Positions 1 through 64,000 of a stretch of 64,000 bases of DNA are shown one piece after another. Positions within the stretch are counted from its first letter, which is position 1, and each line of letters starts with the position of its first letter. Under the pieces are notes generated by a model. It ran no database searches. It was given only the letters and a program-made list of their open reading frames with translations, and was not told the origin of the DNA. A program made the translations under genes and the position numbers. The DNA is from a virus, in IMG/VR virus record IMGVR_UViG_3300026484_000095, positions 32,001-96,000 of that record. One strand, written 5' to 3'.

Positions 1-4
1 TTCG

Positions 5-48
5 CTTTAAGGGAAAATTAAGCGATATAATGTTATCATTCTCTATCT
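5..48 (+). promoter_or_regulatory. Early (host sigma70-type) promoter P1
   Basis: CTTTAAGG at 5, second TTAAG at 18, TGnTATCAT -10 at 34; 29-nt spacing identical in 8 copies. Confidence 0.75.
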
Positions 49-63
49 TAAAAAATAAAAGGT

Positions 64-249
64 TTGAAGATGGAAGAAGATATAATCCTATTAGAGGATG
101 GACGAGAGGTTTCAGTTAGTTATAGAAAGTTCAAAAAAGGTGGACTTTATGTAACAATTATATTCCCTGATGGTTCAGTTAAAGAGGACTTGGTATCTTC
201 ATTCGATACATTAGAGAACCTTTTAAACAAAGGATTTTATGATGCTTGA
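64..249 (+). CDS. Early hypothetical protein
   Basis: ORF behind P1 with AAAGG RBS. Confidence 0.6.
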   Translation: MKMEEDIILLEDGREVSVSYRKFKKGGLYVTIIFPDGSVKEDLVSSFDTLENLLNKGFYDA

Positions 250-353
250 TTTAGAGATATACGAAGAGAGCTATGAACTGTTAATGGCTTATAATAGAGG
301 TGAGTTTGAAGAACAAACTCCAGATGAAAATAATAATAATGAGGAGAAAACAA

Positions 354-734
354 ATGACTAATGAAATTATAACAAGAGCTATAAATGACGAGGCAAGTGT
401 AGAAGAGATTGAAAACATAGTTCAATTCTTTCAAGATAAACTAGAAGAGAAAAAAAGTGCCAAAGTAGTGGTGGAAAAGCTACCTCTTGGTATGAGTGCA
501 ATGACAAGCTGGTTAAGTCCAAGATTGAGACCTGCTGTAAGTGTGCAAGACCTTATTGATTCTCTAAACATCATTAAGGATAAATCTCTTATAGTATCGT
601 GGGAGCTAAGAAGTGACGATAGCTCTGATTGGGGAGAGATTGAGACTATAAAAGAAGTTATTGTTCGAGATAGTGATAACGAAGAGGGCTATGATTGTAA
701 TCAAGTAGTGCTAAGTTTAAGTAGCAATGTATAA
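354..734 (+). CDS. Early hypothetical protein
   Basis: ORF 300..734; GAGGAG RBS favours ATG 354. Confidence 0.65.
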   Translation: MTNEIITRAINDEASVEEIENIVQFFQDKLEEKKSAKVVVEKLPLGMSAMTSWLSPRLRPAVSVQDLIDSLNIIKDKSLIVSWELRSDDSSDWGEIETIKEVIVRDSDNEEGYDCNQVVLSLSSNV

Positions 735-735
735 G

Positions 736-758
736 ATAACACCTTCGGGTGTTATTCT
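736..758 (+). terminator. Hairpin with cUUCGg tetraloop directly after stop codon
   Basis: ATAACAC-CTTCGG-GTGTTAT. Confidence 0.6.
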
Positions 759-760
759 AT

Positions 761-843
761 AAGATTAATTTTTAAGGCTCTTAACCCGAACCTTTTTATT
801 TTTGATTACCCATTTAGGGTTAAGGGTCTTAAAAATTAATCTT
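761..843. repeat. 27-bp imperfect inverted repeat upstream of promoter P2
   Basis: AAGATTAATTTTTAAGGCTCTTAACCC (761-787) vs GGGTTAAGGGTCTTAAAAATTAATCTT (817-843). Confidence 0.8.
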
Positions 844-845
844 CT

Positions 846-889
846 CTTTAAGGAATTTCCAAGCTAAAATTAGTTATCATTTCTTATCT
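846..889 (+). promoter_or_regulatory. Early promoter P2
   Basis: CTTTAAGG 846, TATCAT 875, downstream TTATCT. Confidence 0.75.
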
Positions 890-912
890 GAAAATAAAAA
901 GGAATTAAAGTT

Positions 913-1425
913 ATGAGTATTCAACTTCAAACAATCGCAAAGTTTATCAAAGACGCAAGAGGAGCAGTCTTAGCTGACATAGAAGCTATAAGAGAGTTCG
1001 CTAGTCATAGGGGTTTTACTAATGAAATTCATTTAGACCTTAATCGCAAATTGGAAGAGGTGCTAAATAGCGAGTATAAAATGTACCCTGCTTTTAAATT
1101 GAACAAGGTAAAGTTCAATGAGAAACCCGAAGAAGCTGTCCTAAGACTTATACAAGATACAGATAAAGAAGTAGCAAGAGAGTTGAAATGGCACTTGGAG
1201 CTGTTAAAAGATAACAAAGTAAAAGTTAAACAGTTCTCAACTATCTATATGATTATTAGTTTTATCAATCGTGAGCTAGGTGGAACTATCCCTCTATTCT
1301 CTTCAAGTGATACAGAGAATACAAAAGAACGAGAGTGTATAAAAACATTCGCCAACGGTAAGAAAATCTATCAGCTGAAAGAGGCTGAATACAACCTTCT
1401 AAAATCCCTCATTAAAAAAGCATAA
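913..1425 (+). CDS. Early hypothetical protein
   Basis: 170-aa ORF, AAAAGGA RBS, followed by terminator. Confidence 0.75.
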   Translation: MSIQLQTIAKFIKDARGAVLADIEAIREFASHRGFTNEIHLDLNRKLEEVLNSEYKMYPAFKLNKVKFNEKPEEAVLRLIQDTDKEVARELKWHLELLKDNKVKVKQFSTIYMIISFINRELGGTIPLFSSSDTENTKERECIKTFANGKKIYQLKEAEYNLLKSLIKKA

Positions 1426-1445
1426 TCCAAACTTTCCCTCTTCAG

Positions 1446-1483
1446 GCTATATATCAATTTATGGTATATAGCTTTTTTTTTTT
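1446..1483 (+). terminator. Rho-independent terminator
   Basis: GCTATATATC...GGTATATAGC stem plus long T run. Confidence 0.7.
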
Positions 1484-1505
1484 CTCCAAAATCATCATTT
1501 ACTTC

Positions 1506-1637
1506 GCTTATATGAGCTTTTATATATTATCTAAGGGTTTATATCAAATAAGGATAAAAAGCCCTTATAAGCTAAATATAGAGTTATTTTCTTTTTAAGG
1601 AAATTTTAATAAAAGTTTAGTTATCATTTCTTATCAA
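1506..1637 (+). repeat. ~130-bp upstream module copy A (inverted-repeat arms + promoter P3)
   Basis: Aligns with 2844-2975; TTTAAGG ending 1600, TATCAT 1622. Confidence 0.8.
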
Positions 1638-1657
1638 ATTAATAAAAAGGTTTAAAG

Positions 1658-1831
1658 ATGGCTTCATATAAAACAAAATGTATATACTGTGAAAGCAGGA
1701 ATGTAAGCGAGACGAGAGGAGCAGAAGATGATGTCTATGAAACAATAACAATCCACTGCAATAATTGTGGAGAGAGTTATAAATTGTTATATGATAATAA
1801 CAATGATGGTTATGAAATGGTGGAGGACTAA
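1658..1831 (+). CDS. Small zinc-ribbon protein (57 aa, below ORF-track cutoff)
   Basis: MASYKTKCIYC...HCNNCG; AAAAGG RBS directly after P3. Confidence 0.7.
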   Translation: MASYKTKCIYCESRNVSETRGAEDDVYETITIHCNNCGESYKLLYDNNNDGYEMVED

Positions 1832-1835
1832 TCTG

Positions 1836-2800
1836 ATGCAAATGTATAGAATATATGGAAGAGATAAAGGCTCAAAGCAGAGATTTAAACCTCTTGGTTC
1901 TCAGGGTGGTGACTTATGTTTCGTAGTGAATCTGATATATGCTTTGAATTGGGACGATAAAGATATAGTCGAAGCTAAGTGTAAAGAGTTAAATGATATG
2001 AACGAGACTCTTGAATTTGAAGTAAGAAAGGTAAAATAAGATGGGTTGTAGAGTAACTACAAAAGGGGTGGAAGCTAGGGCTTCTGCTTACCTTTACAAA
2101 TTAGTTGGTAGAAGATTTACTAAAAAGAGTTTCGTAAAAGAGCTTATGGAGACTTTCCCTCGTATGAATAAGTTTAAGCTACATAAAGAGAAAGAGGGTA
2201 AACTTAAAGACCAAGATGATAGTTTTTTATTCACTTTAAAGAGTCCTGAATTGTTTGTTGATGTAACTATATGGTATCTAAAAACAAATGATAAAAAAAC
2301 TTTCTATATTACTGAGGTGGCTACAAGTTATGAATAAAGTTATATTTTTTGTGTATAATAACACGGGCTATCGCTGTAACAATCTAAAAGGCTCTATAAC
2401 TTATAATTGTTATGATGAGTCCTATGTAGTTTTAGATAGACTGAAAAGACCAAAGGGTAGGGTGTTCCAAATCAAAGATGAAGAGGAACTTAAAAGTGAG
2501 TTAGGACTTATGTTCCCAAGTTGCACTAGATTATTTTTAACAAGAAAAGAGATAAAGGATTAAAAGATGGATAGCACGAAAGAAACTGCAAAAGGCTATA
2601 TGATTATTGAAGAAGAGTTCCACGAGAGAATACTTCCTGCACTGTATGGTAGAGAGCATACAGAGATAGAACCACATATCAAAGTTGAAATGTTTTACAA
2701 GTATCTTAAACACTTAGAAGCAGATGGTATCATTAGTACCTATTATGTAACGGTTTATGATATAAATTATCTAAAATCCATTTTTGATATAGGTAAGTAG
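1836..2800 (+). CDS. Run of four small early hypothetical genes (1836-2039, 2041-2337, ~2330-2563, 2567-2800)
   Basis: Tightly packed + strand ORFs with RBSs; no recognisable motifs. Confidence 0.6.
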
Positions 2801-2843
2801 GGGGGGTAATTCCCCACTTATCGTGTTTAGAGGGTATATAAAG

Positions 2844-2975
2844 GCTTATAAGAGCTTTTATCTATTTTCTAAGGGTTTTATATGAGTAGAGCTTAAAAGC
2901 TCATATAAACAAAGTATAGGGCTATTTTTCCTTTAAGGGATTTTTAAGTATTATTTAGCTATCATTTCTTATCTA
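2844..2975 (+). repeat. ~130-bp upstream module copy B (inverted-repeat arms + promoter P4)
   Basis: GCTTATAAGAGCTTTTA...TAAAAGCTCATATAAAC; CTTTAAGG 2931, TATCAT 2960. Confidence 0.8.
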
Positions 2976-3058
2976 AAAAGTTAAATCAATTTCGTAAATT
3001 GCTAAGAACTGCTAAGTGTTGGTTTCTCTTTAAGGTAAATTATTTCAAAGGAACTGTA

Positions 3059-3499
3059 ATGGCTAAAAAGAAAAATTATGCCTTAGTCGGTAAGACTGAA
3101 GACACAATCTTTTATAAAGAGTATCGAACTCCTACAAAAGATTTCATAATGAGAGGAACAGCTACCATTAGCTTATGGGGTGGTGGCACTGGTTCTATTG
3201 AAATGGATACCGTAGAGTTCCAAGCTGATGAGCTAACCAAAGCTGTTATATATGCTAATCTTAATGATGGACAGTTTGGCTGTGAAGATATAAATAGTGC
3301 AAATGTTACCATAGAGCAAAAGATAGCAGTTAATAGAGTTCATATAGACCCTAAGACACTAACAACAGTCAAGTCGGTTGATGTAGAACAATACGAAGAG
3401 GTTGTTTGCGATTTGTATGTATCTCATAAAGACTTTGATGAAGCTATTGGTCACCCTTGTAGAAGATTAAAAGGTGCTGTTTATAATAGCAGAAGTTAG
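3059..3499 (+). CDS. Early hypothetical protein
   Basis: AAAGGA RBS favours ATG 3059. Confidence 0.7.
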   Translation: MAKKKNYALVGKTEDTIFYKEYRTPTKDFIMRGTATISLWGGGTGSIEMDTVEFQADELTKAVIYANLNDGQFGCEDINSANVTIEQKIAVNRVHIDPKTLTTVKSVDVEQYEEVVCDLYVSHKDFDEAIGHPCRRLKGAVYNSRS

Positions 3500-3596
3500 T
3501 TGAAATATAGTTGATAGTTGGCTCATATCTCTTAAATACGAGCTGATTATCTAAAATAGGTATAAGAGTATCAAGTCAAAGAGAAAAGGGCTTAAA

Positions 3597-4201
3597 ATGG
3601 ATATATCAAATGAGTTATCAATAGAAAGACTAGAAGAGTTGGCTTTCAAAGTCTTACTACAGCTTAATAAAGCATATAGTTTTCAATATAGAGAACAACT
3701 TAATGAAGCAGTCAAGCGAGGTAAGAGTAGTATCACGGTTAATTATCAAGGCACACCTACAATCTTATTCTTTGATAGTAAAGGGCAGGTTATCAATGTA
3801 GTTAAAAACCTAAAGGTTAAGAGATGAATATAACTATCCAAGAGTTCATAGAACTGGATTGGGATTATTGGGGGAGTAAGTATCAAGAGAATGACTATCT
3901 TGCTGATTTAGAGTTCCAAGATAAGTATAATAAGATACTACGAGCACCTGATTTAGAGTTCGTATGCAGTTGTATAAGCCCAACCTCTGCTTCCTTTTTG
4001 CATAAGGTGTTAGATAATATGGTAGAGATTGAAGCTGACGAACAGACTATAACCTCTCTTAGAATCAAAGGTTGGAGTGAATTGGGTATAACTGGTTATA
4101 GTTCATCTATTCATAAAAGCACAGTAGATGGACGAGAGTATTTGGTATATATCAATAGTGCAATAGAGTATATATACTCTATTAATCAGCTTTTTAGTTA
4201 A
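3597..4201 (+). CDS. Two early hypothetical genes (3597-3827, 3824-4201)
   Basis: Coupled ORFs with ATGA overlap. Confidence 0.6.
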
Positions 4202-4240
4202 GAAATTTTTAAGCGAAAGAGTAGTAAGATTCTTTATCTA
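4196..4240 (+). promoter_or_regulatory. Early promoter P5 (variant)
   Basis: AGTTAAGA 4196, TTAAG, TAAGAT 4225, TTATCT; same spacing. Confidence 0.55.
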
Positions 4241-4275
4241 TTAAGATATAAGAAAATTTATTAAAAGGTGTTAAA

Positions 4276-5755
4276 ATGGTAGATGCAAATAAAGAACTTA
4301 AAATCTATTTGATTATTACAAATAGAAAAACTGAGAAAAGAAAAATCTTGGAAGTAACTGAGTATAGTTATAGAGATTTTGAAAAGACTATTAAATGTTA
4401 TGAGGATACTTGTGATATTATAGTAAAAAGAAGAGCAGGAGATAACTTTGAAATTTCAGAAACATAAAAGAGCTACGGTTATAGGTGCTAAATTCACATT
4501 AGCACCTTATATAACTAAGGAAACCAATTTGGATAAAGATAAGTTAGTAGCTGAAAGGTTATTAAATGCTTTGGCAGACGGTATTATAAAACAGTTGGAC
4601 TGTATATCTAAATCTAATTGTCCTAATGAAACAGATGGAACTGAAAGCTATGAGATAGAAGTTATGGTTGCTAACTTATCTGCTTACAAAGATACAATCG
4701 CTAGGGTTAAGGCAACTCTAAATGAAGCAAATGTTAATCCAAAAGTTACAGACTTAATCTTAAAGCTATTATTGGATTTACCACAAGGGTAGGAGTGAAC
4801 TTATGGAAAAGTATAGAATTAGAGAGGAATACAGACCGATAGATGGAGTTCCTTTTTATATAGCCCAAAGACGAGTTCTAATCTTCTTTTGGACTGATTG
4901 GTTTCAATGTAAAAATGGTTCAAGCCAAACTTATTCTAGCACAGATAAAAGCATAGTAAAGAAGTTCCTACGGGATATTGAAGCTAAGGGGGTGTTAAAA
5001 TGTTAAATGATATAAGAGTGCTTAAATATGAACTCTATCTTAGAGAGCTATTTGAAGAGCTTAAAGAGAAAAAAGTTAAAATAGGTAATCTGCCTTATAT
5101 GAGCAAAGAAAAGCAGAATTTGGTGCATTTACTTGAGTTTAATGGGTATATAGTTAGATATAAAAATGTCTTTATAGTTAAAGATAGAATGTTGCGAATG
5201 GGAGTATTAGAACTAGCAAATAGTTTTGAAGACTATGAGAAGCTTGAAATAGTTGAATCCTTTAAAGCTAAATACTTAGGCAGAGTTATAAAAGGACTTG
5301 TATTAGATGGGAATAGTTACCCTACTATGAGAATCATCAATATAAGTGATGAGTTATTATTTACCTTATACAATCCTATATTAGGAGTAAAAATAAAAAT
5401 GGATTATAAGGAGTTCTTAAATGAGTGATATAACCTTATTCTTGTTATTAGCCACTATATATTTGGTTTATATATCAACTCTTGCTTATATCTACCGAAA
5501 ATCTGAAAAAAAGGCAAATGATGTTCGTGATAGTGAGGATAACTTATGGAAGTAGAATATCCTTTTAGAGAAGTTAAGATTATACTATTTTCCACATATC
5601 TATTAACTTCTCTATTAATGTTACTTAGCTTAATGAACTTAGTCTCATTGAGAGTTGTATTAAGTGTATTAGTTAGTGGTTGGTTAATAACAACTATCAT
5701 CTTTATCTTAGATTGTTTAGTATATCTATACAATAAGATAATAAAGCCTAACTAA
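4276..5755 (+). CDS. Run of small early hypothetical genes, including two small membrane proteins (5421-5555, 5546-5755)
   Basis: Overlapping + strand ORFs; hydrophobic stretches in the last two. Confidence 0.55.
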
Positions 5756-5766
5756 AAGGTGTAGTT

Positions 5767-6105
5767 ATGAAGTGTAACGGTCGCAATATAGCAAAGGTAG
5801 GTAATTCTATTGTAAAAACAAATGAATATAGATGCACTGAATACTGTCCTAATTGTCCTTTCCTTGATGATGGAAAAGCAATCCAACTTAAAGAGGGTAG
5901 AGTAGATGAAATAAAAGCTATGCTACTAGAAAGTGACCAAAACAGTTTCAGTTGTCATAAGACTGTATATAATCTTGATAACAATATGAAAAGCACCGAA
6001 GAGCAACCCGTTAAGATGTGTTTCGGGGCTTATGAGTTCTTAAAGAAAAAGAAAAGACCTAATCTAATGATGAGGTTAGCAATAGCAATGAGTATAGATA
6101 CCTAG
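5767..6105 (+). CDS. Cys-rich phage hypothetical protein
   Basis: CPNCPF...FSCHK...MCFGA metal-binding pattern. Confidence 0.65.
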   Translation: MKCNGRNIAKVGNSIVKTNEYRCTEYCPNCPFLDDGKAIQLKEGRVDEIKAMLLESDQNSFSCHKTVYNLDNNMKSTEEQPVKMCFGAYEFLKKKKRPNLMMRLAIAMSIDT

Positions 6106-6114
6106 GGAGATAAA

Positions 6115-6510
6115 ATGTATTTAATTGTAAAAATAGATAGAGATACTATGAGAGTGCTGGATAAATGTCCTACTAAGGGAGCTGTAATTAGCCATTTTGA
6201 GAACAACGAGACAAACTCTTGTTCAGATAATAAAAATAAGCTTGTTATAAAAGCGGAAAGTATAGACAACTTTGTTAAGTTTAATTCTGAGCCTAGAACC
6301 AATGATATAGAGTTAAATCTAACTATGTCTAAAATTAGAGATAGGCTATTGCTGAGAAATCTTTATGTAGAGGTAGAAACAAACACTCAGAAAAATGTTT
6401 CAATAGTTAGGGTATATGCTAAGGGTCAGACCTCTTATATAAGAAGAATAGAGCGAGACACTTTAACAGAGTGCTTTGATGAGGTTCAAAGACTATATTT
6501 AAGAGGGTAG
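6115..6510 (+). CDS. Hypothetical protein
   Basis: GGGAG RBS, 131 aa. Confidence 0.65.
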   Translation: MYLIVKIDRDTMRVLDKCPTKGAVISHFENNETNSCSDNKNKLVIKAESIDNFVKFNSEPRTNDIELNLTMSKIRDRLLLRNLYVEVETNTQKNVSIVRVYAKGQTSYIRRIERDTLTECFDEVQRLYLRG

Positions 6511-6513
6511 ATT

Positions 6514-6813
6514 ATGGGAATGTTTGATTACACTTATTTCAAGTGTCCTAAATGTAAAGAGATTGTAGAAGAGCAGAGCAAGGCAGGTGACTGTTCTTTA
6601 AATAGATATTTCTTTGGAGATATAGCTTATGAACTTCCTATCTTTAAAGATGAGTTCGGAGAGTTAGAAGGGGTAATACCTGTTCCTATTGAGATTGTAG
6701 CAGAAGCAAGTAAATACGGGTTAGAGTGTTCTCATTGTGGGCATAAAACAAAACCCGTTATCACATCAAGTTATATCTTAGTACCTTTTGGAGAAGATGA
6801 TGAGCGATACTAA
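6514..6813 (+). CDS. Zinc-ribbon phage protein (MGMFD-type N-terminus)
   Basis: MGMFDY...CPKC...EQSK; CSHC. Confidence 0.65.
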   Translation: MGMFDYTYFKCPKCKEIVEEQSKAGDCSLNRYFFGDIAYELPIFKDEFGELEGVIPVPIEIVAEASKYGLECSHCGHKTKPVITSSYILVPFGEDDERY

Positions 6814-7711
6814 TACAAACAATGAAGCAGAGGTTAGCGAAGTTGAGTTAAGAGACGATATAGAGGATTTAGTGCTTGTTGTAGAACACGAAAGATTTGT
6901 AGAAAGCAGAGGGCAATACTTCTGTGTAGCTAAGAGCTGTAACGGTTGTCCTTATGTGGAGTTCTGTGAAACAGAGGAAGATGAACTGGAAATAAATCTA
7001 ATCCCTGCTACAAGAAGAAGTATAGGAACTGCTGATATAACTGAGGGTGTCTTTGTGGATAGTATTCCAATAGAACAAGTGAAAGGCAACTCCAAGCAAA
7101 ATAATCGTTGGGAAAATGAGACTGGCTATCTATCAAGAAGAGATGTTAAAATCTATAAGAAAATCTTAGAGCTACCTGGGGATTATGAAAGAGGGGAAAT
7201 CCCTTATATACTGTTTGATGAAGATGAAGCTAGTTATTATTGTATTAAACAGACTTGTGATGATTGTCCTTTTGATAAGAATGGCTGTAAGGTAGAACTG
7301 CAATATGCTAAAAATGTAATGAAAGTGGTAGCAACCGATGTTAAATCTCAAGAGCCAAGAGCCTTTACCCTATTATCAAGAGAGCCAAACTGGGTATCAG
7401 TGTTTGTTAATGATGGGTTACGAGAGATAAAGGGTCTATTGAGATATATCGACTTAGTCTTTAAAGAAGAGTTCAGAATAAACATTAAAACAGACCAACA
7501 TTATTTCGCTTACTTAGATAATAGATTTTTCTTTGATAAAACAGTTCTATATGAGTTCAACTATTTATGTGAAGCTCATAGAAGAGGTCATAATGTAACT
7601 AAGGCTCTTAAAAAGCAGATAGAGATATTTAGAAAGGACTATGATAAGTTTCTTGAAGAAGTTAAATCGGGTGAAGTTAAACTAAAAAACATTCCAAAAT
7701 TAACATTATGA
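6788..7711 (+). CDS. Hypothetical protein with two four-Cys clusters
   Basis: YFCVAKSCNGCPYVEFC and YYCIKQTCDDCPFDKNGC. Confidence 0.7.
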   Translation: MEKMMSDTNTNNEAEVSEVELRDDIEDLVLVVEHERFVESRGQYFCVAKSCNGCPYVEFCETEEDELEINLIPATRRSIGTADITEGVFVDSIPIEQVKGNSKQNNRWENETGYLSRRDVKIYKKILELPGDYERGEIPYILFDEDEASYYCIKQTCDDCPFDKNGCKVELQYAKNVMKVVATDVKSQEPRAFTLLSREPNWVSVFVNDGLREIKGLLRYIDLVFKEEFRINIKTDQHYFAYLDNRFFFDKTVLYEFNYLCEAHRRGHNVTKALKKQIEIFRKDYDKFLEEVKSGEVKLKNIPKLTL

Positions 7712-7717
7712 TTTTAG

Positions 7718-7762
7718 AATTAAGGTAAAATTAATTAAAATTTAGCTATAATTTCTTATCTT
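7718..7762 (+). promoter_or_regulatory. Early promoter P6
   Basis: AATTAAGG 7718, TATAAT 7747. Confidence 0.75.
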
Positions 7763-7783
7763 AAATAAATAAAAAGGTTTAAA

Positions 7784-8881
7784 ATGGAAGTTCAAAAACA
7801 AACTATTTCTAAAAATATAATGGTTATAGCAGATGGTATAAGAGAGTGTCTAGAGCAATCTGACTTGGAGTGTTATTTAGAGGGAGTAAGATTAGACCTC
7901 CCTGCTATCTTATCTAAATTAACAAACAAATATTTATCATTTTATGATGATGAAATTAAGTTTGACCTGCTAATGGAAATGTTTCTAAATGTGTATAAAA
8001 TCAGACTAGAGTGGATAATCGCTAATTATGATGATAATTATAGCTTATACACTTATCTATATACAATTATGAAAAATGAGATTATTGAGTTAAGCAAGAA
8101 GACCTTAAACAAGTTTAAAAAGCAAGTTGATTTAAAACCTACAATGGATAGTGATAATGATATGTCACCTGAGGAGGCTATGAGTAGAGCAGTATTTCAG
8201 TTCCAAAGAAGCAAAGGTGTACCTCGTAGTGCTTCACAAGATGAACTGGATGAGCTTAATAGTCTTATAAGTGATTATGAGCAACTGAAACAGAGGATAT
8301 TGTATGAAGAGCTTGTTGTGGACGATATGCAAAAATCCCTCGACAAGATTGATAAAAAGATAGAGAAGTTTAAAACAGATAAGCTGAAACTAGATGGGTT
8401 TTTCAGAGAGAAATATGTAGATGTATCTGAACTGTCGCAAGATGTTGATGATAAGGCAGAACCTATTGAAGATGATTTCATTATAGAGAGATTAAAGGCT
8501 AAGTTAATAGCTAAAACAACTATGTATCACAACAAGCCACATCACCCGTGGGACTCAGATAGAATAAAAATAGTAGATTTATTGTTAAATAGCTTTAATC
8601 TGACTGAGTGTGCTATATTCTTTGAAGTATCGCCTGTATCAACTAACAAGTGGGTTAAACAGATAAAAGAAGCTTTATTTGAGTTAGCAGACGAGATGGA
8701 GTTTGAAGAGGACGATAACAGCCTAGTAGAGCTTTTAAATCAATGGTTAGATGACCTAGAAGCAGAGGATAGAATAAATAAAGGGCAACCTGATGGGTGT
8801 CCAACAGTAAAAGATAAGGTGGAACTGTATAGACAAATAGTTAAGCTATTTGGTGCAGATTTTATGCAATTTGAAAAATAA
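7784..8881 (+). CDS. Putative phage RNA polymerase sigma factor (sigma70/ECF-like)
   Basis: Region 2-like SLYTYLYTIMKNEIIELSKK and region 4-like HTH (FNLTECAIFFEVSPVSTNKWVKQIKEAL), separated by a long coiled linker. Confidence 0.55.
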   Translation: MEVQKQTISKNIMVIADGIRECLEQSDLECYLEGVRLDLPAILSKLTNKYLSFYDDEIKFDLLMEMFLNVYKIRLEWIIANYDDNYSLYTYLYTIMKNEIIELSKKTLNKFKKQVDLKPTMDSDNDMSPEEAMSRAVFQFQRSKGVPRSASQDELDELNSLISDYEQLKQRILYEELVVDDMQKSLDKIDKKIEKFKTDKLKLDGFFREKYVDVSELSQDVDDKAEPIEDDFIIERLKAKLIAKTTMYHNKPHHPWDSDRIKIVDLLLNSFNLTECAIFFEVSPVSTNKWVKQIKEALFELADEMEFEEDDNSLVELLNQWLDDLEAEDRINKGQPDGCPTVKDKVELYRQIVKLFGADFMQFEK

Positions 8882-8898
8882 AACCTAAGGGAGTTACA

Positions 8899-9396
8899 AT
8901 GTCAGAACCTAGTAAAGCTACCTTAGTAATCAATCACATAAACGAAACAATCCCCATTGAAGATGTCTTAGAGAAAGAGTGCGACATAGAAGTCAAGTCT
9001 TTCCCTACTCAGATATTTTGCCCTTTTCACGACGATATTGAAGAGCCATCTGCAAGGGTGTATGGTGGTAAGAAAGGTATGTACTGCTTCGGGTGTGGTA
9101 GGACTTATCTACCTTTCGATTTCAGAAGATTTCAAAATATGGGGGTAGGTGAAGCTATTAACTATTTCAAAGAGATGTATAATGTAAATATACCTGAAAA
9201 TAGTGATGAGTTGGTAGATGGTTCATATAAATTAAACAAGCAAATAAGCCATCAAATAGGGCTTTTTAGGTCAAAGGGTGGGGAAGTATCTATAAAGGCT
9301 TTAAAGAGCTTAGAGAGGGGTTTACTAAGCTCTTATCGTATGGATAGGGTATCAGGTGGGCTTAAAAAGTTCATCAAAAACAATACAAGCTATTAA
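8899..9396 (+). CDS. Stand-alone DnaG-type CHC2 zinc-binding domain (primase N-terminal part)
   Basis: CPFHDD..PS...YCFGCG; no TOPRIM domain. Confidence 0.8.
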   Translation: MSEPSKATLVINHINETIPIEDVLEKECDIEVKSFPTQIFCPFHDDIEEPSARVYGGKKGMYCFGCGRTYLPFDFRRFQNMGVGEAINYFKEMYNVNIPENSDELVDGSYKLNKQISHQIGLFRSKGGEVSIKALKSLERGLLSSYRMDRVSGGLKKFIKNNTSY

Positions 9397-9402
9397 TTTT
9401 CT

Positions 9403-9448
9403 CTTTAAGGTAAAGTTAAGCTGTTTTTAGCTATCATTTCGGTATCTT
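9403..9448 (+). promoter_or_regulatory. Early promoter P7
   Basis: CTTTAAGG 9403, TTAAG 9416, TATCAT 9432. Confidence 0.75.
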
Positions 9449-9465
9449 AAAAAGAGAGGTTAAAA

Positions 9466-10386
9466 ATGCAAGTAGAAAAATTTTCAATCCATAAAATAGC
9501 AACCAAGAAAGATGAAGAAGCTATAAGCAATATCAGAACCAAGTTGTTCGGTATAGCAGGTGTATTAGATACATTCCTATCCGACGGGAAGCTGGTTATC
9601 CTAAAAAATGGGGATAGACTAGCTGATAAAGAGTTAGTAGGTTATCTAAAAACTAGATTTAATTTAATTGAATACAATTTCGATTGTTACACTTATTAAG
9701 GTTTAACCTTATGTCTAGTAATTATGATGACCATAAAATAGTAAAAGTGCTTAATCATTTTATTGAGCACGAAGCCAACAAATATAAGAGTATAGGTCGT
9801 ATTTTTATAGAAAATGGTAAAATACACTTAGAAAAAAGAGAGAAAGCACATTGTGGGTATATCCCTACTATGTGTAAAGTTCCTATAAGTTCTTATAAGT
9901 CTATGTATAGACGGTATATTAGAGGAATGAAAAGAGACGATAGATTAACGATAGGGAGTTTAAAATGTTAGAATGTAAAATAGAATTGACTGGTGTAACA
10001 ACAGAAGAACTTATCTATGCTTTAGATGAAGCCAAAAGACTTATAGAAGCAGGGAACATATCAGGAGCAGACTCAAGAGAAGATGAAACTGGTTCTTATT
10101 CATTTGAAGTAGATGGAGAAGAGAGTAACTCAATAGAGTGTAGCTGTAATCATACAAATTACTATGAAGATGGTGAAGTCCAAATTACTTGTAGTGATTG
10201 TCAAGCAACTATAACAGTTTTATAAAGGATAAAATTATGTATATGATAGTAGATGACAAAGGTGTTATTTATAGTGGTTCATTAGAGGAGATGCAAGAGC
10301 AGTTTGCTAAGATGACTTCAAGTAAAAGTGAAGATAGTTGGACTGGGGATTTAAGATTAATCGAGGTCTTAGAAGTATATAGATAA
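9466..10386 (+). CDS. Four small hypothetical genes (9466-9699, ~9710-9971, 9965-10225, ~10237-10386)
   Basis: Packed ORFs after P7; 9965-10225 carries CxC...CxxC. Confidence 0.55.
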
Positions 10387-10450
10387 AAGGGTTATTTTAA
10401 TCCTTTTACTGCTATATATGAGTTTATAAAAAATCAAGGTAGGTTTATAT

Positions 10451-12226
10451 ATGGAAGTAGAGACTTTAAAATCAAAGCAATTAACAGAGTTGTTGCACGA
10501 GGATAGTCTAAATAATGAAGATGTCGTAAATGGTGTAAAGAACTCAAAGGAAGCAATCGAAAAAAGTTTATTTGAGCCTATACCTTATGAGGGTAAATTT
10601 GCACAAGAAGTATTAGTTCAAATACCTGAGTTCAAATGGCTTAAAGGTGTAAAATGCAATCTAGTATATAATGATACAAAAAAGAGTGATAGAGAGTATT
10701 TACGAGGGCTATATGAGAGGTTATATCGCAAAGCTAAGGTAATAAGTGCAAAAGTTGCTATTAAAGAGGAAATGCCTCTTATCGCAATAGATTTAGAAAC
10801 AACTGGGCTTAATACATCTATAAAAATGGTAGGTGGAGAGATACAACGAAACATTGATTTAGTTGGTATCTGTTTAGCAATTAGTAACAAAGACGGTTTC
10901 TATATCCCTATTAAACATACTGAAGAAGATGGTATTCCTAATATGGATTTAAACTCAGCTTTGGATTTTCTACAAGATATTATTGACAACTTCTATCAAA
11001 TATATCACAATGCTTTCTACGATATGGAAGTACTAAGTATTCATCAAATAGAAATGAATACAAATTATGCTGATACTATGCTTATAGCAAATAATCTAGG
11101 TATGAAAGAATGGGACGATGTCTATGGGCTTGGACTCAAATTCCTTAGTGGTTACATTTTAGAAAGAAAAATGCTAGAAATAAATGAACTTATGGGTGCT
11201 AAGGGTATAATCAAGTTCAATAGGTTAGCAAGTAAGGACGCTGTTGTTTATGGATGCTCCGATGCTATGAACACATTTGGATTATTTGAGGAAATGGTAC
11301 TTAAAGCAAGAGATGACGATAATCCTTATAAATATAATTCATTGGCTATGAAGCTAGACACAAAAGTTCTTAATCATTTAAGAGGTATGTTTAGACACGG
11401 CTTCCCATTAGATTATAAAGTAGCAAGAGGTAATTTCTTGACCCTCATAAATAGAATGATTTTGTTTCAAAAGTATTTTTATAGCTATGAAATAACACAA
11501 GGTTACTCTATCGGTTCAGCCGAGCAAGTTAATGTAATGTTCGGAACTGTATTAGCTACAAAGTATTTAGAACGATATGGTATTAGATTATCTGAGAGTA
11601 TGGACTGGAATAACAAAAGAGTTTTAGCTTGTAAGAAAGCTTTATATAATGATTTTGGCTTAGAGATGAAAATAAAGAAACTTAAGGCTAGTTCAAAATT
11701 AACATTTGCTACAAGAAAAGAGGGAACAACTGGGGTTAAGGTTCTTAGTTGGATTTTGTCTAACATTGATAAATGGGATTTTTTGGATGAGAGTTTAAGA
11801 GACGATATTTACTGGATAGCCAATATCGTTGATAAGTACAGAAGTATGGTAACTGAACAAGGTCGTTTAGGTAAGATGATTCGCTATGTTTATAATGATG
11901 ACTTAAACATAAGTCGTTTTGGTATCGCCTTGAACCTTAATGGTGCCGATACTTCGAGGTTCTCTAATAAATCAGGTGTCGGGTCATTTGATAGGTTAGA
12001 AGTTAAAATAACAAAGACTGGGAAAGTAAATACAAAGTATTATGAGGGTGACGGGATTGCAGGTATAAATGCACAAGGTGTTCCTGCTCAACCTTATTAT
12101 ACAATAAAAGCTAAGAGAATGAAAGTCTTACCTGAACAGATGTTGGAATACATCACAGAGAAAGAGTACGATATTAATAATTATTATGAAGAATTATTAA
12201 TAACCAAATTAGTAAAGAAGAAATAA
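10451..12226 (+). CDS. polA: Family A DNA polymerase, N-terminal part (3'-5' exonuclease + thumb); lacks palm motifs A/B/C
   Basis: ExoI DLETTG, ExoII HNAFYD, DTML, ExoIII YGCSDA; GADTSRFS (=TxTGRLSS) and NAQGVP (=NLQNIP) near the C-terminus. Confidence 0.8.
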   Translation: MEVETLKSKQLTELLHEDSLNNEDVVNGVKNSKEAIEKSLFEPIPYEGKFAQEVLVQIPEFKWLKGVKCNLVYNDTKKSDREYLRGLYERLYRKAKVISAKVAIKEEMPLIAIDLETTGLNTSIKMVGGEIQRNIDLVGICLAISNKDGFYIPIKHTEEDGIPNMDLNSALDFLQDIIDNFYQIYHNAFYDMEVLSIHQIEMNTNYADTMLIANNLGMKEWDDVYGLGLKFLSGYILERKMLEINELMGAKGIIKFNRLASKDAVVYGCSDAMNTFGLFEEMVLKARDDDNPYKYNSLAMKLDTKVLNHLRGMFRHGFPLDYKVARGNFLTLINRMILFQKYFYSYEITQGYSIGSAEQVNVMFGTVLATKYLERYGIRLSESMDWNNKRVLACKKALYNDFGLEMKIKKLKASSKLTFATRKEGTTGVKVLSWILSNIDKWDFLDESLRDDIYWIANIVDKYRSMVTEQGRLGKMIRYVYNDDLNISRFGIALNLNGADTSRFSNKSGVGSFDRLEVKITKTGKVNTKYYEGDGIAGINAQGVPAQPYYTIKAKRMKVLPEQMLEYITEKEYDINNYYEELLITKLVKKK

Positions 12227-12243
12227 GCAAATAGGACTTAGAG

Positions 12244-12819
12244 ATGGGTAGAAGTAAAGTAGATATATTAGCATCTTTATTAGATACGGAAACGAAATTA
12301 CATTGCGATATTGTAACAGAAGTAGCCTTACATTTGGGTAAGACTTTAAGATTACCTGATGAAGAATTATATAATTTAAAGATGGTAACTCATCTACACG
12401 ATATAGGGAAAGTAAAAATCCCTATAAATATAATCAATAAAAGAGGTAAGCTGACAGTTGATGAGTATAAGTTAATTATGCTACATTCAAGTATAGGTGA
12501 TGAGTTATACACTAAATTTACAGGTCATAAAGATAACACTGGTATTATTAGACATCACCACGAAAAGTGGAATGGTGAGGGATACCCTGATAAATTAAGA
12601 GGTATAGAAATACCTTTGTTGGCTCGTATAGTAGCTATTGCAGATGTTTATGAAGCATTGAGAAGTGCAAGACCTTATAAAAACTCTTGGTCGCATAATA
12701 AAACTTCTTCGTATATTTTGACAAATGGTGGGTCAATGTTCGACCCTAATTTAACAGCAGTATATTATAAAGAGAATAAAGCAATAGATAAACTATGGGT
12801 AGGTTTAAGAAATGGATAA
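12244..12819 (+). CDS. HD-GYP cyclic-dinucleotide phosphodiesterase (stand-alone)
   Basis: HC..V, LHDIGK, HHHEKWNGEGYP, RIVAIADVYEAL, RPYK. Confidence 0.92.
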   Translation: MGRSKVDILASLLDTETKLHCDIVTEVALHLGKTLRLPDEELYNLKMVTHLHDIGKVKIPINIINKRGKLTVDEYKLIMLHSSIGDELYTKFTGHKDNTGIIRHHHEKWNGEGYPDKLRGIEIPLLARIVAIADVYEALRSARPYKNSWSHNKTSSYILTNGGSMFDPNLTAVYYKENKAIDKLWVGLRNG

Positions 12820-13282
12820 AAAGATAGAAGTGCTAGAGCAGGAAATTTTAACATTAAGAAGTTTAGTTAATAAATATAGATATGATTATCTAACTGGTTT
12901 AAAACAGCGATTAGATTTTGAGGATGATTTTAGTGAACTATTTTTTAGAAAGGAATCTTTCTCTTTGTTGGTCATTGACTTAAATAATCTTCATACAATT
13001 AATCTAAAGTTTGGTTACATTGAGGGCGATAGATTTATAAAAACTACTGCTTATCAAATATCTTCCAAAATTAAAGGGAGACTGTATAGAATAGGTGGAG
13101 ATGAATTTGCTTTATTAGTAACTGATTCAATAGATGATAATGAGCTAGACAAAATCCCTAACTGCACTTGGGCTTATAAGGAAGTGGATTATTTAAAACA
13201 TTTATCGACTAGTCATATATTCTCTGATGTTGATAAAATCTTGAAAGAGAAGAAAAGCAAACTGAAAGAACAAGTAAGATAG
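12812..13282 (+). CDS. GGDEF (diguanylate cyclase) domain protein
   Basis: DYLTGL, IDLNNL..IN..FGY..GD, YRIGGDEF; N-terminal coiled helix. Confidence 0.9.
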   Translation: MDKKIEVLEQEILTLRSLVNKYRYDYLTGLKQRLDFEDDFSELFFRKESFSLLVIDLNNLHTINLKFGYIEGDRFIKTTAYQISSKIKGRLYRIGGDEFALLVTDSIDDNELDKIPNCTWAYKEVDYLKHLSTSHIFSDVDKILKEKKSKLKEQVR

Positions 13283-13284
13283 CT

Positions 13285-13710
13285 ATGACTATACAAGATA
13301 GGAAAGAGTATTTTAAAAAGTATTATGTTGAGAATAAAGACAAGATACGAGAAAAGTCAAGAGCTAGATATGAAGCTAAAAAGCCTTATATAAGAGAGCA
13401 GACAAAGAAGTATAGAACAACTAAGGGCTATAAAAAGAGTAAAGCTCAAAGCACAGCTAAGATACAAGCAGAAAGAGAACTGTCAAGTATTTTAGCAAAA
13501 GAGAGTGGAACATACGGCAAAGGCTACACATACGAAGAGGATAAATCCATCTTGTTGTATAAAGAACAGCTAGGTTGCACTTATAAATATATAGCAGAAG
13601 AAATACTTAAAAGAAGTATTAAAGGCATTGAGTATAGATATAACTATCTTAAAAAGATGAGAGCTAAGTCAAAAAGTAATAATCCTTTTACTGAGATAGT
13701 ATATAAATAA
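13285..13710 (+). CDS. Basic protein with C-terminal Myb/SANT-like HTH
   Basis: YTYEEDKSIL...LGCTYKYIAEEILKRSIKGIEYRY. Confidence 0.6.
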   Translation: MTIQDRKEYFKKYYVENKDKIREKSRARYEAKKPYIREQTKKYRTTKGYKKSKAQSTAKIQAERELSSILAKESGTYGKGYTYEEDKSILLYKEQLGCTYKYIAEEILKRSIKGIEYRYNYLKKMRAKSKSNNPFTEIVYK

Positions 13711-13729
13711 AATTTGAAGAGGGTTTTCA

Positions 13730-15673
13730 ATGGTAATTAAATTAGACGATTTTCAAAGAAAGGTTTATGTTCAACCTGTTCTGAAAGATACAGCATTGAT
13801 AGTTGAAGCAGTTGCAGGGTCAGGTAAATCAACTACAATGGTATCAAAGGCTTACAGGTTTATAAAAATGGGACTGAAGCCACATAACATCTTATTAACT
13901 ACATTCAGTAATAAGAGTGCTAAGGATTTAAGAACTAAATTCCGAAATACATTTGGCGATAAGGTTCAAGGCACTCCTATGATTACAACTCTCCATAGTT
14001 TCGGTATAGAGATATTAAAAACATTTTTCAAGATAAAGACACCTATCATTCTTACAGAGTGGAAATCTCTAATGGTTATACGAGAGATATGTGATAATAT
14101 GGGTCTATTTGTTAATGAAGATACTGGAATGAAATGGAACAAGAAAGACCAAACAGCTTTTGTAAGACAAGTGTATGATGGACTTGATTATCTTAAAAGT
14201 AATATGATAATCAATGATATAAGAGATATATCAACTGGTAAAGTTCTTATCAATGAGTTCAAGGATAAATCTAACTGGTTCTCCTCTGAACTGTTTGCTC
14301 AAATCGTAGTGCAATATGAAAATGTTAAAAGAGAACGGGGTTTCTATGATTACAATGACCTGATATTCAGAGTATATTATGAGTTACTAAATCATAAGAA
14401 AATTCTAGCTAAGGTTAGAAAAAAGTATAAAGTGGCTATAATTGATGAAGCACAAGACTTAGACGCTTCTCAATGGGCTTTTATCTTATTGCTAAGTATG
14501 GGTCAAAGACTTATAGCAGTTGGAGATAAAATGCAAAACATATATAACTTTCGGTACTCTGTTCCTGCGAATTTTAGCACAACTTTCTTATATAAGTTCT
14601 TTGGTAAAGTCATAGAGCTATCATTGGAGAATAATTATAGAAGCACCAAGAATATCGTAGATATTGGAAACATTGTACGATACATAGGTAAAGATAAATT
14701 GGTTTCTAAATCTTTTAGACCTAAGGTGCAAGGTTCAGTTAAATTCATCACAGTTAAAAACAACCTACAAGAGGGAACAGCTATTGCTGACCAAGTTAAA
14801 AAAGCATTAGAGCAAGGTTATTCATTAGGCGATATAACTATCATCTGTCGTAGTAATATGTATATCAAAACAAATGTAGAACCTGCATTAGTTCGTAATG
14901 ATATTCCTTATATGCTACTATCTAAACAAATCGGTAAGAAGCTAACAGATAAACCTGCTAATCAAATTTATTTCAATATCTTATCATTATTGATTAATCC
15001 CAATGACATTACTTCGCTATCAGATTTAACTGTATATATAAAAGGGTGTGGAGAGAAGTTTGCAGATGAACTTGGTAAGCAGTTGCTAAGAACTGGGGAT
15101 ATTAGAAGTGTCTCCGTGTCAAGTAATAACAAAACTAAATTAGATAATGTAAAAGTTCTTTACAATGAAATCTATAAACTGAGAAATAGTATTAGCAGTA
15201 TTAAGCTAATAACTAAAATGCTTGATGTAATAGGGTATCTTATAAATGTTTATCTTAAACCCGAAATTGTATCTAACAAAGAGAGGGAAACAATCGAGCA
15301 AGTTATATTAAACTGGGTTAATTATTACAAAGGCGAGGGTATAACTGATGTATGGGAAAACATCAATCAAGTTCTATTTGAGATAGACTCATTTGATGCA
15401 GATGATAGCGAAGATAAAGTAAGAGTAGGAACTATACATTCGCAGAAGGGACTAGAGCAACCTATATCAATATGTGCAGGGTTTGTAGGGTATAAGCAAA
15501 GACCTGATGTAGATAATGATAATGTTAATATGTTGTATGTTCAACTATCAAGAGCTATGGATAAATTGGTGGTTATTAACTCAATCGATTATGTTCTAAA
15601 GAGTGGCGACACAGTAAAAGGTGCTATGTTATCACAAATGAAAATTTTATTAAGTATATTAAAGGGGGAGTAA
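13730..15673 (+). CDS. uvrD: UvrD/Rep/PcrA-family SF1 helicase
   Basis: AVAGSGKS, TFSNKSA, TLHSF, IDEAQD, VGDKMQNIYNFR, NYRS, TIHSQKGLE, LYVQLSRA. Confidence 0.92.
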   Translation: MVIKLDDFQRKVYVQPVLKDTALIVEAVAGSGKSTTMVSKAYRFIKMGLKPHNILLTTFSNKSAKDLRTKFRNTFGDKVQGTPMITTLHSFGIEILKTFFKIKTPIILTEWKSLMVIREICDNMGLFVNEDTGMKWNKKDQTAFVRQVYDGLDYLKSNMIINDIRDISTGKVLINEFKDKSNWFSSELFAQIVVQYENVKRERGFYDYNDLIFRVYYELLNHKKILAKVRKKYKVAIIDEAQDLDASQWAFILLLSMGQRLIAVGDKMQNIYNFRYSVPANFSTTFLYKFFGKVIELSLENNYRSTKNIVDIGNIVRYIGKDKLVSKSFRPKVQGSVKFITVKNNLQEGTAIADQVKKALEQGYSLGDITIICRSNMYIKTNVEPALVRNDIPYMLLSKQIGKKLTDKPANQIYFNILSLLINPNDITSLSDLTVYIKGCGEKFADELGKQLLRTGDIRSVSVSSNNKTKLDNVKVLYNEIYKLRNSISSIKLITKMLDVIGYLINVYLKPEIVSNKERETIEQVILNWVNYYKGEGITDVWENINQVLFEIDSFDADDSEDKVRVGTIHSQKGLEQPISICAGFVGYKQRPDVDNDNVNMLYVQLSRAMDKLVVINSIDYVLKSGDTVKGAMLSQMKILLSILKGE

Positions 15674-16413
15674 ATGAGACCTAAAAGAAAAAAGAGAAAG
15701 CTCATTAAACCTAATAACATTTACAATATGGACGCTAGGAAGCTGTTAAGACTTATCCCCAGCAATTCTGTAGATTTAATTGTAACAGACCCTCCTTATC
15801 CCGTTATAAGTGGTGGTAGGAATGGAAAAAACAGTAAAGACCCAAAAGGTGTATTGTTAGCTAATGATGGTAAGATATTCAAACATAATGATATTTCAAT
15901 TCACGAATGGTTACCTGAATGTTATAGAGTATTGAAAGAAGATACACATATCTATATTATGACCAATATGCTTAATTTAGTAGAGTATCTTAATGCAGTA
16001 GAGAAATACGGGTTCAAGATACATAATCTTTTAGTATGAGTTAAGAATAATGCAACTCCTAACAAGTGGTATATGAAAATGTTGAGTATACTATCTTTGC
16101 TAGAAAGGGTAAGGCTAAATATATAAATAACCCTAGCTCTCTAACAGCCCAGAACCATAAGAATAAAGATAGAGGTAGAGTGAATGAATCATATCACCCA
16201 ACAGAAAAGCCTCTAACTTTAATGAGAGAGTATGTAAGTAATTCTGCTAAGACAGGAGATTTAGTTTTAGACCCGTTTATGGGTGGTGGGGCTGTACCCA
16301 TAGTATGTCAAGAGCTTAATATAGATTATATAGCAAATGATATAGATGAAGCTTATTACAAAGTAGTTCAAGACCGTTTAGAATTGGAAAGAACTGATAA
16401 TTGGTTTCAATAG
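15674..16413 (+). pseudogene. Disrupted N4/N6 DNA methyltransferase (beta class)
   Basis: TDPPY in 15674-16039; HPTEKP and DPFMGGG in the second frame; TGA at 16037-39 where Trp is expected and one A missing at 16076-79. Confidence 0.8.
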
Positions 16414-16594
16414 ATAGTTAATAAATAGTTAATAAAGTTCTATATATTGTAAAAAGTTCTTATAGTTATAAAGAGCTTCATATTTGGCTTATATGGGTTT
16501 AAAATAGTTTATTAAGGGTAAAGTGTATCTTAGAGAGAAAAAGGCTTAAAAGGGCTTAGAATTAAATTTTAAAATTTATAGTAAAAAATCTCTT

Positions 16595-16640
16595 CTTTAA
16601 GGTATATTTAAGCTATATTTTTATATCATTTTTTATCTAA
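16595..16640 (+). promoter_or_regulatory. Early promoter P8 with degenerate upstream module (from ~16487)
   Basis: CTTTAAGG 16595, TTAAG 16608, TATCAT 16624. Confidence 0.7.
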
Positions 16641-16762
16641 AAAGTTAAAGAGCTTTTTAGGGTTATTTAAAATCATATTGTTAAGCTTTAATAGTTTATT
16701 TTTATAGCTTCCGAATCTTTATTATAATTTAGTATAAATAAGAAAAAATAAGGATATTAAAA

Positions 16763-17572
16763 ATGGAAAATGTAAAATTAACTAAGGGTTCTAAAGTAAA
16801 GTTAGCAGGTAAAGAGTATGAAGTAACTGTTGTTGGTTCAAATCAAGTTACATTAAAAAATGTAAAAGATGGTAAGACTAGAAGAGTTGCTTTTAGTAGT
16901 TCTGCCTATGCTAAGATTGAAGTCCTAGAACTTGTTGAAAGCAAAGAAACAGAAGCAAAAGAAGAGAAGACTTCTAAAAAAGCTCCTAAAAAGAGAGAGG
17001 GTAAGAAACTTCAAGAGAAAGAAGATATTAAACCTCTTAACATTGAAGAGTTTGAGATGGAATCTTGGAAAGAACTTGTAGGGGAAGTGGAAACAGTAGA
17101 AGAAGCACCTCATTTCAAGTTTGAAGCTGAAACATTCACTTCTGCTTGGATATATTCAATCCAAAGAGCAAATAAAGCTCAAAGACTAGAGTATATCTTG
17201 AAAAAGTTAGAGATGGAGGGAGAGGACAGTTTCTTTGGGTTGCTGTTAGCTATCTATAAAGTTAGACAAAATTACAAGTTTAACTTTAACAAGTTTGAGC
17301 AACGAGTTCTTCAAGATAAAGTTCATCAAGGTAAAAGAGCTAAAAAGATAAAAATCGCAGATATTTTAGAGGCAATGAAACCTGCATTACATAAATCTCA
17401 AAATAAAATCACAATGGAGATGTATGACGCTGTTATCAAAACAATACCTGATGATGGTGTTGATGGTAAGCAAAGTTGGATTTTCTATGCAATAGATGGT
17501 CTATGGACTGATGTTGGTTCTCTAAAATTATCTCAACAAGATTTAGCAAATATCAAGATACCTATGTCATAG
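16763..17572 (+). CDS. Hypothetical protein (small beta-rich N-terminal domain)
   Basis: 269-aa ORF, AAGGA RBS. Confidence 0.75.
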   Translation: MENVKLTKGSKVKLAGKEYEVTVVGSNQVTLKNVKDGKTRRVAFSSSAYAKIEVLELVESKETEAKEEKTSKKAPKKREGKKLQEKEDIKPLNIEEFEMESWKELVGEVETVEEAPHFKFEAETFTSAWIYSIQRANKAQRLEYILKKLEMEGEDSFFGLLLAIYKVRQNYKFNFNKFEQRVLQDKVHQGKRAKKIKIADILEAMKPALHKSQNKITMEMYDAVIKTIPDDGVDGKQSWIFYAIDGLWTDVGSLKLSQQDLANIKIPMS

Positions 17573-17667
17573 TAGGTGTCTTGACGGTCATTGGTTTTGC
17601 GGTGGGTTCGTTTGCTATAAAAATAAGCTATTAAGCTGAAACAATAAAATAATGTTAAAGGAAAGTT

Positions 17668-18021
17668 ATGACTGAGATTAGTGTAAAAACTGAGCAAGAG
17701 CTTGATGATGTTGTAAAGAGTAATGATTTTACTATGATTCGTTTCTCTGCTCAATGGTGCAACCCTTGTAAGATGTTAAATGAAACTATGGAGCAAAATG
17801 TATTGACTTCTGATGAGATTGACAGTAGCAAGATTGCTTTTGTTAAAATAGATGTAGATACACCAGAGCTTCAAACTTCCGTAGTACCCAAGTTTGATGT
17901 CCGTTCAATTCCTTATGTAGTCTTTGTAGATAAGCAAGGCACGAAGATAGAGGGTCTCAGTTTTGTTGGGTATAGAACTCCCGAAGATATACTAGAAATA
18001 ATTAAGGGTTTATATTCTTAA
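17668..18021 (+). CDS. trxA: Thioredoxin
   Basis: FSAQWCNPCK, KIDVD, VRSIP. Confidence 0.9.
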   Translation: MTEISVKTEQELDDVVKSNDFTMIRFSAQWCNPCKMLNETMEQNVLTSDEIDSSKIAFVKIDVDTPELQTSVVPKFDVRSIPYVVFVDKQGTKIEGLSFVGYRTPEDILEIIKGLYS

Positions 18022-18108
18022 TTATCCCTTAGAGAAGCTATTTTTGTTAGAGGTTAAAATTTAATCCCTAACTTCGTATTTGGGTTAATCCTATTAAGGA
18101 GGTAAAAT

Positions 18109-19464
18109 TTGAAAATAATCAAGGTAGGTGCAGAAGTTAATTACTTGGGTCGCAATCATATCATTACAGATGTGACGGAACAAGGAGTTACAATAAAGCG
18201 AGTTGAAGCACTCCCTAATGAGTATTCTATTTATATCCGAAATGGCTCTGAACGATTTTTTAAAATCTTTCAAAAGGAGTTCAATGTAGAGGACATAGAA
18301 GTTACTGATGATGGAGGAACCGATGTTACATTGGTAAAGTCTAATCAACAAGATGAAGATGATGAGGAATACGAAGATGAGTATTTGTCATTGAACGATT
18401 TTATCGTTAATCTTACAAAAGCTCACACTGGTTATGCAAACAAAGAGGGAGTACTCGAATTTCTTGAGTCGGAAATCTTTGATTTTGACGACCCGTATAA
18501 TGAGCTGAAAAGGTTTACTGTATCTTGTTGGCTTAATAGAAGACTGTTGGTTAAATTTCAAACTGACAAAATTCAAGAAAGTTTAGACAAAATTCAAAAC
18601 AGACAGGAGGTTTATTCTAATGAGTTAAGATTATTCATTGAAAGTGCAGTAGGTGATTTAACGGAACCTTCGGCTAAGGAGTTAAAGAGTTTAGCTCAAT
18701 TAATTCCTTTGGAAGACGAAGAGTTAATTGTTAATATCATTAGAGGTTTTGATATACCAACACTATGGTTAAATCAAATGGAAGTTAAAGAGCTGTTAGA
18801 AGAAGCAGACTCTCAATTTTTAAACAATTCAAACAAGGAAAAAATTATGGCAACAATCAAAGGTTTAAGCGACAACACAGTTAAAGAGATGTTAGATTTA
18901 TTTTCAGCAGAAGCAAACGCAAGAGGGCTTGTTGGTGCAGAGGTAGAAGATACTGAGGAAGATGAAGAAGAAGAGCTAGACTTGGAAGCTATGTCTATCA
19001 AAGAGCTAAGAGCTTATTGTAAAGAAGAGGGTATCGACATCAAAGGTCTAAAGACAAAAGATGATATTCTTGATGCAATCTACGGCGAAGATGAAGAGGA
19101 AGCTGATGACGAAGAGGAAGAAGCTGATGAAGATGAAATCGACGAAGAAGAGGCAGAAGATATTGCTGATGAAGAGGCAGAAGATGAAGAATATACTGAG
19201 GAAGAGCTTGAAGAGTATTCTTTGAAAGACCTTAGAGAAATCGCTGATGAAGACTTCGGTATCGAGGGTGTTAAAAAGATGAAAAAACCTGCCCTTATTG
19301 AGGCTATCCTTGAAGCACAAGCAGAAGATGAAGATAACGATATGCCCGATTTTGAATCAATGACTCTAAAAGAGCTTAGAGATTTTGCAAAAGATGAGGG
19401 TATCGACACAAAAGGTCTTAAAAAGCAAGAGCTTATCGACGAGCTTGAAGCATTATATGAGTAA
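18109..19464 (+). CDS. Highly acidic protein with three Rho-N/HeH-like repeats; probable internal start at 18847
   Basis: LEAMSIKELRAYCKEEGI, LEEYSLKDLREIADEDFGI, FESMTLKELRDFAKDEGI separated by D/E tracts; AAGGA RBS before ATG 18847. Confidence 0.75.
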   Translation: MKIIKVGAEVNYLGRNHIITDVTEQGVTIKRVEALPNEYSIYIRNGSERFFKIFQKEFNVEDIEVTDDGGTDVTLVKSNQQDEDDEEYEDEYLSLNDFIVNLTKAHTGYANKEGVLEFLESEIFDFDDPYNELKRFTVSCWLNRRLLVKFQTDKIQESLDKIQNRQEVYSNELRLFIESAVGDLTEPSAKELKSLAQLIPLEDEELIVNIIRGFDIPTLWLNQMEVKELLEEADSQFLNNSNKEKIMATIKGLSDNTVKEMLDLFSAEANARGLVGAEVEDTEEDEEEELDLEAMSIKELRAYCKEEGIDIKGLKTKDDILDAIYGEDEEEADDEEEEADEDEIDEEEAEDIADEEAEDEEYTEEELEEYSLKDLREIADEDFGIEGVKKMKKPALIEAILEAQAEDEDNDMPDFESMTLKELRDFAKDEGIDTKGLKKQELIDELEALYE

Positions 19465-19480
19465 GAAGTTGGTGCAAAGG

Positions 19481-19510
19481 TAAGGGGTTTAATTACCCCT
19501 TATGCTTTTA
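19481..19510 (+). terminator. Terminator hairpin
   Basis: TAAGGGGT...ACCCCTTA. Confidence 0.55.
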
Positions 19511-19583
19511 TATATGTGTATCTATTATGTATATATGAGAGCATAAAAGTATAGGCATAAAATGATTATAAAGGTGGTTTACG

Positions 19584-20300
19584 GTGGCTAAAATAGATGT
19601 TAATCAATTAAAAGAGTTAAGGGAAGAGTGGAGCGAAATAGCACAAGATACGGCTGAAACATTGGAAACAATAAAGCAAAGAAGCGATAAAATAAAAAAT
19701 GAAGCTAAGAAGCTGATAGAAGATTTTACTAAGAGTAAGTATTCACTATCTAAGGTTACAGATAGAGTTATTAATAAACATACTTCGGCTATTGCAGGAT
19801 TAAAAGATATTCATAATTCATTGCATAAAGCACAAGAACTATCAGAGCATTTTAGAGCTATCTTGTTACCTAATGATGTAGAGTGCTTATCAGATGGTAA
19901 AGCTATTTGGGACGAAAAGTATGCAGAGTTCACTGGCGATATTGATGTTATAGCATTGTTACAAACAAATACAGATAAAGAGCGAGAGCATTATTATATC
20001 TTTAAAGATGGGCTTACTGCTTGGTCTTATATTAGAGCTAATTCGCAACAGATGGAGAGCTATGAAAAGTTCTTAACTAATCAAATCTTTGGCTTTAATA
20101 GGTTAGATAATCTAGTGCAAAAGTTAGAAAATATCAAGGCAAATGAGCTATTTACTGATATGAATGATGATAGCAGAATGAATAAAGATGAAGATGATAA
20201 AATCTTCAATAATGATGATATAGACGAAGATGGTGTAGAAGCTATGCCTAAAAGACGAAAAAGAAAATCTTTAGGTAAAAGATTAAATAAAGTTAAGTAG
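19584..20300 (+). CDS. Coiled-coil hypothetical protein with acidic then basic C-terminus
   Basis: 238-aa ORF ending PKRRKRKSLGKR. Confidence 0.7.
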   Translation: MAKIDVNQLKELREEWSEIAQDTAETLETIKQRSDKIKNEAKKLIEDFTKSKYSLSKVTDRVINKHTSAIAGLKDIHNSLHKAQELSEHFRAILLPNDVECLSDGKAIWDEKYAEFTGDIDVIALLQTNTDKEREHYYIFKDGLTAWSYIRANSQQMESYEKFLTNQIFGFNRLDNLVQKLENIKANELFTDMNDDSRMNKDEDDKIFNNDDIDEDGVEAMPKRRKRKSLGKRLNKVK

Positions 20301-20307
20301 GTCTATT

Positions 20308-21675
20308 ATGTTCACCTTAAATCCTAATATCAAACCTAGTCCTCTAGCTAGTAAAGTTCTTAAAAAGTTGTTAGAGGGTAGAAATGTTTTTCTAACTGGT
20401 GCAGGAGGTATGGGTAAATCACACCTAACAAGGGAATTGATAAGTTTTTTTCCTAACCCATTGGTCTTAGGTTCTACAAATCTTGCCGCAACTATTTTAG
20501 GTGGCTCAACGGTTCATTCAGCATTTTGTCTTTATAATAGTAAAAATATAAGAGAGTTACAAGCTAAAGACCGAGATAGAATCAAAAGAATATCTATGTC
20601 AAAAGGTGTTAATATAAATACAGCAAAACATATTTACTTCTCTAAGATAAAAAAGGTTATACAAGCTACCAATGTAATTTTTATAGACGAAATATCTATG
20701 TTATCAGCAGAAGTATTTGATGCAATGCACTATCGTATTCATTCATTGATGGGGGACGATTATAATATTCCTATGATAGTGATAGGGGATTTTTTCCAAT
20801 TACCACCTGTTAAAAGTTCAATGTGCTATACCTCAAAGAATTGGGATTTCTTTATTATAGAGTTAGCAGAGATGAAAAGGAGTTCTAATAAGTCGTTTAC
20901 GGCAATGCTATCTGATTTAAGAAAGGGTTATTATTCTAAAAGAGTTAAAAATTTTATTGATAATCATTCAGTAGATTATGAAGAACCTCCTCTTGATATG
21001 TTAAGAGTATACCCTAAAAATGATGCTTGTGCTGACCATCATAAATTAGCTTTACATTCATTAAAAGGTAAAACATACAAGTTTAGAGCACGAATTAATA
21101 ATATAGCAAATTTAAGTCCTGATAAGGTTCAAGACTTTATGGAAAAAGGCTGTCCTGCTGAACCTCTTGTTCAATTAAAAGTGGGTGCTAAAATCATCTT
21201 TGTAGTGAATTATCAATCCGACCAAGATGATGGGTATTATAATGGGGAAACTGGGAAAGTATTAGCTATAAATAAAGCCGATAGAACTATATTGGTTCAA
21301 AAAGGTAATGGAAAAAAGATAACCGTAGGAGAGTTCATATTTACTAAGGAGAGGTATGATACTATATCAAGTAATCAGTTGAGATTAGTTAAAGAGTTAG
21401 AGGTAACTCAAATCCCTTTGAAATTGGCTTATGCTATGACTGTTCATAAAACACAAGGTATGAGTATCAAAGAACCCCTTTATGTTAATTGTTCTAAGAT
21501 GTGGAAGAGGAATCAAGGACTTGTCTATGTTGCATTAAGTCGTGTAACATCACCTGACTTAATATATATTTCTGATTTTCAAAAGAAAGTTCATTTGAAC
21601 ATACGAAGAGATATAGCTGAATTTTATAAGGAGGAAAAGAGAAAGGGTAACTTGGTTAGGTATAAAGGTTATTAA
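20308..21675 (+). CDS. Pif1/Dda/RecD-like SF1B helicase
   Basis: TGAGGMGKS, TVHS, IDEISML, GDFFQLPPV, NGETG, AYAMTVHKTQG, YVALSR. Confidence 0.92.
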   Translation: MFTLNPNIKPSPLASKVLKKLLEGRNVFLTGAGGMGKSHLTRELISFFPNPLVLGSTNLAATILGGSTVHSAFCLYNSKNIRELQAKDRDRIKRISMSKGVNINTAKHIYFSKIKKVIQATNVIFIDEISMLSAEVFDAMHYRIHSLMGDDYNIPMIVIGDFFQLPPVKSSMCYTSKNWDFFIIELAEMKRSSNKSFTAMLSDLRKGYYSKRVKNFIDNHSVDYEEPPLDMLRVYPKNDACADHHKLALHSLKGKTYKFRARINNIANLSPDKVQDFMEKGCPAEPLVQLKVGAKIIFVVNYQSDQDDGYYNGETGKVLAINKADRTILVQKGNGKKITVGEFIFTKERYDTISSNQLRLVKELEVTQIPLKLAYAMTVHKTQGMSIKEPLYVNCSKMWKRNQGLVYVALSRVTSPDLIYISDFQKKVHLNIRRDIAEFYKEEKRKGNLVRYKGY

Positions 21676-21705
21676 GTTAAAAAGTGGTATACTGTGAGAG
21701 TATAT
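21676..21705 (+). promoter_or_regulatory. Class-2 (putative phage-sigma) promoter
   Basis: GTTAAAAA-N16-GTATAT; similar at 23293, 36550, 39576, 47377, 50583, 51087, 56698, 59731. Confidence 0.6.
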
Positions 21706-21738
21706 TAAGTATTCTAAAATTAAATCAAAGGAAAAGTT

Positions 21739-22620
21739 ATGGCAACTACAAGAAGAAGAGCCTCAAGTAAAAGTGCAGAGAGTAAAGCTCCAACTAAAAG
21801 AGTTAAAAAGACAGCAAACAAAAAGGAAGCTCCAACTAAATCAAGAAGAGCCTCTAAGGTTGAAGATACAGAAGATGAAGATGATTACGAGAGTATCAGA
21901 GATGCAAAACCTGAGGGAGAGAAAGCTGAAACATTTAAGCTAGATGACAAAAAGCAGAAAAAGAGAATCGGCTTCCCACTGGTAACAAAAGCAGGTACTG
22001 TAGGTATGGTCAAAGTGCATTATTTCAAAGCTAAGTTTAACACAACATTGGCAGATGGTAAATGGCACGCATTTCAAGCTCCAACAGACCCTGATTTATT
22101 GCAGATGTGTAAAGACCACCCAAATCTCGATGAGAAAACAGAGAGAGCTACTATCGTTATCGTTTATGATACAGATAGTAAAGGCAAGGTTTATGGCAAA
22201 GGTGACGATATAGGTTATGAGCTTCTAGCTATGAAAATCAACAATCCAAAACTTATCGAGCTACAAGATATTGATGAAGATGATGATTTAACTCAGGTAG
22301 ATGTGATGGTTAGATTGGACGCTTCAAAAGATGTCAAGTTCCAAGATATGAGATTTAAAACAGCAGGTGACGCCCTTTGGCTTAATGATATGGATTCAGA
22401 GGAAATCCAAGAGGAGGCTAAGGCTCTAACTAAGAAGCTAAAAGATGTTATAGCTTTTAAATATGATGATGAAAAAATCGAGGCTCTTATCGGTGATGGT
22501 GATGTAGATGACGATGATTATGACGATGATTATGATGATGATTATGATGACGATGAGATAGAAGATGATGAAGAGGAGGAAGAGAAACCTGCTCCAAAGA
22601 GAAGAGCTAGAAGAAGATAA
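21739..22620 (+). CDS. Putative single-stranded DNA-binding protein (gp32-like)
   Basis: Position among recombination genes; beta-rich core; long acidic C-terminal tract. Confidence 0.55.
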   Translation: MATTRRRASSKSAESKAPTKRVKKTANKKEAPTKSRRASKVEDTEDEDDYESIRDAKPEGEKAETFKLDDKKQKKRIGFPLVTKAGTVGMVKVHYFKAKFNTTLADGKWHAFQAPTDPDLLQMCKDHPNLDEKTERATIVIVYDTDSKGKVYGKGDDIGYELLAMKINNPKLIELQDIDEDDDLTQVDVMVRLDASKDVKFQDMRFKTAGDALWLNDMDSEEIQEEAKALTKKLKDVIAFKYDDEKIEALIGDGDVDDDDYDDDYDDDYDDDEIEDDEEEEEKPAPKRRARRR

Positions 22621-22697
22621 ACTCTTAAAGTGCTAATAGTTAAAACTCTATTAGCACTCTTCCTATTTCTCATAATATATAAATAAAGAGGTATATT

Positions 22698-23297
22698 ATG
22701 AGAAATGCGAAGAGAAGAAGACGGAAAAAGAAAGTATCTTTAATTCAGTTAGAACATAGAGATATAACTGAGTTCAGAGAAATAGTCCACGATAGTCAAG
22801 ATAGGATTTGTCCTATATGTAATCTTGAAATAGATTATAAAGATACAACATTAGACCATCAGCACCCATTAAACAAAAGTGAGCCTATTGGTCATAATGG
22901 CTCAGGACTCGTGAGAGGAACTATATGTCGTATCTGTAATTCAGCAGAGGGTAAGATTTGGAACAACTTTAAGAGGTCAGGTCTTATGAATAAGCAGATG
23001 GATAAGAACCATATAAAAGCTAGAGCTAAATGGTTGCGAAACCTAGCAGATTATTATGAGAGTGGAGTAATCAAGAATGAAGATGGCGAAGCATTTGTGC
23101 ACCCAACAGAGAAACCTCCTATGGCTACAATGGGTAAGCAGTTATTTAACAAACTGAACAAATTGTATAAAGCTAAGTATCCTAACAGAAAGCCTTTGGA
23201 AGTGCCTAAGAGTATTGGTAAAAGAGGTAAGAATAAAGGTAAATGGAAGATAACTGCAAAGTGGGAAGCTCTTTTAGATGAGTTTCAATTAAGTTAA
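22698..23297 (+). CDS. Recombination endonuclease VII (Holliday junction resolvase)
   Basis: CPIC...LDHQH...VRGTICRICNSAEG. Confidence 0.88.
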   Translation: MRNAKRRRRKKKVSLIQLEHRDITEFREIVHDSQDRICPICNLEIDYKDTTLDHQHPLNKSEPIGHNGSGLVRGTICRICNSAEGKIWNNFKRSGLMNKQMDKNHIKARAKWLRNLADYYESGVIKNEDGEAFVHPTEKPPMATMGKQLFNKLNKLYKAKYPNRKPLEVPKSIGKRGKNKGKWKITAKWEALLDEFQLS

Positions 23298-23344
23298 TAA
23301 GTAAGTGCCACACTGCTGTATATAGGGTATATAAGGAGCATAAA

Positions 23345-23716
23345 ATGAATTTAGGTAAATCACATTTAACACACTATAAAAAGATAAAGTTGAATAAGGA
23401 TATTTCATTGAGATATTTCTTTACCTTTGAGGATAGACTTAACCTGAATGGTAAGTGGGTTATTAAATCCCACAGCACAAAAGAGTACGGTATTATAGAT
23501 GAGAGAACTGCAAGACTTATTGCCACAGCTCATAACAAGACCTTAGATGATTATAAAGAGATTATGGGTCGCTATGTAGCTAATATGTCAGGGACTGGTT
23601 CTGTATATAGAAAAGTGATTATATCTAACAATGAGAAAAAAGATAAAGCTAAGTTTACTTATGAACCTAATGTAAAGGTTACAGAGATTGATAAATCACA
23701 AAAAACAAAGGAGTAA
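23345..23716 (+). CDS. Hypothetical protein
   Basis: AAGGAG RBS. Confidence 0.7.
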   Translation: MNLGKSHLTHYKKIKLNKDISLRYFFTFEDRLNLNGKWVIKSHSTKEYGIIDERTARLIATAHNKTLDDYKEIMGRYVANMSGTGSVYRKVIISNNEKKDKAKFTYEPNVKVTEIDKSQKTKE

Positions 23717-23718
23717 AA

Positions 23719-24000
23719 ATGGCATTTGATGAAAAGACCTTAAAGGCACTTAGCTCAAAGTATGCAAAAAAGAATGAAGATTTTATCTATAACCCTAACA
23801 GAGTTTTAGAGGGGGCTTCAACTGGTTCAGTTATTGCTGATACAGTTATAGGGCAAGAGGGTATGCTTTTAAAAGGCAGAATGACAGAGGTGTTTGGACC
23901 TGAGAGTTGTGTTACAGCAGATACAATGGTTGAGGTTAGAATTGATGGTGTGGAAAGACTTATCCCTATTATAGAATTACAAGGCTTATTAAATGGGTAA
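23719..24000 (+). CDS. recA: RecA N-terminal extein (63 aa) fused to 30-aa split-intein N fragment
   Basis: STGS...GRMTEVFGPES then CVTADTMV (intein block A; Cys1 at 23908). Confidence 0.9.
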   Translation: MAFDEKTLKALSSKYAKKNEDFIYNPNRVLEGASTGSVIADTVIGQEGMLLKGRMTEVFGPESCVTADTMVEVRIDGVERLIPIIELQGLLNG

Positions 24001-24841
24001 AAGACTTTCGGATTTAGATATTATAGACGAGTGTAGAAGCTTAGGTCTTAAAGATATAGTTATCTATAGAGAGGAGTATAAGCCTCCGAGAGTGAGTTAT
24101 ATATGTACTTGTGGAGCTAAAGTCCAAAACAAAAATTGGTATAAAATAAAACACGAAAATCAATTTTTGTGTAAGGCTTGTTCTGACGACATAAGAAGTC
24201 AGGCTCAAATTAAATACTCTAAAAAAGTGATAAAAGGTAGGTTAAGTGAAGTTTCTAATGATAAACCCATAAAGATAAATGAGGGTATAAAGTCTGTTAG
24301 CGAGATACATTGTGAGTCTTGCAGTACTGTATACTATATTAGAAATGAGGAAATCTTTGCTTCTTACTTTAAAGGTCATCCTGATTGTTCTTATAAGCTG
24401 AAAATTAAATCTAAAGGAGAGTACTTCATAAAGGAATTATTGGATTCTTATAATATTAATTACTTACACAATAAATCTTTTAAGTCTTTAGGAATAGATA
24501 GTTTATTGAGATTTGATTTTTACCTACCTAATTTCAATTTAATAATTGAGTTTGATGGTATTCAACACTTCTCAAAAAAAGAATTAAAGAGGGTCGGTTA
24601 TAACATAAATTCTAGTAAATTTACAAGTAGAAAAGATTTATTCAAAGACCAAAGGCTAAGGGATTTCACTAAAAATCATCTTTGTTTAGATAATGATATT
24701 AATATACTTAGAATCCCTGCTTGGCATTTAGGTAAATTAAAAGAGATTCTACTTCCTATATTCACAAGAGAAGATGTAATTGAGGGCTTATATTACACTG
24801 ATGATAGTTTCTATAAAAAAGGTTCAAGGAGATTAATATGA
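23993..24841 (+). mobile_element. Free-standing putative homing endonuclease (Vsr/DUF559-like PD-(D/E)XK with Zn-binding N-terminus) inside recA
   Basis: SKGE, LRFDFYLP, IIEFDGIQHF, KN..C, LRIP; CxC/CxxC motifs; overlaps both recA halves. Confidence 0.8.
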
Positions 24842-26340
24842 AGATAGAAATAAACACACCTGATGGGTGGCAAGAGGTAAGAAACTTCCAAGATAAAGGA
24901 TTTCAACATAGTATAAGAGTGGGTTTCTTCCGACCTGATAATCGTGAGATTATTTATGTTACCTGCTCTATTATGCACAGATTCCTATTATCAACTGGAG
25001 AGTGGATAGAGGCTGATTTACTCACAGAAGGTCATTTTATCCAATCTAAATGGGGTAATCTAAAATTTATGGCAAGAACAGATATGGGAGAACAACCTGT
25101 ATATGACATAGAGGTAAAGCACCCTAATCATAGATATTATACAAATGGTATTGTTTCTCACAATTCGGGAAAAACAACAATATGTTATCAGTCGATAGCA
25201 AGTGCACTGCAAAAGGGTTGGGTCGGTTGTATGTTCGATAATGAGCAGACTTTTGATAGTGATTATGCTCGTGCTTTAGGTGTAGAGATAGGAGAGAATT
25301 TTCAAGTGTTCCAACCTGATGATGCCGAAGAAGCAGAAGCTATATTCAATGAACTAGTCGGTATTGGTAAAGATGGTAAAACAAAAACACCTCTTCTCCC
25401 TGATATGGATTTTATAATTATTGATAGTATCACAGCTTGGGCACCTCGTAAATTGATGGCTATTGAAAATTCAACTGGTGAAGGTCAAACAAAAGGATTG
25501 CACGCCGCTTATTGGACTAATTTCAGTCGTAAGTTACAGATAGCTATTAAAAAGAGAAAGATTGCTTGTCTATGCACTAATCAGGTTCGTAACAAGTTGC
25601 AGATGGGTGGCTCGTTTCAAGCACAAGCTATGAAAGACACTGGTATCGGTGCAGGTTTCAGTCAAGATGCAGGGTGGACTACAACTGGTGGTAATGCTCT
25701 TAGATTTTATATGTCTGTGAGAACTCTAATGTATCAAGCTAAGAAGCTGAAAGAGACGAGAGTTATTAGAGGTGTAGAAACAGATGTAGACGAAGCACAT
25801 TGGGTGGAGTTCAAAAATGTTAAAAACAAAGTATCAGCACCTTTTAGAAAAGCTAGATTGGTTCTTAGATATGGTGTAGGAACTGATGATATTCCTCCTA
25901 TGATGGAGTATCTTAAATTGAATGGTATCATAACAAATGCAGGTGCTAACTTGATGTATAAGTCAAGTGACGGTAGTTGTGATGTTAAAGAGTTCGGAGC
26001 TAAGAAGTTCGATAAGGCTATGAAAGACCCTACTGTTGTTAAAGATATGAGAAAACAATATATAGCATTGAAAAGAGAAGAAGACCCTTATGCAGATGAA
26101 GATGAGGACATAGCAGTATTCTCTGACGATGAAGATGGAGTGGAGTTCGACGAAGAAGAGGTTGATTTTGATGAAGTAGAAACTGATAATGAAATCGAAG
26201 ATGAGGAAGAGGACAGTGGCTCTATAAAAGATTGGTCGTTAGCTGATTTAAAACAACTTGCAAAAGATGAAAAAATCAAAATCGTTGGTAAAGTAACTAA
26301 AGAGAAGTTGCTTAAAAAATTGTTAAAAATATATGATTAG
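24838..26340 (+). CDS. recA: Split-intein C fragment (109 aa) fused to RecA C-terminal extein
   Basis: SxxH block B, VYDIEV..NHRYYTNGIVSHN|SGKTT; then DNEQTFD, IIDS, NQVR, TTGGNALRFY, KNKVSAPFR. Confidence 0.92.
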   Translation: MKIEINTPDGWQEVRNFQDKGFQHSIRVGFFRPDNREIIYVTCSIMHRFLLSTGEWIEADLLTEGHFIQSKWGNLKFMARTDMGEQPVYDIEVKHPNHRYYTNGIVSHNSGKTTICYQSIASALQKGWVGCMFDNEQTFDSDYARALGVEIGENFQVFQPDDAEEAEAIFNELVGIGKDGKTKTPLLPDMDFIIIDSITAWAPRKLMAIENSTGEGQTKGLHAAYWTNFSRKLQIAIKKRKIACLCTNQVRNKLQMGGSFQAQAMKDTGIGAGFSQDAGWTTTGGNALRFYMSVRTLMYQAKKLKETRVIRGVETDVDEAHWVEFKNVKNKVSAPFRKARLVLRYGVGTDDIPPMMEYLKLNGIITNAGANLMYKSSDGSCDVKEFGAKKFDKAMKDPTVVKDMRKQYIALKREEDPYADEDEDIAVFSDDEDGVEFDEEEVDFDEVETDNEIEDEEEDSGSIKDWSLADLKQLAKDEKIKIVGKVTKEKLLKKLLKIYD

Positions 26341-27014
26341 GGGGTATAAAATGAGAAAAGGTTACCATAAGAAAATTGGTTTAGATGGGTTGAAGCACCG
26401 TAAGGATATTATGCGATTGGAGAGCATAATCATACGATTAGGTTATAGTCATAATGATTATCGTATTAACTATTTCAATGAAAAAGCTGAGATGGTTATA
26501 ACTAATCAAGAGCTACATAGAGATTTTAAAACAATTCGTAGAACATCTTACGGAGAGTAAGATGTCTTTATTTAGCTATGATGAAGTAAAGCAAAAGGAA
26601 GCTATTGAATCCTTTTATAATGCTATTACGGCGGTCTTTAAACAAGCAATCATAGTTCCGAAATACAGAGAGGGTTTGTATGTTATACCCCTCTCAAAAA
26701 ACAAATATGAAATCCCTGAAATAGATACTGTTGAGTTAATGAATGGGAACTATGATGAGTATATATCTCTTTTTATGGAGTTCAACTCTCCTATAAATAT
26801 AAGTAATATATCTTATATCAACTCCCTATCTGATAATATATTAAATGATTCTAATTATCTACTAATTAAACAGCAAGTAGAAGCTAAGGTTGATGTTTTG
26901 GTAAGAGCTATCAGTTCCTCTTTTAAAGCAACTGCTACCGCCTCTATTATTGATATAATAGATAATGGCGAGATTCTTTGGCAATTAGAATTAACTATAA
27001 GGGTGGGAAGATGA
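26333..27014 (+). CDS. Two hypothetical genes (26333-26560, 26562-27014)
   Basis: Coupled ORFs. Confidence 0.6.
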
Positions 27015-27742
27015 GTACAGTAAGGAAAAGACGAAAAAAGCTACAAATAACAAAAAATAATGTATATAATGGCGATTCTTTAAAGCTAGTAAAGTATATA
27101 AAGGATAATTCTATAGATTTAATTATAACAGACCCTCCTTATGAGCTTGATATAAAGGACGGTGTCAAAGAGTGTTCTATACATTCCATACAAAAGCATA
27201 ATGACAAAGAGTTTTTAGCAATGTGTAGTGGGTTTGACATAGATGTCTACCTTAAGGAATGGAGTCGTGTCCTTAAAAAGATTAATATGTTTATATTTTG
27301 CAGTAGTCAGCAAATATCCTCACTTATGAAATGGGGCGAAGATAGAAATTATCTTGTTACCCTATTAACTTGGTGGAAATACAATTCTGTCCCTTTCTCC
27401 AATGGTGTTTATAGACCTGATACAGAATACATAGTTCATATTAGAGAGCGAGGGGCAACCTTTCAAGGTAGTGCTAAAATCAAATCTAAAGTATTCAGAA
27501 TCCCAACTGAAGTATCTAGGTTTAATCACCCAACTGAGAAGCCTATATTCTTTTATAAGAGATTCTTAGAGCTTTGTTCTAATGAGGGGGATTTAGTTTT
27601 AGACCCCTTTGGGGGTAGTGGCACATTAGCATCTGCTTGTATTGATATGGGTCGTGATTATATTCTGTTTGAGAAAAACAAGAAGCACTTTGAAACAATA
27701 AAAGAACGAATAGAGTTATGTAGTTCTACTTGGGAGTATTAG
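27011..27742 (+). CDS. N4/N6 DNA methyltransferase (beta class), intact paralog of 15674-16413
   Basis: TDPPY, HPTEKP, DPFGGSG. Confidence 0.9.
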   Translation: MSTVRKRRKKLQITKNNVYNGDSLKLVKYIKDNSIDLIITDPPYELDIKDGVKECSIHSIQKHNDKEFLAMCSGFDIDVYLKEWSRVLKKINMFIFCSSQQISSLMKWGEDRNYLVTLLTWWKYNSVPFSNGVYRPDTEYIVHIRERGATFQGSAKIKSKVFRIPTEVSRFNHPTEKPIFFYKRFLELCSNEGDLVLDPFGGSGTLASACIDMGRDYILFEKNKKHFETIKERIELCSSTWEY

Positions 27743-27743
27743 A

Positions 27744-28949
27744 ATGTATACTTTAAGAGCTAAGAATTTCCAAAGATATAAAAATGTTCAGATGGGTATA
27801 GATAATTTTACTGTTTTGGAAGGACCTTCATCATTGGGCAAATCAGCTATTGTTAGAGCTATTGAAGTAGCAACTAAAAATAGTTGGTCGGCTAGTTATG
27901 TAACACAAGGTCAGAAATCTACTTCTATTCAATTAACATCAGATGACTTCGATATTCAAGTAGCTAAGGGTAACAAGAACTCTTTTATCATTAAAACAGA
28001 TAAAGGTTTAAAAGAATACTCTAAGGCAGGTAAAGATGTTCCATCTGAAATTTTAGACTTAGGCTTCTCTCCTTTGGTAACTGGTTCAGATAATAAAATT
28101 GATTTAATGCTTTCAGGTCAATATGACCCTCTGTTTATGGTTAGCTATTCAGATATGTTGAATACCAACATATTAAATAGTGTTTTTGGTATATCAAAAC
28201 TGGAAAAAGCTAATAGCTTAGTTATTAAAGATATTAGTGTAGCAAAGAAAGAACTTCAAAGAAATGTCAAGGATATTGAATATAAGAACAAAGAGCTTAA
28301 CCGTAACAAAGAGTTACAAGAGCAGTTTTTAGTTATCAAAGATAAATACAGTAATGCAGAAGATATAGGGAGCTATCACGGGCTTAAAAATGATTATATC
28401 AAGGTAAAAGGTAGTCTAAGTGATTTAAAGAGCTTACAAGCTAATTATGATAAGTTACGAGAGCTAAGAGATAGTATTCATCTTATTAGTGATTTTATAG
28501 ATGTATGCAGAGATATTGATAATTTGAAACCTAAATTAGATAAAGCAACTAATAAAGTTAAAGCTATTGAAATTTTAGATGGTTTATACTCCATCTTAGA
28601 TTACAATGATGTAGACCTAGATATTATCAGAGTAGGTATGGATTTAGATAGTTTAAAAAGTAAAACTGCACATTATAAACAGTCTGATGATTTACTACAA
28701 GATATATATCTTGTTAGCGATTTTGTAGCTATAAATGAAGATATATATAAGATGACCACAAGCATATCGTTGAAAAAGGCAACTCTTGATTTAGCATTAT
28801 TACAAGATTATCTATTGAAATCAGATTTATTAAAAGTAAAAAGAAATGCTATAACTGGCATATATGGTAGTGTTAAGCAGATAGAGAGTGAAATATCCAA
28901 TATAGGATACTGTCCTTGCTGTAATCAAAAAATAGGAGTTCATAAATGA
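27744..28949 (+). CDS. SbcC/Rad50-like ATPase, N-terminal half ending in a zinc hook
   Basis: KNFQ, Walker A GPSSLGKS, Q-loop GQYDP, coiled coil, terminal CPCC; no Walker B. Confidence 0.82.
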   Translation: MYTLRAKNFQRYKNVQMGIDNFTVLEGPSSLGKSAIVRAIEVATKNSWSASYVTQGQKSTSIQLTSDDFDIQVAKGNKNSFIIKTDKGLKEYSKAGKDVPSEILDLGFSPLVTGSDNKIDLMLSGQYDPLFMVSYSDMLNTNILNSVFGISKLEKANSLVIKDISVAKKELQRNVKDIEYKNKELNRNKELQEQFLVIKDKYSNAEDIGSYHGLKNDYIKVKGSLSDLKSLQANYDKLRELRDSIHLISDFIDVCRDIDNLKPKLDKATNKVKAIEILDGLYSILDYNDVDLDIIRVGMDLDSLKSKTAHYKQSDDLLQDIYLVSDFVAINEDIYKMTTSISLKKATLDLALLQDYLLKSDLLKVKRNAITGIYGSVKQIESEISNIGYCPCCNQKIGVHK

Positions 28950-29440
28950 GTGAGAATACTAAGGTCGCTATTGAAGAAGTGAAAAAGCTACTTAGAAAGC
29001 AAGAGAAAATTCAAAAATGGCTGAAAAAGAATGGTAAACCTAAAAATCAAAACATTCAACATAAGATAGCTTTTGCTTATGCTGTTTTAGATTTTCTATA
29101 CCATAATGAGTGCAGAACACACAAAGCATTGCTACCTAACAGTATGTTCTTTAAAGACGGAAGTGTCGTAGCAAAAGGTATTGAAGATGTACTAAATAGA
29201 GATGTTCAATCTTTCGTGAAAAAGGTTAGAAGTGTAGCATTTAGAAACCCTGCACATTGGTTTCTTTTTAGAGTAGCACCTTCAAGAAGAGGTCAAGTTC
29301 TAGGGTTGGAGTCAAAGTATGAAACCATCTCTAAGTTAGTAGGGAGACTATCTAAATCGGAGCTAGAGGATTTAGAAGACCTGATTCAAAATCGTTATGC
29401 AGTAGAGCTAACAGAAGAGGAGAAAAACTGTGAGAGTTGA
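28946..29440 (+). CDS. Hypothetical protein
   Basis: Coupled ORF. Confidence 0.65.
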   Translation: MSENTKVAIEEVKKLLRKQEKIQKWLKKNGKPKNQNIQHKIAFAYAVLDFLYHNECRTHKALLPNSMFFKDGSVVAKGIEDVLNRDVQSFVKKVRSVAFRNPAHWFLFRVAPSRRGQVLGLESKYETISKLVGRLSKSELEDLEDLIQNRYAVELTEEEKNCES

Positions 29441-30491
29441 TATTTATAAAGATGGTATAGGTTATGTGACTGATGAGGTGTCTGAAATCCCAACTTATCT
29501 AGCAAATGCTAGTGAGGGAAATAGACAAAAGTTTGTTACAGACCTCGCCGCAGTAAGTCGTGGTAAGAGTTCAAGTAACAACCCTGCTCTGAGATACAAG
29601 AAGCTATTGAAAGAAGCCGCACCTAAGTTCAAAGGGCTAGATGGTTACAAAATTGCTATGGAGTGTATTAACGATAAAGTTTCAATGGGTAAAAGCCCAA
29701 GTAGACCTTTGGAGTTCTTACCTATCATAGTCCATATATTCCTTGATGCAGGTGCAGTAACTATGTGGAAAACTAATTATAGTGATTCAGATGACCCTAT
29801 CTTTGAGTTCAAAGATTTAGCAGAATTTAACAATAGCTTAGGTAATCACTCTTATTTAGAGAAAATCCCTGATGAAGATAACTTATATAGATGTTATACA
29901 AATATGAGAGCTATGTTAAATGCAGGTGTTCCTTATGATAGTGTACCTTATGCGAGAGAGAGCGATTTACCTTTTTATAAAGAGTTCAAAGCACTTAAAG
30001 CAAGAGTTCCTATGTTTGCATTTAATCATCTAATCACTCATACAGCATTATCAAAAGAAGCTCAAAGTGATAGAGTAACTAAAGATGGTGAGTATTGGTT
30101 ACCTTCTGATTTAAGAAAAAGAGCCTATGAATATAATGATGTAGAGGATACCTCTTATAGAGAAGTCTATACTGAATGGACTGAAGTATCAGCTAGTATT
30201 TTATCTTTTGAAGATAGAAATAAATTAGTTAGTAAATTACTGAGTTTATCTCAAAATGTAGTACAAGCTTATTTGAAAGCTCTTGGTTATGAGCAAGAGA
30301 TATACCAAAGAGCTATGTTGGAGTTCAGATATAAAGAAGTTGTTATGACTGGTTGGTATAACAATCCAAAAACATTTAGACACTTTATGATTGAAAGAGA
30401 AGCATATCCTACTTTACACGAGAGTTGGGTGCAAAATGAAACAAGATTGTTAGCAAACGGTGTTAGAGAAGTGTTAGAGGTTTCTTTTTAA
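29430..30491 (+). CDS. thyX: Divergent flavin-dependent thymidylate synthase-like protein
   Basis: AAVSR, RPLEF, PMFAFNHLITHTALSKEAQSDRV (RHRx7S-like motif), FMIER, QNETR. Confidence 0.55.
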   Translation: MRVDIYKDGIGYVTDEVSEIPTYLANASEGNRQKFVTDLAAVSRGKSSSNNPALRYKKLLKEAAPKFKGLDGYKIAMECINDKVSMGKSPSRPLEFLPIIVHIFLDAGAVTMWKTNYSDSDDPIFEFKDLAEFNNSLGNHSYLEKIPDEDNLYRCYTNMRAMLNAGVPYDSVPYARESDLPFYKEFKALKARVPMFAFNHLITHTALSKEAQSDRVTKDGEYWLPSDLRKRAYEYNDVEDTSYREVYTEWTEVSASILSFEDRNKLVSKLLSLSQNVVQAYLKALGYEQEIYQRAMLEFRYKEVVMTGWYNNPKTFRHFMIEREAYPTLHESWVQNETRLLANGVREVLEVSF

Positions 30492-30512
30492 AACATATTG
30501 AGGTGTGTTAAT

Positions 30513-30701
30513 ATGAATGAGAAACTGTATAAGGATTATGTGAGGGTGTGTATAGAGAAAAATCTAACATACCCTCCTCTACAGGACTGGTTAAAAAGAA
30601 TGGAGCATAAAGAGGTTAAAAAAGTGCGATATAAATCTGTTGAGACTTCTTTAGAGCAAGAGTTAGATGTAGCAAGGGAGTTACATAACTTATATAGATG
30701 A
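30513..30701 (+). CDS. Small hypothetical protein
   Basis: N-terminus resembles that of the next gene. Confidence 0.6.
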   Translation: MNEKLYKDYVRVCIEKNLTYPPLQDWLKRMEHKEVKKVRYKSVETSLEQELDVARELHNLYR

Positions 30702-30711
30702 GGATTTTGAT

Positions 30712-32007
30712 ATGGAAGATAAGTTACACAAACTGTGGTTAGATTATTTAAGAATTTGTGAGGAAAAAGGTTTCACTCCCACTCCTGAACAAGAGTGGAA
30801 AGAGAGTAACAGACATAGCTTAAAAGGTGTCAAGGTTGCTAAAACAAATAAAGATGATTTGCTAGAAGAACCATTAGAAGATATAGAACAAGATGAGCCT
30901 TTAGTTATTTCTGAGTCTAAACCTACTGGTAGTAGAGTAGATTTATACATAGCTAAAGTAAATGAAATACCTGAGCATAAGTTGATGGAAGTTGCTAAGT
31001 ATCTTAATGTTACTGTTCAGTATTTTAGAGATAATGCTATATCTATCTTTGGAACTAATTCTAGTATAAGAAATGCTATCATTAAGGCTTATCACTCTTG
31101 TGATAATATCTTTTGTGCTAAAAACATCAATGAGAGAATACAGCTAAGATTGAGTAACCAACATTTAAAAGCTGATAAGGTAGTAGAGCATAAACCTGAA
31201 CAGCGAGAAGTAGAGGTTAGAGAAGATAGTAAACCGTTACCAAAAGAAGATGTTAAAAGAGAGGTCAAAGCTGATATTGTAGATGAGTATTACTCTATAC
31301 AAGAAGCTATAGATAAGCTACAAATTCAGAGAGCTACTTTATTGTTATATATCCGAAGAGAAGATATAAAAGGTTCTGTTAAGGACGATAAAGTTCTTAA
31401 AGCTGATATTGACAAACGATATAATGATTTAGTAGCCAAAGGTAAGCTAGGTAAATTAGGTCGTAAGAAATTTACTAAACAATCTTCTGATAGTGTTCCA
31501 ACTAAAAAAACAAAAGAGCAGATAGAAGAGCCAAAAAAAGTAGAGGTTAGAGAAGAACCAACAGTGCAGAGAACTATTTTAGATAGTGAAACAGTAGAAC
31601 TGGTTTATAAGTCTGTTCCTTTTTCAGTAGCACTTAAAGTGTTAGGTGTAACAATGTTCACCTTAGTAGCTCAAATTGAAAAAGGTATAATCAGAGCTGA
31701 CTATGATTTAGGTTTAGTTTCTTATCAAGATATATTGAGTAAAGCCAAATATAATCTAACTAGAAAGAATTGTAAAGTTAATCCTGACTTTCAAAAGATG
31801 CTTGATGGAGCTAGTATATCTCATTTAGAAGATAAAAAATATATAGTTAAAGATGTCCATACTGTTGTTGAGGAAGTCCATACTGAGAAAGTAGTGTATA
31901 AAGATAAGGTCGTAGTTGATAAGAAGTTTACTAAGGCTTATAAAAAGTTAAGTAAGAGAAAACAGAGATATTTCTACCATAAGATAATGGCTGAAGTATT
32001 AAAGTGA
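30712..32007 (+). CDS. Multi-domain DNA-binding protein with excisionase/MerR-type HTHs
   Basis: YYSIQEAIDKLQIQRATLLLYIRREDIKG; VPFSVALKVLGVTMFTLVAQIEKG. Confidence 0.55.
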   Translation: MEDKLHKLWLDYLRICEEKGFTPTPEQEWKESNRHSLKGVKVAKTNKDDLLEEPLEDIEQDEPLVISESKPTGSRVDLYIAKVNEIPEHKLMEVAKYLNVTVQYFRDNAISIFGTNSSIRNAIIKAYHSCDNIFCAKNINERIQLRLSNQHLKADKVVEHKPEQREVEVREDSKPLPKEDVKREVKADIVDEYYSIQEAIDKLQIQRATLLLYIRREDIKGSVKDDKVLKADIDKRYNDLVAKGKLGKLGRKKFTKQSSDSVPTKKTKEQIEEPKKVEVREEPTVQRTILDSETVELVYKSVPFSVALKVLGVTMFTLVAQIEKGIIRADYDLGLVSYQDILSKAKYNLTRKNCKVNPDFQKMLDGASISHLEDKKYIVKDVHTVVEEVHTEKVVYKDKVVVDKKFTKAYKKLSKRKQRYFYHKIMAEVLK

Positions 32008-32020
32008 AAGGAGGTCAAAA

Positions 32021-32518
32021 ATGCAACGAGAACAACCTGATACCTCATTCTTAACAGCTTGGGGTCAAGTTACAATGTCTAAAGAAGATAGTAAATTAGC
32101 TCAAGCGAACTTCACTAAAACATTAGAAAAATGTACTCCAAAGTTCATTGCTAAAATGAAAAGCCATAATATGCAATGCACTAAAATTAAAGTAAAAAAT
32201 TAATCCTCTTACTCTTATATAGCTATATGATATTAAAAAGGTATAGCTATGAGAGAATGGATTAGAAATCTACTATTTATAAATAAAACTTCAACAAATA
32301 TTATCTTTATGGGTCAGTTTATCAAAGGTGGTCTTACAAAGAACTCTGATAAATTTAAAATAGATGAAATCAACCGTCTTAAAGATTTGATAAAAGATTG
32401 TTCATCTAACTTCAATGTAATCCATAAAGTTTATAACTACATACAAAATAAATCTTATTATAAGGGCTGTCCTGTGTCTATCGTTGATGGTATAGTAATA
32501 GTGCAAAAGGCTGTCTAA
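32021..32518 (+). CDS. Two small hypothetical genes (32021-32203, 32249-32518)
   Basis: RBSs present. Confidence 0.55.
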
Positions 32519-32519
32519 T

Positions 32520-33536
32520 ATGGCAATTCGTAAAAAGGGATTGAAAGCAGACCTTAATGTAGGTGCTATATTTTTAAAAGACACTCATTTTAGATATGGC
32601 TTTAATGCTCCTAGTGGTAGAAAAGAAACATATTTTGAAGAGATAGACGATAAGGTAGATGATGTTATAGTTATCGGCAAAAAACAAAAATGTAAGACCT
32701 TAATTATATTGGGAGATGTATTTGATATAAAACAACCTAGCCTATGGAGTTCTAAGGCTGTAAGAAAGACTCATAAAGTTTTAGCAAGGTTGAAATCTTG
32801 GTATGATAATATCTATACCATAGCAGGTAATCACGATTTAATAGGTTCAGCAAGGAGTAATAAGAAAGATAGTATGTACTCTTATTTTGTTGAAGCAGGT
32901 CTGTTAAATGATATACACGGTAAATATATCAATCTTAGTGATAATGTTTATCTGACGGGATTAGATTTTAATAGTGATATTAAAGCTCTTAAAAGAGAGT
33001 TGAAACGAGTAAGTGCTGAAGCCAAGAAGTTAAAAATGAGGAACCCAAAAGCCAAGGTAATATGTGTATTTCACGAACATCTGATAGCACCTGAAGAGAG
33101 AGACAAAGTTTGGGGAGACTCTTTTAATTATCGTTATGCAGTAGCAAATTATAAATATATAGATGTATTTTGTGCAGGTCATTACCATAAAGGGTATGCT
33201 ACACAAATATACAGAGGTAAGATATTTATTAACCCATTTAATTTCAGTAGGTTAGCAAGAAGTCATTATACATTAGATGGTAGCCATATCCCTACTGCTG
33301 TTTATCTTAATATAAAAACATTTAAATATAAAGATATTCCTATTAAACATCTTCCATTTAACGATAGCATTAACATTGAGGAAATGCTACAAGAGGTAAG
33401 AGAGACTTTGGATATATCAAATTTTATAGATAATCTTGAGGATATAAACACTGATAGTGAGGTTAGCATTGATAATGTTTCAGACGAAGTTAAAGAAAAG
33501 ATAAGCTATTACCTAGATATAGCAAATAATAAATAA
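32520..33536 (+). CDS. sbcD: SbcD/Mre11-like metallophosphoesterase nuclease
   Basis: DTH, GDVFD, GNHD, FH, GHYH. Confidence 0.85.
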   Translation: MAIRKKGLKADLNVGAIFLKDTHFRYGFNAPSGRKETYFEEIDDKVDDVIVIGKKQKCKTLIILGDVFDIKQPSLWSSKAVRKTHKVLARLKSWYDNIYTIAGNHDLIGSARSNKKDSMYSYFVEAGLLNDIHGKYINLSDNVYLTGLDFNSDIKALKRELKRVSAEAKKLKMRNPKAKVICVFHEHLIAPEERDKVWGDSFNYRYAVANYKYIDVFCAGHYHKGYATQIYRGKIFINPFNFSRLARSHYTLDGSHIPTAVYLNIKTFKYKDIPIKHLPFNDSINIEEMLQEVRETLDISNFIDNLEDINTDSEVSIDNVSDEVKEKISYYLDIANNK

Positions 33537-33546
33537 AGGTGTAATA

Positions 33547-34452
33547 ATGCGACAAACAATAAAAAGAAAAGTAGAACCAAAGTTATATGTATCTTATAGC
33601 TCTTTTAAAACTTTTAAGAACTGTCCTGAGATGTATAATCAGCTTTTTATATTACCGAGAGAAGATACAGAGGATAAAGTTCCTTTCGACTCTTATGATG
33701 CAAGTGTAGGGACTGCCATACAGGCTATATTTGAGCATATAATCAATAAGAACATTGAATACACTGATACAGATAAGTTTCATAAGAAGATACAAGATGA
33801 TATATTCACTCTATCAGATATGCTTATCCCTATTGATAGATATTCTTTTGAGAACTCAAAGGTTTATGTTGATGATAATCATATAGTTACAAAGTTTAGT
33901 AAATTTGCAGTAGATACCTCTGAGAAGTCTTTAAAAGCTGTAAGGCAAAGATTTATATTAGATGTGCTTAAAATGTATCACAAACCTCTTAAAAAGATGT
34001 CTAGCTTATATGATTTATCTAAAATGAGTTCAGAAATTAAAATGAAAAAAGAGTATAAAGATTTTACCCTTATAGGTACATTAGATTTCGTTTACTTCAA
34101 TGAAAAAGGCTCTATTGATATAATAGATGGTAAAAAGCAGTATAACCCTGCTTGGATAGATGATGAGCAATTAAGAATATATACTTTGTTAGCTAAACAT
34201 CATTATAAATTAAAGGTTAGAAAGACTGGCTTTTGGGATTGGAGTTCAAACAAATTGATAAACAGACCTTTTACAGAAAAAGAATTATTAAACACTTTAG
34301 AATCTCTTTTAGACTTTAAAGTTAAATTAGATAAAGCTAAGGTTACCAATAAATTTCGCAGAAAAGTGGGCTTCCATTGTAGATGGTGTCCTATTCAAGA
34401 GCAATGTCCTAATAACAAGAAAGAGACTGTTGATGGTCTTGTATCTTTTTAA
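33547..34452 (+). CDS. PD-(D/E)XK Cas4/RecB-like exonuclease
   Basis: SYSS...CP, GTLDF, IIDGK, QL.IY, HCRWCP...CP (four-Cys cluster). Confidence 0.85.
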   Translation: MRQTIKRKVEPKLYVSYSSFKTFKNCPEMYNQLFILPREDTEDKVPFDSYDASVGTAIQAIFEHIINKNIEYTDTDKFHKKIQDDIFTLSDMLIPIDRYSFENSKVYVDDNHIVTKFSKFAVDTSEKSLKAVRQRFILDVLKMYHKPLKKMSSLYDLSKMSSEIKMKKEYKDFTLIGTLDFVYFNEKGSIDIIDGKKQYNPAWIDDEQLRIYTLLAKHHYKLKVRKTGFWDWSSNKLINRPFTEKELLNTLESLLDFKVKLDKAKVTNKFRRKVGFHCRWCPIQEQCPNNKKETVDGLVSF

Positions 34453-35304
34453 ATGGATTTAATTATGACTATTAGATATGAGGGAAGTCTGAGATACACT
34501 CTGTGCTTCCTATCAGGATTAGAGGTAGAAGTATCTGAGCAAGACTTGGATGATTTTAGAGATGATATAATCAGTAATGAGATAGAGAATTATGCTTCTT
34601 TACTAGATTTATATGAGGATACGAAAATTAAGTTAGCCAAAGTTAGAAAGGCTAATAGGAGACTTCGTAGATTATGTAAGTCTAAAAAGAAGAAAGGAAG
34701 TTAATATGCCACCTATTAGAAAAAAAGTCAAGAGAAAAGCACCCTCTAGTCAAGCTACAAAAGATGTAAAAATTGATGAAGAAGATATAATCTCAAAACT
34801 GGAAAAGCTCTCCAAAAAGAAAGACTCTCTCGTTAAAGAGATTTCTAAGATGGAAGTAGAGTATGAGAACCTACAAGCTGAGTATGACGAGATTGGTGCT
34901 GTGATGGAAGAGAAGTTCGGAACAACTGATTTAGACAAGCTCCAAAAGATTAAAGAGAAAATGCTAAGGGACGCTGATAAACTTTTAAAGGAGGTAGAAG
35001 ATGAAAGCTAAGGAACTAATCCAAGCATTACAAGAGCTAGATGAAGATACTGAAATTGAAGTAATGGTTGATGGCGAAATAGTAGGAATAGTGGTCGGTT
35101 GTTTAGATGACCCTGATGGACCTTATATTGAAGTAGGAGAGTAGTTTTATGGCAAAATATCTAAAAGAACACGGAGAAAGAGTGTCTTTTCAAGGTGACG
35201 AAGTAAGAGTTGATACTAAGGGTCGTCTATACATCTTTGTAGATGGTAAAAAGACTTATGTTAAAAAAGTAAATGGAATTATACATTTTAAAGGAGAGTC
35301 ATAA
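34453..35304 (+). CDS. Four small genes: 34453-34704, coiled coil 34706-35011, and unlisted 35001-35144 and 35149-35304
   Basis: Coupled ORFs with GGAG-type RBSs; last two translated by hand. Confidence 0.6.
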
Positions 35305-36515
35305 TGGCAAACAATGAACCAAGAAGAAGAAAAAGAAGAGTACCTAAATCAAGTGCTACAAAAACAAGTCAAGCAGGAACAGATTTAAGAGAAACACCTG
35401 CTAATGTAAATACAGATGGTGCAGAAGCAACTCATACAGTTTCAGTTAATAAAGATTATGGAGATAGTGCGATATTCACTCTTTCTAAAAATCAGTTAGC
35501 TCAAATTGTAAAAGCAATGAAACCTGTTGTAAGAGAAGATAAGTTCAGATTTGAGATTGGAACTGATGGTGATATTACTGTTTCAGTAGATGAGCAAGGC
35601 TTTATCTTATGTATCAAATTGGGAACAACTGATGTTCAGGCTGATAAACCTTTCGTGTTCTATATGGATAAGTCAGTTCTCAGTCGTATCACTTCTGTTG
35701 TTGCAGATGAGATTAAATTCAATATGACAAAAGAGACTATGTCTATTGAGGTTGGTGGAACTGATATTAATCTAGGTCTATCTATTGAAGATGTAGAACC
35801 TGATATTTCATATTCAGCAGGTGTAACGGAAACAAAGTCAAGTGAGTGGTTACTGGATATTTTAAATAGAATATCTGTATCAAAAACAGCAAATGCACCA
35901 TTAGCAAGTGTAATGTATTTTGGTGAAAACATCAAATACGGTTCTAAGAAAAATACATCTCTTATTAAAGATGGTCTATCTAAGACTAAAGCAGGGCTAG
36001 TACCTGAGTTCGTGCTGTATCTGAAAAATATTGCTTCACTAGGCGATAATGTAGATTTCATTCTTGATGAAAAAGGTGGCAACTTTGTAGTTAAAGCTGA
36101 TAATGTTTTCTATAAGACAAAACTGGTTAAAAACAAATTCCCCGTAGATATTAAGAAAGACCTCATTGATAATATGGAAGTTGAAGCAAACGGGGAGTTC
36201 AGCTCAAGTCCAATCCTTATAAGTTTAGATAAACTGTCAATCCCTCTTATCGGTGCAGATAATGCCGAGTTAAATATGACTTTTAGTGAAGATGACCAAG
36301 AGGTTGAAGTCTTTGTTAATAGTATAGGAAATCAAGCAAGTAAAGATACTTGGACGGCAGGTGTATTAGAGGGCGATGCAAGTGGTGTCCTTGATTTATA
36401 CCACCTGATGAGTTCGTTAAGTGTAATGGACGATGATATTAAAATATCTATGTATAAATCTTTCGTATTGTTAGAGGACTCTAAACAGTATCTTCTGTTA
36501 AGTAAATATCTCTAA
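35304..36515 (+). CDS. Putative DNA sliding clamp (beta-clamp-like) with basic N-terminal extension
   Basis: ~350-aa core of repeating alpha/beta units; DnaX in same window. Confidence 0.5.
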   Translation: MANNEPRRRKRRVPKSSATKTSQAGTDLRETPANVNTDGAEATHTVSVNKDYGDSAIFTLSKNQLAQIVKAMKPVVREDKFRFEIGTDGDITVSVDEQGFILCIKLGTTDVQADKPFVFYMDKSVLSRITSVVADEIKFNMTKETMSIEVGGTDINLGLSIEDVEPDISYSAGVTETKSSEWLLDILNRISVSKTANAPLASVMYFGENIKYGSKKNTSLIKDGLSKTKAGLVPEFVLYLKNIASLGDNVDFILDEKGGNFVVKADNVFYKTKLVKNKFPVDIKKDLIDNMEVEANGEFSSSPILISLDKLSIPLIGADNAELNMTFSEDDQEVEVFVNSIGNQASKDTWTAGVLEGDASGVLDLYHLMSSLSVMDDDIKISMYKSFVLLEDSKQYLLLSKYL

Positions 36516-36607
36516 CCTCCTTATAAGAGTGGGATTACCCCTGCTCTTAGTTAATAATTTCCCCTACTAAAAGGTATATCTTTTAGATTAGATTAAAAAG
36601 GTATATT

Positions 36608-37271
36608 ATGAATAATCCAATAATTCCACAAACTGCAAGTGTTAATTCTCCATCTATTGATAATCAAAGAGCTTTATCGTTATCTATGAACCATAGTGTC
36701 AATATAGCCAAGGACAATGATACAACTGTGGTCTTTGTTTCAAATTTTGATATGCTTAATAGAATAAAAGAGCTAGATGGTGAACTCAACAAATACAGAG
36801 GTCAAGTGTTCGGTAAAGACTGGGTAAAAGAAAAGCCCTCTAAGTATCAAACAGATGAGCTAACCTTACAATTAAAAGCTTTACAATCTTTTGAAATACC
36901 CGTAGTATTGAAAGCTATACCAAATCCTGAAAAAGATATTGTTGAAGCTCTTATTGTACCCGAAGATGGCTATAAAATATCTTATTATGAAGACGCCTCT
37001 CGTCTTGGTATGGTTTATCAATTTAAAAGGATAGACAATGCAAGTTAATATATTAAGAAAGATATTATCTGCTGTTTGTCCTATTATCTTTGTAGATAAG
37101 TTAAAAGGGGGATGTTTAATACGAAAGAGGTTATTACATAAAGGCTACCAAGTGTCAAAGATTGATTATTTAGATAATGGGAAAACAATAATGGTAACTT
37201 GGATAGATGATTGTCCTAATTGGGATTCGGTGTTAGAAACTATTAATATAGGAGGTAAATATGAAGTATGA
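36608..37271 (+). CDS. Two hypothetical genes (36608-37048, 37038-37271)
   Basis: Behind class-2 promoter at 36550. Confidence 0.6.
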
Positions 37272-37860
37272 TAAAGTGATGATAGAGACTGCTCGTATAT
37301 GGGCTGAACAAAGTTATTGTAAAAGACGAAAAGTGGGTGCTGTTGTAGGTAAAGAGGGTCGTATCTTAGCAACTGGTTATAATGGAACTATATCAGGTTT
37401 AAAAAATGAGTGCGAAGATGTTTTTTACAAGTGTCCAAACTGTGGTAATAGTGCCGATGAAAGACAACATTTAATAGCCAACCCTATTATAGACCATTAT
37501 AAAATCCCTTTCGGTCAAAAGGTATCTTTAAATTGTAGTAAATGTAATGAACCTCTAATAGTAGGGCAAGGCAACTATCATTACAGTATTGATGTTATTG
37601 AGGATAAAATCGTAAAGGAATCTATAACAAATGATTTTACAGTCCACGCAGAGCAGAATGTTATATCTTATTGTGCCAAACAAGGGATACCTCTAAATGG
37701 TGCTACAATGTATATAACTACAAGTCCTTGTAAGCAATGTGCTAAACTGATAGCTCAAAGTGGTATCACAAGAGTTGCTTATATTGAGAAGTATAAGGAC
37801 ACATCAGGTTTGGATTTTTTAGGTGAGTTGGGAATAGAGACTAAACAAATAAAGGTTTGA
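37261..37860 (+). CDS. dCMP deaminase with zinc-ribbon insertion
   Basis: SYCKRRKVGA, TGYNG, HAEQN, SPCKQC; inserted CPNC...CSKC. Confidence 0.9.
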   Translation: MKYDKVMIETARIWAEQSYCKRRKVGAVVGKEGRILATGYNGTISGLKNECEDVFYKCPNCGNSADERQHLIANPIIDHYKIPFGQKVSLNCSKCNEPLIVGQGNYHYSIDVIEDKIVKESITNDFTVHAEQNVISYCAKQGIPLNGATMYITTSPCKQCAKLIAQSGITRVAYIEKYKDTSGLDFLGELGIETKQIKV

Positions 37861-37861
37861 T

Positions 37862-38470
37862 ATGAGTTCAGAATATGTTAATAAGCAGTTGGATATGCTC
37901 ACTGCAAAACAATCGGTATTAAAAGATGATATTGTAAGGCTAGAAGATGAGAATAAGTCCTTAACTAATGATATTGTTATATTAGAACAAGTCAATACTT
38001 TCTTCTCTTCACAAGTAGAACAGAAGATAAGTTCCATTAAGAGTAAAATAGAGACCTTAGTTAATTCAGGGTTGGAGCATATCTTCGGTGATGATATAAA
38101 ACTGGAAATAACAAGCTCTATTAAGTATTCTAAGACTACATTCTCTCTTAGGATAAATAACAATGGTGTTATAGGGTTAGGTAAGACACACGGTGGTGGT
38201 GTGTTGTCAGTAGTTGCATTTATATTAAAAGTAGTCATAACTCTGCTTACAGATAAAAGAAAGTTTTTAATATTTGATGAGAGCTTATCAATGGTATCAG
38301 TTCATTATCAACCCAAAGTTTCATCATTTATAAGGCAATTATGTGATGATTTAGGCTTTACAATTTTGCTTATATCTCATCAACCTATTTTAGGAGAGAA
38401 AGCAAAACATATCTACCAAGTAGGTAAAAAAGGTTCTTACACTTCCTTAAAGGAAATTAGAAATGATTGA
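37862..38470 (+). CDS. SbcC/Rad50-like ATPase, C-terminal half
   Basis: Short coil, signature-like HGGG, Walker B LIFDES, H-loop LISHQ. Confidence 0.8.
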   Translation: MSSEYVNKQLDMLTAKQSVLKDDIVRLEDENKSLTNDIVILEQVNTFFSSQVEQKISSIKSKIETLVNSGLEHIFGDDIKLEITSSIKYSKTTFSLRINNNGVIGLGKTHGGGVLSVVAFILKVVITLLTDKRKFLIFDESLSMVSVHYQPKVSSFIRQLCDDLGFTILLISHQPILGEKAKHIYQVGKKGSYTSLKEIRND

Positions 38471-38549
38471 GTTCTTATAACCTAATCAAAGGTTATAAGG
38501 GAATCAGGTACTTCCTATATAATGTATCATAATTAAAGGTTAATAAGAG

Positions 38550-38933
38550 ATGATAGAAGTAATACAACGAAATGACAAAATAGACAAGTTTGATGAGTTA
38601 GATATTCTAACAGAATACCATAACACTGATTATGGATTTACAATAGAAACCAGAGCTAATCTAATAGATAAAGACTTTACAAAATCTATTGCTATTTTGA
38701 ACAATGCTGTAACTTTGCTTATAGATTCAATAGCAAAAGATGACGAGGATTTTCTAAATAAGATTATATACACTTACAATGATAAAGCTATGTTTATGTA
38801 TATTGATACAAACAAAGACAACCCTAAATTGCCAATCTTCTTAGGTAAGAAATACTCTAATATAGGGTTCATCAGGAAATTAGCTGTAAACTTATCAGGT
38901 CAGTTTGGGAAATCAATTAAAGTGTATGTTTAG
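38550..38933 (+). CDS. Hypothetical protein
   Basis: 127-aa ORF. Confidence 0.65.
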   Translation: MIEVIQRNDKIDKFDELDILTEYHNTDYGFTIETRANLIDKDFTKSIAILNNAVTLLIDSIAKDDEDFLNKIIYTYNDKAMFMYIDTNKDNPKLPIFLGKKYSNIGFIRKLAVNLSGQFGKSIKVYV

Positions 38934-38947
38934 AGGTCATTTAAGCT

Positions 38948-39580
38948 ATGAACATATCATTAATCAAAAAAGCTTATAGACTATCTCAAAAGCATAAAAA
39001 AATCGTTAATACCTATCTTAAATCGAGAGGGTTGAAGAACTCTAAGATTAAGCCAATAGGTTATCTTCCATATTTTGAGATGAACAACTTTAAGATAGTG
39101 GATAGTATTCTTATCCCTATATTAGATATTGAAGCTAACATAATGGGCTTTGAGACTAGAAGCTTAAAAACAGATGCAAAGGTTAGATATAATAAGGTCT
39201 TTACAGATGAAGAGCTTTTTATACCTCAATATGGGTTAAGAAATCCTAACTTCACAAGTGAGTATGTTATATTAACAGAGGGAGCTTTTGATACAGAGAC
39301 CCTTATCCAATTAGGTTATAATAGTGTAAGTGGTTTAAGAGCTTCAATGCCTAGTGCATTACTTCACTTCTTAGCTGTATTCTTTGATAAAATCATCATA
39401 GCATTAGATAATGATAAATCGGGTATTAACAATACTAGGAGGATTATTCAGTTTTATAGTCGTTATTACCCTGATTTAGATATAGAAGTTTTGGAGTATA
39501 AAGGTAAGGATATTAACCTTGCAAAGCAGAAGTATATAAAAACATTGAGAAGTAGCTTAAAGAAAATTATCGTAAGTTGA
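38948..39580 (+). CDS. DnaG-type primase catalytic (TOPRIM) part without zinc finger
   Basis: YLKSRG, IPI...GF.TR, TEGAFD, ALDNDKSG, KDIN. Confidence 0.85.
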   Translation: MNISLIKKAYRLSQKHKKIVNTYLKSRGLKNSKIKPIGYLPYFEMNNFKIVDSILIPILDIEANIMGFETRSLKTDAKVRYNKVFTDEELFIPQYGLRNPNFTSEYVILTEGAFDTETLIQLGYNSVSGLRASMPSALLHFLAVFFDKIIIALDNDKSGINNTRRIIQFYSRYYPDLDIEVLEYKGKDINLAKQKYIKTLRSSLKKIIVS

Positions 39581-39627
39581 TAAATGGTTGCACTCATTGG
39601 TATATAAAAATTAAAAGGAGATATGGT

Positions 39628-40353
39628 ATGAAAGTAACTGCAAATGGAGATGGTTCAGAACTATCTAGTGAAGTGGTAGAAGAGAGTGATGTTCAGCAAA
39701 CAACTGTTTCTAAATCAAACACTGTTAGCTTAATGTTTGGCTTAATTGATGTTAATGTCAATATAGCAAGTGCAAATTATGATGACGGTAAGTTTGAAGC
39801 TAAAATCAATGTTAAGGTAGGTTCAAATCTTCCAAGCTTTGATATAGCATTAGATGACCCTGCTGTTGCACAAGCATTATTTGTAGAGAGTAAAAATGCT
39901 GATTTCAATAGAAACGGTATTAAGTCTTTTATAGTTGCAGGTATAGAGAACGCATTAAAAAGTGCATTTGATGAAGATAAATTTAACAGAGCTTTGGAAT
40001 TAGCAGATGAGAAACTAAAAAGTAAAGTAAATGAGATTTATCAGATAGAAAATCACAACGGTTCTATTAAAGCAAGTTCAGAGGTCGTGGATTTAGTTAC
40101 AAGTGCAACTGATGTTTCTGCTGTATCTAGTGAGCAAGAACAGATGGAAGATATATCCACTGACTTAAAGGCACAAGGGTATTCAGAACATTCTATTTTG
40201 GAAGATGACGATAATGATGACCTCCCTGCAAATTATAAGCCGTTATCAGATGGTACTTCATCTATTGTATTGAGAGATGAGAAAGAAGATGTATCAGATG
40301 ACGATGAAGAAGATGAGGGGTCTATCGTATCAGTAGCTAAATTAAAGTATTAA
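39628..40353 (+). CDS. Acidic hypothetical protein
   Basis: AAGGAG RBS favours ATG 39628. Confidence 0.7.
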   Translation: MKVTANGDGSELSSEVVEESDVQQTTVSKSNTVSLMFGLIDVNVNIASANYDDGKFEAKINVKVGSNLPSFDIALDDPAVAQALFVESKNADFNRNGIKSFIVAGIENALKSAFDEDKFNRALELADEKLKSKVNEIYQIENHNGSIKASSEVVDLVTSATDVSAVSSEQEQMEDISTDLKAQGYSEHSILEDDDNDDLPANYKPLSDGTSSIVLRDEKEDVSDDDEEDEGSIVSVAKLKY

Positions 40354-40355
40354 TT

Positions 40356-40913
40356 ATGATAGTCAATTTAACTAAGATAGTTAGATACAGACCTTTAACA
40401 AAGTCAGCTAAGGGTATTGATAGATTGAAAGAGTTGGCAGAGTATTACGGATTAGAAGAGGTGGAGTTCAGAAGAGAATTTACTCTCTTCTTAGCTTATT
40501 TAGTTCGTAGGCATATACAAAATGCTGTAAAGACTCAAAAAATAGGTGGAGTTCCTATGAAGTTGAAATATAGACCTCTAAACAAAAAATACAATAAAAG
40601 CAAACCTAAAAGCAGTCAGGATAAATTTTGGGTTAATACTGATTTTCTTATTAAGAATTTGAAAGTATGGCAGTTAAAAAACGGAGATGTATATATTGGT
40701 TATAGGTTTAACAATGTTCATAAGAACTTTAAAAAAGGTAAAAATGGTCGTAGGGTTAAAGCACGGGATATTATGGTTTGGTTGGAAAAAGGAACAAAGA
40801 AAATCCCTCCAAGACCTTTATTTAGTGTTATAGTTAGGAACATAGCAAAGAACATATCATTTTACTTAGATATGTTTCATAGAAATATACAGAAAGGAAT
40901 AATAAAACTATGA
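40356..40913 (+). CDS. Putative virion morphogenesis / neck-type protein
   Basis: WLEKGTKKIPPRPLF resembles the ExGT..IPxRP motif of HK97 gp10-like proteins. Confidence 0.5.
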   Translation: MIVNLTKIVRYRPLTKSAKGIDRLKELAEYYGLEEVEFRREFTLFLAYLVRRHIQNAVKTQKIGGVPMKLKYRPLNKKYNKSKPKSSQDKFWVNTDFLIKNLKVWQLKNGDVYIGYRFNNVHKNFKKGKNGRRVKARDIMVWLEKGTKKIPPRPLFSVIVRNIAKNISFYLDMFHRNIQKGIIKL

Positions 40914-41539
40914 ATAAGTTTATATGTATAGAGGGCATTGATGGGAGTGGTAAGACTACAATCGTAGATAGTCTAGCTAAACAAGGTTATACAGTAATGA
41001 AAGAGTTACCTGATGTCGATAGTTTTGATAAAGTAGATGCTAAATCTACTGCATTTCAAATTAGAGCATTGTTATCAAGCACTGATGAGCTTAAAGATAA
41101 CACAGATATAGCAATGTTTCAAAGCCTGATGGTCGCTTTATTCACTAAGAATAGAAAAGAATATCAACCCAAGCTGTTAGATATGCTGAAAGAAACTGAT
41201 GTTATAATGGATAGAGGTATCTTATCAACTTTGGTGTATGGTTACAATGAGTTCAACAAAGATGAGAATAGAGCTATCTTTGATGAAAATATGAAAACAA
41301 GAACACCTGATAAAGTTATATATCTAGCTATTGATATAGAAACAGCCTTAAATCGTATCGGTGCAAGAGAAGACCAAAGAGAGTTTTATGAGGGTAAAGA
41401 GAAGTTAGTTAAACTGCTATATATTTACAATCAGTTGATAGAGAAATACAAAGACCTATTGAACATTGTTGTTATAGATGGTACTCAGGATAAAGATACA
41501 GTATTAACACAAGTGCAAGAAGTCTTGAAAACTATATAA
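40910..41539 (+). CDS. tmk: Thymidylate (dTMP) kinase
   Basis: IEGIDGSGKTT, MDRGILSTLVYG, PD.VIYL. Confidence 0.9.
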   Translation: MNKFICIEGIDGSGKTTIVDSLAKQGYTVMKELPDVDSFDKVDAKSTAFQIRALLSSTDELKDNTDIAMFQSLMVALFTKNRKEYQPKLLDMLKETDVIMDRGILSTLVYGYNEFNKDENRAIFDENMKTRTPDKVIYLAIDIETALNRIGAREDQREFYEGKEKLVKLLYIYNQLIEKYKDLLNIVVIDGTQDKDTVLTQVQEVLKTI

Positions 41540-41550
41540 AGGTGTAAAGT

Positions 41551-43110
41551 ATGGCAAAAGAGTTAGCAGATATATTTGATATTGAAGCAACTGGTGGTGA
41601 ATCAGTTGAAGCTAAATTGTCTAAGAAAAGATTACACACTTTAAGAGATATGGTTATCTATAAAGGTAGCCCACTCTTAAATGAAAAGTCTTTCAAAGAA
41701 GCATATAACAAATATAAAAAGTATCTAAAAACAAGATACACGATTTTATTACAAGAAGATAATGAAATTCTTTCAGGTATAGCAATGGCAGCCGCCTATG
41801 ATTACTATCGCCAAAGAGATTATTTCATTAAGTCGAGAGATACTTATGATATTAAAGATTTAACACATTTCTTAAACACTAATCTAAAAAGAATGTTCGA
41901 TAGAAAAGGTAAGTATGTACTTCAAAATAAAGTAGGTATCAATTTCTTAAACTCTTTTGTCAAAACATACATTACATCAACTAGTGTAGATGGTAGAGAG
42001 GGTAAAAATCTAAATAAAACAGCAGGTAACTGGAAACAGATGTATAGAAGTGCTTTAAAGTCTATGTATCTAGGTGATGATATGACAGCACAAAATGTTT
42101 TCAGCACTATTCGTTTTAGTGATGGTTCTCAAATCCCATCGAATTTTAGACCATTAGCCGCCGCTTTTATCTTTAATAGATATGGTATCGAACCTAACAA
42201 AGATGAAAAAGATATTTATATACATTGTAGTTCAGAGGGATTTCTAGGTAGAACATTGGCTACTTATTATTTGGCTTATAACAACCCTGATAAGAATATC
42301 CATTATTATACAATAGACCCTAATCTACAAGTTATAGATGCCTTCGGTAAATTGGAAAAGTGGCTACGAGAAAATATAGCTGATTTAGATAATTGGAAAC
42401 CTAAGATATTCAATATAGGTTCAGAGGTCGAGGAAGCTAATTTCTATAAACTGTATGGTAAGAAGTTCCATTGTAGTTTCACAAGCCCACCATATTTTGA
42501 TTTAGAGAAGTATGCAGAAACTTATATTATCTATTCTGTAATGGACTTAGATAACAAGGGTAAGGTTCTTAACTTTAAAGTGAATGGCAAATTGCTTAAA
42601 ATGAAATATATTGAAGCAGTTAAAAAATTCAAGGCTGACCCAAGTATATCTATTGAGCTTGATGGGGAGAGTTTCATTAAGACTGAAAAGCTAAGTGAAG
42701 ATTTAGAAATAGAAACTTCTAAGGGTAAATGCAAAGTTAAAGATTTAAAATTGGGAGATGTACTTTCTAAATATAGAGTAGTTAAAATTGGTAATGTAGG
42801 TCAATCTCATCAATACAAGACTTTCAATAGTTGGAATGAGAACTTCCTATCGCCAACTGTTGTCAATATCCGTAATAGTATGGATAAAGGGAGCTATTTA
42901 GTTCTTAATGTTGTTGATATTAAAACCCATCAAACATTAGAAGCTGATACAGTTAAAATCGCAGAAAGACACTCGTATATGTTAGAAGATACATTGAAGT
43001 TGAAACTAAGTCGAGTGCCTGGTATCGTTTATTTGAAAGATGGCACTAAAATGCTGTTAAGGGAATTTAAAAAGAATTGGGAACCAATTTTCGTTTTCAA
43101 AGCTATTTAA
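41551..43110 (+). CDS. Phage amino-methyltransferase-like protein with ~96-aa insertion
   Basis: SNFRP, SEGFLGR, IDPN, GSE, FTSPPYFDLEKY...QSH...W...FL, EPIFVF. Confidence 0.72.
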   Translation: MAKELADIFDIEATGGESVEAKLSKKRLHTLRDMVIYKGSPLLNEKSFKEAYNKYKKYLKTRYTILLQEDNEILSGIAMAAAYDYYRQRDYFIKSRDTYDIKDLTHFLNTNLKRMFDRKGKYVLQNKVGINFLNSFVKTYITSTSVDGREGKNLNKTAGNWKQMYRSALKSMYLGDDMTAQNVFSTIRFSDGSQIPSNFRPLAAAFIFNRYGIEPNKDEKDIYIHCSSEGFLGRTLATYYLAYNNPDKNIHYYTIDPNLQVIDAFGKLEKWLRENIADLDNWKPKIFNIGSEVEEANFYKLYGKKFHCSFTSPPYFDLEKYAETYIIYSVMDLDNKGKVLNFKVNGKLLKMKYIEAVKKFKADPSISIELDGESFIKTEKLSEDLEIETSKGKCKVKDLKLGDVLSKYRVVKIGNVGQSHQYKTFNSWNENFLSPTVVNIRNSMDKGSYLVLNVVDIKTHQTLEADTVKIAERHSYMLEDTLKLKLSRVPGIVYLKDGTKMLLREFKKNWEPIFVFKAI

Positions 43111-43161
43111 AAATTCTAAGAGTTCATTAAATACAAGTTGTTAAGTTCTAAGGTTCTATCT

Positions 43162-43322
43162 ATGGTGAGTAGCATTGAAGAGATACTGAGTAGAGTGATG
43201 TAAATTGATTACATCACCTCATTCTTTATCTTTGAAATGGGGGAATGGGTGGCAGGAATCAAAGTGGACGATGTTTCAAGCATATCGCAGTAAGAGTTAC
43301 TGTTGAAGTGTCGCACTCATAA
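43162..43322 (+). ncRNA. Candidate structured RNA / leader
   Basis: GC-richer intergenic stretch; GTGATGTAA/TTACATCAC, CAGTAA/TTACTG and enclosing TGAGT.GC/GCACTCA pairings. Confidence 0.35.
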
Positions 43323-43332
43323 AGGATTTGAT

Positions 43333-43641
43333 ATGAAAAAAGTAATCACATTACTAATGGGATTTGTTGCTTCTCTATTAGGAGCATTCGGTGGAGGTGG
43401 TTCAGCTTCTGACATCAAAAGCAAAATTGCATCAGGTAAGGCATTACCTCTAAACATTAACCAAAAAACAGGTGTAATGAAAAAAGGTATAGGGACTGGC
43501 AAAAATTTAGTTCACGGTAACAAAAAGTTATCAGTTGGTAAAGGCTTTGGAGCACCAAAAGCCACTAAGAAAGCTGCCGCAGAAGCTAGAAAAGCTGGAC
43601 CTAGACCAATAAGAACAACTCCAAAGAAAAAAAGAGGTTAG
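43333..43641 (+). CDS. Small Lys/Gly-rich protein with signal-peptide-like N-terminus
   Basis: MKKVITLLMGFVASLLGAFGGGG then strongly basic body; AAAGGA RBS. Confidence 0.7.
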   Translation: MKKVITLLMGFVASLLGAFGGGGSASDIKSKIASGKALPLNINQKTGVMKKGIGTGKNLVHGNKKLSVGKGFGAPKATKKAAAEARKAGPRPIRTTPKKKRG

Positions 43642-43673
43642 GCTTTAAGTCTTAAATCTTAACTGATTTTTTA

Positions 43674-43712
43674 AGGTAGGTAGGGTTTATCCTTATCTAC
43701 CTTTTTTTTTTT
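43674..43712 (+). terminator. Rho-independent terminator
   Basis: AAGGTAGGTAGGG...CCTTATCTACCTT plus T run. Confidence 0.8.
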
Positions 43713-43845
43713 CTTCATTTTATATTCTTCAATTCAATTACAGTCATTTAACTCCTTATATATGTATATCAGTATTTTAGTAATCTATTTACTGAGTTGT
43801 AGTTAAGCATAATTCTACAAACATTTTAAATCAAAGGAAAAAGTT

Positions 43846-46254
43846 ATGACTAGAGTTCGTAAGAGAGATGGTAGTTTAGAACCGATAGATATATCTAAGA
43901 TTCATAAGCAAACGGATATATGTAAAAAGTTCCCTGACACAAATCAAAGTGAATTAGAAGTTGATTCACAGATACAATTTTATAATGGTATTACCACTGA
44001 ACAAATACAAGAGACTTTAATTAAAGTAGCGATAGATAAGGTAGATATAGATTGTCCTAATTGGACTTTTGTAGCAAGTAATCTATTTCTGAATGATGTT
44101 TATCATAAAGTTGGTAAAAAGTATAACGGGAACAAAGGTAACCCATATTCCATCCACTTAAAATCAATCATTGATATAGGTATCGCTAATGGACTTTATG
44201 TAGATAGTTTCAAGTATAACCTTAGTGAAGAAGATATTAACATCTTGAATGATTATATCAAACCTGAAAGAGATGAGCAGTTCACTTATCTTAGTGTCAA
44301 AACATTGTATGATAGATATTTGGTTAAAGATAAAGAGGGTATTCCTATCGAACTTCCTCAACAGATGTTTATGTTAATCGCTATCTTTTTAACATATCAC
44401 GAAGAGGATAGGGTGTATTGGTCTAAAAAATTCTATGATGTAATATCTACATTTGAAGTTATGTTAGCAACTCCTACATTATCTAATGCTCGTAGAACAA
44501 GACACCAATTAAGTAGCTGTTATGTTGGTTCAAGCCCTGATAATATAGAGGGTATTTTCGGTGACTATAGTGAAATGGCACTTCTATCTAAATTTGGTGG
44601 TGGTATCGGTTGGGACTACTCTATGGTTAGAAGTATAGCAGGTTCAATAGATGGACACCAAAATATTGCAGGTGGGGTAACTCCATTTATCAAAATTGAT
44701 AATGATATTGCTTTGGCAGTTGACCAGTTAGGCACAAGAAAAGGTGCAATAGCAGTTTACTCTACTATCTACACAAAAGATTTATATGATTTCATTGACC
44801 TTAAAAAGAACAATGGTGATGATAGAAGAAGAACACACGATATTTTCCCTGCTCTATTGATTAATGATTTATTTATGGAAGCAGTAATGAAAGATGAAGA
44901 CTGGGTGATGGTAGACCCTAATGAGGTTCTAGTTGAGCTAGGTATAAATTTAGCAGAACTTTGGGGCGAGGACTTTGATAAAGCTTGGCAAGAAGTACTG
45001 TATAGTGATGTATCAAGAAACACTTTACCTGCAATGCAAATATGGAAGTTTATCATCACTTCTTATTTTGAAACTGGTTCTCCATTCTTAATGTTCAAAG
45101 ATACAGCAAACAAAAGAAATCCAAACAAACACGCAGGGATAATCAGAAGTTCAAATTTATGTACTGAAATCTTCCAAAACACAAAACCAAGTTATTATTT
45201 AGTTCAAGTTACATTAGAAGATGGGACAGTTATTGAGAAACCTGAGGATATTGTTATTAAGACTGATAATGGTTCTAAGTTAATCACGGCAGTTACCCAA
45301 CTAGATTATATAGATGGTTCAAGAGTTGTAACAATAGAGAAAGTTCGTAAAGGGGGAGAGACGGCAGTTTGTAATCTAGGTTCAGTTAATCTATCTAAGG
45401 TAAATACAAAAGAGGATTTTGAAAGAGTTATACCTATCTTAGTTCGTATGCTTGACAATGTAATCACATTGAACTATTATCCTAATGCAAAAACATATCA
45501 TACAGTTAAACAAACTCGTGCTATCGGTTGTGGTGTAATGGGTGAAGCTCAGATGTTAGCAGACCAACAAATTATGTGGGGTTCAAAAGAACACTTCTTC
45601 AAGCTAGACGAAATTATGGAAATGTTTAGTTTTAATGTTATTAAATCAAGTATGCAGTTAGCAATAGAAAGAGAACCTTACCCACAGTTCAAAGGCTCTG
45701 ATTGGTCTAAGGGTATTCTACCTGCATTTGATTTAGATAATATGTCAAGTGGTGCTAAGAGTTTCTTTGTTCAAAGACCATTGACTTATGGTGATAAGTG
45801 GGAAGAGCTGAAAGCTATGGTATCTACTTGTGGTGTTAGAAATGGATATATGATGTCAATAGCACCTACAAGTTCTATATCTATTCTAACGGGAACAAGT
45901 CAGTCTATCGAACCTATCTATAAGAAAAAATGGTTTGAAGAGAATTTAAGCGGATTGGTACCTGTTGTAGCTCCTAATCTAAACCTTGATAATATTAATT
46001 ATTATCCAAGTGCTTATGATGTAGACCAAATGACAATTATTGAAGCTGGTGCAATTAGACAAAGATGGATAGACCAAGGTCAAAGTCTAAATATCTTTGC
46101 TAGACTTGATAAGATAAATGGCAGATTGTTATCTAGTTTATATATTAGAGGTTGGCAGTTAGGTCTGAAATCTAACTATTATCTTAGAAGTCAATCACCT
46201 GAGGTAGATAATAGTGTAGAGGACAGAAGTATGGAGTGTGTAGGGTGTCAATAG
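43846..46254 (+). CDS. nrdA: Class Ia ribonucleotide reductase alpha subunit (with ATP cone)
   Basis: VRKRDG ATP cone, ATPTL, LSSC, SNLCTEI, VCNLGS, APTSS, YYLR, C-terminal CVGC. Confidence 0.96.
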   Translation: MTRVRKRDGSLEPIDISKIHKQTDICKKFPDTNQSELEVDSQIQFYNGITTEQIQETLIKVAIDKVDIDCPNWTFVASNLFLNDVYHKVGKKYNGNKGNPYSIHLKSIIDIGIANGLYVDSFKYNLSEEDINILNDYIKPERDEQFTYLSVKTLYDRYLVKDKEGIPIELPQQMFMLIAIFLTYHEEDRVYWSKKFYDVISTFEVMLATPTLSNARRTRHQLSSCYVGSSPDNIEGIFGDYSEMALLSKFGGGIGWDYSMVRSIAGSIDGHQNIAGGVTPFIKIDNDIALAVDQLGTRKGAIAVYSTIYTKDLYDFIDLKKNNGDDRRRTHDIFPALLINDLFMEAVMKDEDWVMVDPNEVLVELGINLAELWGEDFDKAWQEVLYSDVSRNTLPAMQIWKFIITSYFETGSPFLMFKDTANKRNPNKHAGIIRSSNLCTEIFQNTKPSYYLVQVTLEDGTVIEKPEDIVIKTDNGSKLITAVTQLDYIDGSRVVTIEKVRKGGETAVCNLGSVNLSKVNTKEDFERVIPILVRMLDNVITLNYYPNAKTYHTVKQTRAIGCGVMGEAQMLADQQIMWGSKEHFFKLDEIMEMFSFNVIKSSMQLAIEREPYPQFKGSDWSKGILPAFDLDNMSSGAKSFFVQRPLTYGDKWEELKAMVSTCGVRNGYMMSIAPTSSISILTGTSQSIEPIYKKKWFEENLSGLVPVVAPNLNLDNINYYPSAYDVDQMTIIEAGAIRQRWIDQGQSLNIFARLDKINGRLLSSLYIRGWQLGLKSNYYLRSQSPEVDNSVEDRSMECVGCQ

Positions 46255-46293
46255 CCCTACACTAAATCTTTAAATAAAAAAGAAAGGAATAGT

Positions 46294-47370
46294 ATGAAAG
46301 ACGATATTAACAAATCAATTCATAAGAAAATTAAAAAAGTTCGCAAATTGATTGAGAGAAAGAAAATCTATAACCCTGATAGCTCTGAGACTATCAACAA
46401 TAGACAAGTCTTTGGTGGAGAACCTAATGGTATCTTTGAAGTAGCTAAGGTAAAATACAAATGGGCTGATAATCTTTGGACTGTAATGGAGAACAATACT
46501 TGGTTTCCAAAAGAGGTTAATCTAACAGAAGATAAAAGGGATTATCTACGATTATCCAATTCAGAAAAGAATATGTATGATTTAGTGTTATCTCAACTTA
46601 TCTTTATGGATAGCTTACAAACTAACAATCTGATAGATAATGTTAATCCATATATAACAGCACCTGAGATAAATCTAGTGTTGGTAAGACAAGCTTATGA
46701 GGAAGCTAACCATAGTAAGTCTTATGCAGTTATGGTAGATGGGATAGCTATTGATAGTGACTCTATTTATGAGATGCCTAAGTTGGTTCCTGAACTAAGA
46801 GCTAAAAATGATTACATTGCTAAGGTGTTTATGGATTTATCAAAAGACCCAACTGAGGAAAATCTAATCTTGTCTATGTTCGCTAATCAGATATTAGAGG
46901 GTATCTATTTCTATGCAGGATTTACTTGTCTTTATGTGTTAGCACGAGGTGGTAAAATGCTGGGGTCGGCTGATATGATTAGATTTATACAAAGAGATGA
47001 AGTAACTCATTTAATCTTATTCCAAAATATGATTAATAGTGTTAAGAAAGGTAGACCTGAGTTCTTTACAGATGAACTAAAAGAGAAAGTTTATGATATG
47101 TTCAGAGGTGCAGTTAAACTAGAAATCGAGTGGGGTCAATTCCTTATAAAAGATGGTGGTGTTCTAGGTCTAACTGATGATATATTTGATAGCTATATTA
47201 AATATCTAGCTAATGATAGACTTACAGCAGTTGGATTTGAACCTTTATACCCTGAGATAACAAAACACCCTCTTAAATGGGTAGATGATTTCAGTAAGTT
47301 CAATGACCAAAGAACAAATTTCTTTGAGGGAACAGTTAAGAACTATTCCAAAGGGTCGTTAGATTGGTAA
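46294..47370 (+). CDS. nrdB: Class Ia ribonucleotide reductase beta subunit
   Basis: W.PKE, DSLQ, EEANHSKSY, LEGIYFY, RDEVTH, NFFE. Confidence 0.96.
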   Translation: MKDDINKSIHKKIKKVRKLIERKKIYNPDSSETINNRQVFGGEPNGIFEVAKVKYKWADNLWTVMENNTWFPKEVNLTEDKRDYLRLSNSEKNMYDLVLSQLIFMDSLQTNNLIDNVNPYITAPEINLVLVRQAYEEANHSKSYAVMVDGIAIDSDSIYEMPKLVPELRAKNDYIAKVFMDLSKDPTEENLILSMFANQILEGIYFYAGFTCLYVLARGGKMLGSADMIRFIQRDEVTHLILFQNMINSVKKGRPEFFTDELKEKVYDMFRGAVKLEIEWGQFLIKDGGVLGLTDDIFDSYIKYLANDRLTAVGFEPLYPEITKHPLKWVDDFSKFNDQRTNFFEGTVKNYSKGSLDW

Positions 47371-47438
47371 ATATCAATTAAAAATAAAATTGTCTACTGT
47401 CTATATGGTATTAAATTATTATATAGAGGTAGGCAAAT

Positions 47439-48905
47439 ATGCAAGTTCATACTAAACAAAAAGATGGTTCAACAACTGTAAGAGAGTTCGATTATATATC
47501 TATATGGGATATTATAGATGAGCTTAGACAGGAGCCAAAAACTACATTAAAACAACAAATCCTTAAAGACAACAAAGATAACTTCCTCTGGTTGAGAGTT
47601 CTACAATACACTTATGATACATCAAAAAATTATGGTATAAGAGATTTAGACCAAGAGTGCTTCCAAAGGCACAATAAATACAATGCTGAACCCCTTTCTG
47701 ATGAGTATATGTTTAGTCTTTTAGATAAGTTAGAGAAAAGAGAGCTGACTGGGAATAAAGCAAAAAGTGAAATTCTTAACTTCTGTCGTAATTGTAATGA
47801 TGGACTACAAGATTTGTTACAGCTCATTTTGTGGAGAGACTTAGATGTTGGTGCTTCTGTAAAATCTTTCAATAAAGCCTACGGAAAAAACTTTATCTAT
47901 GAATTTAAAACGATGGCCGCACGGGGTAAGAAAATCGAATATCCTTGCTATGTTGAAACAAAAATGAATGGACAGAGATTAGTTATCGAAAAAGAAGATG
48001 GTGTTATCACTTTTAAAAGTCGTAATGGTAAAAGTTATTCTCCACCCTATCTGATAGCACAAGCTGATTTCCTATTGGCAGAACACGATAATGTTATGTT
48101 GGATTGTGAGATAGATGGAATACCGAGTGAGTATGGCGAAACTTCATTATACAATTCAGATGCAGTTCGCACTGCTGTTAATGGACACATTAATCAGTTC
48201 ATCAGAGGAACAGCACCTGCTGAGTTGGATTTAAAATTTAGAGTAAATGTCTTTGATATGCTGACATTAGATGAGTTCAGAGGTAAGGTAACTTCTGTAA
48301 TACAAGAGGATAGGTATCATAGACTTGAAGATTTGTTTGATGGTATAGAGCTTCATAATTTTAGATGGGAAGAACCTAAGCTAGTTATTTCTATCCCCAA
48401 GATTAGAGAGATATACTTAAATGTTGTATCAAACAAAGGCGAGGGGATTATCATTAAGAAAAAAGGTAAACCTTATCAATTAGGAGATAGCCAACACTGG
48501 ATTAAAGCAAAGCAAGAAGTAGAGGTAGACTTAGAGATAGTTGATTTCTACAAAGGCAATAAAAGTGGAAAAAGAGCCGATACTGTTGGTGGTGTGATGT
48601 TAAAGACTTCTGATGGCTTATTAGAGGTAAATTGTGGGAGTGGTCTAAAAGATGTTGATATGGACTTCATTATGGATAACCAAGATGAATTAATTGGTAG
48701 AATTGTTAGAGTAAAATTCAATACTATTGTAGATAAGAAGACTAGCTCAATCAAATCTCTTTTCTTACCTAGATTTACAGGTGGTAACAAGACTGTAAGC
48801 AACTTTGTAGCAAGTCTTAGAGATGATAAAGATATAGCAAACTCTTTGGAAGAAGTGATACTAGAAGAACAATTAGCACAAGAAAATCTTTTTAAGGAAA
48901 AATAA
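47439..48905 (+). CDS. ATP-dependent DNA ligase
   Basis: ETKMNGQR (motif I), SRNG, LDCEI, VFD, EGIIIK, WIKAK, CGSG, LFLPRF. Confidence 0.9.
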   Translation: MQVHTKQKDGSTTVREFDYISIWDIIDELRQEPKTTLKQQILKDNKDNFLWLRVLQYTYDTSKNYGIRDLDQECFQRHNKYNAEPLSDEYMFSLLDKLEKRELTGNKAKSEILNFCRNCNDGLQDLLQLILWRDLDVGASVKSFNKAYGKNFIYEFKTMAARGKKIEYPCYVETKMNGQRLVIEKEDGVITFKSRNGKSYSPPYLIAQADFLLAEHDNVMLDCEIDGIPSEYGETSLYNSDAVRTAVNGHINQFIRGTAPAELDLKFRVNVFDMLTLDEFRGKVTSVIQEDRYHRLEDLFDGIELHNFRWEEPKLVISIPKIREIYLNVVSNKGEGIIIKKKGKPYQLGDSQHWIKAKQEVEVDLEIVDFYKGNKSGKRADTVGGVMLKTSDGLLEVNCGSGLKDVDMDFIMDNQDELIGRIVRVKFNTIVDKKTSSIKSLFLPRFTGGNKTVSNFVASLRDDKDIANSLEEVILEEQLAQENLFKEK

Positions 48906-48956
48906 AGGCTTTCTATGTTAGAATGTTTATAGTTAAAAGATTTAAAGGGTTTTAAA

Positions 48957-49562
48957 ATGTTTAAATATAAACAATTCTTTGATTTTGTCATATTTAGAAA
49001 GGCTTATTTTTTAAATATACAGAGAAACACTGATAGTCATATAAAATCCTTAGAGGTAGAAAATAATAAGCTATTGGAAGAGCTGAGGGCTTTAAAAAGT
49101 GGTTTAAGTGCTAATGTGAGAGGTAATGAGGATATAGAGCTTATAGGCGATTTACGGGGTCGTATTCAAACATTGCAAAGTATCATTAAAGATGATAGGG
49201 CTATCTATAAAAAGAAGCTGAAACATCTTGAAGATGAGCTAAAAGTCGAAAGGGCTACTGTCAAGAGATTGGAAGTGTCTGTGAAGTCTAGTAATCTACT
49301 TATTAAAGATTTATGGTTAGGGTTAAAGAGAAGTTTATCCAAAGCCCAAAGAACTGATTTTTATAAGAGAGAGTTAGAACAATGCAAAAAAGAGAAAGCA
49401 GGGCTTTATACAACTCATAATAAGCAGGAGACCCAAATTGAGGGTTTAGAGAGTAGGATAAAAGCAACTATCGGAGAGATAGGTAAATTTGTTAGAAAAC
49501 AAAAAGAGCTACCTAAAGAAGTTGTCAATAAACGAAATCTATCAATAGATTTATATACATAG
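48957..49562 (+). CDS. Coiled-coil hypothetical protein
   Basis: Heptad-rich 201-aa ORF. Confidence 0.65.
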   Translation: MFKYKQFFDFVIFRKAYFLNIQRNTDSHIKSLEVENNKLLEELRALKSGLSANVRGNEDIELIGDLRGRIQTLQSIIKDDRAIYKKKLKHLEDELKVERATVKRLEVSVKSSNLLIKDLWLGLKRSLSKAQRTDFYKRELEQCKKEKAGLYTTHNKQETQIEGLESRIKATIGEIGKFVRKQKELPKEVVNKRNLSIDLYT

Positions 49563-49575
49563 TAAAGGAGATACT

Positions 49576-50289
49576 GTGAGTGATAAAAAAATACAGAACT
49601 TGTTGAAGTTACAAGATAAGTTAAATAAAATGTATGCAGATAGAGAAGAGAAAGGCTATAAGTCCGACTATCTCATATCTGATATGAAGGACTTAGAGAT
49701 AAGGATTTCTAAAATAGAAAAGGAGTTACTAAAAGAAGAGTATGATAAGGATTTCACTTATTCTATTCTGAAGGATGTTAGAGCTACCTTAGAAGACGAT
49801 ATTCAGTTAGAGAAAGAGTTATTTTCTAAACTGGAGAGGGTTCGTGCTAACATTAGAAAGAATAAACTGAAACAAGCTAATCTTGAATCAATTCTAAAAG
49901 AGCAAGAGGGAGCAAACTATATTAGCGAGATGGATTACAAATCCCTTGTTGATAGTTTCGACCACAAAAACTTTGATGTTGATTTGTTCTGTAAGACTTA
50001 TGAATTGGATTTAACAGATAAAGTTAAACATAAGCCATCTTTTGTTATGACGATGTTTTCCTTTTTGAAGTCAAGTGAGGCTTTTGAGGGGTACCTCGAA
50101 AATGACTTGATGATTATATTCTATCGTGAGATTATGGAGGACGGTAAGAGACTGTCTTTCTCTGAAATCAAGCAAAGGTATTATGCGAATGATGATAAGT
50201 CTGACACTTCTTTCGCTAAATTGCACAAGAAGATTAAAGATAAACTAAAGAAATATATTAAAGTCCATAAGGATAGTTTACCTTTTTAA
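49576..50289 (+). CDS. Coiled-coil protein with sigma region 4-like C-terminus
   Basis: IIFYREIMEDGKRLSFSEIKQ...LHKKIKDKLKK. Confidence 0.45.
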   Translation: MSDKKIQNLLKLQDKLNKMYADREEKGYKSDYLISDMKDLEIRISKIEKELLKEEYDKDFTYSILKDVRATLEDDIQLEKELFSKLERVRANIRKNKLKQANLESILKEQEGANYISEMDYKSLVDSFDHKNFDVDLFCKTYELDLTDKVKHKPSFVMTMFSFLKSSEAFEGYLENDLMIIFYREIMEDGKRLSFSEIKQRYYANDDKSDTSFAKLHKKIKDKLKKYIKVHKDSLPF

Positions 50290-50319
50290 AAGCCTCAAAA
50301 TTCTTATAAAGGTTGAGCT

Positions 50320-50550
50320 ATGGTTGTAAGATTAGGAAATAATAGCTCTACTCCGTTTATAGTGTATGAAGATACTCCTATTTTTGTATCTAAGAGAGAT
50401 ATAACAAAGATACAAGGTTGTTTAGATGTTCGTACTGTAATAGTCTTTGAGAAAGATGGTTATGTATTTGAGGGTAGAGTTTTTAATGGAATACCTAATG
50501 TGGTCTTTAACATTGTTAAGGGTGTAAAGGTTGCCAAGTCTATTATATAA
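50320..50550 (+). CDS. Small hypothetical protein
   Basis: Followed by hairpin and T run. Confidence 0.55.
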   Translation: MVVRLGNNSSTPFIVYEDTPIFVSKRDITKIQGCLDVRTVIVFEKDGYVFEGRVFNGIPNVVFNIVKGVKVAKSII

Positions 50551-50635
50551 GCTTGGTGACCTTTTTTTTTATTTATCCATAAGTTAAAATATACTATGCA
50601 AATTTACATATATAATACTATTAAGGAGAACTTAG

Positions 50636-51055
50636 ATGAAATTAAAATTTGTATATTATATTTTACCAACTATCATCATTCCTATAAAATCTTGGAACGG
50701 GAAGAACCTAAATGCAGTTGAATTAGGGAATGTAATCCTAATAGCAGAGAACGAGATGGATGATAGAAATGGGTTATTAACTCACGAATTAACACACGCA
50801 AAACAGTTTTACAGAACTTTCGGATTAGCTTGGATATTGTCCAAGGTCAGCAAGAAGTATAGATTGAAATACGAGATAGAAGCTTATGTAGAGCAAATTA
50901 AAAAGCAGAACCTAAGCATAGAAAACAATTATTTTCATATAGTAAGATATGCAGATTTATTGTATAAGCATTATGACTTAGGGTTATCACAAGTTGATAT
51001 ATTGGCAACCCTGATAGCTCAATTAGAGGTTAGTTATAAGGTAAAAAAGAAATAG
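50636..51055 (+). CDS. Putative HExxH zinc metallopeptidase-like protein
   Basis: LTHELTHAKQ...YEIEAY. Confidence 0.65.
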   Translation: MKLKFVYYILPTIIIPIKSWNGKNLNAVELGNVILIAENEMDDRNGLLTHELTHAKQFYRTFGLAWILSKVSKKYRLKYEIEAYVEQIKKQNLSIENNYFHIVRYADLLYKHYDLGLSQVDILATLIAQLEVSYKVKKK

Positions 51056-51153
51056 ACCAAGAAAATTGGGCTACTGCAAAAGTAAGGTTAATAAATAGGT
51101 TCTTAATTCCTTATATGTATTATCTTTAAAAGATAAATCAAAAACATTAAGGA

Positions 51154-52092
51154 ATGAGAATGAAAAAGTTACAAATAGTAGGACTATTGGCAAGTGTTGT
51201 GTATGAAGAGATTAAGGCTTCAACTGTTATGGGCGATACAGCAAACAAAGTTAATGCAGGGCATATCCATACTATTGGTTACAAATGTCCAGCTAGAGTT
51301 CAACTAGATACAAGTGCAAGTGTTAAAATCAAAAAAGGTCAAAGTTTAATTCATATCCCATCAGCCGATGCAATTAAGCATAATATTACTGTTAAATTCT
51401 TACCAATGAGTAAAGAGGATAGAAAGCAACTAAATGTAGAAGTTGTTATATGTGTAGATGGTCAGCTTACAAATGAAACTGGTAAAAGATTGAATGTTAT
51501 ACCAAACAAGTTTGATTTAGGTGCAGTTGTTATTGTTTAAAGCTGTAGAGGTGCAAATAAGCCCTTTACTGGGCTTTAAAAGGTAAGAGGGTAAGAAGTT
51601 ATGGAAGCTATGAAAGATGGGTTATATATCGCTAAATGTGATATATATGATGAAGAGCTAAGTGCAACGAAAGATAAGTTATTTTCAGAGGGCTTAGTCT
51701 ATACAGTAAAAGACGGTGTAGTGAAAGATAACAACTATAATGATGTAGATGTATCTAGTTGGGACGAAAGCTTCAGAGGTAAATTTGAGTATCAAGAAAA
51801 TCAAGGGACTGATACAGCAAACACTGAGGAAGATAGTCTAGTTGGTAGTATGTTTAGCATAATTGAAAAATTATCTAACCCAAAATTCGAGGTGGATATT
51901 GTTGAGATACCTTATGGAAATAATATCAAGCTAAAAGAGTATCTAAAAGAGGGTTATCAACCTTTAGCTAGTCTAAATGGAAAGGTTAAGCTATTTAATC
52001 GTAAAGTAAGTAACGATATTGGTGTAGAGTGTCCTTGCCCTAAGTGCAAAGAGAAACGAGAAAATGCAAAGGAGAATGGGAATGCAAAGTAA
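51154..52092 (+). CDS. Two hypothetical genes (51154-51540, 51601-52092)
   Basis: Behind class-2 promoter at 51087. Confidence 0.65.
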
Positions 52093-52214
52093 AAACAAAA
52101 AAGCAAAAATCGGGTTATCAATACCTGCCTGTGTTGCTATTGATGATATGAAAAAGAGAAACTTTATTAAACAAAATACTGCTGGGTCAAAAGCCACTTC
52201 GAGAGGTGTTTAGT

Positions 52215-53171
52215 ATGGTAAGAACAACTGTTAAATGCAAATTGGAAAATGCTGAAATCCCTAGATATGCAACTCTTGAAAGTGCAGGAGCAGATGCAGT
52301 AGCAAACGAAGATGTAATGTGGCAACCTATTTATAGTGAGCCTATTGAAATCTTTGATAGATTAAACATACCTGCAATCAATGATTCAAATGTTAAAGGT
52401 TTATCTGAAACAGTAAGAGGTATTAACCCACTGTATAAATCTATGCAAATCATTGTAGGTTGGAAAGCTATTGTTAGCACTGGTCTATTCTTAGAAATCC
52501 CAAAAGGTTATGAGATACAAGTAAGACCTAGAAGTGGTCTAGCATTTAAGCATAATGTAACAGTTATCAATGCACCTGGCACTGTTGATAGTGATTACAG
52601 AGGGGAAGTAAAAGTAGCCATTATGGTAGCTGGTGCTTTGGATAAAGAGTTAGCTGTTACTGACAACAATGGTAATTTCATTTATTCAGATGACCCTGAA
52701 ACAGTAGCAATGGAGACTTATCCTATTCTACCAAAGGGGACAAAGATTGCTCAACTGGTTCTAGCGAGAGTAGAACAAGCAAGATATGTATTGTCTGAAA
52801 AGCTGAACTCAACAAGTCGTGGTGCAAATGGCTTTGGCTCAACTGGTCTTAAAGCAGAGGGTTCAACTAAGGTTGAAGTGGAGTTTAAAGTTGGCGATAT
52901 AAATGTGCTTAATGCAACTGAAACAACTATCGCAAAGTTCATTCAGAGTTTAGAGCAGTATAACAAAGATATAAAAGGTTTAGACTTCATCTATGATAAC
53001 AATGTAGCAGATGATAGAATGTTGTTTGTTACTTATGATGTCTATGAGTTCGATTACTCTAAGCAAGATTTAGTAGATATTCTTAAAAGCACTATTGATT
53101 TGCTTGGTGGTCGTGATGTAGTAGAGAGAGCTTATCAAGAGCTACCTCCAATAAAAAAGCCTAGCTATTAA
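52215..53171 (+). CDS. dut: Trimeric dUTPase with two insertions and a C-terminal extra domain
   Basis: SAGAD, RPRSGL, PGTVDSDYRGEV, KIAQL, RGANGFGSTG. Confidence 0.92.
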   Translation: MVRTTVKCKLENAEIPRYATLESAGADAVANEDVMWQPIYSEPIEIFDRLNIPAINDSNVKGLSETVRGINPLYKSMQIIVGWKAIVSTGLFLEIPKGYEIQVRPRSGLAFKHNVTVINAPGTVDSDYRGEVKVAIMVAGALDKELAVTDNNGNFIYSDDPETVAMETYPILPKGTKIAQLVLARVEQARYVLSEKLNSTSRGANGFGSTGLKAEGSTKVEVEFKVGDINVLNATETTIAKFIQSLEQYNKDIKGLDFIYDNNVADDRMLFVTYDVYEFDYSKQDLVDILKSTIDLLGGRDVVERAYQELPPIKKPSY

Positions 53172-53354
53172 AAGATAGCATATCCATTGCAGTAAGGTGT
53201 TTTATCTCCTTACTGTGGTTTCTAAGAGCTTCTATAAACAAAAATCCTAAACATTATATATAATCTATTAATAAATTGCTTAAAAATGCAAATAGTAGGT
53301 TATATATAGTGCTTGACTACAAGTATATATAGTATATCAAATAAAGAGGAAAAT

Positions 53355-54229
53355 ATGGAAAAGTTAAGTAGTTTTAAGGCTAATAAATTAGCCGAAGAAG
53401 AATTGATATTTCAAAATCAGATACCTATCCAAAACATTAAGTATCTAAAAGAAGATATTGAAAATCTAAAAGAACCCAAATCTTTTGTTTATAAAGATTA
53501 TCAGATTATATTGCTTAATCGTTCAACTGTTACAAGTGTAGTGGCTTCATTTAAAGAAGTATCTTTTAGACTGTTCGCAAATAAGTATGAGAAAGTTCTA
53601 ATGTTCTCACCTATCGCTCCTTATCATCAGAATTTGGATTTAGAGGATTATTGTCGTAAGGCAACTGATTACATTGCAGACTACTTTGAGGGCTTAGATA
53701 AAGGTGTTAAATATGATACGGGGGATAAGATAACAGAACCTATCAAGAAGTTTCAGCTATGGAATTTCTATAACTATAAAGTTTATATATCGGCATAGTA
53801 AAAAAAAAAGAGGGTTAGTATGAAAAATTTTATATTGAGACTAAAAGCTCTTTATTGGTGGTATATTGTTCTAGGTAAAAATGAGTTCCACCCATCTCTT
53901 GATTTTAGTTTCAACTCTACATCTAAGATATTGGTAATATATCGTAGAGAGTTGGCTCATCATTTAGATAACGATACATCATTGTTTGCAGATGGAATGG
54001 TGGAACTTATAGAGAAATGTGAATTATAAAAGGTTCTAATATGTCTAAAAATGACTCATCTAAAGAAGTATTTAAGATTAAAGCTAATGCTAAGGCTTCA
54101 AAGTTGGTACTAGCATATAAGGTTCAGAAATCTAAACATTTTAATCACTTAAAAAATGTTATATCGAAGATTGAATCAATCACGGGGGTAGAAACTGATA
54201 TTCCTAGTGAATACAAAAACAAAAAGTAA
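53355..54229 (+). CDS. Three hypothetical genes (53355-53798, 53820-54029, 54041-54229)
   Basis: RBSs present. Confidence 0.6.
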
Positions 54230-54241
54230 AGGTAGAAGAGA

Positions 54242-55327
54242 ATGAATTACTGGTTATTATCAGCAAGTAGTGTGATACTGTTTTTAGTATCGGCTTCTTT
54301 AAACATAGATGGCTATATCCATTTATTCCCTAACTCTGTTTATATGGCAGGAACTATATTAGCAGGATTGGAGTTAGCTAAATTCACTATCGTAGGTGTT
54401 GTCTATAATATAGAACATCACATATCCACTTTCGTTAAGGTTATTCTAAGTGCTTTCTTAGGACTGTTGATTTTAATATCTGTCATAGGTCATTATGCAA
54501 TCCTAACTTCTTTCTATACAAGCAATCAGAGTTCATCTATCATTATAAAAGATAACACTGCTTTCTATAAAAACAGAATGGAAGAGATAAAAACAGAGAT
54601 AGCTGACTTACAAGCATTGTATAAGAATTATCCAAAAGGTTATGCTAGTAAAAGGTTAAAAGTTTATAATAGTGTCAGACCTCAAATAGATGAGCTACAA
54701 AGCGAATATAAAGAGTTATTTGCTAAGTTATCCAAAGAGCGAGAAAAAGGTCATACGGAGCTTAAAAACAATTCTAATATATTTGAAGCGAGTGCCAAGT
54801 TGATGGGAGTTACAACTGATAAGTTTGCTTTGTATATTATTATGCTAGTAAGTCTTATATTAGACCCCTTAGCTTTATTGATGGTCTATACAGCTCACTC
54901 ATTTAAAAGCAATTTCCAAAAAGCAGAAGAAAAGAACCTCAACATTGATACAATCGAAGTTCAAAAAGAAACTCCTCTCCCTAACTTAGAAGAAAAAACA
55001 CAAGATAAAGTTCTTGAGTCCAACGAAGTAGATGGTGTAAATAATGAGGTAAGGGATATTCAAAATTCTAAAAACTCTTTATATCAGAAGCTGATTGATA
55101 TTCAAAACATTAAGCTATATGGTAGCACTGTAAGAGATGTAATGTCTTGGAATGACTATGAAGTTAAAAGTTATAAAGCTAGTTTCTTGAAAACAAAGTT
55201 AGATAGGTACTGGTTCAAATTGGCTCTTGTATGGAGAGAAGTTGGCACAATAGATAACGGTGTAATGGTTTTAGATGAAAGTGTAGTAGATACAATTAAT
55301 CCTAATGAGATATACGGGAGATTTTAA
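54242..55327 (+). CDS. Multi-pass membrane protein with coiled coil
   Basis: Three N-terminal hydrophobic segments (LELAK), coil, fourth segment with LDPLA. Confidence 0.7.
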   Translation: MNYWLLSASSVILFLVSASLNIDGYIHLFPNSVYMAGTILAGLELAKFTIVGVVYNIEHHISTFVKVILSAFLGLLILISVIGHYAILTSFYTSNQSSSIIIKDNTAFYKNRMEEIKTEIADLQALYKNYPKGYASKRLKVYNSVRPQIDELQSEYKELFAKLSKEREKGHTELKNNSNIFEASAKLMGVTTDKFALYIIMLVSLILDPLALLMVYTAHSFKSNFQKAEEKNLNIDTIEVQKETPLPNLEEKTQDKVLESNEVDGVNNEVRDIQNSKNSLYQKLIDIQNIKLYGSTVRDVMSWNDYEVKSYKASFLKTKLDRYWFKLALVWREVGTIDNGVMVLDESVVDTINPNEIYGRF

Positions 55328-55329
55328 AA

Positions 55330-56136
55330 ATGGGTTTAAAAGAGAAAAGACTTAAAAATAAGGCTAAAAAATCTAAAAAGTCAGAAAGGCAACCTTTTAA
55401 AGGTTTCCAAACAGCAACTAATTATTCTATTATAGGTAAATCTGATTTCTTAGTGAACCTTATCTTAGGTCATATAGTTCATATAAATATGGAAGAGGAC
55501 TGGGATTTTGAAGCTAGTATATTTGGTAAATATATGGAGATTTCAGATGAAGCAGAACCAATAGAAGATGAGAAGATTATCTTTTCTAAGAAAGAACGAA
55601 ATGGATTTACAACAATCAATATAGATGAGGATTTTATTGATATATACTATTCTCTGCTAATTGAAGATGAGTTACCTGAGTTTTTAGATTATTGTAAGAA
55701 GTTCTTATCAAGGAAAAATCCTGAACTGGCTCTTTATTATATGTTCGCTGTCTGTGAGGTAGCTATTGATGAAGACTTAGAGTTCAATTATAAAAAGGCT
55801 GATTATGTCTTAGATAATTTCAAATATAAAGGAACTCACACATATTTAGATAAAGTGAAAACAGTTATTACATTTGTAAAAAATCCTAGCGAGAAACACT
55901 TATCAGATATGCTATTGATTATGAATGAAGAGGAAGACCCTTATCATAATATAATCAACATTATAGGTGCTATATCTAATGAAACATTACCCAAATATAT
56001 AGCAGATAAATATAGCTCTACTATTGAAGATTACAATTTTCAGAAAGGGCTACTTAAAATCTCTATTGCTATCTTACAAGCAGAGACCATAGAAGATTTT
56101 ATCTTAACATTAATAAAAGGGGTTATCTATGCTTAG
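55330..56136 (+). CDS. Hypothetical protein with basic N-terminus
   Basis: 268-aa ORF. Confidence 0.65.
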   Translation: MGLKEKRLKNKAKKSKKSERQPFKGFQTATNYSIIGKSDFLVNLILGHIVHINMEEDWDFEASIFGKYMEISDEAEPIEDEKIIFSKKERNGFTTINIDEDFIDIYYSLLIEDELPEFLDYCKKFLSRKNPELALYYMFAVCEVAIDEDLEFNYKKADYVLDNFKYKGTHTYLDKVKTVITFVKNPSEKHLSDMLLIMNEEEDPYHNIINIIGAISNETLPKYIADKYSSTIEDYNFQKGLLKISIAILQAETIEDFILTLIKGVIYA

Positions 56137-56701
56137 AAAAGGTGCTATCATATTATCGCTTACGGTGGGTCTATTAGGCTCTCCGTTAGTTATATCGGTG
56201 GAAGATAATATAAAGAGTTTAAGGAGCTTTACTGACAAACAAAAAGGTATCTTGATACAATCTTATCTTTATGCTGAGAGAGATGACCTCGGATTAACAA
56301 TGTCTGCAATAGCTTGGCACGAAAGTAATGCAGGTAAAAATCTAGTAAATTTAGGTGACCCTAGTTTTGGTATATACCATAATTTAGTTGGTTCTGTTAT
56401 AAATAGATTAGGGTTACCCAACACTCTTTATTATAGAAATAAGATAGCTAATAGATTAGTTCAAGACCCCAACTTCGCAAGAAGTCAAGCTCTTAGCGAG
56501 TTGCTATATTGGAAAAGTCATTACCTAAGAACAAGTGGAAAGCGATTACTATGGCAGAAGACTATCAGAAGCTATAATGGTGGAACAATGTGGAGAAATA
56601 AAGACACTGAGATTTATTTCAACAATATAAGAAATAAAATTAAGGCATTAAGAAAAGCTCCTTTTTTCAAGAACTTCCTACGAGGTAGAGGTGTAAAGTA
56701 A
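56129..56701 (+). CDS. Secreted lytic transglycosylase / lysozyme-fold protein
   Basis: Signal peptide, AIAWHESNAG (catalytic ES), SFGIYH, SYNGG. Confidence 0.75.
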   Translation: MLRKGAIILSLTVGLLGSPLVISVEDNIKSLRSFTDKQKGILIQSYLYAERDDLGLTMSAIAWHESNAGKNLVNLGDPSFGIYHNLVGSVINRLGLPNTLYYRNKIANRLVQDPNFARSQALSELLYWKSHYLRTSGKRLLWQKTIRSYNGGTMWRNKDTEIYFNNIRNKIKALRKAPFFKNFLRGRGVK

Positions 56702-56754
56702 AAAAATCTCTATACTGTAAGGTATATAGATAAAATTGAAATAAAGGTGTAAAA

Positions 56755-57483
56755 ATGTCAGATACAAAAAATAAAAAGCTACTGCAAAGTCTTGGTGGCA
56801 AAGGTGAAAAGAAAGAACTATTTGCTGTTAATTATGAGTATTTAGCGGATGAAAGTAAAACTATCGCTGATGCAATAAAAGAGCAAAGTAGCTTTAACGA
56901 AGTGTTCTATATCAAGTATAACACTCTTGCTGAGTATCAGCTACAAACAACTATCAAAAGTTGGCTATATGGTCTAATGCTTCACTCTCAAATCGCAACA
57001 TCAGATGAACACGGTCTAAGTCCTCTATGTGTATTGGAGAAAGCTCTAAGAGTTCTACCCGTGAAAGCTAAGTTCCTATTTGAAGCAACTGAACATACAA
57101 GCTCGGTTTATCCTGCAATCAAAGAGGGAACCCCACTGGTTAATAATACAAAGAGTGGTTATATGCCAATCATTAGTTTATACACTAAGGCTCTTAATGG
57201 AGAGAACAACAAAAATGATTATGTTGAAATCACTCCTGATTTAGCTATGTCGGTGCAAATCTTAGATAAACATTCATTAGAGATGACAACAGATTTTGCA
57301 GTAGAGTTTAGTAAAATGTTGAAGTTCGCATTTACAAGCGACGGTATGGACTTAGTTGGTGGAACAATCAGCTTAGGTATCGATTCAGGTAACCTTATGA
57401 GACTGTTCGATTTTGATTTAATCGTAAAAGATTTAGAGGGCAACAAGTTAAGCACTGAGCAGATAGTCGATAAACTATCTTAG
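56755..57483 (+). CDS. Hypothetical protein
   Basis: Behind class-2 promoter at 56698. Confidence 0.7.
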   Translation: MSDTKNKKLLQSLGGKGEKKELFAVNYEYLADESKTIADAIKEQSSFNEVFYIKYNTLAEYQLQTTIKSWLYGLMLHSQIATSDEHGLSPLCVLEKALRVLPVKAKFLFEATEHTSSVYPAIKEGTPLVNNTKSGYMPIISLYTKALNGENNKNDYVEITPDLAMSVQILDKHSLEMTTDFAVEFSKMLKFAFTSDGMDLVGGTISLGIDSGNLMRLFDFDLIVKDLEGNKLSTEQIVDKLS

Positions 57484-57519
57484 AGGTTTTATCCTTACAT
57501 CTCTAAAAAGAGGTGTAAG

Positions 57520-57837
57520 ATGGCAAAGAACTGGCGAAAAACAAGAGATTATAGAGTTTGGAGAGTGTCTGTAATAAGACGAGATAAAGTTTGTCAATGT
57601 TGTGGGTCACCTAAAAAAAGACAAGCTCATCATATAGAAGATGGCAGTCATAACAAAGAACTTAGGTTCAATGTAAAGAATGGTATTACATTATGTAAAG
57701 ATTGTCATATACAACTTCATACAAATTTCAAAAACAGTTATAGAGAAAAAACAACTAAAAAGGATTTAGATAATTTTCTAGCACTTAGAGATTATTTCTT
57801 TAAGAAAGTAGAAGAGGATTTAAGTCGTTCATTGTAG
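57520..57837 (+). CDS. HNH endonuclease
   Basis: WR..V..RD..CQCCG...AHHI...NGITLCKDCH...H. Confidence 0.88.
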   Translation: MAKNWRKTRDYRVWRVSVIRRDKVCQCCGSPKKRQAHHIEDGSHNKELRFNVKNGITLCKDCHIQLHTNFKNSYREKTTKKDLDNFLALRDYFFKKVEEDLSRSL

Positions 57838-57857
57838 ATTATTATAAAGGATTAAAT

Positions 57858-58485
57858 ATGAGTTATAGAGAGACTGTGGAAAGTATTAGAAATGAGTTTC
57901 TTAGTATAATAGAAGAGAAGAACTCTTGGGGAAAGAGGGAGCTAGAATTGGTAATCGAGAAAGCTATATCTAATCACTTTATTTCTATGCAAGATAATGC
58001 TAGTAGGATTAAAGACACTAGCTTGAAAGTTATATCTAGTAAAAAGGTAAAAAATCAAAATGAAAATGATGTTAGACCAAAAGCATTAAAGAGGAGACGA
58101 AGAAATGTCTAGTAGAGTAAAACATATCCTATTGGTGGACAGTAAAGAGCAGGGCTTATTGCATAATGTAAAATGTATGCAAGACCTTGAAGCTAGTTTT
58201 GATTATCTTCAAGATGATAAAATCAAAAAGAGAGAAGTTAAACCTCAAAAAGGTTTCGCAGGTATGGTGGATTATGAACCTGCAGAGTATGTTTATATGA
58301 GTTATAAACACTTTCTAAAAGAGTTCCTAAAACAAAAGCAAACTGGTATCTTGGTAGCAAATGTCGATAAGTATAGCTATATGTTATCTAAATATAAGCC
58401 TAAGATGTATATACTAGGGGGAGATTTTGATAAGTATTTAGATAAGCTACCTAAGTCAGCTATACATCATATAATGGTAATATAA
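57858..58485 (+). CDS. Two hypothetical genes (57858-58112, 58105-58485)
   Basis: Coupled ORFs. Confidence 0.6.
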
Positions 58486-58496
58486 AGGCTTTAAAA

Positions 58497-59729
58497 GTGA
58501 AAGTAGAAACTGTCTCTAAAGCTCATAGGCTATTTACAAAATACAGACCTATGTCTTGGTCTGATGTAAGAGGTCAAGACCATATCATTTCTATTATGAA
58601 AGGTTTGTTAGAAAGGGAAACATATAAGTATATCAATGGAATTATACTCGGAGGAGCTGCCGGTGGTGGAAAAACTACACTAAGTCGTTTGTTCGCTAAG
58701 GCTATAAATTGTCAGTCTGATAATAAACCTTGTAACAAGTGTGATAACTGTAAGAGGTTCAATGCTAATGAATATCCTGACTACATTGAGGAAGATGGAG
58801 CTGAATACAATAAGAAAGAGGACATAGCAGTTCTTAAAGATTTAGCTAATCAATATGCTAGTGTACCTGATGGGTTTAGAATAATCTACATTGATGAAGC
58901 CCACGCTTTAAGTAATGCCGCTTGGGATATTCTATTGAAACAGTTAGAAGAGGGAGAGACTAGAACAATATGGGTCTTTGCTACAACGGAACCTGATAAG
59001 ATTAGAAGTGCTATTGTATCAAGATGTATGCCTTTTAAAGTTAAACCTCTTGGTTCAAAAGAGATAAAAGCTGAACTCGTTAATATCTGTGAAAAGGAGG
59101 GTATAGAGTACGATGACATAAGTATAGAAAAATTAGCTATTGCTTATCGTGGTAGGACTAGAGATGCTATTAAAATTCTTAATATGTATTATGATAGTCA
59201 AGGTAACTTCAAAAACATTGATTTATTATCTATCGAGGAACAAATGATAGATATAATTAAACTAGCTTTATTTAACAAGATGGAAGAGTGTTATAAAAAG
59301 TTAGAAGAGCTTATAACAGTAGAGGAACACGAGTATGCTACAGCTATGAGTAATCTTTTGACAACCACATTCCTATATCCGTCTGTGCCTCCTATGGGTA
59401 TTCAAGAGCAGTTAATATCTGATTTCAAAGATATTATAGGTAAGGACATAAAAGATTTAATTGATTTATATATGAAGTATAAACCTTCAAATTTTGATGA
59501 GATGAAAATCTTTTTACTCACAGTTGCAGAGCTAGGTATTAATTTCAATAATGTAGAAGTCGTAGAAGCCAACTCACAAACAAAGAAGAGACGATTTGTT
59601 GAGGGTGCAGATAATCATTTAGGAGTTAAGAAAATAGCTAAGAAAGATACTAAAGTCAAGAAGACTGTGGTCAATGCAAAACAGAGAGCTAAGAAAAAGT
59701 TTGAGAACTTAGGATTTAGTTCTAAGTGA
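58497..59729 (+). CDS. dnaX: Clamp loader, DNA polymerase III gamma/tau-like
   Basis: KYRP, GQDH, GAAGGGKTT, C..PC..C..C, IDEAH.LS..AW..LLK.LEE, ATTE, SRC, GRTRDA. Confidence 0.92.
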   Translation: MKVETVSKAHRLFTKYRPMSWSDVRGQDHIISIMKGLLERETYKYINGIILGGAAGGGKTTLSRLFAKAINCQSDNKPCNKCDNCKRFNANEYPDYIEEDGAEYNKKEDIAVLKDLANQYASVPDGFRIIYIDEAHALSNAAWDILLKQLEEGETRTIWVFATTEPDKIRSAIVSRCMPFKVKPLGSKEIKAELVNICEKEGIEYDDISIEKLAIAYRGRTRDAIKILNMYYDSQGNFKNIDLLSIEEQMIDIIKLALFNKMEECYKKLEELITVEEHEYATAMSNLLTTTFLYPSVPPMGIQEQLISDFKDIIGKDIKDLIDLYMKYKPSNFDEMKIFLLTVAELGINFNNVEVVEANSQTKKRRFVEGADNHLGVKKIAKKDTKVKKTVVNAKQRAKKKFENLGFSSK

Positions 59730-59810
59730 GGTTAATAAATTCCTATACCAAGGAGTATATGAGTTATTAAAAGGGTGGTAGGTTGGTAAATAAAATTTAA
59801 AGGAAAAGTT

Positions 59811-60359
59811 ATGGCAAAGGGTAAAACAGCACCTAAGGGTAAATTTGTTAAACAAAACAATGCAGTTAAAAAATCAGAGGAAAACATCTCAGCAAAAGAT
59901 GACCTGCTAAAAAGAATCGGTGCGAGACTAGATACAACAAAAATGCAAAGTGATGTAATCTTGAATGTGGTTCTATCTTCTATTGAAGAAACTACAGTTG
60001 CAAAAGGTGCATTGAATCTAACTGGTTTTGCTAAGTTGGAGGTGGTTGATAAACCTGCTTCTGAGGGAACAATCCAATTCGGTGAGAGAAAAGGTGAAAA
60101 ATGGACTAAACCTGCTCATAAAGCCGTTAAAATCTCTAACATTTCAGCATTTTGGAATGAAATTGCAAATGACGAGCAAGAGCTTGTTGCTATTGATAGC
60201 TTGGAAAATGTTTGGGCTGAAGCTAACGAGGAAGTTGAAGATGCAGATGATATAGAAGATACTGAGGAAGAAGCAGAAGAGGAAGAAGAGGAAGCACCTG
60301 CTCCTAAAAAAGCTCCTGCTAAAAAAACACCTGCAAAAAAAGCTCCTGCTAAAAAATAG
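59811..60359 (+). CDS. HU/IHF-family DNA-binding protein with acidic tract and PAKK tail
   Basis: KDDLL..I...; LNLTGFAKLEV..KPA..G...GE...KPA.K.VK; PAPKKAPAKKTPAKKAPAKK. Confidence 0.8.
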   Translation: MAKGKTAPKGKFVKQNNAVKKSEENISAKDDLLKRIGARLDTTKMQSDVILNVVLSSIEETTVAKGALNLTGFAKLEVVDKPASEGTIQFGERKGEKWTKPAHKAVKISNISAFWNEIANDEQELVAIDSLENVWAEANEEVEDADDIEDTEEEAEEEEEEAPAPKKAPAKKTPAKKAPAKK

Positions 60360-60374
60360 GGTAGGAGGGTCAAT

Positions 60375-61490
60375 ATGTTTTATAAAGTCTTAATGTCTTA
60401 TGAACCAATAGAATATAAAGCATATAAGGAACTAGAAGATTTAGGTCTAAAAGTTCCTTATGACCCTAAAAATCCTGATATAAATGTTTATGCTTATCAA
60501 TTAGAGACTTCTAATGTTTCAATTCAAAAGATAAAATCAATAGTACCTTCATTGAGTTATGCTGTATTTGGTGGAGAAGACTCTAAGCAGTATATGTTGG
60601 CTTCTGAGTACGAAGTTAATAAAAACATTGATAAGGTGCAAATAGTTAATAAGCCTACTATTGGTGATAATGTTACTTATAGTGAATATAAAAAGCTAGT
60701 ATTTACTTTAATTAACATAGATAATGATATTGCTACAATAAAGCACGAGCTTAGAAACATAGATTTATTGCTAGATGTTCCCTTAGATGATATTGCTATA
60801 TTTAAAGGCGATTTGGTGCATTATAAGTCTATTACCTTTCCTGAATTAAATAGTAACATTTATATAGATTGTGATTATTTAGGTAGCGATTACTCAGATA
60901 TATTTTCATTGATTTTAAGATTAAAGATTATGTATCAAGGTTATAATCTGGTATTTCTAAACCCTGATATTGATTTAGCTAATTTTCTAAGTGTTCTAAA
61001 ACTATCTTCAATATATGGAAACATAGATTTATTGATACCTTATCTAAATGCAGAAGATAAATTATATACTAATAATTTCAGATATCTGAAATTTATCCCA
61101 ACTATATTAGTGAGAGAAACAAATAAATTTTATAGCTTCGTGAGTGAAGTCAATATCAATGACTTAGGATTTAAAGATATTGAATCATTCTCATTTTTCT
61201 ACTCAGTTAAAGCACTATATAACAAAGGTGTAATAGATAATGAGATAGACTTTTCTATTCTTAAAAACAAAATCAATCAATCATTGACTTTTGCTAAGGG
61301 TCTATATGGCTCGTATAAAAAAGAGATAAAAGAACTAAGTGATAAAGGGTTAGAAGTGGATGGCGAACTATTTATATCTAAAAAAGAGGGTAATATAGAT
61401 ATAGAAGAGCTTATCAAAATGTTTAACTTCTATAAGCTTCAATACTATATAGATAATTTGGAGTATTATATTTACCTTATAAAAAGCTAA
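60375..61490 (+). CDS. Putative NusG/RfaH-like (NGN+KOW) protein with extra C-terminal domain
   Basis: FYKVL...E...L..LG..V..P, AVFGG, EV, IGDNV...YK.L...(KOW-like). Confidence 0.45.
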   Translation: MFYKVLMSYEPIEYKAYKELEDLGLKVPYDPKNPDINVYAYQLETSNVSIQKIKSIVPSLSYAVFGGEDSKQYMLASEYEVNKNIDKVQIVNKPTIGDNVTYSEYKKLVFTLINIDNDIATIKHELRNIDLLLDVPLDDIAIFKGDLVHYKSITFPELNSNIYIDCDYLGSDYSDIFSLILRLKIMYQGYNLVFLNPDIDLANFLSVLKLSSIYGNIDLLIPYLNAEDKLYTNNFRYLKFIPTILVRETNKFYSFVSEVNINDLGFKDIESFSFFYSVKALYNKGVIDNEIDFSILKNKINQSLTFAKGLYGSYKKEIKELSDKGLEVDGELFISKKEGNIDIEELIKMFNFYKLQYYIDNLEYYIYLIKS

Positions 61491-61505
61491 CAGAGGTATT
61501 TATCA

Positions 61506-62183
61506 ATGGAAGAGAACAACGGGTATTGGGATTATATATCTACATTAGATAGTAAAGATATTGAAGAACCCTTAAAAGAGTTAATTAAAGACTCTTTCGT
61601 ATTTTTCAATCCCTATCTAAATGAGCTATTTTATATCGAAGCCAATTATATTTACTTAAATTATGTTTGGGATATTCCACAAGCAAAGATAGGTGACTTA
61701 TTTGGTGTTAGTCAGTATGGAGTATCTAAGAGGATTAAAAGTGGACTTAAAAAGATAAATACAATTTTTAAAAGACCTGAGAATGATAGAAATATAGTTC
61801 GCAATGATTTTGCTTCTATCTTACCAAAAGATTTAGTTGAAATATCTGTATTATATTACTTCTTAAAAACATTTAGCTTAGTTTCAAACATTGTAGATAT
61901 TAGCTACGGAAATATGCGAAATAAGATTAATTATGTCTTGCAGATATTAGAGAAGTATAAGGGCTGTAACCAACAAGAGTATAAGAAGTATTATAAGGAG
62001 TTGCTAGGTTCAAAAGCTGATGAGTTATATATCAATCTGTTAGAGGACGAGCATTTTTATAAGAATGAGTTAGTTAAGGTTGAAAGATATTATGACTATA
62101 TGAAAGAGCTAAGTGAATCTTACAATTATGGTGACTATCTTTTTAAAAGAGATGACAACAAAAGACTAGAGAGATTTGAGTAA
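61506..62183 (+). CDS. Sigma70 region 4-like HTH protein
   Basis: IYLNYVWDIPQAKIGDLFGVSQYGVSKRIKSGLKKI. Confidence 0.65.
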   Translation: MEENNGYWDYISTLDSKDIEEPLKELIKDSFVFFNPYLNELFYIEANYIYLNYVWDIPQAKIGDLFGVSQYGVSKRIKSGLKKINTIFKRPENDRNIVRNDFASILPKDLVEISVLYYFLKTFSLVSNIVDISYGNMRNKINYVLQILEKYKGCNQQEYKKYYKELLGSKADELYINLLEDEHFYKNELVKVERYYDYMKELSESYNYGDYLFKRDDNKRLERFE

Positions 62184-63181
62184 TGCTTAGTAAATTAGTT
62201 AAACAAAACACTGGTTCTATTTCTAATTTAATCAAATTGCAGATTAAAAATCCTACAAAGAGATACGATAAAATTTATATTGATATATGGTATGATAAAT
62301 ATACGATAAAATCTACATTTAGTGGTGTAGAAGATTGTGACCATAAGTACATAGACGAAAACAATAGATGTGTATGTGGTGCTTGGGTCGGTAATATAGC
62401 AAGTGAAACAGACCCTATTGAGTTCTATAAGCATATCTTTAATTTAGCTAACAATTTGTATGCTAATGAGCTTTATATAAGAACCCCTAAATACTATCCT
62501 CCTGAATACAGATATTATATATTTGAAAAGGAAATCAATCTCAACTTCAAATATGTAGAAACATATACTATATTTGATAGATTGGTAAGTTTTAATGAGA
62601 GGGGGGAAAGACTAAAACAGAAATCTTTTTATTTGATACATTTTTCAAAAAAGAAATCTCACTTGTGGAAATCTAAGGTCGTTACATATAAAGGTTTTAA
62701 TCCTTTATTTTTGTTAAACTCAAATTCGTTATGGGTTAATCCTTATTACAATGAGGTAAAATTTGATATAGATATTGAGTTTTACTTTTGTAATACAAAT
62801 GTTTTAAAAACAATAACAAATTAAAAATAGGAGTACTTTATGGGTATTATAGGAATGAAAAAGAGCAATCAAGTTGACTCAATGATGAGAATTACAGCAG
62901 GTGTTCAAACTGCTTCTAGTCAAGTGTCAAAAGAGCTATCTCTTGGGAGAGTAAGACAACACGGTGGGCAAGTTTTTAGAAATCAAGATGGATACTCAAT
63001 TAAAGGTATACCTTCTTTATCTTCACAAGCTATGCTGGATATGATTAAAAGAGATAACGGTAGTGTTCAAGTGAAATACAAAGATGAGATATTGGATAAT
63101 GACCAAATCTCTAAAACAGAAGAACCATTATGGGTTTTAGATAGAAATGGTGATACATTCAATCTAAAACGAAATTTTTAA
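62183..63181 (+). CDS. Two hypothetical genes (62183-62824, 62840-63181)
   Basis: ORFs with coupling or RBS. Confidence 0.6.
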
Positions 63182-63196
63182 GAGAGGGGTTTAAAT

Positions 63197-64000
63197 ATGT
63201 CAAATTCATTCGATAGATTACTTTCTAAAAGTAAAGGTCAGCAGGGAGCTTCTTTTGAAGCACAAACTAATGTTGAAAGACGAGGTCAAGATTTTCCTAT
63301 ATTTGCTAGTTACAATGATAATTTAGCAATGAGCACTAAGGCTAGTGCAACAGAAGTTCAAGGTGAGATAACAGTACCAGAAGCTATGGTAAATTCAATC
63401 ACTGCTCTTAGAAATCAGCCAAACATCATTAAGGCTATGTCTTTGGATATGGTGGGTAGTCTAAGCTCTTTAGCTAGTGTTTACGAAGCTACAAATAAGC
63501 ATAAAATAGATGTAGAAAGTCTATATAATACAAATGATGATTATAAGCATTTTTTAAATGCAATCGCAAGTGGTTTTGTAGTCACGGCAGGTATTGAGAA
63601 GGTTATATCTAATCCTATCAAACTGTATTTTCTTACATCTTTTGATGGTAATGTAGATATGAGTATTAAAGCAGGTTATCTGTTTATGGGAGTTTACCCA
63701 ACTATTACATCTTTTGATAGTAATTCAGTTAATAAGGTGCAATCTCTTGTAAGAACTGTAAATAATCTTGTTTCTACACAAGGTTCAGGATTAAACCTAA
63801 TGAACTTTATCATTAAAAAGGGTTTAGAGGCTAATAAAAGCACGATAAAAAATACGGATTTAGTGAGTGATAAAGTTCTTGTTAGAAATATGGATACTAA
63901 ACAGTTAGCAGAGCTTATCATAGGTAAATTTTCAAATGTAAATGACGGTATAAAGTTCGCAAAAGAGAATGGTGTAAATGATGAGAAACTTCAAAAGGTT
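63197..64000 (+). CDS. Large hypothetical protein, 3' end outside window
   Basis: GAGGGG RBS, ATG 63197 (MSNSFDRLLSK...), open to window end. Confidence 0.75.
   Translation, partial: MSNSFDRLLSKSKGQQGASFEAQTNVERRGQDFPIFASYNDNLAMSTKASATEVQGEITVPEAMVNSITALRNQPNIIKAMSLDMVGSLSSLASVYEATNKHKIDVESLYNTNDDYKHFLNAIASGFVVTAGIEKVISNPIKLYFLTSFDGNVDMSIKAGYLFMGVYPTITSFDSNSVNKVQSLVRTVNNLVSTQGSGLNLMNFIIKKGLEANKSTIKNTDLVSDKVLVRNMDTKQLAELIIGKFSNVNDGIKFAKENGVNDEKLQKV

Follow-up and report, generated by a model that had tools for sequence, protein, structure and literature searches.

The window, a 64,000-nucleotide stretch of DNA from an uncultured hydrothermal-vent phage of ~110–140 kb (record, 109.8 kb; CheckV completeness, 100%), carries its genes on one strand throughout and is uniform in GC content. 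In a replication-type operon on the + strand, a gene for the N-terminal part of PolA (3'-5' exonuclease; 10451..12226; Pfam DNA_pol_A_exo1, 1.2e-11) is followed after 17 nt by a gene for a stand-alone HD-GYP phosphodiesterase of 191 aa (12244..12819; Pfam HD_5, 4.4e-30) and then by a gene for a minimal coiled-coil GGDEF protein of 156 aa, a predicted diguanylate cyclase (12812..13282; Pfam GGDEF, 4.7e-14). The GGDEF start codon lies within the end of the HD-GYP gene, giving an 8-nt overlap (ATGGATAA; 12812..12819). Two nucleotides past the GGDEF stop begins a gene for a Myb-like DNA-binding protein of 141 aa (13285..13710; Pfam Myb_DNA-bind_6, 4.1e-5), and a UvrD-type helicase gene follows (13730..15673; Pfam UvrD-helicase, 1.2e-44; UvrD_C, 3.8e-19). 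The two reading frames, their coordinates and their overlap were as originally predicted, as was the position of the pair between polA-N and uvrD, with the Myb-like gene also intervening before uvrD. At least eight further gene pairs in the window overlap by 1–11 nt; because such short overlaps are routine in this phage genome, we rejected the 8-nt overlap as a sign of functional coupling. Rfam gave no match across the whole window at gathering thresholds, and the window holds no tRNAs. Among GenBank phages, the region has no DNA-level relative, PolA matches are weak only and no close phage was found.

The HD-GYP protein scored 105.1 bits against Pfam HD_5 (cut-off, 27.2) over profile positions 5–170 of 170, placing it in PF13487, and also matched Pfam HD (1.7e-14). 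Its top PDB match by sequence was the Vibrio cholerae protein V-cGAP3 (5z7c; 1.7e-28), alongside PmGH (4mcw; 2.1e-26) and PA4781 (4r8z; 1.3e-18), and its AF2 model (pLDDT 94.6, pTM 0.91) matched PA4781, PmGH and DvhD in Foldseek with TM 0.80–0.86 and V-cGAP3 with TM 0.70. Pfam and PDB matches of both this protein and its GGDEF neighbour were far above chance. All eight PmGH-type metal ligands are present (E16, H20, H52, D53, H81, H105, H106 and D134). The first two lie in the stretch D-T-E-T-K-L-H (E16...H20; 12289..12303), where a residue-by-residue alignment to 4mcw makes E16 the counterpart of the extra Glu in the PmGH trinuclear site. H20 is invariant among 26 homologues, whereas position 16 is Glu in 5 of these 26 aligned sequences, the majority residue being Tyr; in a wider set of 120 homologues, the D.xT..H motif was found in 92, 11 of which have Glu at this position.

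The remaining motifs that the original prediction had listed are likewise all in place: HDIGK (H52, D53 and K56; residues 52–56; 12397..12411), invariant in the homologue alignment; HHEKWNGEGYP (H105, H106, E107 ... G113, Y114, P115; 12556..12588), in which H, H, E, G and Y are invariant; ADVYEAL (residues 133–139); and the stretch from D134 to R143-P-Y-K146 (12643..12681), in which D134, R143 and Y145 are invariant. The ligand set (E, H, HD, H, HH, D), the GYP motif (G113-Y-P115), RxYK (R143-P-Y-K146) and the extra Glu are those of PmGH from Persephonella marina, and the fold is that of the c-di-GMP phosphodiesterases PmGH and PA4781 (TM 0.81–0.84). Unlike these enzymes, the phage protein is a bare catalytic domain: it begins 15 residues ahead of the first ligand and has no regulatory domain at its N terminus, and where they have Asp in (W)DGxGYP it has N110, a natural variant common to a third of homologues (38 of 115). 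The closest relative is bacterial, at 44% identity, with nothing above; PHROG families gave no match, and PADLOC defence profiles gave only marginal HD-domain matches (E 0.0035–0.009). To judge by its residues, the HD-GYP protein looks catalytically competent.

The GGDEF protein scored 52.9 bits against its Pfam profile (cut-off, 23.8), which places it in PF00990, although only profile positions 3–96 of 161 were covered; a profile of its own family aligned end-to-end (positions 16–152) to solved cyclases, for example 6zxb (2.9e-18). DYLTGL (residues 25–30) and YRIGGDEF are both present as predicted, the latter forming the A-site (Y92-R-I-G-G-D-E-F99; 13085..13108), which is invariant in 20 of 20 family members, including the A-site Arg, R93 (R93-I-G95-G-D-E-F99). 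Upstream, D56-L-N-N-L-H61-T-I-N64 ... G72-D73 (12977..13030) supplies the Mg-binding Asp and the guanine-binding Asn and Asp: this region pairs with DIDKFKNINDTYGHEIGD in DgcR, D56, N64 and D73 falling on its D, N and D, which are D327, N335 and D344 in PleD numbering. D56, L60, N64, G68, G72 and D73 are invariant across the 20 family members. Near the C terminus, the family-invariant K148 (13253..13255), in an (A)K motif, falls on the Lys within 'LYEAKSS' of 6zxb and is the counterpart of the phosphate-binding Lys of the C-terminal helix (PleD K442).

The original prediction was right to read DLNNLHTINL in place of DxDxFKxIND, and H61 stands where the DxDxFK Lys (PleD K332) would be. It had taken such deviations to mean that the protein might make another product or serve as a nucleotide sponge. 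The deviations prove to be family-wide, with His at position 61 in 14 of 20 members and Lys in 6, while the Mg-binding D56 and E98, the guanine-specifying N64 and D73, R93 and the phosphate-binding K148 are all invariant in an alignment of 20 members whose mean column identity is 29%, a pattern that fits catalysis rather than mere binding. Hypr GGDEFs, which make cGAMP, have Ser where D73 stands. RxxD occurs nowhere in the protein, the I-site position reading KIKG (86–89), so the predicted lack of an I-site holds. The core is some 25 residues short: helix alpha3 and a hairpin, which would separate the GGDEF strand from the strand that follows, have been lost. H61 or this core deletion could alter activity or product. 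An mCpol/Cas10-like identity was rejected given the clear GGDEF fit and the lack of any match to PADLOC defence profiles. The GGDEF protein is not degenerate and looks catalytically competent; most likely it synthesizes c-di-GMP constitutively and free of feedback.

Structure prediction gave a confident monomer (AF2 pLDDT 94.7), for which the top Foldseek matches were coiled-coil diguanylate cyclases, with probability 1.00 to ~40 diguanylate cyclase structures. The short N-terminal coil that had been predicted is seen in the model as a helix at residues 2–21 (12815..12874; DSSP), a putative parallel coiled-coil dimerization stalk. Homodimer prediction scored 0.61, against 0.01 for the best of three controls, with 100% contact agreement between runs and partner pLDDT of at least 88. 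In calibration, 20 of 30 proteins whose solved structures are one-chain pairs attained the mark for a dimer, as did 1 of 23 whose structures are single chains, counts that are approximate because the input was our own alignment. The two copies meet in register along the N-terminal helix (contacts 8:8, 12:12, 15:15, 19:19 and 22:22). The GGDEF protein is predicted to form a parallel coiled-coil homodimer; since solved coiled-coil GGDEF dimers exist (3i5c, 6ttr and 6zxb), the prediction indicates resemblance to them and may be the predictor's recall of such structures.

Among the closest known systems are the stalk cyclases DgcB (6ttr), a GCN4-WspR fusion (3i5c), SiaD (7e6g), DgcR (6zxb) and phytochrome-DGC (5llx). 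As in these, the N-terminal helix of the phage protein runs straight into DxLTGL and the GGDEF domain, and the A-site, Mg-binding Asp, guanine-binding Asn/Asp and C-terminal Lys are shared; a parallel coiled-coil dimer is predicted for the phage protein. Unlike them, the phage helix has no upstream sensor or receiver domain, and the phage family lacks the RxxD I-site, has lost ~25 core residues, carries His for Lys in 14 of 20 members, and comprises proteins of only 147–222 aa encoded on viral contigs.

We define here, from sequence comparison, a discrete phage-borne clade of predicted minimal GGDEF cyclases, comprising 22 proteins of 147–222 aa from viral and metagenomic contigs (FastTree local support, 0.979), each with an N-terminal coiled coil and a minimized GGDEF core lacking the I-site. 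A gap in profile scores separates clade members (121–182 bits) from others (at most 105 bits). Small ORFs made up 22 of 33 viral relatives compared with 1 of 80 bacterial-genome relatives, the latter being the best 80 among the matches listed; the metagenome and genome scans used the generic pattern YRIGGDEF, and the closest GGDEF relatives, P0002 and P0003, were absent among the matches listed in them. Of the 150 best matches among 1.84 billion representatives, about half were single-domain proteins of 146–227 aa. By its sequence the GGDEF protein belongs to a lineage almost confined to phages, and the clade's members, at ~150 aa (coiled coil plus trimmed core), would be the smallest GGDEF cyclases among those compared.

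GGDEF genes are already annotated in cultured phages, including Bordetella Vojvodinavirus LK3/CN1, Pseudomonas Yuavirus, Clostridium perfringens phages, Bacillus phages G and SP-15 and E. coli vB_EcoM-613R3. These encode small proteins with a fold similar to that of the window protein, but identity reaches at most ~40% over the core (E 1e-5 or worse) and none falls in the clade. The Bordetella phage is reported to give hyper-biofilm lysogens (PMC8471281). The literature searched held no enzymology for these annotated proteins and no biochemical characterization of any phage-encoded diguanylate cyclase. If the clade's proteins are active, replication of many large phages would be accompanied by a rise of c-di-GMP in the infected cell, which would matter for motility, matrix production, the display of receptors and immunity triggered by c-di-GMP. 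Such minimal GGDEFs are also convenient for expression and assay, and could serve as constitutive c-di-GMP generators.

The original prediction had called for a check on whether the pair is conserved in related phages. At none of 36 loci carrying GGDEF relatives (L002–L037) did an HD-GYP gene lie closer than 6 kb to the GGDEF gene, and no HD-GYP gene was found anywhere in 26 GGDEF-bearing virus records, an absence that is weak evidence because most of these records are fragments (7 are at least 90% complete). The sole viral HD-GYP relative has no GGDEF in its record, an EAL domain occurred in 1 of 18 virus records, within a bacterial-type dCache-GGDEF-EAL protein, and no recurring neighbour of the GGDEF genes emerged across the loci compared. 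The cyclase occurs without a phosphodiesterase in more than 20 other phages; among the records compared, the source phage alone pairs it with an HD-GYP. The HD-GYP and GGDEF pair is not a conserved module or 'switch'. Of a characterized phage with both enzymes, none being known to the original prediction, we likewise found no example, but phage GGDEFs had been annotated and phage HD-GYPs predicted before.

As originally predicted, neither protein has a sensor domain (Pfam). PilZ, REC, EAL and c-di-GMP-I/-II riboswitches are all absent from the 109.8-kb record, and Response_reg had no match across the phage genome at E ≤0.1. The phage encodes no recognizable c-di-GMP receptor or sensor. The notion of a coupled switch was not supported: the coupling is positional only, in a genome with at least eight other overlaps, and both an input domain and a phage receptor are absent. 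A timed pulse, also proposed, is hard to square with translationally coupled co-expression.

The analysis shows the genes, their folds and residues, membership in the clade and non-conservation of the pair; enzymatic activities, products, substrates and an effect on the host we infer as follows. The HD-GYP and GGDEF genes would be co-transcribed with the phage replication genes. The ~20-residue N-terminal helix would zip two GGDEF copies into a parallel coiled coil, bringing two minimized domains together, and the sensor-less, I-site-less enzyme would make c-di-GMP from GTP constitutively and free of product inhibition, pushing the infected cell to high c-di-GMP. The HD-GYP, with its complete PmGH-type metal site, would hydrolyse a cyclic dinucleotide. 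The occurrence of the cyclase alone in other phages, and of phage HD-GYPs without a cyclase, argues against a make/break switch for one messenger. Our best explanation, to which we give roughly even credence, is that these are two separately acquired, co-expressed, sensor-less enzymes, and that the HD-GYP most likely acts on a cyclic dinucleotide other than c-di-GMP. While the cyclase raises c-di-GMP, the HD-GYP may remove an immune signal, one of the 3'3'-cGAMP type for example, as do V-cGAP HD-GYPs.

There are precedents for such a specificity. V-cGAP3 is, according to its PDB title, a 3'3'-cGAMP-specific HD-GYP, and it shows that HD-GYP specificity for a dinucleotide other than c-di-GMP is possible; it is a tandem HD / HD-GYP protein of 463 aa, and its structural match to the phage protein is the weaker one noted above. 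Iyer et al. (2021, PMC7824862) predicted that HD-GYPs of jumbo phages act as defences of the counter-nucleotide kind, and a 'cGAMP phosphodiesterase' of Microcystis phage MaAM05 shares 36% identity with the phage HD-GYP. Like ours, these are phage-encoded and stand-alone, with a proposed role against cyclic di-/oligonucleotide immunity; unlike the jumbo phages, the source phage is not jumbo, and its HD-GYP adjoins a cyclase. T4 Acb1, which cleaves CBASS signals and spares c-di-GMP (PMC9117128), is a functional parallel only, of unrelated fold and family. The source phage, the one that adds an HD-GYP, is a natural case in which to ask whether such phage enzymes are directed at immune dinucleotides or at c-di-GMP itself.

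The main rival, which we consider unlikely, is that both enzymes act on c-di-GMP at a ratio fixed by translational coupling, so that an unregulated pair overrides the host enzymes and holds c-di-GMP steady at a phage-defined level regardless of the cell's earlier state or, in a variant, channels GTP to pGpG/GMP. Synthesis and hydrolysis of c-di-GMP are the canonical activities of the two families, and although HD-GYP substrate specificity is not readable from sequence, the greater structural nearness of the phage protein to PA4781, PmGH and DvhD (the last c-di-GMP-bound), together with c-di-GMP as the family's default substrate, favours this rival, as does E16, which gives a PmGH-like ligand set. 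The 8-nt overlap would make a fixed stoichiometry possible, and both proteins lack sensor and I-site. Bacteria fuse or juxtapose GGDEF and HD-GYP (PMC10118264), as at the bacterial loci L177 and L178, where both are present; there, however, GGDEF comes first and sensors are usual, whereas the phage has the reverse order, two separate proteins and no sensors. Overlapping genes being routine in this genome and the pair unique to it both speak against the rival, and it is hard to see what would be gained during replication by burning GTP in a futile cycle. The cyclase without phosphodiesterase in more than 20 phages also counts against it, as net synthesis seems to be the selected function.

Rather doubtful, in our estimate, is the related idea that the pair, its two enzymes produced in a fixed ratio, is a self-contained set-point generator that erases the host's c-di-GMP state and imposes a level of the phage's choosing. 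Diiron HD-GYPs have a redox-sensitive iron centre, which under this reading could be the only built-in sensor at the vent; alternatively, the pair could convert GTP to pGpG as its real product.

Improbable, we think, is that one partner is no enzyme, with the GGDEF protein a nucleotide binder or sponge, or else a regulator of the HD-GYP acting by direct GYP–GGDEF contact, as Xanthomonas RpfG reportedly makes with GGDEF proteins. H61 in place of the usual Lys, the truncated core seen in the partial Pfam coverage and the translational coupling of the two genes would fit such roles, but the Mg-, guanine- and phosphate-binding residues are all invariant in a family so divergent (29% mean column identity), the family is found without any HD-GYP, and the I-site through which c-di-GMP could be bound is absent.

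To return to our preferred reading of two co-expressed enzymes, both genes are adapted to the phage. Codon usage and GC of the HD-GYP/GGDEF stretch match the phage, with codon-adaptation percentiles of 86 and 63 for the two genes and GC3 as low as in the remaining genome. An identical protein is also found on a contig of 139,849 bp. The sequencing-run search listed no RNA runs with the sequence. It is highly improbable that the pair lacks a function in the phage, whether as a one-off capture of host chromosomal DNA now in decay or as a chimera of the assembly, as the original prediction had allowed: the pair does occur in a single phage, the only DNA run listed with it is one hydrothermal-vent metagenome, possibly the source itself, and HD-GYP relatives are bacterial-type only (at most 44% identity), but both ORFs are intact with all catalytic residues kept, codons and GC are phage-like, the GGDEF protein falls in a phage rather than a host clade, the genes run on one strand at uniform GC in a record of 100% CheckV completeness, and an independent Logan contig of 31,625 bases spans window positions 9000–17000 with one mismatch.

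The HD-GYP protein (191-aa ORF, window 12244..12819, + strand) and the GGDEF protein (156-aa ORF, 12812..13282, +) lie in a window where the plus strand carries all substantial ORFs and GC is uniform at 30-35%; the window spans bases 32001-96000 of a 109,819-base IMG/VR record, 100% complete according to CheckV. The GGDEF ATG falls within the final codons of the HD-GYP gene (ATGGATAA; overlap 8 nt). Separated from the HD-GYP start by 17 nt, the upstream neighbour is a 591-aa PolA fragment carrying a 3'-5' exonuclease domain, and a 141-aa Myb-like protein (window 13285-13710; Pfam Myb_DNA-bind_6, 4.1e-5), with no match in PHROG, NCBIfam or PADLOC, begins 2 nt past the GGDEF stop, followed by a UvrD helicase and then a DNA methyltransferase in two ORFs. 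These neighbours and short spacings place the pair in a tightly packed replication-type operon, in agreement with the original prediction, which put the pair between polA-N and uvrD in the replication module. The 8-nt overlap is itself not special, because overlaps of 1-11 nt are shared by at least 8 other pairs of adjacent genes in the window.

The Pfam GGDEF match is significant and confined to the first 60% of the profile; we rejected a truncated domain, as partial profile coverage is a family trait. In a scan of IMG/VR, 18 of the 36 loci with GGDEF relatives encode 147-222-aa proteins of one common plan: an N-terminal, heptad-like helix leading into Y(R/K)YDxLTGL, a middle section of DxNxL(H/K)xxN...GYxxGD and then YRIGGDEF, and a C-terminus of short linker, single strand and basic helix. 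Residues D25, T28, D56, L60, N64, G68, G72, D73, Y92-F99 and K148 are invariant across a 20-member alignment with a mean column identity of 29%. The family profile aligns to solved cyclases from the stalk helix through the C-terminal '..AK' motif (DgcR 6zxb, 2.9e-18), which makes D56 the counterpart of the Mg-binding Asp, N64 and D73 those of the guanine-binding residues, R93-GGDEF that of the A-site and K148 that of the phosphate-binding Lys. Judged by these specificity residues, the cyclase product is probably c-di-GMP. In contrast to canonical cyclases, the small GGDEFs have His in place of the Lys of DxDxFK (H in 14 of 20 members, K in 6), omit about 25 core residues (helix alpha3 and a hairpin) and have no RxxD I-site.

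The AF2 model of the GGDEF protein (pLDDT 94.7) comprises a helix at 2-21 and then a compact GGDEF core, and its best structural matches are coiled-coil-stalk cyclases: the phytochrome-DGC 5llx, the GCN4-WspR fusion 3i5c, SiaD, DgcR and DgcB. Homodimer prediction gave a score of 0.61 (best of 3 controls, 0.01), with contacts agreeing 100% between runs, partner pLDDT of at least 88 and an interface forming an in-register parallel coiled coil (8:8, 12:12, 15:15, 19:19, 22:22). Of proteins solved as homodimers, 20 of 30 reach the score mark, as does 1 of 23 solved as single chains; these counts hold only approximately, since the alignment was one made for this analysis. The prediction supports, but does not establish, homodimerisation; since like complexes have already been solved, it shows likeness and may stem from memorised examples.

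A FastTree phylogeny covering 185 GGDEF domains (viral, bacterial-genome and metagenome loci) groups 21 of the small proteins with one further small metagenomic protein in a clade (local support 0.979) that contains the window protein, whose nearest neighbour is a viral locus, L002. Family-profile scores separate members (121-182 bits) from all others (at most 105 bits), and several clade members were not used in building the profile. Among viral relatives 22 of 33 are small complete ORFs, against 7 of 80 from metagenomes and 1 of 80 from bacterial genomes, the latter two sets being the best 80 among the matches listed; single-domain 146-227-aa proteins make up about half of the best 150 matches among 1.84 billion representatives. 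Annotated GGDEF genes occur in Bordetella, Pseudomonas, Clostridium, Bacillus and E. coli phages, those of GenBank phages being distant ones only, and the literature searched yielded no enzymology of a phage-encoded cyclase. The analysis newly delineates a discrete clade of phage-borne GGDEF proteins that are minimised and I-site-less.

In other phages the small GGDEF gene again sits within replication or nucleotide modules, beside DNA ligase, SNF2 helicase, AAA ATPase, NAMPT and DEDDh exonuclease genes. The gene at L013:6528-7289, immediately after a small GGDEF gene, encodes a 3'-5' exonuclease of the DEDDh (DNA pol III epsilon-like) type (6.7e-25), a single case; oligoribonuclease-type DEDDh enzymes degrade pGpG. 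On one viral contig (L004:1704-2153) the small GGDEF gene is divided between two ORFs, one of them 84 aa long, reflecting a frameshift or a decaying copy. Four viral contigs (L034, L035, L036 and L037; 3 of 4 with GC of 51-64%) carry giant ORFs of ~2000-3250 aa with an embedded YRIGGDEF-bearing GGDEF domain; these are candidates for multidomain proteins that are injected or associated with the virion.

The HD-GYP protein is a bare catalytic domain that matches the whole Pfam HD_5 profile (4.4e-30) and no PHROG family. By sequence, the solved structures nearest to it are V. cholerae V-cGAP3 (1.7e-28), Persephonella PmGH (2.1e-26) and PA4781 (1.3e-18). Alignments to PmGH and to 26 stand-alone homologues identify metal ligands E16, H20, H52, D53, H81, H105, H106 and D134, GYP at residues 113-115 and R-P-Y-K at 143-146; apart from E16, each is invariant or varies conservatively, with R in place of K146 in most homologues. 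E16 is a minority, PmGH-like state, found in 11 of the 92 homologues with a locatable motif (120 in the set), the majority having Tyr; N110 replaces the usual Asp ahead of GxGYP, a common variant (38/115 homologues). The protein is predicted, with good confidence, to be a catalytically active, metal-dependent phosphodiesterase of cyclic dinucleotides. In a set of 5.8 billion clustered proteins its relatives are bacterial-type, either stand-alone or REC-HD-GYP, and the nearest is only 44% identical; a 37%-identical copy occurs on one IMG/VR contig.

The original prediction joined the two enzymes in a coupled switch whose conservation in related phages could be checked. Searching with the HD-GYP protein (tblastn) found no HD-GYP within 6 kb of the GGDEF gene at any of the 36 GGDEF-relative loci, HD_5 matched nothing over the full length of 26 virus records that bear a GGDEF gene, 7 of which are at least 90% complete, and the record of the viral HD-GYP relative holds no GGDEF. 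All-against-all clustering of neighbours revealed no recurrent partner gene. We found no PilZ, c-di-GMP riboswitch, REC or EAL in the phage, and Pfam Response_reg detected no receiver domain anywhere in its genome at E <= 0.1. The supposed switch is not conserved and has neither input nor known output, and there is no evidence for the pair as a functional unit. One phage placing the clade's GGDEF beside an HD-GYP is also new. Elsewhere in the genome, before the window, a 466-aa protein (L120:11106-12503) contains a histidine-kinase-type HATPase_c domain (2.7e-12). An EAL domain occurs in one virus record (the 224-kb G012, home as well to the small GGDEF of L013), within a bacterial-type, 725-aa dCache-GGDEF-EAL sensor enzyme (L123:73-2247) adjoining an SPFH/Band 7 protein in this viral-classed record.

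Each gene is carried alone in other phages, suggesting that each has its own selected role. A constitutive parallel GGDEF dimer would bring together two GTP-loaded half-sites and, having neither sensor nor I-site, should have an output limited only by expression and GTP. Because a c-di-GMP-specific phosphodiesterase would cancel this output, the most economical reading is that the enzymes act on different substrates, the cyclase raising c-di-GMP and the HD-GYP protein removing some other dinucleotide, a CBASS signal for instance. Three precedents lend this plausibility: V-cGAP HD-GYPs are specific for cGAMP, T4 Acb1 degrades CBASS signals and spares c-di-GMP (PMC9117128), and Iyer et al. predicted phage HD-GYPs, in jumbo phages, to be counter-nucleotide enzymes (PMC7824862). 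The main rival is that both enzymes act on c-di-GMP and hold it at a phage-set steady level; in its favour, the HD-GYP model (pLDDT 94.6, pTM 0.91) is structurally closer to c-di-GMP enzymes than to V-cGAP3 (TM 0.80-0.86 to PA4781, PmGH and c-di-GMP-bound DvhD; 0.70 to V-cGAP3). Foreign or decaying genes were rejected because the two genes show codon adaptation to the phage (86th and 63rd percentiles), their GC3 falls near the bottom of the range seen in the phage, and a single Logan contig of 31,625 bases runs unbroken across window 9000-17000 with 1 mismatch. That contig comes from a hydrothermal-vent metagenome run, the only listed holder and possibly the source itself.

Among the neighbours, the N6/N4 DNA methyltransferase is split into ORFs at 15674-16039 and 16066-16413, 26 nt apart, which match Pfam N6_N4_Mtase at profile positions 1-78 and 150-220, the middle part of the domain being absent or interrupted; L121:3993-4184 holds another methyltransferase fragment. 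Just upstream of the window (L121:9526-11376; genome 29,526-31,376), a further UvrD-type helicase is encoded, which shares 38% identity with the window UvrD over 622 residues. No terminal repeat was found in the 109,819-base record, and identical GGDEF and HD-GYP proteins are listed from a longer, 139,849-base contig; the phage's true genome may be larger than the IMG/VR record.
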